A stretch of DNA of 64,000 nt, taken from Hyaloraphidium curvatum SAG 235-1. Its lineage: Eukaryota > Fungi > Monoblepharomycota. Below the pieces are notes generated by a model, which saw only the letters and a list, made by a program, of their open reading frames with translations, had not been told where the DNA came from and searched no databases. This document shows positions 1 through 64,000 of the stretch, piece by piece; positions within the stretch are counted from its first letter, which is position 1, and every line of letters starts with the position of its first letter. A program made the translations under genes and the position numbers. The stretch is taken from positions 496,001-560,000 of the forward strand of contig JAIVFI010000022.1 in assembly GCA_025558095.1 (NCBI GenBank), read 5' to 3'.

Positions 1-1339
1 GCCTGTTCTTAACGATGGCAGGAGGTTCGTCCTCGCCAAGCCGGAGCGAAAAGGCGTTCTGCTGCTTCTGGAGAAGCAGCTCCTGGCCAATCGCCATCAG
101 AGTCTCTTGCATCGACTGGATCCGGATGGGTTTCGTCAGCGTCCCGCGCATGCCGCTGTCGATCGAGCGCGTCTGCGAGATCTGCAGCAAATGGACGCGC
201 CAGACGACAAGTAGGAGACTCAGTGCCCAATCCGACCTCAGAGATGTCGGCAGTGACGGCGATGATTACGGGGTGAGGCCGTCAATGACGGGCATGTTGA
301 CTGTGCGAATTTCGTAAGATGAAGGCCCAAAAAGCAACGGTGAGAGCAACCCACCATCCATCAAGATTAGCTCGAACGGCAGGCCCGCACGGATGGCCTC
401 CTCCACTGTCCACCATCTCGATCGCCACTTTGCCGTCGTTCGCGCATTGGACGCCCTCGAAACCCATCTTCTCCAGGAACCGCGTCGCCAGAAGAAGGTT
501 GACCGAGTTGTCGTACACCGCGGGGATCCGCATCGGCAGCCGCTTGCCCAGGGTGTGGTCGATTTCGCTCGCGGGGTCTTCTGTCTCCCTGCGGCGTTTG
601 GGCGCGCCACCGGCCGCGCCGTCGGGAGCTGCCTCCGACGCGGATCCGTTCGGAAGTGGGGCCGAAGCAGGGGCCCCGGTGGCCACGGCGTTGGCGAGCT
701 TGGCCGAATCCAGAGCCTGCACCACGACCTCGGCCATGGAGCTCGAGCGGTAGGGGATGTAGATGTGCGCGTCACGTTGTTGGGGTAGAACGTCCTGCCG
801 GCGCGGTCGGGTTACTCCTCCAACACGGCCGAACGGAAGCCAACGAACCATTGGTCAAACACGCTCTCCCCGTGGTTGAAGAGCTTGTCGTCGATGCACC
901 ACAGCCGCAGCTTGGTCGCCTCGCTCAAGTCGCTCGTGTAGTCCGTCGCCAGGAAGTGCTCCAGGTCGTTCTTCCGCCACAGTGCGACCGCTGCGGAGTT
1001 TCCTCAGAACATGGCATGATTATCCAGGTCGTAGATCCACACCGGCGAGGTGAAGTTGCCCAGGAGCGTCGCGTGCTCGGGCGTCCAGTGCGGCCTGGCC
1101 ATGAATGCCCGGAAAACCGGCCGCGGCACCCAAGCGAGGCCCGCAAGCACACAAGAACATCAAATCACGGCGGAATCGGTCAGCCGCACCCGCGATGGCC
1201 TCCGTCGGGGCGGTGACCCACCAGTGGTCGAACACCCTCTCGTGCCGCCGGTGCGCCGCCGGCAAGATAGGCGCGCCGCCGCGCCACGGAGGCCGCGCCG
1301 TCCGCGGCATAGTGTCCCGCGCCTCCTTGGCCGGGCTCG
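1..1339 (-). pseudogene. Inverted, internally deleted pseudo-copy of the hybrid histidine kinase at 8242-12361 (runs off the window start)
   Basis: Reverse complement of ~780-1339 matches 8260-8820, and 1-~775 matches ~11480-12296, introns included. About 2.66 kb (HisKA+HATPase) is missing at the junction near 775. It also has a 7-nt insertion near 405, a ~50-nt deletion near 270 and receiver VDD changed to VYD. Confidence 0.92.
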
Positions 1340-1803
1340 AGAATGCGGTCATCTTCGCGTATGTACGGCAGTCCGATAGAGGCATCCCGGCCCGATTCGG
1401 CGTCCGCGGGCGCGGTCCGTCCGGCGGCGGTGTCCAATTGCCGGTTCAGGGCCGACCGAGAGTGGTCGCCGGCGCGGGGGCCGGAAGGAAAGGTGGAAGG
1501 CGTGTTGCTCTTCAGAGACGCGGGCATACGGCCGGGCTCGGACTCCAAACAGACGACGCGTCCGCCCGCCGACGCCCCACGTGTGCACAAGCCGTCAACC
1601 CTGTTGGCTCAACGCGTGAGACAAAAAAAATATTCATTGTTCTTTATCTGGTTTCCGAGCAAAGTGCCTACTAGGTTTCCGGTTCTCTGAATCAGTACTC
1701 GCGACCCAGACGATTTCAACCGACCGCAGCCTTCGGCGAGCCCATCCGGCCACTAAAGTATCCTCCCCATCGTAGCATTCGAATCCCACACTTCCCCGCA
1801 GAC

Positions 1804-2852
1804 CTAGGCGGAGAACACCGGGATGGTGCGCCTGACCTTGCCACCGGCCGCCATGGACTGCAGCCGCTTCGGGCCAGCGGGATCCATCTTTTTGAGGTCG
1901 ATCTCGAAAATGCCGTTGTCGGTGAAAGTGCGGAAGTGGTAGACGAGGTTCTTGGTGTCTGCCACGCAGGTCCAGAGGTTGTACTCGGCGCTCTCCGCCT
2001 TGGTCTCCGCGTCGACGTTGCGCAGCACTCCCGGGGGGATGTCGAACATGTTCATGACGTGCCAGGCAGCCCACACGGTGCTTTCGCCGTCTTCGCCGGG
2101 GTACGCGTCGCGGGCGTAGAGTGATGCGCGTACAAATCGGTCGGCGGAATTGCTGCCCCCCGGCATGCCCATGTAGCCGAGGCCCACGGTACTCTTGTAG
2201 TTCTGCGAGCCCGCATGGATGGGCTCGGGGTTGTACGGCGACAGGTGCTCGTATCGCTTCCAATTGTTCACGTGCCACTCATAGTCAGGCATGTTGGTGA
2301 CGATCCCGGTTTTGCAGTCGTAGATCTGGGGCGGTTGGCCCGCCTTGTGCCATTCCAGCACGATGGAGTCGCCCGACTTGTCGCCCACCCGCAGCTGGAG
2401 CGGGAGAAGCCCCGGTTTGCCCGGAAACGGGAACAGCGCATCCGACACGATGAAGTCGGAACGCTCCACGGCATTGCGGACCTCGGCGCACGTGGCAAAG
2501 TTGCCGAGGACGTACGGAACCACCTGCCAGATGGCGATGCACTTGTTCCGGTTGGCGTCGGTCGCTGCTGTAAACTCAGAGAACCCGGGAAGGTAGCGAC
2601 GAGGCCGTGCTCGTTCATCCCGTCGTCACCGCCGTCAATGTCGACGCCGTTGATATCCTCTTTGAACAGGGAGCCGCCGAATGCGTGGGCGTTTTGCCAC
2701 TTGAGCCCGTCGGCCCCGGACGCCGTCATGCCGACGAACCACTGCCCGCGCGGCACGAAGCTGAGCGCCGGCGGAAGCGGGGTGTCGAACTCGAGCGTCC
2801 TGGCGTAGACCACGTCGCCATTGCTCGCAATAAGGCGGATTCCGGTGCACAT
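1804..2852 (-). pseudogene. Choloylglycine hydrolase / penicillin V acylase family Ntn-hydrolase, intronless, frameshifted near 2597
   Basis: N-terminal MCTGIRL (catalytic Cys2), YARTLEF, DGMNEHGL, then in another frame YLPGF...VLGNFATCAEV, GIVTNMPDYEWH..N, GMPGGSNSADRFVRA, WTCVADTKNLVYHFRT. No intron explains the frame change. Confidence 0.85.
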
Positions 2853-3354
2853 GGTGGTTGGGGGACGCGGTGCGGGAGGGCTAGCACGGCGTGTGGTTGG
2901 AATCGGTCCGGAATGAAGTTGCGGCCATGAGCTCACCGACTACGGCTCCGGGAGGCAGCTGAAGCAAGGGCAGAAGACCTGGAGGCAGACAGCGAGGTAT
3001 TCTGTCCGCTGGTTGGCGCTAGTCCTGGCCGCGCTGCGAGGTTGCTTTGCCCGTTGCCAGTTTCGGCCGTCCCTTGTCCCTTGTTTTTGGGGCCCTAACA
3101 GTCCCTCGACCTGCGGTGGCCGCACATCCCGACCAGAGCGCATCTCGTTCCTCGGTACATCACATCTCGCTTCGCTCCTTGAGCTCTTTGTCATTCCGAA
3201 TATCGGGGTGCAACGGAGCGGTTCTGCGTGGCCGCATCACCGGAACGGCGGCAACGGACGCCGCATGGCGGCTGGAGCAGGTTGTGTCTAGCTGGAGAAC
3301 AGGGGGATGTGCAGGAGCGGAAACCCACCTTCTGCAGGGCACCATTCGCTTGAC

Positions 3355-4803
3355 ATGTCCGGCATTGCGGTCAGCCCGACCGAGGCCCCCGCGGAGCCTG
3401 ACGGAACTGCGGCCGCGGTCCCGATGTCCTTCCTGGCCCCGCCACCACCCCCTCGCCGCCGCGAGGTGCTGTTGAAGCTGTGCGAGGCCTAATTCGCCAC
3501 GGAGGCTCGCTGTTTGGGGACGCCGGGCTATTCGAAGACCTTGCGAGGGCTTTCAAAGTGCCGGCGCACTTTGCCTTTTCAACCGGAACCCTGCTCCTGG
3601 TGCGCTTCGAACGAGTTGCGGGCGATGCGCAAGCCGGTGAGAAGGAACCCTTGGACCAGCCAGGTGACGGCACCGGTGAGCCGGCACACCTAGAGACGCG
3701 CTTCGTGGCCTTCTCGCGAGCTTTCGATTTCCGCAAGCTGGGCCTCATAAGCGCCCTGGCTGCCGATGTCCTGGCAGGATCACGGGACGGCGCAACAGAT
3801 GCACCCGAAGTGGAAGAGATCTTTTCGCGTCTCAAGGACATCGAGGCGCTGCCTCCCCATGTTCCCGACTGGGTCAAGGACTGGATCGTTCTTCCGCTGA
3901 TCAGCGCACTCATGGCAGCCCTGTTTTACAACGGTCCGTGGATTTCGTGCGCGCTGGCGCTTCCGTTGGGCTACGTGCAATCCGTGGTGAAGCTTGCCGT
4001 GAGCGGCGCCAACCCTATCCTTTCGCACATCCGCGGGTTGCTCACGGCAACCATCGTCGGACTCCTTGCGGGCTGCATCGTCGGCTCCGGCACTTTCATC
4101 GACCAAGGCGTCTGCTTTGGAACCGTTGGCCTGGCCGGCGTCGTTTGGACCATTCCAGGCCTCGCCCTTGTTCTCGCGGGCATCCAGCTCATTACCGGCG
4201 ACATTGGAGCGGGCGCCACCAACCTGGCTGCGGCCATCCTCGGTGTCTTCCTCCTAGGCTTCGGACTCGAATTCGGCCTCCAGATCACGTTGCTCTTTGG
4301 CCTCCCCGGGCACCCCCAACCCAACTGCAATTCCATCCCGGTCTCGGGCTGGTGGTACTTTCTGCTTTTCCCCCTCGTCGGAACGCTGTACTGTTTGGCC
4401 TCGGGGATATATCACCGGGATCCCCGCCGCAGGCTTGGCGTACGGCGTCTGGTACGGCCTGCAGCTCCTTCCCTCGATCGAAGCCGTGGGGATCATGGGA
4501 TTCGGATGCGTGCTGCTCGTGTCCACATTCTGCGCATGCCTGGCTGCGTTCATCTACATGCGGTGGACCATGCGGTCGGCCTTCCCCACCGTCTTCCTGG
4601 CCCTCCAGTTCATCGTACCCGGAGGGCTGGCGCTCAAGCAGGCATTGTCGGATTTCGGCTCCACTGCGGGATTCACCGGCTCCATTTTCGCGACGAAGGT
4701 GCTGGCGGGGGCGTTGGGAGCAACCGTCGGCGCGATCCTGGCGCAGGCCGCGGTGTGGCCGCGCATCGGAACGCACGGGTGGAAAAACGAGCCTTATCGA
4801 TGA
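3355..4803 (+). CDS. ThrE (threonine/serine exporter, PRM10-like) membrane protein; frameshifts near 3490 and 4410 (possibly a pseudogene)
   Basis: LLKLCE-LIRHGG N-terminal pattern, about 10 hydrophobic segments, paired motifs VWTIPGLAL and QFIVPGGLAL typical of ThrE halves. The reading frame changes twice without GT-AG introns. Confidence 0.75.
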
Positions 4804-5029
4804 ATGAAGGGTGTGATGACGTATGGCCACGGGCACAAGGCCCGGCGCTGGTTTTACCGGGAGCGACCCGGAGAGACGTACACTCATGTGCGGATTACAT
4901 GGTGGGATAGATAATGCGCCGAGCCCGAAGGGCATCTGACCGCTCCATCAGTCCTGGCCGCAACCTGCCTCGTAGAATCGGCGCATGTCCCACCCAGAAA
5001 CGTATTACTGACACATAACGAGAGTGGAT

Positions 5030-6091
5030 CTACAGCTTCGCCTGCGCCGCCAGGTGCTTCCCGAAGAACCGCAGCATCCGCTCCGTCGCCGTCTTGGCCG
5101 CCGACTGCCCGGTGCGTCAGCATGGACAACGGGCGGGGCGGAGAACCGCTTACCGCGTGGTACGTCGCCGATTCCTCGTTCACTGCAGGGAGGATGGTTG
5201 GATCAGATGGGTCCGCGGAAGGAGCAGAGGGACGCGACCCACTGAAGGCGTGGTCGGCGCCGGGGTACTGGTAGAACTCGCTGCGTTTCCCGGTGCCCGC
5301 GTCAGCAGGCCGATCGTGCAGGCGGTGCGGGCGGTGGTTCACCTCGTGTCCTTGCCCGCCGCTGCCAGCGACCCCTTGAACTTGTCCGCCGTCTTTTTGT
5401 CGCTGTACCCCTCCGCCGAGTCCTCGTCTCCAAAGTGGTACTGGCCGACCAGGGCACGTCAGCCGCCATGTCCCGCGGCCCGAAGGACGGGGGTCACCTG
5501 AAGGGGGCACTTGATCCCCGCCGGCGGGGCAAAGTCCGCGGGCGGGATGCCGTAGAAGCACGCGCCGGCGTCGATCCCCTGGCCGCCGACGTGCACCGCG
5601 GCGGCGATGGTGAGGGCACCGCCCATGCTTTCCCGGCGCGTCAGCAGGCCGCAAAACGCGGGCGGCCGAGCGGCCGAGCGGCACGCACCAGAAGCCCGTG
5701 ATCCCGACCCGCCTGCAGCCCTTGGAGCGGAGGTACGCGGCGCACTTGCGGATGTCCTCCACGGCCGTGGGGAAGTCGAGGCCCTCCATGAGGTGGTTTG
5801 CCTCGTCGGCCTCCGTTGCGACCTTCCCGCGGTAGAGGTCCGGCGCGATGGCCAGCGCCGGCATGGCCTCCGCGAACCTCTTCGTCGTGTTCTTGATCTG
5901 CTGGTTGAGGCCCCACCACTCCTGGATGACGATGAGGCCGACACCCGAGGAGGCTGGGCGGCGGAGGGGGCACGGAGGTGAAGGAGGTGGGACGCGTTGG
6001 CTCGCCGTTCTCGGGACCAGGGGGGCCAAGGGGGCGGCAACGCACGGGATCCGGCGACATAGCACGGCACGCCTTCCCACTGGATGTCCAT
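5030..6091 (-). CDS. Dienelactone hydrolase (carboxymethylenebutenolidase) family, multi-exon, C-terminal PTS1 (AKL)
   Basis: IVIQEWWGLNQQI, APDLYRG, spliced GFCMGG nucleophile motif, HFGDED, YPGADHAF. About 5 short introns. Ends ...KHLAAQAKL*. Confidence 0.9.
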
Positions 6092-6730
6092 TCTGCCTGA
6101 TTCGGGGTTAGGACGCGTCCGGGAGACAGCAGGGCCTCGCGGTGTGATCGGACGCCGATCGGAGTCACGCGATCCATTGCGGCTGCCCCGTCGCTTTTCG
6201 GTGACCCCCTGCGCTGCCTGACGTCCCGCGGTTTCAGGCACTCGCGCATTTGAACGCTTACGTGCGATTCCGTGCTCGCCCGTCCCGCCGCTGTCGAGTT
6301 CGTCGCGCGTTTGCCCGCCCTGCACCACTTTTCCTGACGTGCTGCTCCTGCACTACTCGTAGCCCGCCGCCGCCGCCCCGCCGCTTTTCGAAATCTTCTG
6401 ATCGCCCTTCCCCGCCCCACCCCGGCCCCTGTTCCCCCCTAACTCCTTGTTCCCTTCCTGCCCCAGGTGGGCCTTCTCGTTTTCACACGGCGCGGGCGGC
6501 GCTCGACGGTGCGACAACGGCGGCGGATGATCTTGGGCCCTTCTGCGAACAACACTGCTGCGAGACTGCTTGCTAGCCCTGCTCTTAGGTGGCACACTGA
6601 GCCCGGCCCTTGGTGTTTCGCCTACCGGGGAAACGCTCCCGCATAAAAAGCGCGTGTGCACCCCGTGTGGGGCGCCCGACCGTGCCTCGGCAGCGAACCT
6701 TTACAGAGCAGCCTCGCCCCGATAAGCAGC

Positions 6731-7968
6731 ATGTCTTTTGCGGAGGAGGAGTACGCCACACCGCCGGCGTCGCCGTCGCCCGCCGCGCCGCCCGACGTGC
6801 TCACGGCGCTGCCGACCGAGCTCGCCCTCCAAGTGCTCCGCACGGCGCTGCTCCCCATGGACCTCCTCGCCGTCTCAGCGCTGTCGCGGGCCCACCGGTT
6901 GCTGGCCGCGGACGCCTCCGCGTGGAAGCTCGCGTGCGCGCGGCTCTCTCGCGAGAAGGACGACGCGTCGCGGCTGTTCCGGGCGTGGCGCAGTATGGCC
7001 AACACGCTGTTCTTCCCGCCGCGGCCAAGGCGCGGCCAGCTGTTCCCCTTAAGCATGCTGAGCCCGTTCGCGGACTGGGCCGCACAGCCCGAGCTGCTCG
7101 ACTCGGTCGACGCCCGCGAGGCAGAAAAGTGCGCGCGCGCGCTCGCCTTCCTCCGCTCCCTGCCGTACCCCGATCTGCCCCCCAAGGACGCCCTGCTGCA
7201 CCTCTCCGCCTCCTCCTCCCATCTGGTGGCCCGCAGCGCCCCGCCCGCGCCCAACGCCTGGCACCTCTCCCTCGGCGCGCACCTCCGCGAGCGCACCTCG
7301 CGGCGCTTCCCCCTCCGCGCCGAGATCGAGGCGACCGAGTTCGAGTTCCGCTTCCGCGCGCGGAGCTTCGCCTTCCCGCCGCCGGACGACGGCGCGGCCG
7401 AGGACGAGGAGGCGGCGGAGCGGGACGGCGAGGACCGCGCCTACCGCGCCTTCTTCGAGCGCAACGGGACGTACAGGAGCGAGAACTTTTTCGCGGACGG
7501 CGAGGGGGAGGTAAGGATGGACTGGCGGCCCGTGGGGGACGGCGAGCAGCCCGCGGATGCGCCAGGGGAAGGGGACGGGGACGGGGAGGGGGAGGGGGAG
7601 GAGGACGGGGGGCGCGGGGGGCCGAGGGTCGCGTGGTTCCCCGTCCCGTTGCCGCGGAGGAGGCGGGCCGCGGCGCACCTGTGGGACCGCTTCCGCCAGA
7701 TCCAGGTGCTTTTTGCCCCGCGCAACGAACACCCCGCGATGCTGACGCGCCCCTTCCCTCCGGGTCCAGGTATCGCACTACATCCCGCACGGCGTCGAGC
7801 GCGTGCAGCACGGCCGCGCGGCGGGGATGTGGGTCGTCAGGAACGAGGGTGGGTCGCCCGCCGCCGCGCGCAGGCTTCCGTCCTGACGCCCGCGGCCGGG
7901 CAGCGGTGATATTCAGGTCCGTCGGGCCGCGCGCGGACGCGGGGCTGCCGTGGTTGGAGGAACCGTAG
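6731..7968 (+). CDS. F-box domain protein (2 introns near the 3' end)
   Basis: DVLTALPTELALQVLRTALLPMDLLAVSALSRAHRLLAADASAWK F-box pattern. Introns at ~7706-7769 and ~7849-7903 give ...PWLEEP*. Confidence 0.75.
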
Positions 7969-8241
7969 GGGAGGGCGGGTTGCTGACAAACGAGGGACGG
8001 AGGTCGGAGGCGCCGTTGGTGGCCCGCGCATGCCGCTCGGCGTCCCCAGCCGGAGGAAGGAGAGTAATTCGGTCGTATGAGCAGCATCCGCTCGAAGCTT
8101 GTATTCCGCGACCCGGCGGCCGACGTCCCTTGGACCGAGTTATTCGGGACGCAATCGAGGTATCGATCGTGCGGCTTCCCTTGCGGTCCGTTGATGATCC
8201 CTAGGGGCGCCGGCCGACTTTCTCCCCATTTTCCGCGGCGG

Positions 8242-11200
8242 ATGGACGTCGACCCGGCCGAACCCGGCCAAGGAGGCGCGGGACACTATGCCGCGGACGG
8301 CGCGGCCTCCTTGGAGCGGCGGCGCGCCTATCTTGCGGCGCACCGGCGGCACGAGAGGGTGTTCGACCACTGGTGGGTCACCGCCCCGACGGAGGCCATC
8401 GCGGGTGTGGCTGACCGATTCCGCCGTGATTTGATGTTCTCGTGTGTTGCGGGCCTCGCTTGCGGTGCCGCGGCCGGTTTTCCGGGCATTCGTTGCCAGG
8501 CCGCACTGGACGCCCGAGCACGCGACGCTCCTGGCCAACTTCACCTCGCCGGTGTGGATCTACGACCTGGATAATCATGCCATGTTCTGGGGAAACTCCG
8601 CGGCGGTCGCACTGTGGCGGAAGAACGACCTGGAGCACTTCCTGGCAACGGACTACAAGAGCGACTTGAGCGAGGCGACCAAGCTGCGGCTGTGGGGCAT
8701 CGACGACAAGCTCTTCAACCACGGGGAGAGCGTGTTCGACCAATGGTTCGTGGACTCCCGTTCGGCCGAGTTCGGGGAGTAACCGGGCCGCGCCGGCAGG
8801 ACCTTCTACCCCAACAATGCCGACGGCGAGCGTACTGCAATCACCGTGGACTGCCACTGCTTCGGAATCTACCTGCCCAACGGCTACTACGGGTTCTACG
8901 TGGAGGGCATCCCCCGCGCCGCGTCGAAGCCCCTGCCGGCCGCCGCCGGGCCCTCTACAAACAACCTCTCCTCCTCCACCAACCTCGCCGCCCCTTCCAC
9001 CGGCAACCTCACCGCCGCATCCTCCAGCAACCTCTCCTCCGCGGGCAACGCCGCCTCGGCCGCCAGCCTCCCGTCGACGTCGACGAGCGACATGTCGGCC
9101 TCGAGCGGCGCCCTCTCGGCGGCGGATATGATCTCGGCGGTGCGCAACACCCCGTCGGGGGTGCTCTCGCTCGTGTCGCAGCTGGAGATTTCCTCGGGGC
9201 TTCCATCAGGGTCGGTGCCGTCCGGGGCGGTTTCGGGCGGGATCTCGGGGGCGTCGGGTGCCCTTTCGGGCGTTTCGGGCGCCATCTCGGGCTCCGTACA
9301 CTCCGGCACCACCTCCGGCTACGTTCCTCCCGGCGGCATCCCGGCCAACGTCTGGGCCGGCGACGCGCCCACGCCGCCCGCCACGACCTACAGCGAGATG
9401 GGCGACTCCTCGGTCACAGATACCCACTCCGACAACGACCTCCAGATGGCACAGATCAGGGAACGCAACCTCCGCACCGTCGAATCCTTCCACCAGGCGC
9501 CCTACTGCATCCTCCTCCTCCGCCCGCTGCCTGCGTCGGCCGCCACCGACGCCGCCGAGCTGTGGGCCCGCCCGGGCCAGGACATGGTGATGCAGAACCC
9601 CGAGGCGATGCGGCGTTTCGGCCCCGCGTGGAGCTTCTGGGCCTCCTGGGCCGACCGCGAGCGGCGCAACGGCGCCATCGCGGAGCTCCAGGCCCGCGGC
9701 GCGTCCTCGGACGAGGCGCTGCTGGCCGCGCGGGAGGGCACCCCGGCGTGGTTCAGGTTCGACGCGAGGGTGATGAACGATCCGGCGACGGCGGGCACGC
9801 TGCTGCTCGTGTTCCTGGTGGATATTTCGCAGCAGAAGTCGCTCGAGGGGCAGCTCGTGAAGGCGCGGGCCGACGCGGAAGCTGGAAACCTGGCCAAGAG
9901 CGAGTTCCTCGCGATCAGTGGGTGATCGGCCACTCGGCATCGGTGAAGGGGCTGACGGGCGTCCAATTAGTGTCGCACGAGATCAGGACGCCGCTCAATT
10001 CCATCATCGGGATGACGACGCTGCTGATGGACACGGAAAAGACCATGACGCCGGAGCAGAGCAAGTGCGTAGGGCTGATACGCAGCTCGGGGGACTCGCT
10101 GCTTTCCATCATCGACGATATCCTCGGTAGACGCGGCTGAGCGTTCTTTGTCTGGCCCAGCTAATCGTTGCGTCGCAGATTTTTCGAAGATCGAGTCAGG
10201 AAAGTACAACCGTGGGTCGAGCCGTCGCTGGCCAACGACAGCATCCGCTGATCCACGTTCTTCCAGTCCACCTCGAACCCTTCCCCATCCGTCGCATGAT
10301 CGAGGAGGTCATGGACCTCTTCCGTTCCCAAAGCGTCACGAGGCAGCTCCGTCTGACCCACTGCGTCGCGCCCAGCGTGCCCGAATGGGTTCGCGGGGAC
10401 GAGAAGCGCCTCCGCCAGGTGCTCTGGAACATCCTGGCCAACGCGGTCAAGTTCTCCAAGACCGGCGGCTACGTTTCCGTCATTGTTGACCGGGATGAGT
10501 CCCTCGATGGCGGCGTGAGGTTCGCCGTCACCGATACCGGGATCGGGATACCCCAGGAGAAGATTGGCGTGTTGTTTTCGCCCTTCACCCAGGCCGACTC
10601 GTCCGTCAACAGGCGGTTTGGCGGCTCGGGATTGGGTCTGGCCCTCGTCAAGCGGCTGGTTGGCCTCATGGGCGGACACATCGAGGTGACCTCCGTCGTG
10701 GGACGGGGGAGCACCTTCACGTTCTCCATTTGCGCTCCGGACGCCGGGCACGAGGCGGCCGCGGGATCGGGCTACTTCGGACACCAGCCTACCCACTACA
10801 AGATGCTTGCCTCGTCGCCCGACGGGGGTGCCGCCGCGCGGCGGTATCCCGGCACCACGCCGCCCGTGCACCAGCAGAACTTGCACACGCCTCCGGTACC
10901 CGGCGCCGCAGGAGCACGTCTCCTCCCGTTCCGGCTCAACGGCACCGCGGTGCGCAGCCCCGGCTCCGAAGAGGCGTCCGGATCCCTCCACGGGAGCCCG
11001 GGCGTCGATCTGGAGCTCACGTCGGGGAAGCGCTTCGCGGTCGTGATCCCCGACGTGGTCAGCCGCGGCCAAGCTTCCACGCACCTCTCGCGCGAGCTTG
11101 GCATGGTGTGCGCCGGGGAGTGGGCGTCCGCCGACGAGGCGCGGGCTCACCTGGAATCGGAGCAGCTGGATCTGATTGTCGTACATCGGAGCTTGGGGCC

Positions 11201-12361
11201 GGCGGAGCGGGATCCGTACGAAACCCTGCCGCGGCGCGAGGGTGCCGAGGGGAAGCGGGCCCTGGACGGCGGCCGAAGGAAACCTTCGGCTATCGTGGAC
11301 GACGGCGGTGTTGGCCAGCTGTTGCGAGCTTCCGCGGATGCGCAAAGACGGAAGTTCGGACGGCGCCCCGCGGTCGTGATGACTTCTTGGCTCGCGGTCG
11401 CGGGCACGTCGGCGGACCAGGGTGCCACCTCGGCGGCGCAGATGTTTGTCCCGTCGGCATCCGAGTTTGACGACGTCGTCGACGCCCACATCTACATCCC
11501 CTACCGCTCGAGCTCCATGGTCGAGGCCGTGGTGCAGGCTCTGGATTCGGCCAAGCTCGCCAACACCGTGGCCACCGGGGCCCCTGCTTCGGCCCCACTT
11601 CCGAGCGGATCCGCGTCGGAGGCAGCTCCCGACGGCGCCGCCGGTGGCGCGCCCAAACGCCGCAGGGAGACAAAAGGCCCCGCGAGCGAAATCGACCACA
11701 CCCTGGGCAAGCGGCTGCCGATGCGGATCCTCGCGGTGGACGACAACTCGGTCAACCTTCTTCTGGCGACGCGGTTCCTGGAGAAGATGGGTTTCGAGGG
11801 CGTTCAATGCGCGGACGACGGCAAAGTGGCGATCGAGATGGTGGAGGAGGCCATCCGTGCGGGCCTGCCGTTCGAGCTAATCTTGATGGATGGTGGGTTG
11901 CTCTCGCCGTTGCTTTTTGGCCTTCACCTTACGAAATTCGCACAGTCAACATGCCCGTTATTGACGGCCTCACCGCGTCTCGGGAGATTATCGCGTACTG
12001 CGAGAGTCTGGGCCTAATGCCTCCCGTCATCATCGCCGTCACTGCCGACATCTCTGAGGTGGGTTTGCGTGCCAGCTCTCAACTCGCTTTCGTCTGACGC
12101 GTCCATTTGCTGCAGATCTCCCAGGCCCGCTCGATCGACAGCGGCATGCGCGGAACGCTGACGAAGCCCATCCGGATCCAGTCAATGCAAGAGACCCTGA
12201 TGGCGATTGGCCAGGAGCTCCTTCTCCAAAGGCAGCAGAACGCCTTTTCGCTCCGACTTGGCGAGGACGAAACCCCTGCGCTCGTTAAGAACAGGCTGGA
12301 GAGGTCGCGGCCGCCGTCAGAACGGGGTGGGAGGTCGCCGGGGAGCGGGAACGAGGGATGA
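8242..12361 (+). CDS. Hybrid sensor histidine kinase (PAS-like sensor, HisKA, HATPase_c, degenerate receiver, receiver)
   Basis: Spliced [20 protein letters not shown] (H-box), [19 protein letters not shown] (N-box), [21 protein letters not shown], and receiver [10 protein letters not shown]...ILMDVNMP..DG...TKP. Introns include 8373-8499 and 8746-8799. Confidence 0.95.
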
Positions 12362-12833
12362 CGAGGACGTGTGAGAGTCGATCTTGTTCCAACTGATTTT
12401 GGCATAACAGGCCGATATGTATTGCCATACTCTATTGGATTAATCACTCTGTGTGCATTCGAATGACCAGTGTCGCATCGCTCGGGGTGGAAAGACGGGG
12501 TCATGGGGGTGACTGGCGGCGTGGCGGTGGGAAAGATGAACTCGGGGCCAAGCCGTAGATCCCCGTGCTGTGCACGACCGGATGGTTTTGATGCCGAGAG
12601 ACGTCATCGGTTCCTCGCGGGAGACGTAAGGGTTCAGGGTCCGACGCGTGTGGAAAATCCTGGCATGGCTGGAGCGCACGTAATGTCTCCCCCGTCCGGA
12701 GAATGTTCCGCGAGAATGTCGCGATTCCATCGAACCGCACCATTAAAAGGAGCCCGTTCTCTGCCATTCCATTCGCGTCCGACCAACCCATTCCCTGACA
12801 CCGCTTCCTTCGCACCAACAGCACCCAACAGCG

Positions 12834-13985
12834 ATGGCCGCTTCCAGCGAGAAGATCAAGGCCGCCTTCCAAGGCCTTGTCGACGACACCAACAAACAGG
12901 CCAAAGCGGCGGCGCCCGACGCATCGTACTGGAAGGCCCACGCCGCCGACCCGTCCTCCCTCGCGTTCAGCAGCGTCCTCGGTCGGTCGCCCCGCGGGCA
13001 GGAAACCCGCCCGCCCGACTGATGCCCCGTCCCGCACCCAGGAAGCGTCTACGGCGCCGACGAGGTCACCGCGGCCGTCAACCTCTGGCTCGCCGGCGGG
13101 ATCGCCATCCACCCCGTCGGCGAGATCAAGGTGACCTCGCCCGGGCTCGGGATCAACTTTGCCGAGGCGCCAGTCAAGTACACCTTTACGAAGGAGGTGT
13201 TGCCCGGAGCCCCCCTCGGTGTGCCTCACTGTCCATGATGGCATTTTCTGGTTCTGATGTGTGCCGCAGAGGCCAAGGGCACGCTCACGATCACCGCGAC
13301 GGACGACGGCAAGGTCACGCAGATCAGCGGCTACGATGCGCCCGAGCTCCGCGAGACGCTGATCAAGCTTCTCGGTGGTGGGGCCGTCGCCAAGGAGAGC
13401 GAGGCGGCCAAGGCGGCGCTGGAGGCGATGGTGGCCAATGTTAAGACGCTGGATGCGAAACAGATGGCCAAGGACATGGCCGACGACGGTGGGACCCGCA
13501 GCCGCGATTGCAGGCTCCTCTCGGGCTGAATCAGATGCTTCCAGTCGTGTTCGTCGACCCGAATGCGGCGGTCAAGGGCAAAGGTGGGCGAGCCGTTTGC
13601 GGGGGCCATCGGTGGGACTGATCGGTGCGCAGCCAACGTCGAGGCGGCCGTCGCGCAGTGGTTCAAGCTGAGCCTGAATGGCAGCAAGACGCTTTCGGCG
13701 GTCCGTTCCGTGCAGCCACACACCGCGTTCGCCACAGTGGAGTACGACTTTGCGCTGCCCCCCGAAAGCGGCCTCGCAGGTGGGCTCCCGTCTCGGCAGC
13801 GTGCGGGGCATGGCTGACAGCGGGCATGTGTACGAGAAGGGAAGAAGCAGGTCGGTCCGCTTTTTGTCAAGACCAACGACGCCGGCAAGGTTTCGCTCGT
13901 GGCGGCGCTGACCGGCGACGCCGCGTCCAGGGCGTTCAACGCGACTCTGCTCGGATTCGCTGCCAAGGCTGCTGGCGCTGCGTGA
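12834..13985 (+). CDS. Hypothetical protein with two tandem NTF2/SnoaL-like repeats (multi-exon)
   Basis: Spliced product has an internal duplication: SEKIKAAF..GADEVTAAVNLW..TATDDGKV versus SEAAKAAL..KANVEAAVAQW..KTNDAGKV. Several ~60-nt introns. The fold call is inference. Confidence 0.6.
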
Positions 13986-14210
13986 TCGGAAAGGATGCGG
14001 CGTTAGTCATGATTGTATTGGCATTGCAAGTACAGAGTCCAAATGCGTGCAGCAGTGATCGGCCGACGCTCGGGTCCGCGGGGAGTGCGACCGGTGCTGT
14101 GAAGCATGGCTCATTGGAATGTGTCGGAATGCCAAAATCAGGGAGCTTGGCAGGGGCCGGAGAGCCGAAAGCCTGACGTGCACAGTCATCGTTCACCCAA
14201 ACAAACCACG

Positions 14211-14531
14211 ATGTCGCTCATCCCCGTCCGCGCGCCCCTCGCCCTCCTGCGTATCTTTTCCCGCGCATTCTCCACGCCTCCCGGGCCCACCGAGTCGGTC
14301 CCGTCGCCCAAGACGATGCCCGCGACGCCCGGCACGCCCCACCCCTCCTCCCTCGACCCCGTCGACCCGCGTTCGGTCCCGAACGAGGGCGATACTCAGG
14401 ACGCCTCGGGCAAGAGCGAGGGCGGGAAGGTGCTCGAGAAGAAGAAGGAGGAGGAGATGGAGGACCGGGATCTCGGGGACGTGCAGAAAGCGAAGGAAAG
14501 GGTGGTGGACACGGACCAGACGAGCTCCTGA
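14211..14531 (+). CDS. Small hydrophilic protein with probable mitochondrial targeting peptide (LEA-like)
   Basis: MSLIPVRAPLALLRIFSRAFST is an Arg-rich, acid-free presequence followed by a charged, disordered region. Codon usage is GC3-rich. Confidence 0.55.
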   Translation: MSLIPVRAPLALLRIFSRAFSTPPGPTESVPSPKTMPATPGTPHPSSLDPVDPRSVPNEGDTQDASGKSEGGKVLEKKKEEEMEDRDLGDVQKAKERVVDTDQTSS

Positions 14532-14646
14532 GGACTCCGAGTGGGTTCGAATGGAGACAAAGACTTTCGTCAACTGATAACTTACAACTACTGTGCCACA
14601 GGTCACAAACGACAAACGAATCCATGTGAATCACCAATGCCATCTT

Positions 14647-17600
14647 TCAGTCTTCGCCAAACAGCCCACCGTCCTCTTCCACGTCCTCAGCCGATCCTTC
14701 AACCTCACGGCCTTCCTGCGGACCCTCTTCCTCCTGCTCCTCCGCCGTCGTTGCCGCAGACGGAGCCCCCTCGGGCGGCACGGGCCTCCAGCATGTCAGC
14801 AGCGCCGGATCCTGCCCTCCAGCAGCATACACATCCTTCCCGTCGTCGGACGCGCGCATGAACAGCTCGCGCGCGTTGCGCGCCCGCAGCGCAAAGGTGA
14901 TTCCCGGGCACCCGGACCCGAACCCCGGCCGCGCGGGGCCGGGCGTCGGCAACCAGCACGCGTCCTCCTTCCTCCTCGGCCGGTCCGTGAGCACGATCTC
15001 GGTAGAGTTGCTCGCCGCCAGGGCAAGGTACTGGCCCGGCCTGAGCACAGACTCGAGCGTGAAGTGGTAGCTTGCCCCGCAGATCGGCTCAACCACGCGG
15101 AACGCCGCGGAGCGGTCGGCCTGCTGCACGTCGAGCTTGCCCCTGCGCAGGACGACGTCGCCGTCCAAGGGCTCGGTTGCAATGTACTCCTCGCCAACCG
15201 ACCCGACCGAATGGAACGAGATCAGGTCGCCCAGGTTGATCGACTCGGCGTTGATCCTCGGCTCGAAGCGCTGCACCCTCGCGCCCGCCTGGTCCACCGA
15301 CGGGTCCGCGCACCGCGTCAAGCGGAGCTTCTTCTTCCTGGTCACCGCGAGGCACCGCCCGTCGCTGGCCGTCGACGCCAGCACCACGTCCTCGAGCATC
15401 ACGGGGGAGCCAAAGTCGCGCGCAATCGCCACCCCGGCGCCGGTGGGGGTCAGCTGGCCCGTCCGGTTGTTGTAGGCCCACACGCCATTGGGCCGGCCCT
15501 CCAGGCAGGGCGTCAGGACCAGGCTCGAGCGTGCATTAACGCCCAGGCAGAACCCGCCGCTGACGCGGAAGCTCTGGCCGTGCGGTTCCTTGGTCGACTG
15601 CGTATGACGGGGTCAATCGATGCCGCGCCCATCTCCGCGAGACGTTGCCCACCAGAAACACGGTCGAGTGCATCTTCTTGCGAAGCGCGCACGGCGGGCC
15701 CTCGCGCGAGAAGGCGCCGACCATGGTGCCGCACGAGACGTACAGGTCGTCCCCGAACTTGAGCCGGAAGTCGTTGTCCTCCCCGCCCGGCATGCCGGGC
15801 GGCGGGCCCTGGAGGTGGACGGGGTCAGCGGGCACGGTTTGAGGCCGGGAGAGGCGGGACTCACCGCGTAGTATCCGGGGGCCAGGGCTGGGATCACGGG
15901 TAGCTCGCTGGCCGAGACATGCTGACCGGGATCCGATCCGTCTTGGTTCTGCGCAGTGCCGCCGCGCTTCTCCAGCCTCAGCCGACGCTGGAGATGCAGG
16001 TCGATCGCCTCGTCCAGCGTCATGACGCGCGAGTCGAAGAGGATCGTCTCAGGGGTGTCCAGCAGATCCCGCTTCCGGAAGCGGAAGTGGCCGTGGGGCA
16101 GGAACTCGACGTCCTCGACGTCCCGCTCGGCAAGCCTGAAGAGGTTGGCGACCTTTTCCGCGATGCCTTTCAGGTGCTGTTCGAAGAACCTCTCCGCGGT
16201 CGCCCCGATGTTCTTGAAGTTAAAGGCGAACTGTACGTCGACCCTCTGGCCCATGATGACGCCCATGATCCGGACGGTGACCGCGCCCGACATGAAGCCG
16301 GCCTTGAACCCCGCGTCGAGCTTGGCGGATATGGCGGCGGTCTGGATCCCAATCATCTGCTTGATCTTGGGCTGGATCCACGTGGCGATCTTGGCCGCGG
16401 CCTTGACCGCGGACGACAGCCCGTTCAGGGTGCCCTCGGCGGCCTTCAGCGAGCCCGTCGCGATGTCGAGGGCGCCCTGAGCGGCGGTGCAGGCCGACTG
16501 GCACGCGGTGTTGATGGCGAAGCCCGAAACGGCGGTCCAGCCCTTGCAAACGCCCTTCTTGACCTTGTTGAAGGTGTCCTCGGCGGTGTCCTTGATCTTG
16601 CGGCCCACGCTTTCGCCCCACGACTTGATTTTTCCGAGGCGCTTCTCGAGCGCGATCCTGTGCCCACCGTTTACGGGCGCGCCCGGGGAGAGCAGCGCTC
16701 CGCGCCGGACGAGGAGGCGCCGCCGTCCGCACTTGACCTTGTCCGCCGCCTGCTTGCACTTCTTCTTCCTGGAAAACGATGCAAAGCAGCTCAGCTCCGG
16801 AAAGCGTCGCCTCTCGCCGAAGGACGCACCAATCGCACGCTGCCTTCTTGGCCTTCTCCACCGCGGCGCGCTTGTTGGCGACGTCGTCCGACGCGCTCTT
16901 GAGAGCCTTGGCTCCCGCCTGCGCCCACTTGGTCACGGCGTCGACGACGCGGTCGATGAAGCGGTCCATGTTCTGCAGGTTCGCCGCGACCGCAAAGTCG
17001 AGCCGGGCACCGATGCTCGCCTCGAACTTGAAGTCCGCGCGGAACTCGTAGTACGTCGCCGCGAAGCCGACGCTGTACCGCGTGGGGCTGATGGACACCT
17101 GGGCGTCGACCTCGAACATCAGGACCCTGACGAAGGCGTTGAGCTGCAGCGAGATCGCCGTGGGCTGGGCCATCTGCAGGTTCAGGTCGAGCATGGGACC
17201 CCGCTTCCTGTCGGTCCGGCTGAAGTAGGCCATGATGAGCCCGTCGCCGAGCTTGAGCGGGGTCAGCGACGCCTTGACGCGGATGCCGGCCGCCGGGTTG
17301 ATGGAGATCTCGGCATCGGCCGTCACGTCCAGGATGTTGAGCGTCCCCTTGAAGAAGAAGCCCATGGGGAACTCGCGGCCGGGGACGACGCAGCCACCCA
17401 TGGGACAGAGGGACAGCGTGTTCTTGCCGGGAAAGCCCGAGTTGAGGATGGGCGCGGGGATGATGTCGGGGGAGATTCGGATGCCGGTGAAGGCCGCGAT
17501 GATGGTCTTGAAGTCGATGTTGCTGATCTCGCCGCCGAACCAGTTGTTCTGCGGGTTGGCCGGGTCGATGGAGAGGTAGACCGATCCTCCGATGCACTGC

Positions 17601-20600
17601 GATTTGACGTCGAACTGGTTGTCTGGAGTGTAGCAGTTCTTGCCGATGGCAACCTCGCCTCCGAGCAGGACCGATGGCGCTCCCAAGGTCGCGGTGATGC
17701 CGACCTCGAGGATGAGGTTGCCGACGTTCAGGCGCTCCCAGCCGAACGCGCGCCTCCAGATCCCCTTCATCGAGCCCCCGAGGATCACGCTGGCGGACTT
17801 AACGCCGATGAAGGCGGACAGCGTGATCGGCGGCTGGCTCTTGTCGACGTGGAGTTGGAGTGCGCCGACCAGCATGAGCCGGAGGGCCGGGAAGGAAGCC
17901 TCGAAGCCGACCTGCTGCAGCACGAGGCCGTCCGTGATCCTGAGGTCCGACACGCCGGCCGAGACGGTCACGTCGGGAGGGTTGACGACCGCGCTGATCT
18001 GCAGCGCGGCGTCCTGGCCCAGCAGCATGACCATGACCTCGCAGAACTGCTGGCCGCCGCAGTCCGGCGGCAGGCCCATGCGGAGGTTGAGCGAGAGGCC
18101 GCGCTTGATTTCGGGGATGTACTGCAGGGGAGGATCGAATGCCATGGGCGTGCCTTCGACGTAGCGCGAGCTGCTCGAGATGATGAGGCCCATCTGAAAC
18201 GGTTCGTGTCAAACCCGCTCCGTCGAGCCGCCGATGGCGCTCACCGTCATGCCCGAGGCCACGAGGTCGAGTCCGGGCACCTTGAACCCGGGGATCATCT
18301 TGGCCAGGAGCTTGGTGAACATGTCGCCCCTGATCCCGAGGGCCAGGGTCCCCCCGAGAGCTCCCCCGGCCTGCTTGCCGGCAATGACCTGCACGACCGC
18401 CCCCGGCAGGACGTTTGCCCCGGCGCTGAACCGCACGACGGCGTCGCCGCTTCCGAGGATGACCGCCAGCCTGAACTGTTCGAGCTCGAACGCCCTCAGC
18501 TTCAGCTTGTCGATGATCGCCTCCACGGGACCCGAGGGAAAGATGGCCGCCCCGAGCTGCTTGATCACGTCCCCGAAGCCGAGGCGCTCGGCAGTGACCG
18601 AGATCACCCATTGTCCGCCGCCGTTTGCCGGCACGCCGGCCGGAGCCGCGGAACCACCAGAAGGCCTCGAGGCTTGCGACCGTCCCTTCGAGGCGGCCTT
18701 CTGCCGCTTCCAAAGCCGCCTTTGAAGGTCGGGCGCGGTCTCGTTCGCTCCGACGGCCGCCAGGTGCCGCCGAAACAGGTGGTGGTTGACGTGCGCGAGC
18801 GGGATCTCAAAGAACCCGAGCTCCTTGGCGTCCGACAGGGGTGGGACCTCGGCCCAGGGCCGGATGCCGTCGATTTCGGGCGCCGGAAGCCTGTCGTCGG
18901 GCGCGGTTTCGGCAAAGAAGGCGTCCGGATCCCGATCGCGGGACCGCTCCGCGCGCGCAAAGAGCCGCCGCCGTGCCTCCTCCTCGGACTCGACCGCAGC
19001 AGCGCCGTCCGGGAAGTCCCCCGACGTGTCCACGCCGTCCGCGCGGCCGATCCTCGCGGCGAGCGGCACGCCGCCGACGCTCCACGAGCCCTCGATCCGG
19101 ACGTCGACCGCGCGCTGCGCGCCGAAAGGATCCAGGACGGCGAACACCACGGCGGGGTTCCCGAAGCTGATGGGGAGGAAGTCGAACCGGAACATGCCGG
19201 GCGGGAGCACGGCGCGAAGGGAGAAGCGCGTGGCGCAGCCCGAGGCGGCGGCGCCCCGTTTGCAGAACACGAGCGAAATGTCCTTGATCTGGGTGTTCAG
19301 CACGCCGTTGATGCCGGAGGAGAGAACGGGTATGGCGGGAATGTCCGAAAGGAGCTGCGATACCTTGAGCTTCGACAGCAGGGACTTGATGGTGACGGCG
19401 CGCCCGCCGACGGACATGCGGAGCGGGAGGGCGTCGCCCTCGCCGAGCACGGGAAGCGAGAATCCGACGTCCGGAAAGAGCGGGAGGCGGGCGGTACCCG
19501 CGAGGTCGAACCTGACGCCCGAGGCGGCGTCGTAGCTGAGGGTGGCGGAGTTGTTGGCCAGCCCAAAGCCGTCGCCGAGCCTGATGTCGGCGAAGCTGAT
19601 GACCGCGCGGGCCGAGGCGACGGCCGGCACCGCGTCGAAATCCAGAGCGACCTGGCTGAGGGACGCGATCGAGCTGATGGGCCCGAAGGCGTCCGGCAGG
19701 GCCAAGGGGGGGCTGCCGCCCAGCAGAAGCCCGACGAATCCCTGGGCCGCCTTCCACGAGAGCTTCAGCCCCGTGAGCCGAACCACGATCTTCCTTTCGA
19801 GGCCGCCGGTGTAGCCCTTGCATGTGGCCTCGATCGGAACGGCCGCCGACGCGGCCAAGGTCCCGGCGACGGATCGGCGGCGCCAGCGTGCGCGGCCGAG
19901 ACGCCGCCGCCTCGGTCGCCCGCGTTTCGTTCGGCGGCGGCGCTCCTCGGATTCCTCGCAGTCGTCCCCGGCCTCCTCGGCCTCCTCGGCCTCTTCGGGT
20001 TCCTCGGCCTCCTCGGGTTCCTCGGCCTCGGTCTCGGCCGACTCCTCGTCCTCCTGTCCCGCTTCGTCGTCCCCAGCATCCGCTTCCCCGTCGGCCCCGC
20101 CGTCCCCTGCTGGCCCGAGCCCGATGATCATGCCCGGCTTGGCCCCCGTGCGCGGCACCAGCTTCCCGACGGCATTGCCCGCGCAGCCGAGGGCGCCGCC
20201 TAGATCCCCCGGAAGCACCGACGAGGCGAACCTCGCAAAGCCGTCCGGGTCCTGCGCGGATGGGAGTCAGCACCCCGACATGCGCTGCGCGGTCGGTCGG
20301 GGCCCACCTGGACGACGAACACCACCCCCTGCGACTCGTCTTCGGCGTCGCCGTCCGGCATCGCGCCCGCGCACGCGCTCTTGGCGGCGACCAGCTGCAC
20401 GGGAGAAAGGTCCGGGAGGTCCGTCGAGAGGCTGCCGCAGTGCGCCATGCGGACCGAGGCCGCCTTGGCCCGTGCCAGGGCCCTTTCGAGGGCAGAGGGG
20501 GAGATGCCGAGGACGGCGGCCAGCCCTGCCGGCCCGGTTGGACCTTTGGATCCGAATCAGGGTGCGCCGAAGGTGCGATCCGCGGCAGCAACCCACCTTT

Positions 20601-21062
20601 GTCCGATTCGGCGTCGGTTTCGTCGCCCTCGTGTCCTTCCATGCTTTCTGAAGGCCCCTCTCCGGCCTCCTCCTCGTCGGCCTCCTCTTCGCCAGCACCC
20701 TCCTCGGGATCCTCACCGGGTTCCACATCCGCGGGCTCGTCTTCGGCCGCTTCGGGCTCGGGCTCCTCGTCCCCGGATGGCTCGAAAGGCTCGTCCTCCC
20801 CGGCATCCCCCTCGTCGGTCCCGTCCTCAGCTGCTCCCTCCTCGGGCTCCTCCTCCGCATCCCCGTCGTCGTCGGCCTCCTGTGCACCCGCGTCCCCAGG
20901 GTCGGGCGGCTCCTCCACGTCGCCGCGCACGTCTCCCGCGAGCGCCGGCCGCCCGCCGCGCACCACCGCGCGGCCGTCCGCCGCGGGCGCGCGCCACACG
21001 GCGATCGCGAGCAGGAGGAGGAGGGCGAGGAGCAGCGTGCGCGTGCGGCGCCAGGGCGCCAT
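14647..21062 (-). CDS. Very large secreted multi-domain protein: signal peptide, acidic linkers, long beta-strand-rich body, coiled/Cys hairpin, ricin-B-like and AbfB/CBM42-like beta-trefoils
   Basis: MAPWRRTRTLLLALLLLLAIAVW signal. ORFs 18209-20218, 16220-18193, 15613-16608 and 14647-15483 join in frame through ~60-nt GT-AG introns with CTGAC/CTGAT/TTGAC branch points. GFCLGV..LVLTPC..WAYN and GRCLAV..LRLTRC are ricin-like. AAFRVV...FTLESVLRPGQYL..EDACW is AbfB-like. Confidence 0.75.
19970..20040 (-). repeat. Coding 9/18-nt tandem repeat (EAEEPE/EAE)
   Basis: Plus strand shows cctcctcgg/ttcctcgg units, translated on minus as EAEEPEEAEEPEEAEEAEEA. Confidence 0.7.
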
Positions 21063-21439
21063 CGCGCGGGGCGGCGGATGGCCGGTGCGGTGCACCCGCC
21101 GTGGCTCCGCGGGGCGGGCGGGATTTGGCCCTTGATTTCACCCAAATGGCCCCGGGAGTAGAGAACTGATTTCACCCCGGCCCGGATTCATCGCCGGACA
21201 ACCGCCGAAGGTAGCGCTCATCGAAGTTTACAGCACAGGGCATGGTCAGTTAAATGGACCAGCGCCGATTTGTGAGCCCTACAACTGACCCGCGAGTATC
21301 GGGCGCGCTTCGGAGTGCGAGGCACAGCCGAGGAAGTTCACATAAGCTTACTTGAGCAGAGCGTTCTTTCTTTGCCTTCTCCCCGTAATCGGCTCTCACA
21401 CGCCAATGTTGATGTAATGGTGAACGGACCACAGGCCCG

Positions 21440-21780
21440 TTCAGGGGTAGGAGTAGGCCGCAGGCAACCGTCTCTGAACTTCCGCAGCTGTGCCTGGCAC
21501 CCCAGGACGCGCCCAATCCCCACGCTGGCGCGCAACCGGCCAGTGCAGCGGTCCATCCAGATCGAAACCCTTACAGTCGGCACCTTGCCGCGAAGGGACG
21601 GCACGCCTGGCAGCGGCCTTGAAGAAGTCGTTCGCCTGAGGGCCGAGGCGACCGAAAGTCTCGATGCCAAAGGGCACATAGCCGATAAGGGAGGGATCGG
21701 GGATAGCAAACCATGTGGCAAGGGCAGTGAGCTTCCGTCTCCGCCTCTAGCGGCGTGACCCGCTGCCGACGGACCCCCTC
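21440..21780 (-). mobile_element. Degenerate 3' remnant of an RLE-type (CRE/R2-like) non-LTR retrotransposon
   Basis: Minus strand reads, with frameshifts, GHAAR..RRKL...GYVPFGIETFGRLGPQANDFFKAAARRA..W..R. This matches the K..KY...F.P...ET.G..G..A..F tail of restriction-like endonuclease domains. No RT domain nearby. Confidence 0.5.
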
Positions 21781-22164
21781 ACCTCGTTGCGGCACGCCCC
21801 CGGCCTGCGTTGCCCGACAGGGCCGGCCGACGAAGAGGGGGCTAACGTCCGGTTGTTCTTACCACCTAGTTGACTCTGTCGGGTGAATTTCCGGCATCAG
21901 TCATCGAGGAGGGACTTGACGGAGAAGGTGGTGCACAACTGAGTGCAGCGAAAAACGCACTCCCATGCAGAAGCCCACCTCGGCGTGAACAGACCTCCTC
22001 CCGTCGACTACAGAGCCTCAGGATGTTGCGAGCGTACGCTCGCGGCGGGGTTTCCGCGCCTTGCCCCCACACTGCGAAATACTCGCATCGTGCGGCCAAA
22101 ACAGGGCGCTGACGAAATGGCTCCTGACTCCTCACGAACCCCCACATCAGATTGTACCAAAGCC

Positions 22165-22880
22165 ATGGGTCGCCACGCCGGGCTCATCGCTCTGCTCCTT
22201 GTTCTGTCGCTCTCTGCGCTGGCCGACGCAAGGTGGGCCTTCGGGTGCCGGGGTCCTTCCGAGAGAGACGGGCCACCGACCCTCCGACAGCCCCTTTGCG
22301 AACCAGGTCCTGTTCGCCCGCAGCTGCGGGGACTGCGCTGCGGAATCGTACTGGTGGGCCCGCTGCGCACGTCCGCCACGCCCCCGCGTGCCTGACACGG
22401 CCCGCGCCCAGCGAGTTTTCCCACCCCGGGGCTCCGGAAGGCCACGTCGCCTGCGTCGCATACTTCCACGGCGCCCGCTCGCTCTACCGCCGCTACGACG
22501 ACACGGTATGCACCGGCCAGGACGTTGCCGGCTTCAAGAAGTGCCCCGACGGCGCCGTGCCGGGCACCGCATGCGACACCGGGACGGGGAACTTCCTCCC
22601 GGCGGGCGCGACCGAGTCGGGCGGTGCCTGCACGTATGCCCCGGCCAGCGGCGAGCGCTGCTGCGTCGACTTCACTTTCATGTCCACCAAGTTTGGCTGC
22701 AACACGGTGTGCCGCCCCGCCGCAGGCGTCGACGAGGTGCCGGTGTGGACCGCCAGCGGCCAGACCATCTACTGCGACAACGGTGGACTGGTCACGCAGA
22801 CGCCGGGAACAACTATGTGCACCACTGGCAACTATTCCCCGGTCCCCGGGATAGTTGCCTTGTGCTGCACAGGACAGTAG
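22165..22880 (+). CDS. Small secreted cysteine-rich protein A (signal peptide, Cys pro-domain, LYRR Kex2 site, Cys-rich mature domain)
   Basis: Introns 22233-22290 and 22354-22411 give MGRHAGLIALLLVLSLSALADASPFANQVLFARSCGDCAAESYCEFSHPGAPEGHVACVAYFHGARSLYRRYDDTVCTGQ...LCCTGQ*. Confidence 0.85.
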
Positions 22881-23411
22881 TGTTGAACACGCGCGACGAT
22901 GGTGGTGGCGGCTCCGCCGGCCGGGACGGAGCTGGTGACGAAGAAAGTCATCAATGAACCACCGCACGTGTTAACATAACAGCACGAGAGGTTGGGAGCT
23001 GTTGGGATCATTCATAGCAGGTGGGCCGCACAACTCCGCTTCAACATCAAGATTGCATCGTGGTTTGTCCTCCCATTGTACAAACATCAATCTCCTTTAC
23101 ACTTACGGCGCGTTCTGCCCCTGCCCTTATGCCCCGGTCGAGATGATGTGCGCCAGTGATGCCTGATCAGCGTCCAGCCAACGCGGCATGTCATGCCCTG
23201 CTCGCATGCGGGATGAAGCTCGTGAAAAACGGGGAAGAACGGAGGAGCAGCTGCTCGGAGGGGGCATCGTCGCCGTTGCGGAAGCGGGCAGAGAGTCGAA
23301 CGTTCACCTCCTAGGATCCCGCCCCTGCTTGGACGGCGGTCGGGGAGATGGAGAGACGCAATCGGTCGTATTAGTAAGGCGACTGCCTGCTTTCCGTCCC
23401 ACAACCGGCCC

Positions 23412-24041
23412 TCAGAGGTCCATCAGGTCGCCCGAACCCCCAAAGTCCTTGGGGAAATCCTTGAACTTGGGCAGCCCGTCCCCCTTGAACGTCCCCTCGG
23501 GCATCACCGTCTCCTGGTAGTGCACGTGCATCCCGGCCTTGAACTCCAGGGAGGGTATGGTCGAGGCAAACACGTCGACGACGGCGCCGTGGTCGTTGTA
23601 GAGGTGGCCACCGCACTTTGTGCAGAACTTGCGGGCCGAGAAGGAGTCGGGGTTGCTCCTGAAGGTGCCAATGAGGTCGGCGCCGGCGGTGATTTCGAGG
23701 CCGGTCGCCGGCCTTGGGATGCGGTGCGGCGTCGTTTCGCGGGCCGGCACCGGGATTTTGATGGTTGGTGCCGCGCAGCGGATTTCCGGACGAGGGTGGG
23801 TCAGCCTGGCACGGCCCGCGGCAAGCGCACGAATACAAAGCACGCACCAGATCGTGAACATGTTGAGCGGCCCTCCCGCCCAGTGGCGGCACGACCTGCA
23901 ATGGCCTGTGTCGTTGTCCCGAGTGAGCCCGGCCCCGGCCGATCACGCGGGGGCGAACGCACAGAATCCCATGGCGGACGGCTCCCCTGTGACGCGCAGC
24001 TTTACAGAGCCGCAGAAGCAGTCGCCTTGGTGCTGGGCCAT
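23412..24041 (-). CDS. GFA / Mss4-like (CENP-V) zinc-binding protein
   Basis: QGDCFCGSVKL, spliced CHCRSCR, RKFCTKCGGHL, MHVHY, DGLPKFKDFP. Two introns. Confidence 0.9.
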
Positions 24042-24393
24042 GTCTCGCCCGTGCCTGGCGTCCGCGGCGTTGCGTTGGGGACGCGAGCGGGTCGCGCGCG
24101 GTTGCCTCCCACACACCCCTGCGGAGTGGCTGCGGCGCCCGATGCTCGTCCGCAAGGCACAAAGCGATGGGCCAACAGGGCTATCACTGCCGGGTGCGCA
24201 GGATGCAGTCGGGGGGACAGGCCGAACGGGAGTGTGTGGTGGCTGTGCAGCTGCCGTGTGGCTCCGTGGGTGGCTCCTCGCTCTTCTATGGTTCCGGGAG
24301 TTGGGGTTGGGACCCAAGCCGAAACCGCTCTGAGACCCGCAGCGACCGATGTCAAGGCGCATCGCTGGCCCGATCGGGGTGCCGATTAATTGA

Positions 24394-25588
24394 TTGGATA
24401 ATCAGTACAAGTACGTTCCTGCCTTGACCGAACTGCCGCGGGGACTGCTCACGATCTACGGACAGCCATTGAAGAGGCAACCGGACTTTTCCACCACGGC
24501 CTCGGCGAGCGCAGCGCGGTGGCCAAAGCTCGCTTCTGGAGGAAAGACAGAGGACGGATGCCCGGAATCGCCGCTCCTGCGGCACGTAGCAGTCGACGGA
24601 TTGTGCCCTTGCCCGTCCCCAACGTGCGCAGGCGACCTGCCGCGGCGCGGCGGCTTGACTCGTCTGGTGTTGCTCGTTGCCGGCCCGCCGCTGTGGCAGC
24701 TTGTTATCTACGACATCCTCGTGCCTTGGACCTTCATAATCAGTTTCGGGAGCTACACGTGGTCCTAGCCGGGGCTCGCGGTTGTCTTTTCGCTCTCGCT
24801 TTTCTTCGGCGTGCTCTTCAATTACGTTGTCGCGTGGGGAAGCCTTGCCGGAGGGGCCGGCCAGTTTGTTTTGCAGCCATACCTGCGGCGCCTGCGAAGG
24901 CGGGCCATGAAGGACGCCCTCGACGCGATGCTGGATCGTCATTCGCGGGTAATGGAGGACGATCGTGCCGGCACTCCGAGCTCGCCGGCAGACTTTGCCG
25001 TCGCGCAATCCTACGAGGTCCTTCACTCCCACCTTGCACCGCTGTGGGAAGCCTCGGCCAGCAACCGCAACTTCACCCCGTTGGTCTTTGTCCACACAGT
25101 CTGGTGCATCATCTTCGGGCTGCTCTACCTCGTGGGTATTGGAAATGCCGCGCAGAGCCAACACTGACGATGTTTCCCTCCCACAGGCAACGGGTCGCTG
25201 CATTCCCGGCTTTGTCGTCGGCATACTGCTGTATCAGCTTTCAACCTTCGTGTTCGCCGTTGGCTCGGCCTCCGGCGCCAACGCCTCGATCAGTGACGCC
25301 CGGCACCTCTACCTCGCAGCGCAGTACCGCCTCCGGACCTTCCTCGCGCGACACGGCCCCTTCCCATCTGCCGCCGCGGACTCGCTCCGCGCGCACGACG
25401 CGCTGCTCGCCGCCTGCATCGCGCAGGCGGATGCGTCGGGGATGAAGCTCTTTGGCGCGACGGTCGGGCCGTCGGCCGTGCGGGTGACGGTCGTGACTCT
25501 GTTCACGATCCTGCTGGGCCTGTGGACCATCATCAGGGGCCTCGGAGGCACGCTGACGCTCGAGAGCATGTGTCCTATCGTTGCGTGA
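24394..25588 (+). pseudogene. 5'-truncated member of the 7-TM LTLESxCP membrane family, in-frame TAG at 24766-24768
   Basis: LLRH...LCPCPSPTCAGDL, LHSHLAPLW, CIPGF, LRAHDALL and LWTIIRGLGGTLTLESMCP align with 36798-38333. TM1-2 are missing. One intron at ~25132-25186. Confidence 0.75.
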
Positions 25589-25772
25589 CCTTATGTACTC
25601 GGCCTCGATTTCGAAAGTGCTCTTGAAAACGGCACTCCCGCCGAGTCACGTCATGTCGAGTCACAAAGCGCAGGGACGCACCCAATAGGGAAATGATCCC
25701 TCATTCACTCATTCACTCCCTATTCCTCACTCACCAAACACTGCATATCGTCCGCTCATCTATCTGGCCTAC

Positions 25773-26442
25773 ATGAGAGCCGCCCTTGCCGCCCTCACAC
25801 CCTTCTTCGCCCTGCTCGCTGTCGCCGCGTGGGTGCCACGGCGCCGCCCCCACCGCCCGCCGCCGCTGTGCTGACTGCACTTCCCGACACAGACCGGCTC
25901 TCGGGGCCCCCGCCGCCTCCTCCCCGGCCATCTTCGTGCGCTCTTGTGACGAGTGCGACACGAACCAATATTGGTCAGCGAGGATTTCCGTCCCCAAACG
26001 CGCCGGCCGCGCTGACGGATGACTCCGCTTCAGCGAATTTTCGCACCCCGGCGCGTCCTCCGAAGCACCGCTCGCCTGCGTCTCGTACACGGACGGCCAC
26101 TCGCTATACCGCCGCTACGATTACACCGGCAACTGCCTCGACCGGCCGGGACTGGACGCCAAGTTCTACTACGAGTCAGCGTCGGGCAGCTACTGCTGGT
26201 GGTTTTCCGAGCAGGGCGGCGCGTGGAAGCTCAACATCGCCGAGGGGACATGCCCGCAGTCGACTCCGCTCGTCGCCTTCGACGTCGTGGCGGCCTCGGG
26301 GAGCGCCCCGGGGACGTGCTGGACCGCCAGCCCCAACGGCGTCCAGTTCGGGCCCGGCTGCAACTCGTTCGTCATGCACGGGGGTTCGGAATCGTGCGGC
26401 GGGGCTACGGGCACCATTCCCATCACGGTTCCGTTTGCCTAG
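25773..26442 (+). CDS. Small secreted cysteine-rich protein B (same pro-domain as 22165-22880, unrelated mature domain); not in ORF track
   Basis: Introns 25829-25892 and 25974-26033 give MRAALAALTPFFALLAVAAPALGAPAASSPAIFVRSCDECDTNQYCEFSHPGASSEAPLACVSYTDGHSLYRRYDYTGNCLDRPG...PITVPFA*. Confidence 0.85.
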
Positions 26443-26899
26443 GGGCAGGATCGGGCCCGGGTCTCGCTGTCACCCGCATAGCGCAGCAATCTGTAACCTA
26501 CTCAACCAGCTGCTCTCAATCTGTATCGTCATATCCGCCGTTCGGTCACCCGGCGTCCCGTTCGCAGGCAGGTATGCTTCCGGTTCTTCTCATGCTGTCC
26601 GCGGAACCGCAGCAACCGCTGGACTGCGCGCTCAACCAACGAGTTTGGCCCTGTCAACCATTCTGTCACGGAAGGAAAGGGGAATCCATCCGACCATTCC
26701 ACTTTTCGTCTGCATTGTCGCTTCCCGTTGCGTTACGTGGGTTCGTAGTGCGGGGCGGGGGTTTCGGGCCGTGAGCGGTGGCAAAGGCGGATGGAGTGAC
26801 GCGGGCAGAGATCCTGTACCATACCCTCCCTCGAATCACAAGGCGAATGCATGATGCATAATGGCGATACTCCTCATGCGCCGGCCCCCCGTCTCCCCC

Positions 26900-28734
26900 T
26901 TATTCCACAGCGAACCAAAGTCCCCCAGGGTAGACCGCCCCGTCATTCCCGCACGAGAACTTCATGTCCCCCGGCTGCGTCCTCATGAAGCACGTGGCCG
27001 GCCCCCGCCCGAACTCGATGAAGAACTGCAGGCACGGGAGCGCGTCGCACAGGCCCCGGCACCACAGCGTCATGGCCACCGCGGAGTTGTCGAAGTTCGC
27101 GGCGTCGTCCACCTGGGAGGCGTCGTAGTCGGGCGTGGTGCAGCCGGGGGAGAAGTTGCCCCTGCGGACGTAGGCGCGGGTCGCGGTGCGCGTCTGCGTC
27201 CGCGTCGGGGTGAGCGACGGCGTCTCGCTCGCGGTGGAGGACGTCAGACTCTCCGACGTTGTCGAGCTCGCGAGGGTCTCGGAAGTGCTTGAGCTCGTGA
27301 GGCTTTGGGAGGTGGTTGAGCTCGTGAGGCTCTCCGAAGTGATCGAGCTGGTCTGCGACAGGCTCGTCGTTGTCCGGGTCTGGCTGGTCGTCGCGCTTGC
27401 GGATGTTGTTGAGCTCGTGAGGCTCTCCGAAGTGGTCAAGCTGGTGATGGTCTCCGACGTAGTCGAGCTCGTAAGGCTCTCGCTGGTAGTCGAGGAGGTC
27501 CGGGTCTCGCTTGTCGTCGAGCTGGTGGCGCTCTGGCTGGTTGTGCTGCTGGTCGCGCTGATGGTCGAAGTCGCTGGCGTGAAGGACGTGCTGCTGAGGG
27601 TCGAGCTCGGTAGAGTTTCGGTGCTGCTGGTCTGCGCTTCGGACGTCGTAGCCGAAAGCGAGCTTGTACTCGCTGTCCCGGAGGTGGTGGCCGTCAAAGA
27701 AGAGCTCGCAGTGGCGCTGGATGTCCACGGCAGCGTGGTGATTGCCGCACCCGTGACCGACGTCGTCTGGAAGGGACGCAGTATCAGCCTGGTTGTTCGC
27801 CGGAGACACGACGAGCGACCGACCCCCTGGATGAACGTCCCGCCATCGACGCTCGTCGCCCCCGCCGGCCACGCGATCCGGCCCACCTCGATGCACCCGT
27901 CCAGCACGGCCAGAAGCAGCTCCGGCGGGGGCGGGGTGGTGGTATTGCCCGCCGCGGAGCCGTCCGTGCCCGTGCGCATGGCGAACAGGGGGTTCGGGGG
28001 GCAGTCGCGCGCGGCGAGGCGTCGGGCCGGCGGGGCGCCGGCGACGAGATCCACGCCCGGCCACGGGATTCCGGAGGGGTCGACGAGCCGCACGGACAGG
28101 GTGAAGCGGAGGGGGATCCTGGCGGTGGCGGTGCGGCGCGGGGTCGTCCTCCTTTTCGGTGTGCTCGCGCGGCGGGTCCGCGTGATCGTCCGCGTCAGGG
28201 TGCGGCGGGGGGGGCAGCACCACCGCGAGCCGGATGGCGTGTCCGAGGTGCGGAGGATGGCGACCCCGCGCGGGCAGGCGGGGCAGAGGTGCCGGGGGGC
28301 GAGCGCGTGGCCGACCTGCGGGGCGGCGTCGTCGGGCTCGCGCGGGGTGAAACCCCGGCCCGCGATCGCGGCCGCGGCTAGCGGACGGGCAAACCGAATT
28401 GCCGTCACGGTTTTTGTGACCGTTGCTGGGGCCAGGCGCGGGCAGCTGCGGGGCGATCAGGCTTCCGCGTGGGTGCGGTACGGCGGGACACGCACCAGCA
28501 GCCGTCCGCGGTCGGGTACGTGCAGCCCCGGCAGCTGAGACGGAGACGGGTTAGCTGCGGCCGATTCGGGGCGGCGGAGGCGCACCAAACAGGGGCCGCG
28601 CGCCAGGGCATCGACGCGGCCGCAGCGGGGCCGGTGGTGCGGAGCACCGCGAGGAGCAGCGCGGCCGCGAGGAGCGCCGCCTGTCGCGGGTGGAAGCGCG
28701 CCGACGCGGCACCGTGGAGGCGGAGGTGTGCCAT
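26900..28734 (-). CDS. Secreted mucin-like Ser/Thr-rich protein with Cys motifs and C-terminal PAN/apple-like Cys domain
   Basis: Hydrophobic N-terminus (AALLAAALLLAVL), short Cys exons, LAPRHLCPACP..CCPPR motif, long S/T stalk, terminal WCRGLCDALPCLQF...TCFMR. 5' exon structure is approximate. Confidence 0.7.
27235..27570 (-). repeat. 30-nt coding tandem repeat (TSESLTSSTT-like, ~10 degenerate copies)
   Basis: Plus strand shows recurring gagctcgtgaggctctccgaagt units at 30-nt periodicity. Confidence 0.85.
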
Positions 28735-29135
28735 CGCCGCGGTCTTCTTCTCGGCGCCGGGCGGGGAACGCGCAATAACTCGCCAAGCGCGCCTGGTGGC
28801 TGTGCCGGCCGGATGCCGCACCCCCACCGGCCATCGAAAGCATGGAAGCGAGGCACGGAAGCACATGGCGCAGGCCGCGACTGCCGTCGGGGGTATTACC
28901 GCCGTTACCTGGCGCCGCGGCGCCGCCCACTGGGGCGATACAGCGGACTTCCACCCTGCACGGACACAGCCACCAGGCGGAGGATCGGGCGCGGGGGACG
29001 CGGAGAGGGCGGCTGAGGGGAGAATGAGGACGTGGAGATGGGGGAGTAAAGCTATTGGTGGATGGTTCGTGATGGTATCCCCGTGTGGAGAGAAGGATAC
29101 CACAACACAGCCACGCTCGACGCCGAACCGCCGAC

Positions 29136-29216
29136 GTGGTGATGTTCGCCGTGCTGCTGCGCCTGTGGACCATCGTTAGGGGCTTGGGGGCACTCCAGAG
29201 CATGTGCTCCACTGTT
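29136..29216 (+). pseudogene. Tiny remnant of the C-terminus of the 7-TM LTLESxCP family
   Basis: Translates VVMFAVLLRLWTIVRGLGALQSMCSTV versus LFTILLGLWTIIRGLGGTLTLESMCPIV at 25498-25585. The nucleotide strings gcctgtggaccatc and agagcatgtg are shared. Confidence 0.6.
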
Positions 29217-29892
29217 TTGCGATTCCATGTAGTCTCGCAGTAAAGGATCATCCTTGCAGTAGTAGGGAAAGGCGTGTCAGGACGCATCCAGCGCCGAAGT
29301 TGCGCCAGATAACCGCCCGTTGGTGACTGGAAGAAAGGGAGGAGGCCAGAAAAGTTGTCTCCGAAGAGTGTATGGGGCTATCTTCGCAGAGCTTCACTCA
29401 GGGATGTGGGCGCTGCGGAACAGAACCTGTCAAGGGGCGTCAGCGAAGGAATTCGGGGGCCGGGTCAGAACTGTCACTACAAACCAATCCCAAAAAGTTG
29501 AAATCGCTGCTTTCGGTGCCTGTTGTTGTCGGTTTCGTGACACGGTGCCCGGGCCGGGTCCCGGGGGAAGGGCACCCGCCGGCGGCCCGGGTGTGGCATT
29601 CCCGGCCTCCGGCCACCGGGCAAACCCTTGCAGCGAAATGCATGAATCCATTTTATGCATGCCCGCTGCTGTGCGCCGGGGTCGGCAACTGAGGCTCCTC
29701 GGGGACGGTGGCGGGACCGCGCGTGTTGGGTGCCCGGAGCACGCGCAACCTCACCGCGGACCTCAAAACAAACACGGCAATTGCCGCACGCGCGTCAGCG
29801 GCCTCCTCGGCGGGCGGCGTTTTGCGGGACTTCCGGCCTTCCGCGGCGGGACGGCACGGCGGCGCGCGCTGCCCCGAGCGCGGCGGCAAACA

Positions 29893-32294
29893 ATGGACGC
29901 GCACGCGGCCGGGGGGCGGCGGCGGCCCGCGCTCGACGACACCGACGGCGACTCGGCCGCCACGCTGCTGCCCGACGCCGTCGCCGCCGCCGTCGGCCCG
30001 TGCTACTCGGCCGGCCCGGCCGCCGCCGCGTGGGGCATCGACGCGCACGCCGCGCACGGCGACCAGCGGGTGCCGCGCAAGGAGGTGCCGCTCGCGCCCA
30101 TGCAGACGCGGCTGCGCTCCGTGCTCGAGGCGCCGGACGCCCACGGCAGGCTGCCGGCACCCGGGAAGCCCGCAAACAACACCCCGCTCGACCTGCCCCC
30201 GCTGCCCGCGCTGCCGCACCCCGCAGACCCGGCACACAGCAGGCGCAGCTGCGACGTGCCGCAGCAGAGGCCGCAGGTGCAGCGCTCGGGCTCGGAGGGC
30301 TTCGTCAAGCCGGTGGCCGGGCGGGTCGGGCCGTGGATCCTGGGGCGGACGTTGGGCAGCGGCAGCGTCGGTGGGTGGCCCTTTCATTTTATTGGGAAAT
30401 TCCCTCCGGCTTACAGGAAGCCGCTCCCGCGCTCCCGCTTCATGTGTTGACCCCGCTTCGCACCCCGCTTGGTGTTCAAACCGCTTCGCACCTGGTGCCA
30501 CCTGTCAAACTCCGCACCCCGCGCGCCCACTCCGCCGCGCCGCCCACCAGGCAAGGTGAAGCTCGCCACGCACAAGGACACGGGCCAGCGCGTCGCCATC
30601 AAGATCGTGCCCAAGGAGGAGGTGTACAAGGACGACCGCAAGGGCGCGCCGCGCAAGCGGGACCACCGCCTGAAGCTCGAGCGCGAGGTGGCCATCATGA
30701 AGCTCATCAAGCACCCCAACGTGCTGGAGCTCTACGACGTCTACGAGTCGGACACGGACCTCTTCCTAGTGCTCGAGCTGGTCGAGGGCGGCGAGCTGTT
30801 TGACTACCTGGTCTCGCGCGGCCGCCTGCCCGAACCCGAGGCCCTGCACTTTTTCCAGCAGATCATCGGCGGGCTCTCCTACTGCCACTCCCACCTCGTG
30901 TGCCACCGCGACCTCAAGCCCGAGAACCTCCTGCTGGATCCCTCGTGCCGGCGCGTCAAGATCGCGGACTTTGGCATGGCCAACCTGCAGCTCCCCTCCC
31001 GCCTCCTCCAGACCAGCTGCGGCAGCCCGCACTACGCCTCCCCCGAGGTCATCCGCGGCGTGCAGTACGACGGCGCCGGGGCCGACATCTGGTCCTGCGG
31101 CGTCATCCTCTACGCCCTCCTCACCGGCGGCCTCCCCTTCGACGACCCCGACATCAAGCGGCTCCTGGCCAAGGTCAAGACGGGCGTCTACGTGGTGCCC
31201 GGCCGCGACATCTGCTCCCCGCAGTGCCAGGACCTGATCGCGCGCATGCTCACGGTGGACCCGGCGAACCGCATCGGCATGCGCGACATCGTGCGGCACC
31301 CCTTCTTCACCTCCCGCGCGCCGCCGCCGGCCTCGGTCGTGCCCTCGGTCCTGGGCAGCGGCGACTGGCCGGCGGTGCCCGCGGAGCACCTCGACGCGGA
31401 CCTGGTCAGGCAGCTCGCGGTGCTGGGCTGGGGCACCCCCGCGCAGATCGCCGCCCGGCTGGGTGCCGAGGAGGCCAGCCTCGACAAGGCGTTCTACGAG
31501 CTGCTCGGGCGGAGGCAGAGGGAAGGCAGGGAACGCCGCGCGGGCCGCCTCGTCGAAGCCCCGGCGAAGCCGCACGCCGCCGAAGAACGCCCGCACCCCC
31601 CTCCGCGCCGCGCGCCGCCCCCCAAGATCGCCATACCCACCGCCGACGAGGCCGCGCGGCTGTCGCAGCCCGCGGCGTACGAGGGGACCACCCCGCGGTT
31701 CCACCGCCCCGTGCGGCGGTCCGGCTCTGGGGCGTCCGAGGCGTCGCTCACGGGTTCGGCGAGCCCCAAGCGGAGCTGGTTCGCGAACCTCTTTTTCGGG
31801 CGGGGGGAGGGGATGGCGGCCAGCCCTTCGGCGTCCAGCGCGAGCGATGCGGAGAGCATGGTGTCGGACGGGTCGGCGGCGGCACCGGACGAGGACCCCG
31901 GCAGGGCCATCAGGGTGCGGGTCGGGGTGCCAAGCGATGTGGGGGCGGACAGGGCGGCGGCGGACGTGGCGGGGGTGCTGGCCGTGCGCGGGGCCAGGGC
32001 GGAGCACGTGCCGCACCTCGGGGCGTGGCTATGCTGGCAGGGGGAGGCGGCGTACGTGCTGACGCTGGCCGAGGGGGAGGGGGGGTGGGTGCTGGAGGGG
32101 GCTCCGAGGAACGGTGGGTGCTTCGAAGGGTGCGGTCGTGGGAAGGTTGTGCTCAAGGTTGCATGCGCGCAGAGCTGGCGAGGGTCGAGGTGGAGGCCGT
32201 GTGCGGGGAGCTCAGGGCGAGGTGGGGACGGGGCAGGATCGGGCGGGCGCTGGGGAGGCTGATGGGCAGCCGGGAGGGCGGGGCGGGGCAGTAG
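29893..32294 (+). CDS. CAMKL Ser/Thr kinase, Gin4/Hsl1/Cdr2-BRSK-like, with probable UBA-like and KA1-like C-terminal regions
   Basis: GRTLGSGSVGKVKLA (intron 30371-30550), VAIK, EREVAIMKLIKHPNV, HRDLKPEN, DFGMA, TSCGSPHYASPE, SPKRSWFANLF. Second intron near 32114-32172. Confidence 0.93.
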
Positions 32295-32426
32295 ACGTGC
32301 GGCGGACGGACGGGGATTTGCGTGCGGCACGGGCCGTAGACCAAAAATGACGATTGATTGATGATTGAACAGCCGGCACCGAGTCCTTGGTCCTCTGCAA
32401 CCAGCAAGCAAGGGCCGTCGTATCGT

Positions 32427-33335
32427 CTACTCCGTCTCCGCGGCCTGGGCGGCCGGTCGACAGATCCGTCTATGGTTGGACCAATCCTTGCGCTGGCAGT
32501 CCTTCGAACAGTACTCAACCATCTTGCATCGAGAGCACCTCTGGAAGCTGTTCTTCTCGGGCGCAACTAGGTGGCAGGAAGCGCAAACGACTCCGATACC
32601 AGGTCCTGGAAGGTCCCTCCGCGCCGCTCTCGCCTTTGACCAGTGTTTGACCCTTTTGCACACCGCGTGCTCGCATGAGACACAGCTCATGAATGCTTCT
32701 ACCAGCAGTTGCCAAGGCCAATGGTCGGGCAAGAGAGCGTGGAGGAGCTGCCATTGGTCTGACTCGCGACCGCAGTTGATGCAGGGGTAAGCCCAGGCTT
32801 TCGGCTCGATTAGCTTCATGAGATCCTGGGCTTCACGGCCGAGGCACGTCATGATTGCGTCTTTGCTGTCGCCGCGGCGGAAAAGAGCCTCGGGCACTTC
32901 GACTTCGACCGGCGGCGCGAGGTCCACAAACACTGGATCGGCGGCGTCCTCCGGCCACGATTCCGCGATCCGCGGAACGATCATTACCGGGTGCTTTCCA
33001 TCCCGCGCCGGAGGTAGGCCCCTCCGCTCGGACACCAGGACCCGCTCCGCCCGCTCCGAGCACGCGGGTTCACCGCACACAGCCAGGACGCAGACGCGTG
33101 CCGGGGCCGACGAGAGCACCAGCGCACATCGGGCGCTCTCGTAGGGTCTCGTCCGGCATGCGAAGCACTTGGTCGCGTGCTCGGCCGCCAGCTCCTGGCC
33201 GCGGGACTCGCACGCGGGTGCCACGAGCTCCAGGTTCTCCGGCGACAATGGCGCGTCCGTTTCCTCGGAGATAACGAGCGGCTTCTTCATGTTGCCGTCC
33301 AAGATGAGGAACGTGACGGGACTAAGTGCCTCCAT
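32427..33335 (-). CDS. MYND zinc-finger protein with two tandem CxxC...CxxxxC modules (pair A)
   Basis: C-terminal CASC...RCSRCKMVEYCSKDCQRKDWSNHRRIC. Upstream KCFAC..VCGEPAC and PCINC..SCEHAVC. Intronless. Confidence 0.88.
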   Translation of the reverse strand: MEALSPVTFLILDGNMKKPLVISEETDAPLSPENLELVAPACESRGQELAAEHATKCFACRTRPYESARCALVLSSAPARVCVLAVCGEPACSERAERVLVSERRGLPPARDGKHPVMIVPRIAESWPEDAADPVFVDLAPPVEVEVPEALFRRGDSKDAIMTCLGREAQDLMKLIEPKAWAYPCINCGRESDQWQLLHALLPDHWPWQLLVEAFMSCVSCEHAVCKRVKHWSKARAARRDLPGPGIGVVCASCHLVAPEKNSFQRCSRCKMVEYCSKDCQRKDWSNHRRICRPAAQAAETE

Positions 33336-33553
33336 GTTGCTCAGAAACTCCCGTTCGGGCACCGTGAGGTGTGTGGGTAAACAAAGCGACGCTCGGGAGG
33401 CGGCCCCAGTCCCGGTGGCGTACCTCCTCGCGGAAAATGGATGTCCGAAACGCGGATAATGTCCAGTTCAATGAAGGAGGACCTACGAAGGTTGCTTCGG
33501 GGCGGTTGTCAATCTCCCAGCGCGATCGGCGCGTTGCCCCCGACATACCGAGA

Positions 33554-35301
33554 ATGGGTAACCTCCTCTCTGCCGATGAGCCCCATGCCGCTGCCTGCGA
33601 GAGATTCGAGCCTCCAAGCGCTCCCGCGCACCCCGAGGAAGACGCTGCAGAGCCCGTCGTCGAGCTGTTCTGGGTTTCCCGCCAGCCTCACGCGCTCCCC
33701 CCGATGCGTCGCAGCGGGCGATCGATTCCGTCCTCGGACGCGTACCTCGCGACGCGTATCTTGCGCAGCTGAAAAGAGCAGGAGTTTTGCCGAGCATGAC
33801 GCCCGCGCTCCGACGCGTTTCTCCGCCCGACGAGGCGGTCGCGCGGATCGTCTCGTTCGCCGCGCCCCTCCACTGTCACGAGCACAGGGATAAAGACTGC
33901 TGCAAAGAAGGGAGAAAGGTCGCGGCGGTACTGGCGAGGGTGAACAGGCAGTGGGCCCGCGCCGCCGTCCCGAGGATCTGGTGCTGCGTCGACTCCGGGT
34001 TTGCGAACGAGGTCCTGTCGCGACTGCTGATCCTGGCCGATGCCGGCAAGCGGGCCACGATCCGATCGCACGTCAGGAACCTGCGCGTGGATCCGGACGA
34101 CATCGAGTTCCCGTGCGGCTTCTCGGACCTAGTTTCGGTGCTCCCCAACCTCTCTTCGGTCTCATTCGCGGAATCAGACGTCGACTGGCTCTCGGAAGAC
34201 GAAGAAGAGTGCTCGGAGCTCGATGAGGTCGAAAAGCTCCACCGCTGGGGCCATGGAACTCTTCGATCTCGCCCGGTCCTGCGGAGCCTCGCCCTGATGT
34301 GCCGGCCGGACAACGGCATCCGCACCCTCCGCCTCGCCTGCTGGGACTTCGACGAAGCCGATCTCCGCGACTGCCTCCGCAACCTACGCCGCCTCCGAAA
34401 CCTTGAGATCCAGGCTTTCGAAGCGCTTTCGGACCGTGTGATCGCGCAGATCGTTTCGGCCGTTCCCGCGGACCTGAAGGAGCTCGCGATCGGATGCCGC
34501 GAAACCGGGCCGCACATGCCGCTCCTGGACTCGCACATGCAGATGATCATGACCCGCACCAACCTTTCTCTACTGTCGATCGACGGCTCGCACTCCCTTA
34601 CCGACGCCGCGCTGGGCGCCGCGCTCGCAAAGTTCGACAACCTGGTCACGCTGCGGCTCCGGCATTGCCCGAAGATCACCGACTTTGCCATCGTCAGGGC
34701 GGCGAGCGCGCAGCTGACCACACTGGTTCTGAAGAACATGCCGGGAATCACCGCCGGGGCCCTGGTGCAGGTGCTGGGCAGGCTCCAAGAGCTGACCATC
34801 GCAGACTGCGCGGGAATCACGGTAGGGTGACGTGGCTTCTGATCTGCGCCACAGATTTGACGCCACCGATGATCCCAGGACGGACTGCTGACCAGATACC
34901 AGTGGCACGCTCTCCCGAAACTCGAATCCATCGGCTTCCGCGACCTGGGCAACCTCACCGCCTCATCTCTCGGCATGCACTTCTCCAAGCCGCGCGCGCA
35001 CCTCCGCCGCCTCGACCTGTCCTGCACCAAGGCGGATTCGCAGACCGTCGAAGCCCTTTCCGTCTCATGTCCCGGGCTGGTTTCCCTCCGTCTGGCGGGT
35101 TGCCTGGCCTCGCGTGAAGCGGTGTACATTGCATCTGCGAAGCTCGACAAGCTCGAGCTGCTCGACGTGCGCGGGATGCCCTGGGCGGAGGGCGAGGCGT
35201 TGCAAACTCTGAGGGAAGGGATGTGCCGAGCGGGGTGCAAGATCGTCGCGGATGAAGACGAGGATGACGTCGATGAAGACGAAAAGAAGTGGATCGTGTA
35301 A
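33554..35301 (+). CDS. F-box/LRR (RNI-like) protein, N-myristoylation motif (pair A); apparent -1 frameshift in C6 run near 33700
   Basis: MGNLLS start, PDEAVARIVSF..ARVNRQWARAAVPRIW F-box-like motif, LRRs (LRLRHCPKITD), one intron near 34830-34880, ends DEDEKKWIV*. Adding one C restores colinearity with the paralog at 44074-45913. Confidence 0.8.
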
Positions 35302-35444
35302 CTGAAGGCAGACAAGGCGTCCCATTATGACCGCTGACTCACCCCTTGAAAGTCTCCTCCACCACCTACAAGAGCTCGGAACCGCGCAGCCCCACCCCTA
35401 TCGCCCACAATCTGCCATCCATCTCCCGAAGAAGACCATTCAGC

Positions 35445-36743
35445 ATGATGTCCGCCCAGCAGCTCGTTGCCTCCACCGCCAGGGGCCCCGCCCACGCCGG
35501 CAGCGACGGCCCCTCCGACGAGGCCAAGGAGCTCGGTGCGCTCTTCTTCGCGCCCACGCTGTCGCACGCCGATGCCGTCCGCTTCGCAACGATGCTCTGC
35601 GGCCCGCTGGAGAAGGCGGCGGCCTACTTCCGCCACCTTGCGCTCGCCCGCTGCCCGCGCCCGCCGTTCCTCCCCACGGACATCGACCCGGCCTTCACCG
35701 TCAGCGCGAACGCGACGCTCGAAGCGGTGCTCGAGATGGCCCAGGTCATGGCGGGCTTGCCCACCCGCGACGCCCGCATCGGACCCGAGGGCGAGATGGT
35801 CCACGCCAGGACCGCCACGGCGCTGGCCATCGCGCACGGCGGGCTGCTGCAGACGCTCTCGTGGATCGCAGTGGCTCTGGATGCTTCGACGATGGAAAGG
35901 TGGGGGATGCTGGGCAAGGGGCTTCCGAGATTCCCTCCCGACGCCTCCACGGGCGGGATCACCAAGCAACCCGACCCCATCGCGGACATGCGCCCCGTCT
36001 TCGTCGCAGCTTTCGTCAACCCGGCCATCGTGTGCACCACGCCATTCCAGGCGCTCGAGAAGCACCCCGCGCTGCGGCGGCGACTGGCGAAGCGGCCCGA
36101 CAACACAGAAGCATCCGCCCTGTTCCTGATGCTCGCCGATCCGGCCCGGCAGCTGTTCGAGAGGGCGGACTGGACCACCGCGCCCGAGGCCGAGCTGCGC
36201 ATGGCGATGATGGCTCTCACGAACAGGGGGAGGGCTCTCGTCTCCATTCTTCTCCAGGACCCGGCCCCGGCGCGTGCGTACCGCTCCTGCGCCCTGGCCG
36301 AGGGGCGGTACGACGTTCTCGGCGCGCTGGCTGCAGCTCTCGGCCGCATCGCATCCGTCGCGCGCTCCCGCCGCATGCACAACACGGGTCCCGCGGAGAA
36401 CACGGCCGGGCTTCTCGCCGCCTCCCTCGGGATCAGGGGGCGCGAGGAGGGTTGGGCGACGGCCCAAACGGAAGATTCCGAGAAGCGCATGGGGGAGATG
36501 GCCGCGAAGGAGAGGGAGGATGATGCTGGGGCGGGGGCCGATCGGTGCGACGCGTGCGGCAAGGAGGAACGAGGGGGGCAGAAGCTGATGTGGTGCGGCA
36601 AGTGCGGGTTCGCGAGGTACTGCTCCACCGCGTGCCAGAGGGGCGACTGGAAGGCGGGGCATGGGGCGGTCTGCATTCTGGTGCCGGCGCCGGGTTTCGG
36701 GAGGGCGGCCGACGGCGGAGCGAGGGTTAAGGTGGGGAAGTGA
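35445..36743 (+). CDS. MYND zinc-finger protein with helical N-terminal region
   Basis: CDACGK...LMWCGKCGFARYCSTACQRGDWKAGHGAVC. Intronless. The N-terminal region is unrelated to the other MYND genes here. Confidence 0.85.
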   Translation: MMSAQQLVASTARGPAHAGSDGPSDEAKELGALFFAPTLSHADAVRFATMLCGPLEKAAAYFRHLALARCPRPPFLPTDIDPAFTVSANATLEAVLEMAQVMAGLPTRDARIGPEGEMVHARTATALAIAHGGLLQTLSWIAVALDASTMERWGMLGKGLPRFPPDASTGGITKQPDPIADMRPVFVAAFVNPAIVCTTPFQALEKHPALRRRLAKRPDNTEASALFLMLADPARQLFERADWTTAPEAELRMAMMALTNRGRALVSILLQDPAPARAYRSCALAEGRYDVLGALAAALGRIASVARSRRMHNTGPAENTAGLLAASLGIRGREEGWATAQTEDSEKRMGEMAAKEREDDAGAGADRCDACGKEERGGQKLMWCGKCGFARYCSTACQRGDWKAGHGAVCILVPAPGFGRAADGGARVKVGK

Positions 36744-36797
36744 AAATCGTAGCCTTCACGGTTGTTCCTGTTGCTTCATCCGATCACGGGTTCAACG

Positions 36798-38333
36798 TCA
36801 GCTGCCCGCCCCGCCGCCCGGGCACACGCTTTCCAGCGTGACCCCTACCCCCACGCCCCGCAGCACGCCCCAAAGTACCGCAAACACGGTCAGCACGGTG
36901 ACCGCAAACACCCTGACGACGCCGTAGTCCACCCTGACGTCCAGGATGTACGTGGCCCGCTTGCCGTCCGCCGGCATGAAACCCGACAGCACGGCGTCGT
37001 GCGCTTCCAGTGCGTCCGCGGCCGGGCCGGTGGGGCAACGCGCGCGGAGGCGCCGGATCTCGTCGCGGGCGAGACTGTACAGGTCCTGCACAGAGGACAG
37101 GCCGGAGTTGAAGCGGGCGACGGTGAGGAGCCCGTCGAGGAGGTAGAAGCAGTGGACCAGGATGTGCGTCAGCACCCAGGCTGGGATGCAGGAGGAGCCG
37201 GCGGCGTAGATGAAGGCGTAAGCCAGGCCAAAGGCCAGCCCAAAGGCGAAGTTATTCTGAGCGAGACGATGGTTGTCAAAGCGGCGCTGCCAGGAGGGGG
37301 CGAGAAGGTGGTGCAGGGCGATGTATGGTAGGTCCGGTTCGTCCGCGGGGACCTGAACAAATGGCGATGTGTTGTTGACGAGGTCGCGGAGGCCGACGAC
37401 GAGATCCGACATTGCGAGGGATGCCACCCGCACCTGCAGGCGTGACTCCAGTGCAGCAGCACGAGGAGCAAATATCCCGTACGTGAGGCCTGAGTAAGGA
37501 ATCCAGAAGCACATGACGTTGTTGAAGATGTAGAGCGCGGCCAGGATAGCGCTCCAAGCGTTCGTCCACGTGTCGGAGCCCAGGGTGACGAGAGGAGTGA
37601 AGAACATGAGGAAGTTCATGATGGCGATAGAATGAAATACAATTTGCAACAGATTGCGAGCCAATGACGACCACAGGGGGCGAGTTGCGAGGTCGCCTGC
37701 GCAATTCTTCGCGGGGCAGGGACACAGCGGATCCGCGTCTCGGTGCTCCAGCAGAGAACGGGTGCCCGGAAATGTCCCCCGCAGCCCCCCTCCTTCTTCC
37801 AGATTGCGTGGCTCCTCCGCGCTGTGTCCCAATACGCTGGAGTCTTTGTTCCTGCCGGTTTGCACGGCCGAGGCGCGCTCGAGATAGCGGACGATCAACG
37901 CGAGGTCCCCGGCGCCCGACAAGTCGCCGCCTCGCGTGATCAGCCGCCTTCCCAATTCGAACCGGACCGCGAGGTACCACGTGAGCCCGATGTTGAGCGC
38001 CAGGGCCACTGTGGCCACTGCCTTCTCGCCCGTCCCGAACTGGGCACCGAACACCCACGGGACGACGAGCAACGGCACGGCCAGGACCGGGAAGACCAGC
38101 GCCGGCCGCATCGTGAGCCGTCCCCACGTGTCCGCGGCGAGCCGCAGCCGCACCAGTGCGTGTGCTGCCGGTTTTCCGCGGAGAGCGGCGAGCACGCGGC
38201 GCGCGTCCAGCGGCTCGCGCTCCGGCGGCGCCGCCGGCGGTTCCCATGGCGGTGACGGTGCAGGCGGGGCCGTCGACCGCAGGAGGGCGAGGTCGGCGGC
38301 GGAGAGGAAACCGGGCGCGTGGGGGGGAGCCAT
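36798..38333 (-). CDS. 7-TM membrane protein of expanded LTLESxCP family (possible GRL/DUF3537-like ion-channel receptor)
   Basis: Intact 511-aa ORF with seven hydrophobic segments, an HRDADPLCPCPAKNCAGD loop and the C-terminus VVRVFAVTVLTVFAVLWGVLRGVGVGVTLESVCP. Confidence 0.75.
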   Translation of the reverse strand: MAPPHAPGFLSAADLALLRSTAPPAPSPPWEPPAAPPEREPLDARRVLAALRGKPAAHALVRLRLAADTWGRLTMRPALVFPVLAVPLLVVPWVFGAQFGTGEKAVATVALALNIGLTWYLAVRFELGRRLITRGGDLSGAGDLALIVRYLERASAVQTGRNKDSSVLGHSAEEPRNLEEGGGLRGTFPGTRSLLEHRDADPLCPCPAKNCAGDLATRPLWSSLARNLLQIVFHSIAIMNFLMFFTPLVTLGSDTWTNAWSAILAALYIFNNVMCFWIPYSGLTYGIFAPRAAALESRLQVRVASLAMSDLVVGLRDLVNNTSPFVQVPADEPDLPYIALHHLLAPSWQRRFDNHRLAQNNFAFGLAFGLAYAFIYAAGSSCIPAWVLTHILVHCFYLLDGLLTVARFNSGLSSVQDLYSLARDEIRRLRARCPTGPAADALEAHDAVLSGFMPADGKRATYILDVRVDYGVVRVFAVTVLTVFAVLWGVLRGVGVGVTLESVCPGGGAGS

Positions 38334-38571
38334 GATGCCGGGGAGGCGGTCCCCTACTTCACCTCAACAAGAAAGCTAGCGCAAAATGCTTGAAACATGG
38401 TTAAAGCGTGTTCGTGATGGATGCAGACCCGTAGTCACCAGGATCCGTGTTGATGTTTCTGGGATCAGCGCGCTTGATCGACTCCCGAGCAGGTTGGATG
38501 CAGCCGGGTCAGCTAGTACAGTTCGTCGTCCGACATTCTTCCCGATCCGCCAACTTTAGAATGGGTCAGCG

Positions 38572-40100
38572 TCAGCCGCCCGCCCCGCCGCCTGGGCACA
38601 CGCTTTCCAGCGTCACGCCGACCCCCACGCCCCGCAGCACGCCCCAAAGTACCCCAAACACGGTCAGCACGGTGACCGCAAACACCCTGACGACGCCGTA
38701 GTCTACCCTGACGTCCAGGATGTACGTGGCCCGCTTGCCGTCCGCCGCCACGAACTCCGAAAGCACGGCATCGTGCGCTTCCAGCGCGTCCGCGGCCGGG
38801 CCCGTCGGGGAGCGGGCGCGGAGGCGCCGGATCTCAGCGCGCGCGAGGCGGTACAGGTCCTGCACGGCTGTCAGACCGGCGTTGAACCGGGCCACTGTTA
38901 GGAGGCCATCGAAGAGGTAGGGGCAGTGGACGAGGATGTAGGTCAGGGCCCAGGCCGGGATGCAGGAGGAGCCAGCAGAGTAGATGAAGGCGTAAACGAG
39001 GCTGAGGGCAAGGTTGACGGCAAAGATGCTCTGGCTGAGGCGGTGGCTGTCAAACCGTCGTTGCCAACAAGGAGCGAGAAGGTGGTGCAGGGCAATGTAC
39101 GGGAGGTCCGACTCGTCCTCAGGGGGCTGAAGGACTTGCGATGGGCTCTTTACGAGGTCGCGGAGGCGCACGACGAGGTCTGACACTGCCAGGGACGCGG
39201 CCCGAACCTGCAGGCGTGACTCCAACGAGAGCGCACTTGGAGCATACATCCCGTATGTGAGGCCGGAAAAGGGGATCCAGAAGGCAATACAATTGTTGGC
39301 GAGATAGAGCGCGCAAAGTACGGCGCTCCACGCATGGGTCCATGTAGCGGAACCCAGCGTGACCAGGGGAGTGAAGAAGAGGAGAAGGTTGTTCATGATG
39401 ACCAAATAGAATACGGTAGTAAAGAAATTGCGCGCCAACGACGACCAGAAGGGGCGAATAGCGAGGTCGCCTGCGCAGGATTTTGATGGGCAGGGACACA
39501 GCGGATCGCCATCTCGATGTTCCAGCAGTGAAGGGGTGCCCAGAGTAGCCATCCCTGTCCCTTTCCCGCGGCGTCCAGGTCGATCTCGGGTAATGTCTCG
39601 CTCTGTTTCGATCCGCCAGGTGGTTTCACGGCTCGCGCCGCACGCTCTAAGTAGCGAACGATAAGCGCCAGGTCCCCGACGCCAGACAAGTCGCCGCCGG
39701 GGGCATTCCGTCGCCTCCCAAACTCGAGCCGGACCGCAAGGAGCCCAGTAAGTACCATGTTGAGCGCCAGGGTCGCCGTGGCCACCGCCTTCTCGCGGGT
39801 GCCGAACTGGGGACCAAACGCCCATGGCACGGCGATCGGTGCTGTCGTCAGGAGCGGGAAGAGCACCCGCGGCCACGCCGTGATCCGTCCCAGCACGTCC
39901 GCCACGATCTGTAGCCGCACCAGCGCGTGTGCCGCGGGGCGGGTGCGCAGCGCGTCGAGGAGGCGGCGCGAGTCCAGCGGCTCGCGCTCGGGCGGCGCGG
40001 CGGGCGGATCCCACGGCGGCGCCGGCGCCGGCGAGGCCGCCCACTGCAGGAGGGCGAGGTCGGCGGCGGACAGAAAGGCCGCCGCGTCGGGCGGCGACAT
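38572..40100 (-). CDS. Tandem paralog of 36798-38333 (7-TM family); apparent -1 frameshift near 39555
   Basis: MSPPDAAAFLSAADLALL N-terminus (ORF 39393-40118) and the C-terminal part of ORF 38572-40170 are both colinear with the neighbour. One extra G in a G run joins them. Confidence 0.75.
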
Positions 40101-40477
40101 GTTTCGTGTGAGCGGCACAAGGGCGGTGGAACTTTCCCGCGCATCGAGCTGTCCCCCACTCGGTTCCCACCCAGAAGCGCCACCGAATCCTTCAGACCCT
40201 GTGTTGAAATACGGATTAGAATGACTTTAATACGATGCGGAGATGTCTTTTCCATTCTCGATGTTTTGGGGCGGGGCTGACCCTTGTGGTGGTCCTTGGC
40301 CGGCCGAGCAATACATGAGAAACCCACGTGTTAGTGCCAAAAGAAAGCAAGAATACGATGGATGCATGGCGCCTTATTGAAGGGCCAGGGTCTGTGGTCG
40401 TCACTTTATGGGGCCACCCTGATCGCCTCTTGCCACAGCGGCACGGTCTCCTGGGCCCGCGCGCGGACGCGTCCAAA

Positions 40478-41218
40478 ATGGCTTCGCAGAACGTCTACGA
40501 CGATCCCGGCTTCTTCAACGCGTACTCCAATCTCCCGCGGTCGCGCCTGGGCCTCGCCGGCGCGCCGGAATGGCACCTGCTGCGCGCCATGCTCCCGCCC
40601 CTGGGCGGGGCACGCGTCGCGGACCTCGGCTGCGGATACGGGTGGTTCTCGCGCTTCGCGGCCGAAAACGGAGCGGCGTCGGTGCGCGCGTTCGATCTCA
40701 GCGAGAAAATGCTCGGTCGCGCACGGGAGATGACCCCTGGGGGACCCATCGAGTTTGAGCTAGCAGATTTGGAGACCCTGGACGTCCCCGAGAGGGCCTT
40801 CGACCTCGTCTTCAGCTCCCTCGCGTTCCACTACGTGCAGAACGCGGACCGGCTGTACCACTCCATCTTCCGCTCCCTCGTCCCGGGCGGCTCGCTGGTC
40901 TTTTCGACGGAGCACCCCATCTTCACCGCGCCCTCGCCGCAGGCCTGGCATTCCGACGCCTCGGGCCGGCGCGCGTGGCTGCTGGACGGGTACTCCCGCG
41001 AGGGCCCGCGGACGAGCGACTGGCTCGCGGAGGGGGTGGTGAAACAGCACCGGACGGTGGCGACGACGGTGGGGTTGCTGCTGGGGGCGGGGTTCGTCCT
41101 CACGGGGTTGAAGGAGTTTGCGCCGACGGAAGAGCAGATTTTGGAAGAGCCGGCGATGGCGGAGGAGGCGGACAGGCCGATGTTCATGTTCATCTCGGCC
41201 AAGCGGCCGTCGAATTGA
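40478..41218 (+). CDS. Class I SAM-dependent methyltransferase, bacterial-like, intronless
   Basis: QNVYDDPGFFNAY..LPRS..GL.GAPEW, VADLGCGYGWF, FDLSEKML, FDLVFSSLAFHYV, LVFSTEHPIFTAP, EEADRPMF. Confidence 0.92.
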   Translation: MASQNVYDDPGFFNAYSNLPRSRLGLAGAPEWHLLRAMLPPLGGARVADLGCGYGWFSRFAAENGAASVRAFDLSEKMLGRAREMTPGGPIEFELADLETLDVPERAFDLVFSSLAFHYVQNADRLYHSIFRSLVPGGSLVFSTEHPIFTAPSPQAWHSDASGRRAWLLDGYSREGPRTSDWLAEGVVKQHRTVATTVGLLLGAGFVLTGLKEFAPTEEQILEEPAMAEEADRPMFMFISAKRPSN

Positions 41219-41243
41219 CACAGTCGGTCGCCAGAACAATCCA

Positions 41244-43748
41244 TCACCTCTTCCGCGTTGTAGTCCTCTTCCTTGTCGAAGTCTTCCTCCGTGTAGTAGT
41301 CTTCCTCCTTGTCGAAGTAGCCCGCCGCTTCGTCGACCCCACCTTCCTCCTGCTGGACGTCCTGCGCCTCGCCGTCGTCTTCCCCGCCACCCGCGCAGTC
41401 GTCTTCCCCACCGCCGCCGTCTTCCGCCTGGTCGTCGTCCAAGCCGGGTCCCAAACCTCCACATCATACCGTCTCCACCTCCCCCTCACCGCCCTCGACG
41501 GCGCCCCCTGCGGATCGGCAAACACCACCCCCGCCCCCGGCCTCGCCTCGGCCCACCCCGCCGCCGCGCCCTCCCCGATCCCCGTCGCCCCTGCGTCCGC
41601 GGACGGCGCCAAAGCCGCCCACGCAGCGGCGTACCTCTCCCCCGCCCGCGCGAGGAGGTCGACCTCGACCCGATCGAGGTGGTACGTGATCCACCTCCCG
41701 TCGTACTCGTAGTCGCACAAGGACACCTCGATCGCCGATGCCGAGCCGTTTCGTGAAATGATCCTCGCGCGGGCTTCCTCGCCCGCCTCCGCGGCGGGGC
41801 CGAGCGAACCGTCTTCCAGCTCCCTCCGCACCCACACCCTCACGTCCACCAGGGAGACCGGGATCCCGAACTCGATCCTCCGTCCCGTGGAGGGATCTAT
41901 CGACGCAGCACCCAGCGCGTCCGATAACCGGAACCGCGGGGTGTAGCGGCACCACAGCCCCGCGTGCCGGAAGCCGATCGCCAGGGCGGCCAGCGGCCCG
42001 GCGCCGGCGGCATTGTGCACCGCGTACGATCGTGCGGTTGATCCCCACCCGCCTCCGCCCTCCTCGAGGAAGGAGGAGATGCCCGAGAGCTCCGTGGAGC
42101 CGGCGGCTGCGCGGAGCGAGAAGAGGAACCGCAGGCCGACGTTCCGCGGATCGGTCAGGTCCAGTTGCACGTCGCGCACGGTGACATCCTTCAGGAACGG
42201 CTGTGCGCTCCTCAACCTCGATGACGGCACGGGGGCTCCGGGGGCGCCGGGGATGCGCAGCGGGAGGAAGGCCGCGGAGCGGAGGCCGGATGCGTTCTCG
42301 AGGAAGAGCTTGGCGACGAGCGTGCGCGCGGTGGGGCCGCGGGGGTACGCGTGGGAGAGGGAGAAGCCGGGTTGGGAGGAAGGGATGGGGAAATGGGAGG
42401 GGGGGGAGTGGTCTCCCCAGTCGATGGTGAGGCGTCGTGGGGAGGTGCCGGCCTCGGGATCGGAGATGGAAAGCTCCATGCTGACTGTCGTCTCGGTCGT
42501 GCCGTGGGTGCGTGACAGCGAGATGCGGGTGATGCGCGCCGGCCTGCCCATGGCCACGTCCTGAAAGGCGTCCGGCTGCGCGGGCTCACCCGGCGCCGGC
42601 GCCGCCAGCAGCCTCCAGTCCTGCAGCATCAGGACATCCCTCAGCACCGCGAGCGCTGGTCCCGTGGATTGGTTCCACGCCGCCGCCTCGGCGTCCCCGC
42701 CCGGTACGGCCGCGGCGAGGTGCGCTGCGGCTGCCGCGGGCCTCCACACCCTGGATTCGGCGAACGAGAAGCGCGCGTGGAGGTTGCCGACCGCCGACAG
42801 CAGCACCTGCGTGCCCCATGCTACCAGAAGCGCTAGCTCTGAGGCAGGAGCGACGACGGTGCTGTTGTCGGGCCCGAGGATTCGCAGCCGCGGGGGAATC
42901 AGGGAGGGGTCGCCAAAGGGGGATTTGGAGGAGATGTCGGCGAGCCAGCCGCTGCGTCCGCGCTGGGTGAGCCAGTCCGGAATAGAGCGCAGGGTCGGGA
43001 TCTCTGCGTTCCGGGAAATCGGGGCACTCGGGTTGGCAAGGTCCTTCGAGGAAACCTCAGTCGAGAAGCCGTCCAGGTAGGCCTGCCAACCCCACTGCAG
43101 CTGCATGCCAAACGAACGTGCCCGCACGGCGGCACTGGCGGCGTCTGCGTACCCGGCCAGCGCGGGCGGTGGTTCGGGAGCCCGGTGCTGCAACCTCGCT
43201 CCTCCAGCAGCCGGGTTGCACAGGGGCAGGTGGTCACAAATCTGACGGATAAAGAGGCAGGCCTTTCCGATCGTGTCCTGCTCCAGCACCATGGTCATCC
43301 CCGCGGGCCTCGTGCCGGCCCCGTAGTTCGGGTGGTTGCAGTTCACCACGGGGAACCCAACGAAGGATGTATGGCACTCCCCCGGCGCGGTCGAGCAGCA
43401 CTGGAAGCACTCGCCGGTGCCACAGTCGATCACAAACGGGTTCCACGCCGCCGGGATCGGATTGTAGGGCACGAAGGCGAAGTACTGGTCCGCGAGCAGG
43501 CAGAAGGGCGGGATCGCGCCGCACTGCCGCGCCGTGCCGCCGCGGCGCACGCACGATGCCGTGTTGTCGAAGAACCGCTCGATGTTGCCGCCGAGCTCGA
43601 TGGGCGTCGATACGGTGTCCCACGCGTCCAGCGCCGGTTCCAGGGCCTCGTAGAGAGCGCCGAGGCCGCTCTGCCCTCTGGCCCCGCACGCCGCCAGGAG
43701 GGCCCCCGCCGCCGCCAACAGGTACCGGGCGAGGCGGCGGCCCGCCAT
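41244..43748 (-). CDS. Secreted protein with Cys-rich N-terminal domain, PKD-like domain and basic Thr/Arg/Lys tail; intronless
   Basis: MAGRRLARYLLAAAGALLAACGARG signal, a ~12-Cys domain (CVRRG..CGAIPPFC..CGTGECFQCC..CHT..NCN..CLF..C..C), and the PKD-like motif ISDPE..TIDWGD..SHAYP. Confidence 0.7.
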   Translation of the reverse strand: MAGRRLARYLLAAAGALLAACGARGQSGLGALYEALEPALDAWDTVSTPIELGGNIERFFDNTASCVRRGGTARQCGAIPPFCLLADQYFAFVPYNPIPAAWNPFVIDCGTGECFQCCSTAPGECHTSFVGFPVVNCNHPNYGAGTRPAGMTMVLEQDTIGKACLFIRQICDHLPLCNPAAGGARLQHRAPEPPPALAGYADAASAAVRARSFGMQLQWGWQAYLDGFSTEVSSKDLANPSAPISRNAEIPTLRSIPDWLTQRGRSGWLADISSKSPFGDPSLIPPRLRILGPDNSTVVAPASELALLVAWGTQVLLSAVGNLHARFSFAESRVWRPAAAAAHLAAAVPGGDAEAAAWNQSTGPALAVLRDVLMLQDWRLLAAPAPGEPAQPDAFQDVAMGRPARITRISLSRTHGTTETTVSMELSISDPEAGTSPRRLTIDWGDHSPPSHFPIPSSQPGFSLSHAYPRGPTARTLVAKLFLENASGLRSAAFLPLRIPGAPGAPVPSSRLRSAQPFLKDVTVRDVQLDLTDPRNVGLRFLFSLRAAAGSTELSGISSFLEEGGGGWGSTARSYAVHNAAGAGPLAALAIGFRHAGLWCRYTPRFRLSDALGAASIDPSTGRRIEFGIPVSLVDVRVWVRRELEDGSLGPAAEAGEEARARIISRNGSASAIEVSLCDYEYDGRWITYHLDRVEVDLLARAGERYAAAWAALAPSADAGATGIGEGAAAGWAEARPGAGVVFADPQGAPSRAVRGRWRRYDVEVWDPAWTTTRRKTAAVGKTTARVAGKTTARRRTSSRRKVGSTKRRATSTRRKTTTRRKTSTRKRTTTRKR
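41250..41440 (-). repeat. Degenerate 18-nt repeats encoding TTTRRK/TSTRKR
   Basis: Plus strand has cttccttgtcgaagt, cttcctccgtgtagtagt and cttcctccttgtcgaagt units. Confidence 0.65.
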
Positions 43749-44073
43749 CGCGGGCAGGCCGTGTACGGGCGACTGCCAGCGCTCGGGAAGAAGATCCGAG
43801 GAGAGGGGGACGCAATGGCGCCGGCCCAGCCGCCGCCGCAACATCAGCCCCGTCCGTCAGCCTCGCCTTGGCATCCTCCGCCGACCGAAATGGAAGCACC
43901 TGCGGTCCTCCATGCTCTCATCGAGTTCGGGCCATCCAAGCATTCTTGATTGGGGTTATTGCGTTTGCGTAGCGTTAGAGGATCGAAGAAGAGGAATCGG
44001 CGCTTCCAGTTGCGGAGGACGGCATTGCGAGCTGGAGCAAAAGCACTTGCATCACCAATCATCCTGGTACGTG

Positions 44074-45913
44074 CTACACGATCCACTCCGAGTCCTCGTC
44101 ATCGTAATCGGCCTTGTCCCCGCCAGCGATCACCCTGCACTCGGGCCCGCAGATCCCGTCCCTCAGCGTCTCGAGCGCCCTGCCCTCGGCCCACGGCAGC
44201 CCCCTGACGTCGAGCACCTCCAGCTTCCCGAGCTTCAACGCCGCCACGAAAACCGACTGCTGCGACGCCCTGGTGCCGTCGATCCGCAGGGTGAGAAGGT
44301 TGGGGCAGGATGAGGCGATGCTCTCGATCAGTGCGGCGTCGGCGGGGCAGTCCGTCAGGCGGAGGTGGAGGAGGCGGGGGCGCTGGTGGCGGAAGAAGGT
44401 GCCGATGAGCTCGATGGAGAGGTCGTCCAGATCGGAGAGGTCCAGGGATTCGAGGTTCGCGAGGAGAGATCGGGGCAGGTCCCTGATCGGGGCGTTCTGC
44501 AGGCATAGGAAAACAAGGACTGAGCACGTTTTCGGCCACACGCGCTCTGTCCACCCAACAACCCACCACGCGCGCGCAGTAGCTCACGATGAGGGTCTTG
44601 ATCCCCGGATTGCGCCTCGCGATGCCGAGGATCGCTGAGTCGGTCACCCCCGGCATCTCCTGCAGCGCGACCTTCTCCAGGCGGATCGTCGAAAGCCGAG
44701 CAAAAGACAGGTTGGTGATCTGCGGGCAGTCGCGCAGCCTCAGCGTCGTCAGGCCGTCCAGCTTCTCCAGCGCGTGCGCGAGCCCAGCGTCCGTCAGAAA
44801 GTGCGCGCCCTCGATCGCCAGCAGCGACAGCGCGAGGCGGTCCGCGAGCGACCGCAGGTGCCTGTCGCCGAGCATCGTTTCGATTCCCGTCCCACCGCAT
44901 CCGATCGCGAGCTCCTTGAGGCCGGAGGGCACCCCGCGGGCCAACTGCACCGCCGCCTCCTCGGAAAGCCCCCCGAAGGCGCGGACCTCGAGCGAGCGCA
45001 GGAGGGGCAAGTTGCGCAGGCAGTCCCGGAGCGCGTCGGCGTCGACGGTGCGGAAGGCGATGCGGAGGGTGCGGATGCGGTTGTCGTCGCGGGAGAGGGA
45101 GAGACCGCGCAGGCAGCGGGTCGATTGGGGGCCACCCGGGTAGATCCCGTGTTCGCGTTCGTAGCGGCGCGACTCCTGGTCTTGGCGGAGCCACTCCAGT
45201 TCTTCCTTGTCGTAAAGCCCCAGGTCCTCTTCGCCGTCGGTGTAGAACTCCTCGTCCCGGTCCCAGTCCTCCCCGTCCTCCGCCTCCTCGAACGTGACAG
45301 AGCGCAGGTTCGGGAGCACCTTGACCAGGTCCGGGGCCTCGTCCCACAGCTTTTCCAGATTGATCAGCATGTTCCGCACGTGCGACCGGATCGTGCGCCT
45401 CTTTCCTGCGTCGGCGAGCGAAAGCAGCCGCTGCACCGCCGTCGGCCAACCCTTCATCGAATCTCCGACGTCCACGCAACACCAGATCCTCCTCGCGGCC
45501 GCCCAGCGCCACTGCCTGCCGACCCTGGACAGCGAGATAGCGAACTTTTGCTCCTGCTTGCAAAGAACCCCGTCCTTGTGACCGTCGCAGAGGGGTACCG
45601 CAAACGACACGATTCGCGCGACCGCCTCGTCCGGCAGCGGCACCCTCCGCAGAGGCCTCGGCGCCACGGACCCGGCTTCCCTTTTCCTCACACGGGCAAG
45701 GTAATCGTCGCGGGAAACGTGCTTGAGCAAAGAATCGATGGTCGGTTGGGCCGCATCGGAGGGCGAGCGGGTGGGGCGCCGCGCGGGGCGTTTGCGGGCG
45801 TACGAGAGCAGCTCGACTGTCTCGACGCCGTCCTCGTCGGCTGCGGCGCGGCAGAGATCCTCGGCAAGGCGCACGGAGGGGTCTCGGGGGGCGAAGGAGA
45901 GGAGGTTACCCAT
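44074..45913 (-). CDS. F-box/LRR (RNI-like) protein, N-myristoylation motif (pair B)
   Basis: MGNLLSF, LPDEAVARIVSF..SRVGRQWRWAAARRIWCCVD, LRRs, one intron near 44503-44560, ends DYDDEDSEWIV*. Clear paralog of 33554-35301. Confidence 0.87.
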
Positions 45914-45990
45914 TTTTGCGCACGAAGGAGAAACGGTGATCGCTGAAGTCAGCCGCGCCGCCGCCGCCTTTCTCATAACTCGTCGGCGCC

Positions 45991-46872
45991 ATGGGAACGT
46001 TGGAGATCTTTTACTCGCTCAACGAGGGCTCCGAGCCGCCCGTTGGCTTTCGCGAGGTGTTGGACGCGTCGGCGTTCGCAGGCAACGAGTCGGCCATGGA
46101 GGCGCATTGTCGGTCGCGCGGCGAAGCACTGGTCAAGACGCACGCGAAGGAATGCCATGAGTGCCGCAAGCAAGCTTCGGAGAGGGCCGTCGTGAGCTCC
46201 AGGCTCGGCAGCGTTCCGGCGTTTGTGGTCGTTGTTGCCGTCTGCGGGGAGGCCGCCTGTGCAGAGAAGGCGCGAGCGACGCTCGACCTTCGTGCCCCTC
46301 AGAACGGAACGTATCCGGTGAAACTCGTCATGCGCGTCGCAACGTCGTGGCCGGCCGACGTCGCGAGCCCCGTGCTCGAGGAGGCAACTGTGCCTCAAGA
46401 GATCTTTGTTCCCGAGAACGCAATGGTCGGCGGCACAGGTCACGACCACATCTTTTCCAGGGTCGAGACGCAAGTCAGACCGATTCTGGATCAAGAAATG
46501 CGGCGCCGGCACCTACCTTGCCTCGCTTGCGGCAAGCAGAGCTCGATCTATCTCGGGGACATCAACCTCACCGCGGAGTCGTGGCCACCGATGCTTCGTT
46601 GGAACGCCGTCCCATCGTGCTCCAACGTTTCTTGCCTGCAAGCTCTGAAGAAGCGGATCAAGGGATGGACGAAGCGAAACGAAGAGGAGAGCAACCTTCC
46701 AACCGTGACTGGTAGATCCTGCGGGGCCTGCGGGCAGTTGTCGATGAACAAGAAGGACTTCCAGAGATGCTCGCGCTGCAAGCTCGTGTTGTACTGCTCC
46801 AAGGCCTGTCAGGCGAAGGACTGGCCCGAGCACAAGAAGATGTGCCGGCCCCGCAAGGATCCCATGAACTAG
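45991..46872 (+). CDS. MYND zinc-finger protein with two tandem CxxC...CxxxxC modules (pair B)
   Basis: ECHEC..VCGEAAC, PCLAC..SCSNVSC, CGACG..FQRCSRCKLVLYCSKACQAKDWPEHKKMC. Paralog of 32427-33335. Confidence 0.9.
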   Translation: MGTLEIFYSLNEGSEPPVGFREVLDASAFAGNESAMEAHCRSRGEALVKTHAKECHECRKQASERAVVSSRLGSVPAFVVVVAVCGEAACAEKARATLDLRAPQNGTYPVKLVMRVATSWPADVASPVLEEATVPQEIFVPENAMVGGTGHDHIFSRVETQVRPILDQEMRRRHLPCLACGKQSSIYLGDINLTAESWPPMLRWNAVPSCSNVSCLQALKKRIKGWTKRNEEESNLPTVTGRSCGACGQLSMNKKDFQRCSRCKLVLYCSKACQAKDWPEHKKMCRPRKDPMN

Positions 46873-47038
46873 ACAGTGATCACGGAAACGACTCTGGACT
46901 CATGGCGCATATCAACAGGGAGAGCGGCGGATGTGATGGCGTGACCAATAAATGCAGAAGGCCTTGGCCGTGTTGAGCTCCCGATCGCGGATACATGGAG
47001 TCCTTTTCGTCCAATGTCGCGTCACTACGAGCTTCGGC

Positions 47039-48002
47039 CTACAGCTTGCCCGTTTTTCGCGCCGCGTTGCGCGCTGAAATCATGCGCAATCAGAGACTGT
47101 CTGTGGTGGACCGACAGGACGCGCACGTACCCTTCAATTCCACCAAATACGTCTTGGTCCTTTCCTTCGGCGCCCCCGAGGCAAACCTCTCCGCAAGCGC
47201 GGTCATGGCTTCGACGACGGCCCGCTTCCTCTTCTCCCGGAGCGGGTCGGCCATCAGCTTCTTGGCCAGCAGCACGGAACCAGCGTCGTTGGCGTCCAGC
47301 TTTTCGGTCAGGTACCCCAGCACCTTGTCCATGAACCCGGCGGCCGGAAGCACAAAGTTTGCGAGCCCCAGGCGCTCCATGGTCTCGGCATCCATCCTGT
47401 CGCCCCACACGATGTAGGGCACCGCGCGGCGCCAGCCCATCGATTCCGGAAAGATGGACGCGATCCCTCCCTCGGGAGCGACGGCCAAGCGGCTGAACGG
47501 GATCACCATGGAGGCTTCGGTGGAGGCGATGACCATGTCCGCGACGCCGAGGAACCAGGCGGCTGCGAGGTTTGAGCTGAGTCAGATCCACGACGACTCG
47601 CGGCCTCGGCGGGGACTCCAAACCTCCGGCACCTGCCGAGGGACCATTCACGGCCATCACGAGAATCTTCCGATGGTCCACCATGTCCCGGATCACGTCG
47701 ATGGCCGTCGCGAAGCGCGTCACCCAGAACTCGCGCGCCGCGCTCTCGTCCAACCCCTCGGGGGTCGACGCCGCCAGCGACGGCAGGTCCGTCACGTCCG
47801 CGCCCGAATTGAACCCGCGGCCGTTGCCGGTCACCACCGTGACCACGGTGTCGGGGTCGCGGTCGAACGCGCGGAGGGCGCGCTTGTACTCCGACATCAT
47901 GGAGCCGCCCATCGCGTTGAGCGTCCGCGGGCGGTTGAAGCGGATGACCCCGATGCGGCCGCCGGCCGCGGTGCCGACCTCGATGTCCTTGTAGTCCGGC
48001 AT
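47039..48002 (-). CDS. Crotonase-fold enoyl-CoA delta-isomerase (peroxisomal ECI-like), PTS1-like GKL
   Basis: IRFNRPRTLNA, VVTGNGRGFNSGAD, AVNGPSAG, PFSRLAVAPEGG. Two introns. Spliced end ..KARNAARKTGKL*. Confidence 0.9.
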
Positions 48003-48089
48003 TTCGGAGTGAGGGGGCGTGGGAGACAGCATCAAGCGTCACGCTTGCGAAAGCAGCCCATCGCGCCACATCAGCGTTCCTTTCCCGCG

Positions 48090-48992
48090 ATGGAGGGCCC
48101 CGAAGTTGCCATAGACGTTCTCGATAGGCGATTTGAGAGGCCGTTCACGGTGTTCGAGGACGTGGCGCCGCTGCTGGAAGTCGTTCGGACGACCGCGAAC
48201 GCGGAAGCCGCAGAGGCGTCGATGCGGTCGCGCGTCGAAGCGGCGGTCCGCAAGTACGCCCGAGCATGTTACGTTTGTGGCGTAGAACCCGTATCGGAAT
48301 GCTGGAGCACGCTCATCTTTGCGGACAAGTCTCCTCGGTTCGTCGCGGTCGCTCTCTGCGAGAGAGCTTCTTGCCGGAACGAAGTGAAACGCATCCTGAG
48401 AGACGCGCCCGACGACCATCCGTTGCGAAGAGCTACGCAGAACGAAATCTACTCAATTGTGCTCTGCTCTCGCGTGTGCACGTCTTGGCCTGACGACTCG
48501 CTTGAGCCCTGCTTTAGCGAAAGCACCCTCGAACGCAAATTCCCGGTTCCCGGCCTCATGATGTTGGCGGAAGACAAAAGGCTCGCCATGCAGCTTCTCA
48601 AGCCTGATCTGCAAGCCATTGCCGAAGAGCTCTTTTATGCGCGACCCCGCAAGTGCTTGGGCTGCGGAGGAAAAGCAGTTGCGTACAAGGATCATTCTGA
48701 CCTAATGAGTGGAGATCCCTGGGTCTATCGATGGAGCTTGTTCCCAACGTGCTTGGCCTGCGCTACTACGATCACGAAGAAGGCAAACGCGTGGCAAAAC
48801 CACTACGATGCCGCCCGAAACTTAAACGTCAGCTTTACCTACTATTGCGCAACCTGCGGGGCTCATTCGCTCGACAAGGCACAGTTCCAGAGGTGTTCCC
48901 GTTGCAAACGTCGCCACTTCTGCTCCAGGGACTGCCAGGAGAAGGACTGGCCTGAGCACAAGAAGACTTGCAAGCCGCAAACGGACTCGTGA
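48090..48992 (+). CDS. MYND zinc-finger protein, same family as 32427 and 45991
   Basis: ACYVC..LCERASC, KCLGC..TCLAC, YCATCG..FQRCSRCKRRHFCSRDCQEKDWPEHKKTC. Confidence 0.9.
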   Translation: MEGPEVAIDVLDRRFERPFTVFEDVAPLLEVVRTTANAEAAEASMRSRVEAAVRKYARACYVCGVEPVSECWSTLIFADKSPRFVAVALCERASCRNEVKRILRDAPDDHPLRRATQNEIYSIVLCSRVCTSWPDDSLEPCFSESTLERKFPVPGLMMLAEDKRLAMQLLKPDLQAIAEELFYARPRKCLGCGGKAVAYKDHSDLMSGDPWVYRWSLFPTCLACATTITKKANAWQNHYDAARNLNVSFTYYCATCGAHSLDKAQFQRCSRCKRRHFCSRDCQEKDWPEHKKTCKPQTDS

Positions 48993-49078
48993 GAGCAGGG
49001 CAGATCGGAATTGGGAAGGGAGTGCAAATGAAAGGCAGAGATAACAATGAGACACCAACGACCGTGTTGAAAGAAGCC

Positions 49079-50553
49079 TTACGCAACCGCTCCTCCGTCC
49101 CCACCCGGGGCCCCTCCCGCATCACCTCCCGCATCCCCGCCCACCCCGTCCCCGTGGCCCCCCAAGTCCGCCCCCGGCGCCAGCCCCAACCCCGGCTGCG
49201 GCTGCGGCACGATCGGCGGCATTCCCCACCCCAACCCGGGATCCACGGCCCCCTCCCTCAGCGGCGCGTCCGCCCCCGGTACCTCGATGTACACCCCACC
49301 CCCCGCGCCCAGACCGACCTCCCCGTCCTGCAGCCTGATCCGGCCGCCGGTGAAGCACGGGAACCATTCCAGCACCGAGGAGAGGGAGGGGCAGCGCACC
49401 TCGAAGCCCTCCCACACGTCGTCGTCGTCCTCGTCGTCCATGGGCGGGGGAATGCCGGTCGCGGGGCGCTTGCAGACGGGGCAGGTGCGGCGTCGCCGGA
49501 GCCAGGGATCTGTGGGGACCGCATAGCGCCTTGGATCATTGCGTTTGCGACGATCAATGCGGATGGCACCCACCGACGCATTCCGGATGGTACCCGTGCC
49601 CGCACTCGAGCATGCGCACCGGAATGTTGGGCTTGAATTCGTCTAGGCAGATGGCGCACACGTCCTCGGCCTCCTCGTCCGCGGCCGCGAGTGCGGCATC
49701 GCCTGACGGGCCCGCGACGCGCGGGGACCCCGAGCCGCTCGACCCGCTTGGCTGTGGTGCCTGCACGCGACGGGGTTTGTACGGGACCACGGGCAGACCC
49801 TGGATCCCGCGCCATGCGCGCCGGCGGGCGCGCCAGCGTGCCGCACCCGCGAGGCAGGCGAGTGCGCCGAGGGGGAGGAGCACGGAAGCGAGGAGGAGGG
49901 GGAGCAGTTGGAACGGCGGGGCGTTGGGGAACAGGGTGACCTCGAAGTCGCGCGAGGAGGAGAGCAGGCGGAGCTCGCGGTACGAGCCCGCGCCGACAAA
50001 GACGCCGGGGATCGAGACGGCCGAGGTGTCGCCCTCGGCGTACATGGTGACGAGCGCCTCGCGGCGGTCATCGCCGACGACGATGGCTTCGAAGCCCGAG
50101 TCTTGCATTGCGATGAATTTGGCCAGGAACGGGCAGCCGCCGCGGAGCACAAGCGCGATCGGCGGGCGCGGCGTGTTCGGCAGCGAGGTGTTGAGGGGGG
50201 AGCAGCCGAGCGGGGATCCCGACGGGTCGAGCTCGTCGATCGGGAGCAGCACGCCGCGCAGGCCGTCCTCGGGCAGACGCGGGCCGAATGCGGCGATCCT
50301 TTCGGGGCGGGGCGGTCACGCGGGCGGGCGGCGGGGGGAGAACGCGGGAAAAGGCGGGGAAACGCTTGAGTCGCGGATAATAGAAACAACAGAAAGCCGT
50401 TTACCTGTCGTCCCACGTCGTGTTGTCGCCGCCGACGACCGCAAAGACCTCGGCGCGCGCGGGGGCCGCGAACGCGGCCAGGACGGCGAACGCCGTGAGC
50501 GCCGCTCGGGCCGCGCACCGTGCGGAAAGGGCTGCGCCGCGCGGGCGCGCCAT
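49079..50553 (-). CDS. PA-TM-RING-H2 E3 ubiquitin ligase (RNF13/RMR-like)
   Basis: Signal peptide, AAFGPRLP, IALVLRGGCPF..K..Q..G..A.VV.D (PA domain), a TM segment, and CAICLDEF..LECGHGYHPECV|DPWL..TCPVCK. Two introns. Confidence 0.9.
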
Positions 50554-50799
50554 CGTGGGGGACAGCCGGCCGGCGGGCGCGAAGCGGGGGACCGGAATGA
50601 GGCGACGGGGGCGGAGCGGAGCCGATTTTAGGTGGTCGAGCTCTAAGGGTGGGGACTCCTACGGAAAAGGCTAGCCAAAACACCCAGCAGGCCCGAGAGA
50701 CCACAAGCGCCAAGCAGGCAAGTTCTCTTATCATCAGATTGGATTACTTCGTTTCCAGACATAAGCGCGTTGCACATTGGGCAACCCTTCCACCAAGCT

Positions 50800-51710
50800 T
50801 CACTTCTTCTGCGCGGATTCATCGGGCGTCCGGCAAATCTCCTTGTGCTCGGGCCAGTCGGCGCGCTGGCACTCCTTGGAACAGTAGTAGTAGACCTTGC
50901 ACCGGGAGCACCGCCGGAACTGAGCTTTGTCCAGCGTGCGTGCCCCACATGCGGCGCAATAGAACGTGGTCGTCGTAGGCACGCTCCCGTTGGCTTCCCG
51001 CCGCTTCATCCAGCCATGCATACGCTTCGAGATCGAAGTTTGACAGGCCGAGCACGATGGATGGATGTCCGATTCAAACGTCCACGGCCATTCAGTGGTC
51101 TTCAGGGTGAGACTGTCGCTCCATCCATCCGCTTCGCTTCTGCAGCCGAGGCAAGGGCGTGGTTGGCTGTCGTAAACGTCTTCGGCGATCTTTCTCAGCG
51201 CAGGCTTCAGCAGGTCCATGGTCGGTCTTTGGTTCATGTTGAGCATCATGGCCCGGGGAACGGAGAACTCGCGCCAGGGAGTGCAATCACCGAAGACGGC
51301 TTATTCGCGCCGGTTGGCCATGAGGAGCACACGCGGACGCAAAGCATGACGGGGTAGTAGTCATGCGGTGTAGCTTGCAGCGGATGGTCCGGAGAAATCG
51401 AGAGCTCTTTCTCGACTTTGCGGCGGCACGTGTCTTTCCCGCACAGTCCTGCGGCAACGAATGCCGGAGAGCCTTGGTATAGGAACAACCCGCCGACGAA
51501 GTCCACGACGAGGCTCTTGTAGCACGAATGGCACTTTCGGGCATGCTCCATGACCGCCGCTTCGACGCGAGAGCGCATGGACGCCTCCTGCTCCCCCCTG
51601 CTCCCTTTCCGTCGCAAGACTTCCAAGAGCGGTGCCGCATCCTCAATCGCCGTGAATGGCTCCTCAGATGTCCCTGAGGGGACTATGATGGCGATTTTGC
51701 GAGACACCAT
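50800..51710 (-). CDS. MYND zinc-finger protein, close paralog of 48090-48992; apparent -1 frameshift near 51298
   Basis: PFTAIEDAAPLLEV..EASMRSRVEAAV is shared with 48090. One added base gives KPVFGDCTPWREFSVPRAMML, colinear with EPCFSESTLERKFPVPGLMML. The MYND finger is intact. Confidence 0.82.
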
Positions 51711-51828
51711 TGCTGGACAGGAGCGATGATGTGGCGTGGCGCGACTGTTGCCGGCCACGTCATTCACCGATCGGAAACGAAACGCCCTTCCCCGCACCCC
51801 TGCAAAGACTTCCCGACCGCACGACGCA

Positions 51829-52194
51829 ATGAAGGACGACACCACCACCCTTGCCGACTTCCGCGGCGCCGTCAACATGACCACCCCCGAGCTCGAGCAG
51901 TGGCTCGCCACGCCCGAGTCGCTGCGGGTCGGGGACCACCACGGCGACCCCGTGAGCGAATCGACGGGCCACGCGATGGGCAGGCGGATCGTTGAATTGC
52001 TCGGCAAGGAGGACGATAGACGAGGGTGACTTTGCCGACATGCGCAAGGTGGTGGGGTACGTGCACCGGCATCTCGCCAGGGTGGGCCGGCGGAGGGGAG
52101 GGAGGGCTCCAAGTGGTGGTTCAGCCTCATGAACTGGGGGCACGATCCCGAGAAGGACAGATCTGATGAAGGCAGGGAGGGCGCGGATCAGTGA
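51829..52194 (+). CDS. DUF3140-family small protein; two apparent frameshifts (~52018, ~52077)
   Basis: F..AVNMTTPELEQWL.TPES..VG, ESTGH.MGRRIVELL, DMRKVVGYVHRHLA(Q)GGP and KWWFSLMNWGHDP lie across three frames. Confidence 0.8.
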
Positions 52195-52248
52195 CTTGGA
52201 GGGCGTCTTCTTGAGGCTTTACATCGGCTCGCGCCGGGCGCCCCGCAA

Positions 52249-53544
52249 CTAGAGATCGCGCGTGAGAATGATGTAGCCCGAGCTTCTGCTCTCGAAAACC
52301 GTCAGCTTCTTCCCAGCCGTGAGCCTCCTCCACATCTCCCTCTCGGCGGCGTCGTGCCGGCAGGTGGTGCCCCTCACTTGCTCGATGTGCCTCACATAGA
52401 CCGACCCGTAGTCTCTCCGCAGCGCGCTCTCCAGCGCCTCCGACTGCTCCTTCGCCAGCGCGCTTCTGTAGTTGTCGATCACGAGCACCGTGGCTTGGGG
52501 CAGCAAAGAGACCCGAAGGAGGAAATCCGTCTTGCCGTACACCAGCTCCAGCTCCTCCAGGCCGCGGAGGGCGCCCAGCGTCGGCGGAAGTCGCACCGGG
52601 CGACCACGACGCTCCGTGCTGGAAAAAATGGAGAGCGCAGCGGGCCGGAAGAGGGGGTTCTGGAACAGCACGTCGGCGTGCTGGAGGTCACTCCCCTTGA
52701 GGCGCAGCTTCTTGATGGCGGACACCACGCGCGGATACGAAGGGATGCTTTCGAGAAAGGCCCGGATGTGATCGCCCGTGACTCGGAGCTCCAGCGTTTT
52801 GAGGTTCCCGGCGGCCGCGTCGAGCGCCTCCAGCGTGCGGGAGGGATCGGGGGGTGCGCACCCTTCGATCGCGAGGTACTTGACGCTCGGCGGGATGACG
52901 TCCAGAGGAATGAGCTCCGCGGACGAACAAAGCTCGAGTCGCGTCAACTTCATTTTCGAGACGAGTCCGAGGGGAGGAGAGTCGGGCTCGGCAAGGCGGA
53001 GGACCAGGCTGCGCAGTTCCTTGAAGATCGCCAGGGACGAGACGAGCCCCAAGCGCCCCCCTTCCTTTGCGAAGTCAGTGTAGCTGAGCTCCAGGTCGCG
53101 GACCAGGTGGGCGTGCTTTGGGCCGTTCTCGAGGAAGGAGCGCGACGCCACGTTCTTGGAAAGGAGCCGCGAGAAAAGCACCGGGAACGCGAGGTCCATA
53201 GTCAGACGCGACGCGACAGCGCACTCGAGAATGGTCCGTTTGCAGCCCATGGCACCGAGGGCCTTGAAGACCTCGCGGAGGAGTTCCGGCGGGAAAGCCG
53301 GGCGGGCCCCTTTCGTGCGACGGCAGCCGCCTTCGTCGCCGTGGACGCCTGCGTCGCGGCGAAACGGGGTTGACGGTGCGCTTTCATGTTTTGAAGGACA
53401 CGGCGTGAGGTTTCCCAGCCTGAGAGGGGCGATGTGCCGAAGTTTGGTGCCCGCAGGAGAAAGAGGAGCGAGGGGCGCCACCGATCCGGCGTCCCTTCGA
53501 AATCCCCGAGCCACGAACCGCGAGAAGATCGATCCGATCGGCAT
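52249..53544 (-). CDS. F-box-like / RNI-like LRR protein
   Basis: PAFPPELLREVFKAL..CAVASR..DLAFPVLFS F-box-like motif followed by LRxLxL repeats. Intronless. Confidence 0.65.
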   Translation of the reverse strand: MPIGSIFSRFVARGFRRDAGSVAPLAPLSPAGTKLRHIAPLRLGNLTPCPSKHESAPSTPFRRDAGVHGDEGGCRRTKGARPAFPPELLREVFKALGAMGCKRTILECAVASRLTMDLAFPVLFSRLLSKNVASRSFLENGPKHAHLVRDLELSYTDFAKEGGRLGLVSSLAIFKELRSLVLRLAEPDSPPLGLVSKMKLTRLELCSSAELIPLDVIPPSVKYLAIEGCAPPDPSRTLEALDAAAGNLKTLELRVTGDHIRAFLESIPSYPRVVSAIKKLRLKGSDLQHADVLFQNPLFRPAALSIFSSTERRGRPVRLPPTLGALRGLEELELVYGKTDFLLRVSLLPQATVLVIDNYRSALAKEQSEALESALRRDYGSVYVRHIEQVRGTTCRHDAAEREMWRRLTAGKKLTVFESRSSGYIILTRDL

Positions 53545-53664
53545 CCCGCCTTAGATAGAATGTTTCGTCAATGTTATTCACGCTGCTGAGCCGGATGAAG
53601 AGGAGAGGGACATCGTGTTGGCTCAAGGAGTAGAAAGAGAAGCCACCGCCTTCCGACTGCCCGT

Positions 53665-54782
53665 TCAAGCAGTGCCCCACACCTTCTTGAGCTCCTTCGC
53701 CGCCGAGCCCAGCGACGCCATCGCGTCCTCCTTGAAAAACGCAAACTGGTGGATGAAGCCATGCTGCTGCCCGCCAAAGCTCTCAAACAGCACCGGCACC
53801 CCCGCATCCTTGAGCTTCCTCGCGTACGCAATGCCCTCGTCGCACAGCGGGTCCCACCCGGCCACCATCACGTACGCCGGCACCGCGTTGTCTTTGACTT
53901 GGGCGTCCGGTGCGGCCAGGGGCGAGAACCGCCAGTCGGCGCGCGCCTTGTCGTTCCCTGATGCGTAATTGCCCCAAAACCACTTCATCAAGTTCTCGTC
54001 CAGTCCGGCGTTGGACCTCCCGCGGAGGTATGACGGGTACTCCGTGGCGTTCATGCGCTCGGGGCGCCCGTCGACGCAGGGGTACAGCAGGACCTGGTAC
54101 GACAGCTTGCCGGGGAGCTGGGTGTTGTGCAGCGAGACGACGGCGGCGAGGTTGCCGCCGGCCGAGTCGCCGGCGACGGCGATCTTGCCGGGGTCGGCGC
54201 CGAGGGCGGCGGCGGAGGTGAAGGCGTACGAGACAGCCGAGAGGCAGTCCTCGAGACAGGCCGGGAAGCGGTTCTCGGGCGCGAGCCTGCCGAAGTGCAT
54301 CAGTATCGGCATCGGGCCGGTGTTGCCCGGCCGGTTGCTGCCCACCTGTACTCGACCGAAAGCACCGCGCAGTTGGCGAGGTTCGCGAGGTGCCTGCAAA
54401 CGCCGTCGTGCGTATCGACGCTCATGATCACGAAGCCCGAGCCGTGAAAATATACGACGAGTGGCAGCTTTGCGTTTCTGTCCGTCGTGGGCCTGTACAG
54501 CCTGCACTTGACGGTCTTGCCGGTCGGCTTCCCCAGGCCGCCCTCCAGCGCCGGAACCTCGATGTCTTCAACGAACGCGCATTCCACGCCCTTCTGCACC
54601 TCGGCGGTCGGCCCGTCAAACGCGGCGCGCAGCTGGTCGGCCGTCAGTTCCCAGGCGTTCGGGGCGCCTTCCGCGCGCGCCGAGAGCGCGGCGGCCTGCA
54701 GTGCCTCGACGGCCGGGGCCTTGGGCGGCAGCGGGACAGTGGCGGGAATCGCCTCCGACGGCGGGACAACCAGAGTGGCCAT
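53665..54782 (-). CDS. Alpha/beta hydrolase, HSL (GDXG) family esterase/lipase
   Basis: VVYFHGSGFV, SVEYR|LAPENRFPA, AGDSAGGNL, DPLCDEG, QHGF. One intron near 54290-54345. Confidence 0.93.
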
Positions 54783-55077
54783 TGTCGTTGCGGGAGTGGG
54801 TCGCGATTTGGAGTGAACGGGAGACGTTCGGCGTCGCGGTGCCGATCCCCACATCCCTTGCCACCACAATGGATGCGGCGGCCTCGGGACCAGCATTTCT
54901 CACCATCCACTTGGACGATGCCATCTGCGTAGCATCTCGAAGGCAACACTGGCCCGAACGATGTCGATTTGCTTGGGTTGGGTGGCGGGACATGGGTTTA
55001 GCCCGGTCAACTAGGAAATATCGATCAACTCAGGGCCTCAAACCCCGAGCTCCCGAGAGCGCCTGGAGGCCGCCGCG

Positions 55078-58000
55078 ATGTCCGGGGGCCCGTTCGAGCC
55101 GCCGGGCCCGGGCGTCAACGGCAACTCGACGGTGCTGCCGACGTACCAGGCCACGCTGGTCACGTCGGTCGCGCTGCCGTTCATTGTGTACTTTTCTGGC
55201 GGCGTGCTGCTCTTCCTGCTCTTCTCGCTGCTGCGGCTGAAGCTGCCGGCGGTGTACGAGCCGAAGCGCAAGTTCCTGCACGATGCCCCACCGCCGCTGC
55301 CCGCGACCTTCTCCGGCTGGTTCCCGGCGCTGCTCAAGATCCCCAACCACGTCGCGATGCGGGCCGCCGGCACCGAGGCGCTCGTCATCCTGCGCTTCAT
55401 GCGCTCGTCCTTCCTCTTTTTCCTGCTCCTTTCCTTCTTCTCCATCACCGTGCTGCTGCCCGTCAACTACTCGGGCGGCGAGGTCGACCGCATCATCGCC
55501 AACACGTCGACGCTCACTTCGCAGTTTTCGCGGATTTATGTTGCCAACAATACCAACAGCTCATCGGGCTCCATATTTGGCGTCGACGAAGTGACCATGC
55601 TCCGTCGCCTCTCCATCGAGAACGTGCCCCCCGAGTCGTGGCAGAGCATCGTGCAGCTGGTCTTCACGGTGCTGTTCCAGATATTCGCGCTGGTCAACGT
55701 CAAGTTCTTCTACTCGGAGAGCGTGAACACGCGCGTGCAGAAGGTGCGCAGGGACCTTGCCGTGTGCGAGGGGGTAGACTGCGGGTGCGTGCGGCCGACG
55801 GACGTGCCCGGGCCGCTGGGGACAAACACGGAGGAAAGGACTGGGGCGGGGCTGCCGTCGGGTTCGACTGCAGGGTCGGCCGGGTCACCTGCACCTTCGC
55901 TGCATTCTGTGACCGTGGCCGGAGCCTCCTCGTCGTCTTCGGCGGAGGGCGACCACGAGTCTGCCGACACCGCCCCCGCCGTGCCGCCAACCACGGCGGA
56001 ACCGGGCTCCGCCAACGACTCTTCGATGAGCACAGTCACCCTCCCGACGCCGATGGTAGTCACCCTTCCCCCTTCGATGCCCCTGAGCCCCACTTCTCCC
56101 ACACCCCATGACGCCCATGCCGCCCACGGCACCCAAGCCGCCTCCCACTGCCCGCACACCCCCGTCGTCCCCATCGAGCTGCGCTCCGTGATGCTCCTCA
56201 ACCTTCCCGTCAACCTGCGTCACCCGTACGCCCTGCGGCGCTTCTTCGAGCACACCTGCCGGTTCGGGGCGGGCGAGGTCGAGGCGGTTTCGGTAGTAGG
56301 CCTGCACGAACAGCTCCAGCAGGAGCTCACGGACCGGTGGAATGCGCTGCGGGACGTGGAGATCGCGTGGGTCAAGTGGAGGGGCAACGACGGGGAGAGG
56401 CGCTACGAGTCCGAGGACGCCGAGACCAGGGTGGACGAGGTGGCGGCGATGCTGGACCGGATGAGGAAGGAGCTCGAGGCGGACCGTGTGCCGGCAGCCG
56501 TGGTCACGGCGAGCACGCAGGGGGCGGTTGAGCTTGGGCCGATCCCGGCACTGCCGCCGCGGCCGCTGGCCAAGCCTTCGCTCTGGCTCCGGATCAAGGC
56601 CTTCTTCTCGCCGAGTTCGGTCATGGCGTCGCAGCTGCAACCGTTCGACGCGCTGAGCGCGGCCTGGGCCCGGTTCCGGTTCCACAACCGGCGCGTGCAC
56701 CTCCTCCGCCGCGAGGCGCTCGACTGCGCCAAGCTCGCCTTCAACGGCGAGTGCGACGGCCCTGCTGGCGCCTTCACACCCGAATCGCCCTCCGCCACCT
56801 CCCCCGCCGCGGAGCGGATGGCCAGCGCCTCGGGCATGACCAAGTCGGAGAAGGCGCGCGAGCTCTACACCGGCTCCACCGCCTTCGTCACCTTCCGCCA
56901 CGCCCGCTCCGCCGTCGTCGCCGCGCAGACCATCCTCCCCCCCTGCCCGGGCTCGGGCCACGCCTCCTTCATGGTTCTCCCCGCACCGGCGCCGAAGGAC
57001 CTGTACTGGCCGAACCTGAGCTCCAAATGGGCGTCGCCCAAGGCCAACTTCATCCGCGCGCTGCTGTGCATCTCTGTGCTCGTGCTTCTCGTGTTTTTCT
57101 GGTCGATCCCCATCGGGATGATCGCCAGCCTGCTCAGCGTGGAGAGCCTGTCGCAGACGTTCCCGGGATTTGCGGAAATGGCGGCGGAGCTGCCGCCATA
57201 CGTCATCGTAAGTTCTTGGAGGCAGCTGGGTCTGCGACGTGCTGATGGCCGGCAAACAGGACACCTTCCAGGCGTTCGTGCCCTCCATCCTCGTCGGCAT
57301 CTGGCTCGGGCTGCTTCCGGGCGTCGTCCTGCTCCTGAATTACCTGCAGGGGATCCAGGTGTTTTCATGGATCGACGGATCGACGTTCTCCAAGCTCTAC
57401 GTCTACTACGTGGGTTCCGTTCCGTCAGCGTCGGGGTCAGTGCCAAGCTGACTTGGCCAACAGACGTGGAACCTGGTCCTCGTCTTCCCTATCTCGGGCT
57501 CGGTGTGGTACGCACTCAACATTGCCGTGAACTCACCAAATCAGGTCCCCTACCTGCTCGGTTCCACGCTGCCGGGAGTGGCACCCTTCTTTATCAACTG
57601 TGGGACCTGTTGACCTCGTTTCGCCGCCGAAAACTAACATGGCTCTCATCCAGACATCAACCTCCTCGGCTTCATCTTCTGGCCGGTCATGATCCTGCTG
57701 CCGGGACCGATGTGGGGACCGGCGCTCCTCCGCTGCTGCTTCGGCTACCGCAAGAAGAGCCCTCGCGCCGTCGCGTCCCTCGCCTACCCCGTGGACTGGA
57801 TGACGCTCTTCCTGGGGCAGTACACCCCGCTCCCCATGCTCGTCTTCACCGTCACCCTACTGTACTCGCAGATCCAGCCGCTCGTGTGCCTGGCGGGCTG
57901 CACCTACTTCTTCCTGGCTTTCGTCGCCTTCAAGTACCTGCTCATGTACGAGCACGTGCCCTTCTCCGACAACCGGGCCACGGGGTATGGCACCGTCGGC

Positions 58001-59554
58001 TACGGCGGCGCCTTCATGCGCCGCGTCATCTTTTCGGTGATCCTGCAGGCCCTGACCATGTGGGGCGTGCTCACCTACAAGGGGCTTGTGGACCCGGCGA
58101 CCATCATCGGCGTCATCGAGATCGTCGTGGCCATCATCGTGTGGATCTCGCTCGACTCGACGCTTGGGAACTGGGAGGCTCAGGTCGGGCTGGCCGCGGC
58201 TGTGGAGCACGAGGTGCCCGACAGGGAGGAGGAGGAGACGTCGTCGCTGGTTGCAAAGCCGTTCTACGAGGAAACCGAGGTGCTGCGGCAGAAGTCACTG
58301 GCGGGCAGGAGCCTCACCACGGTCGAAGAGGCGCCGACGGTGTTCGGCAGGAAGTCCACCGTCCGCAGCGCAACAGTGGCGGTGCCCAGAGCGAGCATTT
58401 CGGTAACTGGCGCCGATGTGGACGATCTGGATGGCAACGCGGCACCGAAACGCCAGGGAACGGTGACGGGTGGGGCCTTCTTGGAGCCCGGCTACGTGCG
58501 CCCGGACGAAGCGGACCCGGCCGGGGCGGCTCGGGCGCGGCGGCCGTCTAAGTTCCTTCACGCTGCCTACCAGCTAGCTTCCACCGTCGTGACCGGCGGC
58601 GCAACGGACGGATTTGTGCCTGAGTCGGCGCTCGAATGGACAGTCGGACAGGACGGCGGCGAGGAGGCGGACGCGGATGGCGCCGGCAAGCCTCCCGGGA
58701 CGGTCAAGCGGGCTCCGCGGGGCTCGACGGTGAAGACTTTGGACACGAACAAGGATGTCGGGAAGGCAGCGGCACAGGTCGCCGTGGTTCCGGAGTCGTC
58801 GACGAATGCCGGTGCCCCTGCCAAGGCTGTGACTGGCGGTTCCGCGGACAACAGCATCGTGCCGACTACTGCGGGATTTGAGGCTGATGAAGAGGCGAAC
58901 GACGAGGAGGGGTACACGCTGGCGGACCCGACCGTGAACGGCATCGACTTTTCCCAGGAGACATCCTACCGTTTTGACACGTACGACCCCGAGTCGGGTT
59001 CAAAGAAGCCTTGGCTGCGCTTTACCAACTACCTCGAGCCGCCTGCCACCCGCGTCGCCGGCATCCTGAACCCCGTGATCCCGCTGCGCGGGCAGTCACT
59101 ATTTGCTTCCCGGGAGCCGACGGCCGACGACGCGAGCCTTTCGTCCTACGAGCACCCCGCGATCGTCGGCAGGTTGCCGTGGATCTGGTTGCCGGGGGTG
59201 GAGGATGTTCTACGGGTGGACGCGGACGAGGGCGACGTGACGAACCGCGCGGGCGCGGTCCGCGTCGAGAATTCCCGCGCGGAACAGGCCGAGGAGGAGG
59301 CCGGCAAGGTGCAGGAGGACGAGGTCCGCCGCGTGGCGATCATCGACGAGGACGACGAGCTCGTGCGCCGGGTGCAGGCGCAGACGGACCAGCGCAGGCA
59401 GGAGGAGCTCGAGAAGGAGAGGGAGCTGGCTGCACGGCCGTGGTGGCTATGGGGGAGCACGGCCGAGGTGCCGCCGGCGTGGAAAAGCCTGCAGGAGGAC
59501 GTGGACCATTTCTTCAACGCGGTTGGGTTCTGGGGCAGCTGGTACGCGCGGTAA
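55078..59554 (+). CDS. OSCA/TMEM63/CSC1 (RSN1/PHM7-like) calcium-permeable stress-gated channel
   Basis: LLRLKLPAVYEPK, FFSITVLLPVNY, RSVMLLNLP, TAFVTFRH..A..AAQ, APAPKDLYWPNL, FFWSIPI, LLYSQIQPL..YFFLAFVAFKYLLMY, YEHPA..LP.IWLP. Three introns between 57208 and 57653. Confidence 0.92.
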
Positions 59555-59748
59555 TGACAGTGAAGAGTCGTATTTGCACCTGTGTGTCAAGAGAATGTGA
59601 AACGTCAGTTTGACGCGGTCACTCTTCTACCGGCTGCGCTTCTTTTCCCGCTCTTCCTCCGCTTTCGTCTCCGTGCGCCTCCTGTCCGCCCATTCGGCGA
59701 GCATATCCTCTTCAGGGCAAGTGAACGAAACACGAAGCCTCGCGATGT

Positions 59749-60675
59749 TCAGGGGTCTCTTCCCTTTTCGTGGACGCCGCAGGGCTTGATCCGGAAGCCG
59801 CGAACCATTGGCGACCCGCTCCCGAGCAGCTTGGCGAAAGTTTCGACCGCAGGTCCATCAGACCGCTTGTCCAGTTCCGTCCATTGAGGATGTGGCGCGT
59901 TTGCCGTTTGCTGGGTTCCTTCGAGGACCCAGCGGATCATGCGATCTCCATGGCGACTTGAGCACTGGAACGAGTACGATTTGATTCTCAGAGGAAACGG
60001 AAGAAAACCTTCCACGGTCTCAGATTCATTGCTCAAGTAGACTCCATCGAGGGATGTTGCGTTGATCGCGGACGGAGAGCCTTGACTGCCCAGTTTGTCC
60101 AGGCCCTTCAAGTGGAACGACCCGTCCGACTGGTAAAGCACCCGCTGCTCCAGTCGGCGGAGACGTGCCAGGGCTCCTTCATCGATGGAATGCGAAGATA
60201 CGTACGGGAAAGCTCGGCACGTGTCCAGAATGTGGCCCGGCAGGAGCGAGAAGCGAATCGAGCTCGTCAGAGCAGACCAAGACAAAACACCGTCGAGAAA
60301 GGGGTCCGCAATCGTAGGGCTCTTTCTCTCGATGTAGTGCACGATCGCAAACAGCCTCTGGAACTCGGACGCCAGCTTCAGATCGGAGCGTTTCAAGAGC
60401 TCGGCGAGCAGCCGGGACGAAAGCTTCGAGAGATCCTGGTTCCATAGGACGTTTTGGAAGCACTTGGCAGCGAGAGGCAGCACGAGCTCCTTGATCTCGG
60501 GAAAATCGTCCGCGTCCCCGAGGACTTGCAGCACCATGGCCGTCGGAAGGTCCTCCAGAAAAGCCTTGCACGGCTCCCTCAATCTCGGGATATCTAGCTG
60601 CTCGCATGTCACTTTGGTCTCATCGCAGACGATGGCGTCGAGTCCGGAGTTGGGGCCGGGGTTCTCTTGGCTCAT
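59749..60675 (-). CDS. BACK-domain (BTB-associated) protein with discoidin/F5-8-like C-terminal domain, probably truncated or degenerate
   Basis: LDIPRLREPCKAFL, LSSRLLAELLKRSDL..SEFQ.F.AIVHY and IRFSLL are BACK-like. IKSYSF..WVLEG..WTELD..RGFRI is discoidin-like. No intact BTB core seen. Confidence 0.55.
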   Translation of the reverse strand: MSQENPGPNSGLDAIVCDETKVTCEQLDIPRLREPCKAFLEDLPTAMVLQVLGDADDFPEIKELVLPLAAKCFQNVLWNQDLSKLSSRLLAELLKRSDLKLASEFQRLFAIVHYIERKSPTIADPFLDGVLSWSALTSSIRFSLLPGHILDTCRAFPYVSSHSIDEGALARLRRLEQRVLYQSDGSFHLKGLDKLGSQGSPSAINATSLDGVYLSNESETVEGFLPFPLRIKSYSFQCSSRHGDRMIRWVLEGTQQTANAPHPQWTELDKRSDGPAVETFAKLLGSGSPMVRGFRIKPCGVHEKGRDP

Positions 60676-60978
60676 TCTAGGCGAAGCCGACCCGCTCGTT
60701 TGGATGTGACGCGGCGATCGCGACACCTCCAAGCTCTGTACAAGTCCTCGACCGCACTAAACCCTCGAAAAAAACTGGTGCTTCAAATCACGAGCGTCTG
60801 CTGCGATTCCGACCAAAAGCTGCGCCCCGGCTGGCCCCACCGGGCGATGGTCAAGCAGCTGGCGCACGGCATCCAGGCCCTGCTGTGCAGCATCCCAGAG
60901 CAGCTGCGAAACGAACTCAAAAGCTCGGGGCACAGGACCTTGTTGGAACTCCAGATGTCGGCCGTGATTTTGTACACT

Positions 60979-61215
60979 ATGACGGACCTGCCGCCGGAGC
61001 TGGCTCCCCCGACGCCGTACGATCCCCCCCGAAGCTCCACGCCGAGCTCCGTTCCCGACAGAAAGGATTGCTGCGATCCGTGCGACCGCGCCATGAGGCC
61101 GGCGGAGCTCAAGAGGTGCGGCGGGTGCAAGACGGCGCGGTAGTACTGCGGCAAGGAATGCAAGCGGGCGGCGTGGCCGGAGCACAAGACGGTCTGCAGG
61201 GGCCGGAGCGGGTGA
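60979..61215 (+). pseudogene. Isolated MYND finger remnant with in-frame TAG
   Basis: CDPCDR..LKRCGGCKTAR*YCGKECKRAAWPEHKTVC, with the stop at 61141-61143 inside the finger. Confidence 0.7.
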
Positions 61216-61392
61216 AGGATGCTGGCATGATGCGCTTGCTTTCCTTCTTGCCGTGCGAGGATGTTTGGCCCGGGGAGGCGTGCACAGCCGCAAGTCGATT
61301 GGAAGTGTGGCGGAGCTCCGATCGGCCCGCAGCCCCCGAGGCACCGTTTCGTTCGGCGCCAGGCGAACATTCCCCGCGGGCGCAGCGGGGCA

Positions 61393-61401
61393 CGATATAA
61401 A
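61393..61401 (+). promoter_or_regulatory. Possible TATA box of the Vgb-like gene
   Basis: GATATAAAG-like AT motif ~85 nt upstream of ATG 61480 in otherwise very GC-rich DNA. Confidence 0.4.
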
Positions 61402-61479
61402 GGACCGGCCGATGCGCCGCTGCGGGCAGACAGAAACGCCTTCCATGACACGAATCCCTCCTCCGACGCGAACACCGCC

Positions 61480-62697
61480 ATGCCCCTCCTGCGCCCCCTC
61501 GCCCTCGCGGCCGCCCTCGCCCTCGTCCCCTTCGCCTCCGCGGCCCCGCTCCGCCGCGCCTCCGCCGCATTCCCCAACGCTACGTTCCCCGGCGACGCAT
61601 CGCTGTTCCAGCTGCCCTTGGCGGGCGGCAACACGCACGAGCTGGCGCCCGTCGACTCGGACGTCATATGGGTGTCGCAGTACGACGCCGACCGCATCCT
61701 GCGCGTGCAGACATCCCCAGAAGGGGACGTGGTGAAGACGGACGTGTTTCCCATGCCGCCGGGCTCGGTGCCGCACGGCATCTCGGCCAACTCGTCCGCG
61801 CAGGCGTGGTTCACGCTGCAGGGCGCCGACAGGCTCGCGCTCGTCGGCGCCGACGGCAAGATCAGGCGTAGCATCGCGCTGCCGGCCGGCACCGCGCCGC
61901 ACGGCCTGACGACTGCCCGGGACGGCTCGCTGTGGGTCGCGGGGAGGGACGGCAACGTCGTCCTGCAGGTGGACCAGAACTCGGGTGCCGTGCTGCAGTC
62001 CTTCCCTCTGGGACCCAACGCCGGGCCGATCTACATCCGCGAGAACGTCGACGGTAGCATTTGGTTCACTGCCCTGTGGGCATCGGCGCTCGGGAGGATC
62101 AAGGACGGCAACCTGACCCTGATCCCCTTGGACCACGCCCCCGGCGGCGGCGAAATCACCGTGCCGTACGATATCGGCGGCAAGCTCTACCACGTCGACG
62201 TTTCCGCGGGCGTCAAGCTGCGTGACGCTGGCGGCAAGCAGCTCTCCTCCGCCCTCGCTTCCATCGGCGGCGCCGCGGGGCAGCCCTCCAACCTCCCCAT
62301 CGCCGTCGAACCCGACGCCGCCGGAAACATCTGGTGGTCCGAGGAATCCGGCAACTCCATGGGCTTCATCCCCGCCGCCGTCGCCGCCGGTCCCGCCTCG
62401 GGGCTCACCAAGGACAACATCCAGGTGCACCCCCTCCCCAACACCGGCTCCAAAGGGGCCGCCCTCCTCGTCACCAAGGAAGGCAGCGTCTGGGTGCAGA
62501 CCTACTTCCCCTTCGGCCTGGCCCGGTGGAAGAGCGGCGCGTGGGAGCAGTTCTGGCTGCCCGTGGCCCCCATTCCCGTCGCGCCGTTCTGGCCGACCCC
62601 GCATCGGATCGCCAGGGCGCAGGACGGCGCGTTCTGGTTCACGGAGATGAAGGGGGACAGGTTGGGGAGGGTGGCGGTGGATGCGGCTCTCCTGTGA
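61480..62697 (+). CDS. Secreted virginiamycin B lyase (Vgb)-like beta-propeller, intronless
   Basis: Signal peptide MPLLRPLALAAALALVPFASA and repeated blades PHGIS..AWFT, PHGLT..DGSLWV, PIYI..DGSIWFT, PIAV..AGNIWWSE, PHRIA..DGAFWFTE. Confidence 0.85.
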   Translation: MPLLRPLALAAALALVPFASAAPLRRASAAFPNATFPGDASLFQLPLAGGNTHELAPVDSDVIWVSQYDADRILRVQTSPEGDVVKTDVFPMPPGSVPHGISANSSAQAWFTLQGADRLALVGADGKIRRSIALPAGTAPHGLTTARDGSLWVAGRDGNVVLQVDQNSGAVLQSFPLGPNAGPIYIRENVDGSIWFTALWASALGRIKDGNLTLIPLDHAPGGGEITVPYDIGGKLYHVDVSAGVKLRDAGGKQLSSALASIGGAAGQPSNLPIAVEPDAAGNIWWSEESGNSMGFIPAAVAAGPASGLTKDNIQVHPLPNTGSKGAALLVTKEGSVWVQTYFPFGLARWKSGAWEQFWLPVAPIPVAPFWPTPHRIARAQDGAFWFTEMKGDRLGRVAVDAALL

Positions 62698-62728
62698 AGC
62701 ACAATACATCCGCCTCCTTCCATCTCTT

Positions 62729-64000
62729 CTACGATGCCTGTCCCGCGGCCCTGACCGGCGGGATGCCCTTTGCCCTGGCCCTCCAAAACGCCCCCTTTGC
62801 CCTCCCCACCGCAATCACCCTGTTCGCCTCGCCGATAGCCCGTTCCTCCCACTCCTTTAGCGCCGCGTCGGAGTCGGGGGCGAACAGCGCCTCGGCGAGC
62901 GACACCGCCTCGCGGATGCCCTTGGCCGCGCCCTGCCCCGAGGACGGGGCGGCGGCAGCGAAGGCGTCGCCGAGGAGGACCGCGGGGAGGGAGGGGAAGT
63001 ACGCCTGCCGGGGTCTGCGCGGCGTCGGGCGGTCAGCCAGGGAGCGGCACGGGGCGGGCGGGGAAGCGAGGCACCCACTCAAATTCCCAGCACCCCTGCG
63101 CGGCGATCGCGTCTGACCTGATCGCCGCCTCGAACAATGCCTTCCATTCGGGCGCCCCCTTCAAAGCCGCCTCCGCCTCGTCGAGCAGCCTCTGTGCGGC
63201 CCACTCGGACAGCTGCCCCGCGTAGGTGTTTGCCTCGTGCCGCGTGCCGAACCTGTCCAGCATGAACTTCTGGAACTCTTCGTTCCCGATGTCGTTGATG
63301 TACAGCGAGATTTCGATGCGGGAGGGCGCGCCCTCGGGCACGTGCCCCGAGTCGTCCATGGCGGGCGGGGCGAACCGGAACACCATGTAGGGATACTTGG
63401 GCGTCTCGAACCAGAGGAACCCGGCGGCGGGGTTGAGCGCCGAGAAATAGGCCAGCGTGGCGGGGTCCGCGCTTTCGCGCTCCATGATGGCGCGGAAGAG
63501 CATGTACTCCTTGTAAACTGCCTCGGCGGACTCGTCGGCGAGGAGGAGCTTGCGGAGCTGCGAGCGGAAGCCGTCCGCCACGACGAGCAGGTCGGCGTGC
63601 TCGACGGAGCCGTCGTCGAATTGGACCTCGGGGCCGTTTTCGCTGCGGGAGACGCCCACGGCGTTGCGTCCTGCGGTGAACACCCCGCCCGCGTCCAGAA
63701 AGTCCTTCAGGATCGCGTTGCGGAAGCTGCCGTAGGACAGATCGGCGCCCTTCACCGGCTTTGCCGACGTTGCCAGGATGTGCCCGCCGGCTTCGAACTC
63801 GTACGCCTTCAAATTGCCCTGCATGTCGAGCAGCTGCATGCTCACGGCGGCGCCGGGCGGCGTGTTCCGCGGCGGGTGCGTCGGCGCCAGCTTACCGCCG
63901 AACAGCCTTTCGAGCACGTCCTCGGTCATCGACATGCCCGAGCCGCGGTCACGGAAATCGCGCGAGCGGTCGACGACGCGCACCTCGGCGTCCGTGCCGG
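62729..64000 (-). CDS. FAD-dependent monooxygenase (2,6-dihydroxypyridine 3-monooxygenase-like), 5' end beyond window
   Basis: VRVVDRS..FRDRGSGM, ADLLVVADGFRSQLR, VLLGDAFAAAAPSSGQGAAKG. One intron near 63006-63076. Confidence 0.85.

What the first reader, a model, noticed from the sequence alone, without database searches (positions are those of the whole stretch)
22165..26442. Polymorphic secreted-protein system: shared Cys pro-domain and SLYRR|YD Kex2 site, with unrelated mature domains
Seen: after manual splicing, the genes at 22165-22880 and 25773-26442 (the second is invisible in the ORF track) share a signal peptide and a ~45-aa module, (L/I)F(A/V)RSCxxCxxxxYCEFSHPGA-x5/6-ACVxYxxG-x1/2-SLYRRYD. 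Both have a phase-2 intron inside the same YC cysteine codon. Similarity stops immediately after RRYD, and the C-terminal domains differ in Cys number, spacing and sequence. Known: LxxR/RR sites are Kex2 cleavage sites, and Kex2-processed pro-domains occur in fungal effectors and killer toxins, but those pro-domains are usually poorly conserved. Inference: this is a conserved 4-Cys leader fused to swappable payloads, i.e. a fungal polymorphic toxin/effector family analogous to conotoxin precursors.
Basis: partly seen in the sequence, partly recalled or inferred. Interest (0 to 1): 0.85.

Follow-up and report, generated by a model that had tools for sequence, protein, structure and literature searches.

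The report
Shared folded leader on secreted proteins
Two neighbouring genes of the free-living water fungus Hyaloraphidium curvatum belong to a species-restricted family of at least 150 secreted proteins; each starts with the same small four-cysteine domain ending in a protease-type Leu-Tyr-Arg-Arg-Tyr motif, followed by dozens of unrelated working domains, and the shared part is most likely a removable leader, though cleavage is untested.

Summary
They share a ~50-residue stretch (28/51 identical, E 4e-14) that stops at RRYD, and their C-termini are unrelated by BLASTP (E 0.37), hhalign (0.1% probability) and predicted fold.

Both genes are annotated NCBI hypothetical proteins of Hyaloraphidium curvatum. 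RNA contigs confirm both introns of gene 1 and intron 1 of gene 2. Gene 2's intron 2 is not confirmed.

The leader occurs at least 150 times in this 32-Mb genome. It was found nowhere else among 1.84 billion representative proteins. It precedes at least 32 unrelated payload classes.

AlphaFold2 predicts the leader as a confident mini-domain (pLDDT 90-96), with confidence dipping at the junction. That junction is L-Y-[R/K]-R-Y: P4 Leu, P2 Arg or Lys, P1 Arg and never Lys. This fits kexin specificity, and the genome has three kexin-type loci.

Best reading (about 0.55): a structured pro-domain removed by a kexin. Cleavage is inferred, not shown. The toxin/effector label has no support.

The scan had already found this family on other DNA of the same genome (s1-705327, s1-712211, s1-705365).

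The parts
22165..22232 (+). Gene 1 exon 1: start codon and signal peptide (MGRHAGLIALLLVLSLSALADA), ending in phase 2
   Evidence: An RNA contig joins 22232 to 22291. Same splice as NCBI model P0001.
22233..22290 (+). Gene 1 intron 1 (58 nt, GT..AG)
   Evidence: Joint seen in an RNA contig of depth 73.7.
22291..22353 (+). Gene 1 exon 2: spacer plus first half of the leader (VLFARSCGDCAAESY, 22307-22351), ending with TG of the third Cys codon
   Evidence: Leader columns.
22354..22411 (+). Gene 1 intron 2 (58 nt, GT..AG), phase 2 inside the third Cys codon
   Evidence: RNA joint. The same position is used family-wide: 49 of 54 DNA copies have AG|C, and 43 of 54 have an upstream CxxC exon ending TG|GT.
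22412..22496 (+). Gene 1 second half of the leader: last base of Cys3, then EFSHPGAPEGHVACVAYFHGARSLYRRY. The Arg-Arg codons are 22488-22493, so the predicted cut lies between 22493 and 22494.
   Evidence: AF2 pLDDT is 92-95 for the leader and below 50 for the three residues after RR.
22494..22880 (+). Gene 1 payload: 128 aa with 12 Cys, holding two copies of a C-D-x-x-T-G...G-x-C motif; stop codon at 22878-22880. It belongs to a payload class with 12 members.
   Evidence: No Pfam match. No solved or Atlas fold match.
25773..25828 (+). Gene 2 exon 1: start codon and signal peptide, ending in phase 2
   Evidence: RNA joint 25828 to 25893. Identical to P0018 / KAI9016839.1.
25829..25892 (+). Gene 2 intron 1 (64 nt, GT..AG)
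   Evidence: Joint in an RNA contig of depth 3.7.
25893..25973 (+). Gene 2 exon 2: spacer plus first half of the leader (AIFVRSCDECDTNQY, 25927-25971), ending with TG of Cys3
25974..26033 (+). Gene 2 intron 2 (60 nt, GT..AG), phase 2 in the Cys3 codon. Not confirmed by RNA here.
   Evidence: Rests on the NCBI model P0018 and the family-wide position. The only contig there reads about 29 nt into the intron.
26034..26118 (+). Gene 2 second half of the leader: EFSHPGASSEAPLACVSYTDGHSLYRRY. The Arg-Arg codons are 26110-26115, so the predicted cut lies between 26115 and 26116.
   Evidence: AF2 leader pLDDT is 90-96, dipping to 74 in the junction block.
26116..26442 (+). Gene 2 payload: 108 aa with 6 Cys, predicted as an 8-stranded up-and-down beta-barrel; stop codon at 26440-26442. 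It belongs to a payload class with 7 members.
   Evidence: VIA-align best match is the 1ei5_A C-terminal barrel (Z 8.5, rmsd 3.2, 86 aligned), followed by lipocalin-like, avidin-like and de novo barrels at Z 5-6.4.

Best explanation
The two genes belong to a family of at least 150 secreted-protein genes found only in Hyaloraphidium curvatum. Each gene encodes, in order: a signal peptide (usually exon 1); a short variable spacer; a ~45-residue four-Cys domain with consensus [VLI]-F-x-R-S-C-x-[ED]-C-x4-6-[FY]-C-E-[FY]-x-[YHF]-P-G-[AT]-P-x3-V-A-C-V-x6-13-L-Y-[RK]-R-Y; and then one of at least 32 unrelated payload domains. A phase-2 intron in the third Cys codon splits the leader in nearly all copies. 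Most likely the folded leader is a pro-domain. It would accompany the cargo through the early secretory pathway as a common folding, export or sorting handle, and be cut off after L-Y-R-R by one of the fungus's three kexin-type convertases. That would release payloads that begin with Tyr. Gene 1 would release a 12-Cys domain of unknown fold, and gene 2 a small 8-stranded beta-barrel. Shown: architecture, splicing (gene 1 fully, gene 2 partly), family size, restriction to one species, purifying selection on the leader, predicted fold, and presence of kexins. Inferred: the cleavage itself and what the leader does before it.
For: Architecture and splice. Intron 1 lies at the end of the signal peptide in 21 of 26 mapped genes. 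Family size: 150 scored matches, all at E <= 1.2e-6, out of 187 candidates. Restriction: 85 hits among 1.84e9 representatives, of which 82 are real; 10 of 10 sampled are H. curvatum hypothetical proteins. Payload searches also return only H. curvatum. Payload diversity: 32 BLASTP components, and Pfam finds PAN, EGF, Stig1, NHL, Peptidase_M8, ALK_LTK_GRD, HYDIN-Ig and CBM_4_9. Junction: L 67/67, Y 60/67, R 59 or K 8 of 67, R 65/67, Y 67/67. Across the 82 proteins the pair is RR 69, KR 10, and never RK or KK. This matches kexin preferences for P4 Leu, P2 Lys/Arg and P1 Arg (PMC8528282). The leader is always single, always directly after the signal peptide, and lies 1-10 residues from the payload. 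AF2 gives the leader pLDDT 90-96, dropping at or after RR (below 50 at residues 50-52 in gene 1). Three loci carry Peptidase_S8 immediately upstream of a P_proprotein domain on the same strand. Leader copies are old and under purifying selection: pS 0.46 against pN 0.18, with only 3 of 990 pairs at pS < 0.1.
Against: There is no protein-level evidence of cleavage. Known fungal Kex2 pro-domains are usually disordered and poorly conserved (PMC8528282), whereas this one is a confidently folded, strongly conserved domain, which a mere spacer would not need. The invariant P1' Tyr and aromatic P3 go beyond kexin requirements, so LYRRY may be a structural or binding motif. Dibasic sites are not depleted in the payloads (20 seen against 11.4 expected). 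In the gene 2 model the junction dips only to pLDDT 74. A few members lack the dibasic pair (RS, RD, SR).
Confidence: 0.55

Rival explanations
1. The leader is not removed. It is a retained N-terminal module that gives many different secreted domains one shared property, such as attachment to the cell wall or matrix, or docking to one common partner, much as carbohydrate-binding or dockerin-type modules do. LYRRY would be part of its fold or binding face.
For: The leader is a confident, compact, disulfide-type domain rich in conserved aromatics. Its conservation far exceeds what a cleavage site needs, including P3 and P1'. Many payloads are adhesion or binding-type domains: PAN, EGF, NHL, CBM_4_9, Ig-like. 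Dibasic sites are not avoided in the payloads.
Against: Anchoring modules usually vary in position and copy number and sit on long Ser/Thr/Pro linkers. Here the module is always single, always right after the signal peptide, and abuts the payload. The most conserved motif sits at the domain boundary and obeys kexin subsite rules, with Lys tolerated at P2 (10 of 82) but never at P1. Model confidence falls exactly there.
Confidence: 0.3
2. The conserved module is itself a product. Cuts at both flanking basic sites ([VLI]-F-x-R before Ser-Cys, and L-Y-R-R) would release a ~40-residue two-disulfide, defensin-like peptide from every precursor, alongside the payload.
For: Both flanks match the extended LxxR pattern (PMC8528282). 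The only structural neighbours of the leader are small defensin-like peptides: helianthamide Z 3.5, and cryptdin-4, beta-defensin 6, crotamine and big defensin at Z 2.1-2.6.
Against: The upstream [VLI]-F-x-R stretch is a beta-strand inside the confident part of both models, so it is a poor protease site. The Z scores are too low to establish a shared fold. There is no evident reason for 150 genes with different tails to make one peptide.
Confidence: 0.07
3. One reading: a polymorphic toxin or effector system, in which the leader or its LYRRY motif targets payloads to other organisms (in the manner of RXLR or Crinkler effectors) and the payloads act as toxins or effectors.
For: A constant N-terminus with a variable C-terminus is the layout of such systems. 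Copies cluster near contig ends (coordinates). One payload is knottin-like (weak Toxin_23 hit) and one is a leishmanolysin-type protease.
Against: H. curvatum is known as a free-living saprobe (own knowledge; no host reported in the papers searched). No recognised toxin domain is shared among payloads. Most payloads are binding-type domains, and several have no Cys at all. No immunity-like partner genes were looked for or seen.
Confidence: 0.08

Closest known systems
K2PP effectors (Kex2-processed pro-domain effectors such as SnTox3, ToxA, SIX1/4/6; Outram et al., PMC8528282)
   Same: Signal peptide, then an N-terminal pro-region ending in an LxxR/KR/RR site, then a Cys-rich mature domain. A kexin is present in the genome.
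   Different: K2PP pro-domains are short, usually disordered, and not conserved between effectors. Here one folded four-Cys domain is conserved across at least 150 genes in a non-pathogen, and cleavage is untested.
Yeast alpha-factor prepro leader (own knowledge; PMC8038962 listed, not read)
   Same: A pro-region ends in Leu-x-Lys/Arg-Arg, is cut by Kex2, and can carry unrelated cargo through the secretory pathway. Here nature appears to have fused one leader to many cargos.
   Different: No sequence similarity. The alpha-factor pro-region is glycosylated and has no Cys. It serves one gene family naturally and many cargos only by engineering.
Animal prepropeptide families with a constant pro-region and variable mature part (conotoxin superfamilies; cathelicidins with a 4-Cys cathelin domain) (own knowledge)
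   Same: A constant N-terminal region, a basic processing site, and hypervariable or unrelated mature domains. Cathelin is likewise a folded 4-Cys pro-domain.
   Different: Signal peptides are not conserved here (the alignment starts after them). Payloads include large non-peptide domains (propeller, metalloprotease). There is no homology, and this is a fungus.
Oomycete Crinkler (CRN) and RXLR modular effectors (own knowledge)
   Same: Hundreds of genes share an N-terminal motif or domain joined at a conserved junction to diverse C-termini, often in dynamic genome regions.
   Different: Different motifs: no LFLAK, HVLVxxP or RXLR-dEER. Those are host-translocated effectors of pathogens, and no host is known here.
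KEPs, Kex2-processed repeat proteins (PMC6339444, PMC7329392; from the abstracts listed)
   Same: Secreted precursors with dibasic kexin sites.
   Different: KEPs are tandem repeats of one short peptide between sites. Here there is a single leader and a single junction, with no repeats.

Membership tests
K2PP (Kex2-processed pro-domain) proteins | N-terminal signal peptide | tested here: met
   Judged by inspection only, as no predictor was available. Both proteins start with a short charged n-region, a 12-15-residue Ala/Leu-rich core and a small-residue c-region. The same holds in nearly all 82 members.
K2PP (Kex2-processed pro-domain) proteins | Canonical (KR/RR) or extended (LxxR) Kex2 motif in the N-terminal half | tested here: met
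   L-Y-R-R in both genes. Family-wide: RR 69, KR 10 of 82, and P4 Leu in 67 of 67. Criteria taken from PMC8528282.
K2PP (Kex2-processed pro-domain) proteins | Pro-domain absent from the mature secreted protein, or cut by Kex2 in vitro | not testable with these tools
   No proteomic data were available. This needs mass spectrometry or an in vitro Kex2 digest.
K2PP (Kex2-processed pro-domain) proteins | Pro-domain rich in disorder-promoting residues and lacking secondary structure (the search criterion in PMC8528282) | tested here: not met
   The AF2 leader has pLDDT 90-96, with three strands and a short helix, in both models.
K2PP (Kex2-processed pro-domain) proteins | Kexin-type convertase encoded by the organism | tested here: met
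   Peptidase_S8 lies directly upstream of P_proprotein on the same strand at C21:105681-107026, C17:595286-596761 and C33:286159-287678.
KEPs (Kex2-processed repeat proteins) | Several near-identical peptide repeats separated by dibasic sites | tested here: not met
   There is one leader and one junction per protein. Only 15 of 74 payloads have any further [KR]R.
Conotoxin-type precursor superfamily organisation | Highly conserved signal sequence plus conserved pro-region, with a hypervariable mature toxin | tested here: not met
   The pro-region is conserved, but the signal peptides do not align: the BLASTP alignment starts at residue 26/28. The payloads are unrelated domains, not variants of one scaffold.
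Polymorphic toxin systems | C-terminal toxin domains (nuclease, deaminase, pore-former and the like), usually with adjacent immunity genes | tested here: not met
   Pfam on 82 members finds binding-type domains and one Peptidase_M8. The only toxin family is a weak Toxin_23 hit (E 0.0046) in one member. Immunity genes were not examined.
Crinkler / RXLR modular effectors | LxLFLAK plus HVLVxxP, or RxLR-dEER, N-terminal motifs | tested here: not met
   The leader consensus contains none of these motifs, and Pfam finds no match to the leader.
Defensin-like small disulfide fold (leader domain) | Three-stranded sheet braced by disulfides, with significant structural similarity | tested here: inconclusive
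   Best VIA-align Z is 3.5 (helianthamide, 35 residues aligned, rmsd 1.8), with other defensin-like peptides at Z 2.1-2.6. The leader has four Cys, not six. There was no sequence match in PDB or the ESM Atlas.
Calycin/lipocalin-like 8-stranded beta-barrels (gene 2 payload) | Eight-stranded up-and-down antiparallel barrel | tested here: inconclusive
   The model has pLDDT 84-94. Z is 8.5 to the barrel domain of 1ei5_A, and 5-6.4 to lipocalins, avidins, potempin E, PliC and designed barrels. This is a fold-level resemblance only. Foldseek E was never <= 0.001, and there is no sequence family.

The most novel reading that the evidence does not exclude
The leader is a previously unknown kind of universal cargo tag. 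It would be a folded two-disulfide domain read by a dedicated receptor and convertase pair that routes more than 150 unrelated proteins to one destination (a specialised secretory compartment, or the wall of this wall-bound, non-flagellate chytrid relative) and is then clipped at LYRR|Y. That would make it a natural, genome-wide equivalent of an engineered secretion leader, invented in one early-diverging fungal lineage.
Probability: 0.25. Interest if true: 0.85.

Novelty: new variant of a known kind. Interest (0 to 1): 0.72.

Why it matters
If the leader is a cleaved pro-domain, this would be, as far as the papers searched show, the largest set of fungal proteins sharing one conserved, folded pro-domain. 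It would show that a single leader can serve many cargo types: beta-barrels, PAN, EGF, knottin-like peptides, a propeller and a metalloprotease. That makes three things directly testable: what pro-domains do before cleavage (folding, ER exit or sorting), kexin specificity in an early-diverging fungus, and how a 5' gene cassette spreads onto unrelated genes. The leader is also a candidate natural secretion tag for biotechnology, and a clean marker for a large part of this organism's secretome. If it is retained instead, it is a new extracellular domain family whose ligand is worth finding.

Tried and rejected
- **Pfam on the last exons:** no family for either gene. Extra payloads from other classes also gave nothing significant.
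- **Foldseek against PDB:** nothing at E <= 0.001 for either model.
- **ESM Atlas:** the shape search for gene 1 gave TM <= 0.33. The feature search with the leader gave no usable hit.
- **PDB sequence search with the leader profile:** only chance hits at E > 1.
- **Dibasic depletion in payloads:** I expected depletion if the proteins pass a kexin. It was not seen (20 observed against 11.4 expected), so this is not used as support.
- **Leader sequence versus payload class:** the leader barely tracks payload class (54.5% identity within classes, 51.5% between; nearest neighbour in the same class for 14 of 49). No clear history of shuffling versus co-divergence could be read.
- **Fetching all 150 loci:** DNA-level statistics therefore rest on 54 copies, and the rest on annotated proteins.
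- **The search for homologous proteins with gene 1's last exon:** it found only itself, which reflects its word filter, not absence of relatives.
- **RNA evidence:** there was only one run, held as contigs and labelled RNA by guess. It shows spliced joints, but cannot give levels or rule out isoforms.
- **Complex prediction:** not attempted, because no contiguous kexin sequence was available by reference.
- **Joined sequences:** I sent no hand-joined spliced sequence to any search tool. Exons were searched by reference, and the full-length proteins used (P0001, P0018) are database records. Exons were joined only inside a local script, to check the reading frame.


Full report
**What is at the coordinates**

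The window is 66% G+C and has short GT..AG introns. Joining exons 22165-22232, 22291-22353 and 22412-22880 gives a 199-aa open frame. Joining 25773-25828, 25893-25973 and 26034-26442 gives a 181-aa frame. The join was done only in a local script, to check the frame.

Both frames start with a typical signal peptide. Both carry the stretch (L/I)F(A/V)RSCxxCxxxxYCEFSHPGA...ACV...SLYRRYD. In both, intron 2 is phase 2 and splits the third Cys codon as TG|C.

Searching gene 1's last exon by reference returned a Hyaloraphidium curvatum hypothetical protein, P0001. From its residue 28 onward it is identical to my gene 1 model.

BLASTP of the two proteins aligns only residues 26-75 with 28-77: 28/51 identical, E 4e-14. 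The alignment stops two residues after RRY. The signal peptides do not align. The payloads alone give E 0.37.

**Transcripts**

One public run, held as contigs and labelled RNA only by guess, shows spliced joints across the region.
- Gene 1 is covered by one 971-nt contig of depth 74, spanning 22000-23041. Its joints match introns 22233-22290 and 22354-22411 exactly.
- The 27-residue N-terminal extension in the NCBI model needs an intron upstream of 22165. That contig does not show it, so Met at 22165 is the likelier start.
- Gene 2 is weakly represented, at depth about 3. Intron 1 (25829-25892) is confirmed.
- The same gene 2 contig then runs about 29 nt past the predicted donor at 25973/25974, and the last exon has no coverage.
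- Gene 2's intron 2 therefore rests on the annotation and on family-wide conservation of that splice position.

**Family size and range**

Six-frame searches of the organism's own 31.9-Mb assembly found 106 places with gene 1's last exon and 27 with gene 2's. Most match only the first ~30 residues, that is, the leader. A 37-position profile of that part (alignment A1) gave 150 scored matches, all at E <= 1.2e-6, out of 187 candidates. That count is a lower bound.

The same profile was run with HMMER over 1.84 billion representative proteins and gave 85 hits. Three are unrelated repeat proteins. The other 82 carry the leader, and 10 of 10 sampled are H. curvatum hypothetical proteins.

Profiles of the two payload classes also returned only H. 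curvatum proteins, although that search is limited by its word filter. No paper in the searchable library describes the family.

**Gene structure**

I had 54 distinct DNA copies to examine.
- 49 have AG|C directly before the Glu codon that follows Cys3.
- 43 have an upstream exon ending C-x-x-C-x3-9 plus TG|GT. Introns are 44-172 nt, mostly 55-70 nt.
- One copy (L010) has lost the intron.
- In 21 of 26 annotated genes that I could map, intron 1 lies at the end of the signal peptide. Four lack intron 1.

The usual layout is therefore: exon 1 = signal peptide, exon 2 = spacer plus first half of the leader, exon 3 = second half of the leader plus payload. The leader-payload junction lies inside exon 3, so simple exon shuffling at the junction is not how payloads were swapped.

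**The leader**

Over 67 aligned leaders the four Cys are invariant. So are Leu and the final Tyr of L-Y-[R/K]-R-Y. Phe before the first Cys, Glu after the third, two Pro, and Ala-Cys-Val are nearly invariant.

On a 20-codon core in 45 copies, synonymous difference is 0.46 and non-synonymous 0.18, despite 89% GC3. Only 3 of 990 pairs have pS < 0.1. The copies are therefore old and held by purifying selection, not recently spread or homogenised.

Leader identity is about the same within payload classes (54.5%) and between them (51.5%).

AlphaFold2 was run on the annotated proteins without their signal peptides. The alignments combined same-class paralogues with leader-only pieces from the other members.
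- The leader comes out as a compact unit of three short strands and a short helix, at pLDDT 90-96 in both models.
- In gene 1, confidence drops below 50 in the three residues after RR.
- In gene 2, it drops to 74 in the junction block.

The only structural neighbours of the leader are small defensin-like peptides at Z 2.1-3.5. That is too weak to claim a shared fold.

Pfam, PDB sequences and the ESM Atlas hold nothing like it.

**The payloads**

Cutting the 82 proteins after the dibasic pair and clustering by BLASTP (E < 1e-3) gives 32 components among 80 payloads.
- The largest class is PAN/apple-like, with 18 members.
- Gene 1's class has 12 members.
- Gene 2's class has 7.

Pfam recognises PAN, EGF, Stig1, NHL, leishmanolysin (Peptidase_M8), the ALK/LTK glycine-rich domain, a HYDIN-type Ig domain and CBM_4_9. 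Hits to VIT1, thioredoxin and short-chain dehydrogenase come from gene models that are probably fused to neighbours. Several payloads have no Cys at all.

Gene 1's payload has 12 Cys and two copies of a C-D-x-x-T-G...G-x-C motif. Its model is of moderate confidence, and it has no match in PDB or the Atlas.

Gene 2's payload is a confident 8-stranded up-and-down beta-barrel. Its best match is Z 8.5 to the barrel domain of 1ei5_A, followed by lipocalin-, avidin- and inhibitor-type barrels at Z 5-6.4.

The two class profiles share nothing (hhalign probability 0.1%).

A payload of gene 1's class also ends a leaderless mucin-like protein elsewhere in the genome (L014). Payload domains thus exist outside the leader context.

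**How it most likely works**

The junction obeys kexin subsite rules as summarised in PMC8528282.
- P4 is Leu.
- P2 is Arg or, less often, Lys (RR 69, KR 10 of 82).
- P1 is Arg and never Lys.

The genome has three loci with a subtilisin S8 domain directly followed by a P-domain. The leader is always single, always directly behind the signal peptide, and separated from the payload by only a few variable residues. These traits fit a prepro leader better than a wall-binding or docking module, which usually varies in position and copy number.

I therefore favour a folded pro-domain that is clipped at LYRR|Y in the late secretory pathway. Before cleavage it would give very different cargos a common handle for folding, ER exit or sorting.

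Several points cut the other way.
- No protein data exist.
- The domain is much more conserved and structured than known fungal Kex2 pro-domains.
- The invariant Tyr after RR and the aromatic at P3 are not kexin requirements.
- Dibasic sites are not avoided in the payloads.

A retained binding or anchoring module is a serious rival, at about 0.3. Release of the leader itself as a peptide, and a toxin/effector role, are each minor possibilities.

**Comparison with known systems and novelty**

In function, the nearest fungal concept is the K2PP class of effectors. The nearest general analogues are the yeast alpha-factor prepro leader, and animal precursor families with constant pro-regions (conotoxins, cathelicidins).

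The family meets the motif, signal-peptide and kexin-presence criteria for K2PP proteins. It fails the disordered pro-domain criterion, and the defining cleavage is untested. It is not a KEP, not a polymorphic toxin system by domain content, and carries no CRN or RXLR motif.

The leader is a new domain family confined, as far as 1.84 billion representatives show, to one species. I rate it a new variant of a known kind.

**Earlier scan notes**

After finishing my own analysis I found that the scan had already met this family on other DNA of the same genome. Three follow-up reports (s1-705327, s1-712211, s1-705365) reach much the same reading. They are not independent evidence.

Noticed in passing
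Genome-wide (coordinates); e.g. G000:C28:1645-17298, C3:9616-17350, C16:8981-32616, C2:1289010-1296538: Leader copies cluster near contig ends, often in small arrays (six within 16 kb at the start of C28). 26 of 150 lie within 35 kb of a contig start, against about 9 expected. On C1-C5, whose lengths are known, 12 of 28 lie within 35 kb of either end, against about 1.6 expected. These are hand counts.
   Followed up: partly
window 22024-22164: The NCBI model of gene 1 (P0001) adds 27 N-terminal residues through an extra upstream intron. The RNA contig is contiguous over 22000-22230 and shows no such joint, so Met at 22165 is the likelier start.
   Followed up: partly
window 23399-24236 (- strand): A well-covered spliced gene (contig depth about 150) lies between the two family members. 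It has three CT..AC (minus-strand GT..AG) introns at about 23712-23846, 23905-23961 and 24054-24115. Its last exon has only a weak GFA-domain hit (E 0.015, below cut-off).
   Followed up: partly
window 24306-25355 (+ strand): Another spliced transcript has introns at 24411-24465 and 25132-25186 (depth about 13). An earlier first-reader note takes it for a relic or member of the 7-TM family. I did not examine it.
   Followed up: no
L014 = G000:C10:134202-137534 (- strand); compare window 26900-28408 (-): A payload of gene 1's class sits at the C-terminus of a leaderless Thr-rich, mucin-like protein. That protein carries 'RHLCPACP'-type mini-modules like those of the mucin-like gene next to gene 2 in the window.
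   Followed up: partly
Proteins P0003, P0013, P0037, P0058, P0060, P0071 and others: Several NCBI gene models of family members look wrong. Some are fused to neighbours (VIT1, thioredoxin, short-chain dehydrogenase, a 1318-aa chimera). Others skip the CxxC exon; for P0003 the exon is present in the DNA (L018, 47-nt intron).
   Followed up: partly
L010 = G000:C9:103487-106915 (- strand): One family member (P0038) has lost the otherwise conserved phase-2 intron: the Cys3 codon is an uninterrupted TGC.
   Followed up: no
G000:C21:105681-107026 (+), C17:595286-596761 (+), C33:286159-287678 (-): There are three kexin/furin-type loci (Peptidase_S8 followed by a P-domain), plus several weaker P-domain hits. 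PMC8528282 reports a single Kex2 homologue in numerous fungal species.
   Followed up: partly
Payloads of the 82 proteins: The payloads are very poor in basic residues (Lys 1.9%, Arg 2.4%) and rich in Cys (5.8%).
   Followed up: no
window 22306-22338: Two further RNA contigs share only this 33-nt stretch (the LFARSCGDC coding part) and then diverge. They are probably transcripts of other family members.
   Followed up: no

Follow-up and report, generated by a model that had tools for sequence, protein, structure and literature searches.

A roughly 400-copy seven-transmembrane family with a predicted insect OR/GR (7TMIC) fold in the fungus Hyaloraphidium curvatum: candidate chemosensory channels

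Genes A and B and a truncated third copy

The window, a 64,000-nucleotide stretch of the genome of Hyaloraphidium curvatum SAG 235-1, carries two adjacent members of one gene family, genes A and B, and a further copy, C (Table 1). Gene A matches the family HMM over positions 16-510 (E 4.5e-130). Both TM7 strings quoted in the first-pass annotation were recovered: gene A contains YILDVRVDYGVVRVFAVTVLTVFAVLWGVL, and the ORF at 24965-25588 contains MKLFGATVGPSAVRVTVVTLFTILLGLWTII. The strings HRDADPLCPCPAKNC, SSCIP and ESVCP were likewise present.

Gene B is broken by a change of frame. Its C-terminal piece is 78% identical to gene A (dN/dS 0.23) and its N-terminal piece 66% identical (dN/dS 0.42). 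The frame changes inside the 77 nt separating the two HMM pieces (39541-39617), which correspond to the variable loop and in which no GT..AG intron was evident. The start of the public model P0002 (417 aa) falls inside the C-terminal piece. Copy C, called the 24394 copy in the earlier annotation, lacks family HMM positions 1-159, carries an in-frame TAG near 24766 and contains one canonical GT..AG intron of 52 nt at about 25135-25186. The surroundings of genes A and B showed no transposase-like gene.

Table 1. Features of genes A and B and copy C, with the predicted parts of the gene A protein (positions are those of the window; residues are in protein numbering)
Feature	Position	Strand	Basis or remark
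Gene A, intronless CDS, 511 aa + stop	36798..38333	-	Single ORF; full-length family member
Gene B, C-terminal piece + stop codon	38572..39540	-	Family HMM 191-509, match at 38587-39540
Gene B, N-terminal piece, other frame	39618..40118	-	Family HMM 11-187
Copy C, truncated, pseudogene-like, in three pieces	24469..25582	+	Family HMM match
Cytosolic N-terminal region, residues 1-54, motif (E)WLALLP ... DPA ... PLT	38172..38333	-	Alignment consensus
Helix before TM1, residues 55-74	38112..38171	-	DSSP helix 54-73, model numbering
TM1, residues 77-95	38049..38105	-	KD peak and helix; low conservation, 1.13 bits
TM2, residues 101-126, helix running on to 133	37956..38033	-	KD peak; helix 100-132, model numbering
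Cytosolic loop-1 motif H197-x3-D201-x2-C204-x-C206-x4-C211, candidate Zn/metal site	37701..37745	-	Alignment
TM3, residues 218-242, least conserved helix	37608..37682	-	KD, AF2 helix; 1.00 bits
TM4, residues 259-283, right after conserved W256, contains W260	37485..37559	-	KD, AF2, conservation
TM4 cytosolic extension, residues 290-320, anchor bundle part	37374..37466	-	Helix 289-319, model numbering
TM5, residues 336-380, 45-residue helix, cytosolic half in anchor	37194..37328	-	AF2
Extracellular loop 3, S-C382-I-P, most conserved segment	37182..37193	-	2.96 bits
TM6, residues 385-432, 48-residue helix	37038..37181	-	AF2
TM7a, residues 437-452, cytosolic anchor-bundle helix	36978..37025	-	Helix 436-451, model numbering
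TM7a-7b linker, residues 453-469	36927..36977	-	Small beta hairpin in both models
TM7b, residues 470-493, putative pore helix, most conserved TM	36855..36926	-	2.55 bits
Short extracellular C-tail, residues 494-511, T-L-E-S-V-C504-P	36801..36854	-	Alignment

Topology, fold and conserved residues

Kyte-Doolittle (KD) peaks in gene A define seven hydrophobic segments (77-97, 104-125, 226-249, 258-281, 357-380, 383-408 and 468-492). The secondary structure of the AF2 monomer model (pLDDT 84.3, pTM 0.85) is consistent with these segments, with helices grouped as 1-2, 3-4, 5-6 and 7; model numbering is protein numbering minus 1, so that the TM2 helix 101-133 appears as 100-132. A second paralogue model also has seven TMs, with the same long TM4, TM5 and TM6 and with helices at 443-462, the equivalent of TM7a, and at 479-502. 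The N-terminus of gene A contains no hydrophobic signal-like segment, and the C-tail is confined to residues 494-511. In the family, long loops rich in K and R follow TM2 (median about 89 aa), TM4 (about 75 aa) and TM6 (about 61 aa); the medians for the opposite loops are 6, 8 and 3 aa. Mean K+R content, summed over the 10-residue flanks in 125 members, is about 9 on the N-terminal and long-loop side versus about 2 on the other side, and the positive-inside rule thus strongly favours a predicted N-in/C-out orientation, with no sign of N-out. In TM number, hairpin layout, lack of a signal peptide, long loops and very short C-tail, the description given in the first-pass annotation was borne out, and the predicted orientation agrees with it.

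Based on the models, the protein can also be compared with the features by which Himmel, Moi & Benton (2023, bioRxiv 10.1101/2023.08.30.555482) recognise 7TMICs. There are seven TM alpha-helices with the characteristic packing, and the extracellular loops are shorter than the intracellular ones. In both gene A and the second model, TM4, TM5 and TM6 run on for 25-30 residues beyond the membrane and build a cytosolic anchor; in the AF2 model of gene A, these extensions and the separate TM7a make up an anchor bundle of four helices. A 17-residue linker divides TM7 into 7a (437-452) and 7b (470-493). An N-terminal re-entrant loop, TM0, is no criterion in the same study. Parts of the N-terminal region 1-54 of gene A have pLDDT 86-92, and VIA alignments to OR chains begin at model residues 39-56; the modelled helix 55-74 is a possible counterpart of TM0, an uncertain assignment.

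Similarity to the Orco/GR fold, which had been named in advance as a test, was found in structure searches. In a Foldseek search of the PDB with the gene A model, 13 of the 16 top matches were OR/GR chains, with probability up to 1.0, weak E-values (0.016 and above) and TM-scores of 0.3-0.43 to the PDB chains. For two paralogues sharing 26% identity, the top-ranked chains in exhaustive structural alignment were those of insect OR/GR. Among ESM-Atlas structural neighbours, animal clusters aligned over 348-375 residues with TM 0.66 by target and 0.54-0.56 by query. These we take to be cnidarian and echinoderm GRLs, an identity that is presumptive because the clusters carry no Pfam name. Language-model neighbours included DUF3537 clusters (0.91) and 7tm_7/Trehalose_recp clusters (0.87-0.88), the top match being the presumed echinoderm GRL cluster (0.95). 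Together with TM number, topology and structural alignment, these neighbours support the earlier proposal of a divergent 7TMIC lineage.

Sequence searches gave no link from the family to any 7TMIC family by Pfam, PDB profile or PF12056. Pfam and NCBIfam scans of gene A returned nothing meaningful, nor did Pfam scans of 40 paralogues, and among 40 paralogues plus gene A no Pfam match to 7tm_6, 7tm_7 or DUF3537 (PF02949, PF08395, PF12056) was detected at E<=10. The one match from the PDB sequence-profile search, to PsaK, was at chance level (E 0.94), and a search of the genome with PF12056 gave no match, its controls being likewise silent.

Conservation is concentrated in TM7b (2.55 bits), extracellular loop 3 (2.96 bits) and the loop-1 motif (2.24 bits), versus 1.00 bits for TM3 and 1.13 for TM1; the anchor and the outer loops are conserved along with TM7b, and variation is found in the membrane-embedded parts of TM1-TM5. 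For 7TMICs, Himmel et al. (bioRxiv 10.1101/2023.08.30.555482) describe a distribution of this kind, in which conservation is highest in the anchor, the pore and TM5-6. Strongly conserved residues include R298 (90%) and R302 (97%) in the TM4 extension, W348 (88%) in TM5, an invariant N409 at the membrane-cytosol boundary of TM6, and R474 (92%) and T482 (96%) in TM7b. The cytosolic loop-1 Cys/His motif and the pair of extracellular Cys to which attention had been drawn are both conserved among the 125 members: H197 100%, D201 93%, C204 99%, C206 98% and C211 100% in the former, C382 99% and C504 97% in the latter. These five Cys are the only conserved Cys columns, and C382 and C504 occur together in 120 of the 125 members. 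Strands were predicted at model residues 381-383 in extracellular loop 3 and 496-498 in the C-tail of gene A. We infer a candidate Zn or other metal site at the loop-1 motif and a possible extracellular disulfide between C382 and C504.

The linker before TM7b has the family consensus R-A-R-F-L-G-F-x-V-D (K-R-A-T-Y-I-L-D-V-R-V-D in gene A). The G-F-x-V-D motif attributed to known 7TMICs is visible in the DUF3537 and algal GRL sequences of supplementary file 6 of PMC7746228, and the L-G-F-x-V-D of the family stands at the equivalent place. T482 lies 13 residues past D469, which by eye is the spacing in animal GRLs from the corresponding residue to the T of the TY motif. The TM7 motif (T/S)Y-h5-(Q/K/E)(F/L/M) (Robertson 2015, quoted in PMC7746228) is described as diagnostic, not definitive, for GR/GRL; the corresponding columns of the family hold T482, then V/L483, five residues that are for the most part hydrophobic, S/G/T489 and V/I/L490, so that one position of the signature is retained and a second only partly. 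The earlier statement that the insect TYxxxxxQF motif is absent holds only in part, as its T by eye appears to be kept.

Family size, distribution and selection

The first-pass annotation had described the family as expanded, which understates its size: the 31.9 Mb genome contains about 400 copies. A profile search of 1.84 billion representatives gave 452 matches at E<=1e-3 and 283 at E<=1e-30. The DNA pattern of the loop-1 motif matched the genome 413 times versus 7 times for a control, and a protein search within the genome gave 89 matches among 694 first-look candidates. Taxa were taken for the best 150 of the 452 representative matches, and all 13 named matches were H. curvatum; on these database matches the family appears to be species-restricted. 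A word-indexed protein search returned only four close paralogues, also with the alignment or the TM7 region alone as query; it was saturated by the Ala/Leu/Arg-rich composition and is uninformative on distant relatives.

Copies are both dispersed and in tandem, with a typical pairwise identity of 25-35%. Most are full-length open frames and some are broken, as in the frame change of gene B and the truncation of copy C. Across seven close pairs, dN/dS was 0.22-0.44. As judged by these coding-sequence comparisons, the family genes are shown to evolve by birth-and-death under purifying selection. On contig C10, one pair of copies in inverted orientation was observed to share identical motif DNA.

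Proposed role and comparison with known systems

We regard the family as a previously undescribed and very strongly expanded form of the known 7TMIC superfamily. The most probable reading, to which we assign a probability of about two in three, is that genes A and B belong to a Hyaloraphidium-specific family of about 400 seven-TM proteins with the insect OR/GR fold that would act as tetrameric chemosensory channels. The tetrameric, ligand-gated channel and the chemosensing role are proposed by analogy with Orco, OR and GR. On the pattern of those structures, the anchor bundle would hold four subunits together as a tetramer with a central cation pore lined by TM7b; R474 would lie at the cytosolic end of this helix, T482 midway along it and L491/R492 at its outer end. 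A ligand pocket that differs among paralogues might be formed by the outer halves of TM1-TM6, which are variable, and the repertoire might in this way sense many different environmental chemicals. The simplest reading of the His/Asp/3-Cys motif just before TM3 is a Zn2+ site with a structural or regulatory role, and a C504-C382 disulfide would staple the C-terminal tail to the TM5-TM6 loop at the outer mouth. More tentatively, the roughly 400 ligand-gated channels may constitute a fungal 'nose' with an origin separate from the OR/GR expansions of animals, regulated by Zn or redox through the Cys3-His motif and stapled by the disulfide.

A protein with the 7TMIC fold might instead serve self/non-self or mating-type-like recognition, metal or redox sensing, or constitutive ion or solute conductance. 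The invariant H/D/C3 motif and the structured N-terminal region, neither with a named insect counterpart, speak for such roles, as does the fact that non-animal 7TMICs have no known function. H. curvatum is moreover non-motile, and it is not evident what such an organism would need hundreds of chemoreceptors for. We nevertheless consider these roles unlikely, since about 400 diverged paralogues whose membrane helices vary while pore and anchor are conserved, under moderate purifying selection, carry the signature of ligand-diversified receptor repertoires, and one housekeeping conductance needs no hundreds of copies.

Less probable still is a convergent or unrelated seven-helix protein, a generic helical bundle that AF2 perhaps modelled with a bias to a known fold; a GPCR-, rhodopsin- or PAQR-type fold was rejected because none occurred among the structural matches. 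The copies might also derive from a mobile or selfish element, as its cargo or its remains, and most of them would then not be functional host genes, as hundreds of dispersed and tandem copies, broken members such as gene B and copy C, and the inverted pair on contig C10 could suggest. This we regard as very improbable, given the mostly full-length open frames and the neighbourhood of genes A and B, and transposon origin was rejected because of the 25-35% pairwise identity and dN/dS below 0.45.

A radiation of roughly 400 genes would occupy about 2% of a 32-Mb genome and would be the largest 7TMIC repertoire that we found reported outside Metazoa. It would show that in a fungus, too, this fold tends to expand in the manner of receptor families. 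Should the 'nose' proposal hold, massive chemoreceptor radiation of an ancient channel fold would not be an animal-only invention, and a microbial system for studying such radiation would be at hand. Hundreds of paralogues at 25-35% identity provide a deep natural alignment for the analysis of coevolution, pore and pocket, intronless genes allow easy expression, and the cytosolic Cys3-His-Asp motif and the extracellular Cys pair, both new, could reveal new channel regulation.

A full-text literature search gave no paper on Hyaloraphidium with gustatory receptor, and the genus is unnamed in the 7TMIC surveys (PMC7746228; bioRxiv 10.1101/2023.08.30.555482). The functions of the non-animal 7TMICs, DUF3537 and unicellular GRLs, are unknown according to the same two sources.

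The predicted fold matches that of insect OR, Orco and GR (PDB 8v02, 8z9z, 8v3d, 7lic, 8vc1, 8jm9, 8jme; Pfam 7tm_6, 7tm_7), whereas sequence similarity to them is not detectable and identity in the structural alignments is 7-12%. Of the insect TY-h5-QF motif, only the T is possibly retained. The family protein has about 100 extra residues, formed by the structured N-terminal region and the long loop 1 with its H/D/C3 motif, for neither of which a counterpart is named in insect receptors. It also differs in its conserved extracellular Cys pair, its fungal host and its longer, hairpin TM7a-7b linker. The Orco hinge at TM7a-7b is much shorter than the family's linker of about 17 residues. The animal GRL-presumed ESM-Atlas clusters are the best predicted-structure matches, with no sequence similarity detected.

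Plant and algal DUF3537 (PF12056) and unicellular GRLs are non-animal 7TMIC candidates by the same topology criteria as the family. Their Y-G-F-L-V-D or G-F-Q-L-Y-G-V-V before TM7b resembles, by eye, the L-G-F-x-V-D-Y-G of the family (PMC7746228 supplementary file 6), and the TM7 motif is largely missing from Spizellomyces GRLs, as in the family (PMC7746228). Neither the Cys/His motif nor the Cys pair was seen in the printed GRL and DUF3537 sequences compared (PMC7746228). Outside animals, the known 7TMICs are single- or few-copy genes, namely DUF3537 in plants, a few GRLs in protists and Spizellomyces GRL1, which has one copy in each of two Spizellomyces species (PMC7746228). Against the one to few copies per genome of the DUF3537 and GRL families (PMC7746228), H. 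curvatum has about 400.

Gene A, gene B and a third copy in the window

Hyaloraphidium curvatum is a non-flagellated organism within the Monoblepharidomycetes, and the assembly that includes the window (contig C22:496001-560000) is 31.9 Mb in size with a G+C content of 65%. Two neighbouring members of a seven-helix family, genes A and B, and a broken third member, copy C, were located in the window.

Coordinates of the family members in the window
Feature	Window position	Strand	Remarks
Gene A	36798-38333	minus	single uninterrupted ORF, 511 aa
Gene B, N-terminal piece	39618-40118	minus	family match, own frame
Gene B, C-terminal piece	38587-39540	minus	family match, frame differs from N-terminal piece
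Copy C	24469-25582	plus	family positions 1-159 (TM1-TM2 part) missing

Gene B stands in tandem with gene A, directly upstream, and its frame switches within 77 nt (39541-39617) in a variable, poorly conserved cytosolic loop; no GT..AG intron was evident in this stretch. Of gene B, only the last 417 aa are represented in the public gene model P0002. Genes A and B are 78% identical in the C-terminal two-thirds (dN/dS 0.23, NG86) and 66% identical in the N-terminal part (dN/dS 0.42, NG86). Since both pieces of gene B stay below a dN/dS of 0.45 against gene A, the switch reflects either a frameshift of very recent date or an error in the assembly. A single canonical GT..AG intron of 52 nt (25135-25186), in which CTGAC resembles a branch site, is kept in copy C, indicating that introns are present in some members. 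With its truncation and an in-frame TAG near 24766, copy C looks like a decaying family copy.

Adjoining gene A, a 465-aa protein (35346-36743, plus strand) carries a C-terminal MYND-type zinc finger, C-x2-C ... C-x2-C ... C-x3-C ... H-x3-C. The ORF just past gene B (40328-41218, plus strand) is SAM-methyltransferase-like, with a DLGCGYGW motif.

Family size and mode of evolution

The expansion claimed in the first-pass annotation was borne out at the genome level. A degenerate DNA pattern for H-x3-D-x2-C-x-C-x2-4-C gave 413 genome matches versus 7 for the reversed control; with a few overlapping duplicates discounted, these represent about 400 loci. A protein search of the same genome gave 89 scored matches among 694 first-look candidates. 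When 1.84 billion cluster representatives were searched with the family profile, 452 matched (399 at E<=1e-10, 283 at E<=1e-30), and all 13 named proteins among the best 150 of the 452 were H. curvatum singletons. Family copies lie on nearly all contigs, frequently in tandem clusters, and typical pairwise identity is 25-35%. The dN/dS (NG86) of seven close pairs was 0.22-0.44, which together with the broken copies marks this as a multigene family that evolves by birth and death, with purifying selection of moderate strength. It is not a recently active repeat.

Among several dense tandem clusters, one has six motif-bearing copies in 33 kb (G000:C1:703987-736677). On contig C10 of the same genome, two identical 45-nt motif DNAs lie inverted 4 kb apart (G000:C10:808980-809024, plus; 813173-813217, minus), which points to the duplication of a family member in inverted orientation very recently.

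Membrane topology and predicted fold

Residues are numbered as in the gene A protein; Met1 is absent from alignments A1 and A2 and from the first model, where tool position equals protein position minus 1. The sequence strings quoted in the first-pass annotation were all found in window ORFs, and its seven hydrophobic segments, ordered 1-2, 3-4, 5-6 and 7, were recovered both as Kyte-Doolittle peaks and in the AF2 secondary structure. Among 125 members, the mean sum of K+R in the 10-residue helix flanks is about 9 on the N-terminus/long-loop side and about 2 on the short-loop/C-tail side, and the median K/R count of the short loops is 0-1. Read by the positive-inside rule, the asymmetry strongly indicates, though does not prove, an N-in/C-out topology. 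The cytosolic residues 1-54 of gene A (38172-38333), where pLDDT is good, share with the rest of the family the motif (E)WLALLP ... DPA ... R ... PLT; no counterpart is named for insect receptors.

Sequence methods (Pfam, NCBIfam and PDB profile) gave no link from the family protein to anything. The template-free AF2 model of gene A, with 40 paralogues as input, reached pLDDT 84.3 and pTM 0.85, and its fold is of the type found in 7TMICs, the superfamily of insect OR/GR channels, GRLs and plant/algal DUF3537 (PF12056). In the model, TM4 (259-283) is continued by a helix at 290-320, TM5 (336-380, 45 residues) and TM6 (385-432, 48 residues) reach deep into the cytosol, and TM7 is split: TM7a (437-452) is a separate cytosolic helix, and 17 linker residues, which include a small hairpin, connect it to the membrane-spanning TM7b (470-493). 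Foldseek against PDB gave nothing at E<=1e-3; 13 of its top 16 rows were insect gustatory or odorant receptors (probability up to 1.0, TM 0.3-0.43), aligned colinearly from residue ~40-55 through ~490. Non-OR/GR rows aligned over at most 242 residues, the best-scoring over the cytosolic helical bundle only (~130-175 residues). The ESM-Atlas structure search detected three unnamed animal clusters (Cnidaria, Echinodermata and Arthropoda; TM 0.52-0.66 by target), the echinoderm one being also the top language-model neighbour; among named neighbour clusters DUF3537, 7tm_7 and Trehalose_recp recurred, with Tmp39 as the lone outlier.

Among chytrids, 7TMICs are known only from two Spizellomyces species, with one gene each (PMC7746228), and from class members given without further detail for Chytridiomycota and Blastocladiomycota (bioRxiv 10.1101/2023.08.30.555482). 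Hyaloraphidium is named in neither survey, and a full-text literature search found no paper pairing it with 'gustatory receptor'. The family is therefore classed as new: on the predicted model, a massively expanded, sequence-orphan member group of the known 7TMIC superfamily.

Conserved residues and comparison with known 7TMICs

Conserved columns in the 125 members are H197, D201, C204, C206, C211, W256, W260, R298, R302, W348, C382, N409, R474, T482 and C504. The Cys/His motif of loop 1 noticed at first pass is among them, and its three cysteines, C382 (TM5-6 loop) and C504 (C-tail) are the only conserved ones, the latter two occurring together in 120 of 125 sequences. The motif lies on the cytosolic side, six to about twenty residues ahead of TM3 (start near 218), and its His, Asp and three Cys may form a family-specific Zn2+ or other metal/redox site; alternatively, the cysteines could be S-acylated. 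C382 and C504 would form a putative extracellular disulfide, likewise family-specific. Short strands modelled in EL3 and in the C-tail would fit a tail resting on EL3. By analogy with Orco/OR/GR, the cytosolic bundle (290-320, 336-357, 410-432 and 437-452) may mediate tetramer formation, TM7b would line a central pore, placing R474 at its inner end and T482 halfway along, and the variable outer halves of TM1-6 could provide paralogue-specific ligand pockets.

Conservation peaks in EL3 (2.96 bits), TM7b (2.55) and the loop-1 motif (2.24); EL1, EL2 and the anchor segments of the cytosolic bundle (1.5-1.8) are also among the most conserved parts. The least conserved are TM3 (1.00), TM1 (1.13), TM4 (1.24), TM2 (1.28) and the membrane part of TM5 (1.29). 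This is the pattern of conserved pore and anchor described for 7TMICs, and the ligand pocket of insect receptors sits where the helices of the family vary. Ahead of TM7b the family consensus is R-A-R-F-L-G-F-x-V-D-Y-G-x-x-R-T; at the same place, as compared by eye and after the fact, DUF3537 and algal GRLs have Y-G-F-L-V-D or Y-G-F-F-V-D, and Spizellomyces GRL1 has G-F-Q-L-Y-G-V-V (PMC7746228, supplementary file 6). The insect TY-h5-QF motif had been reported absent, which holds for three of its positions but, as judged by eye, may fail for the T: counting 13 residues on from the D-equivalent residue leads to the T (or G) of the TY motif in Orco, Gr64a and the GRLs of Trichoplax and Nematostella, and by the same after-the-fact comparison an equal spacing separates D469 from T482 (96% conserved) in this family.
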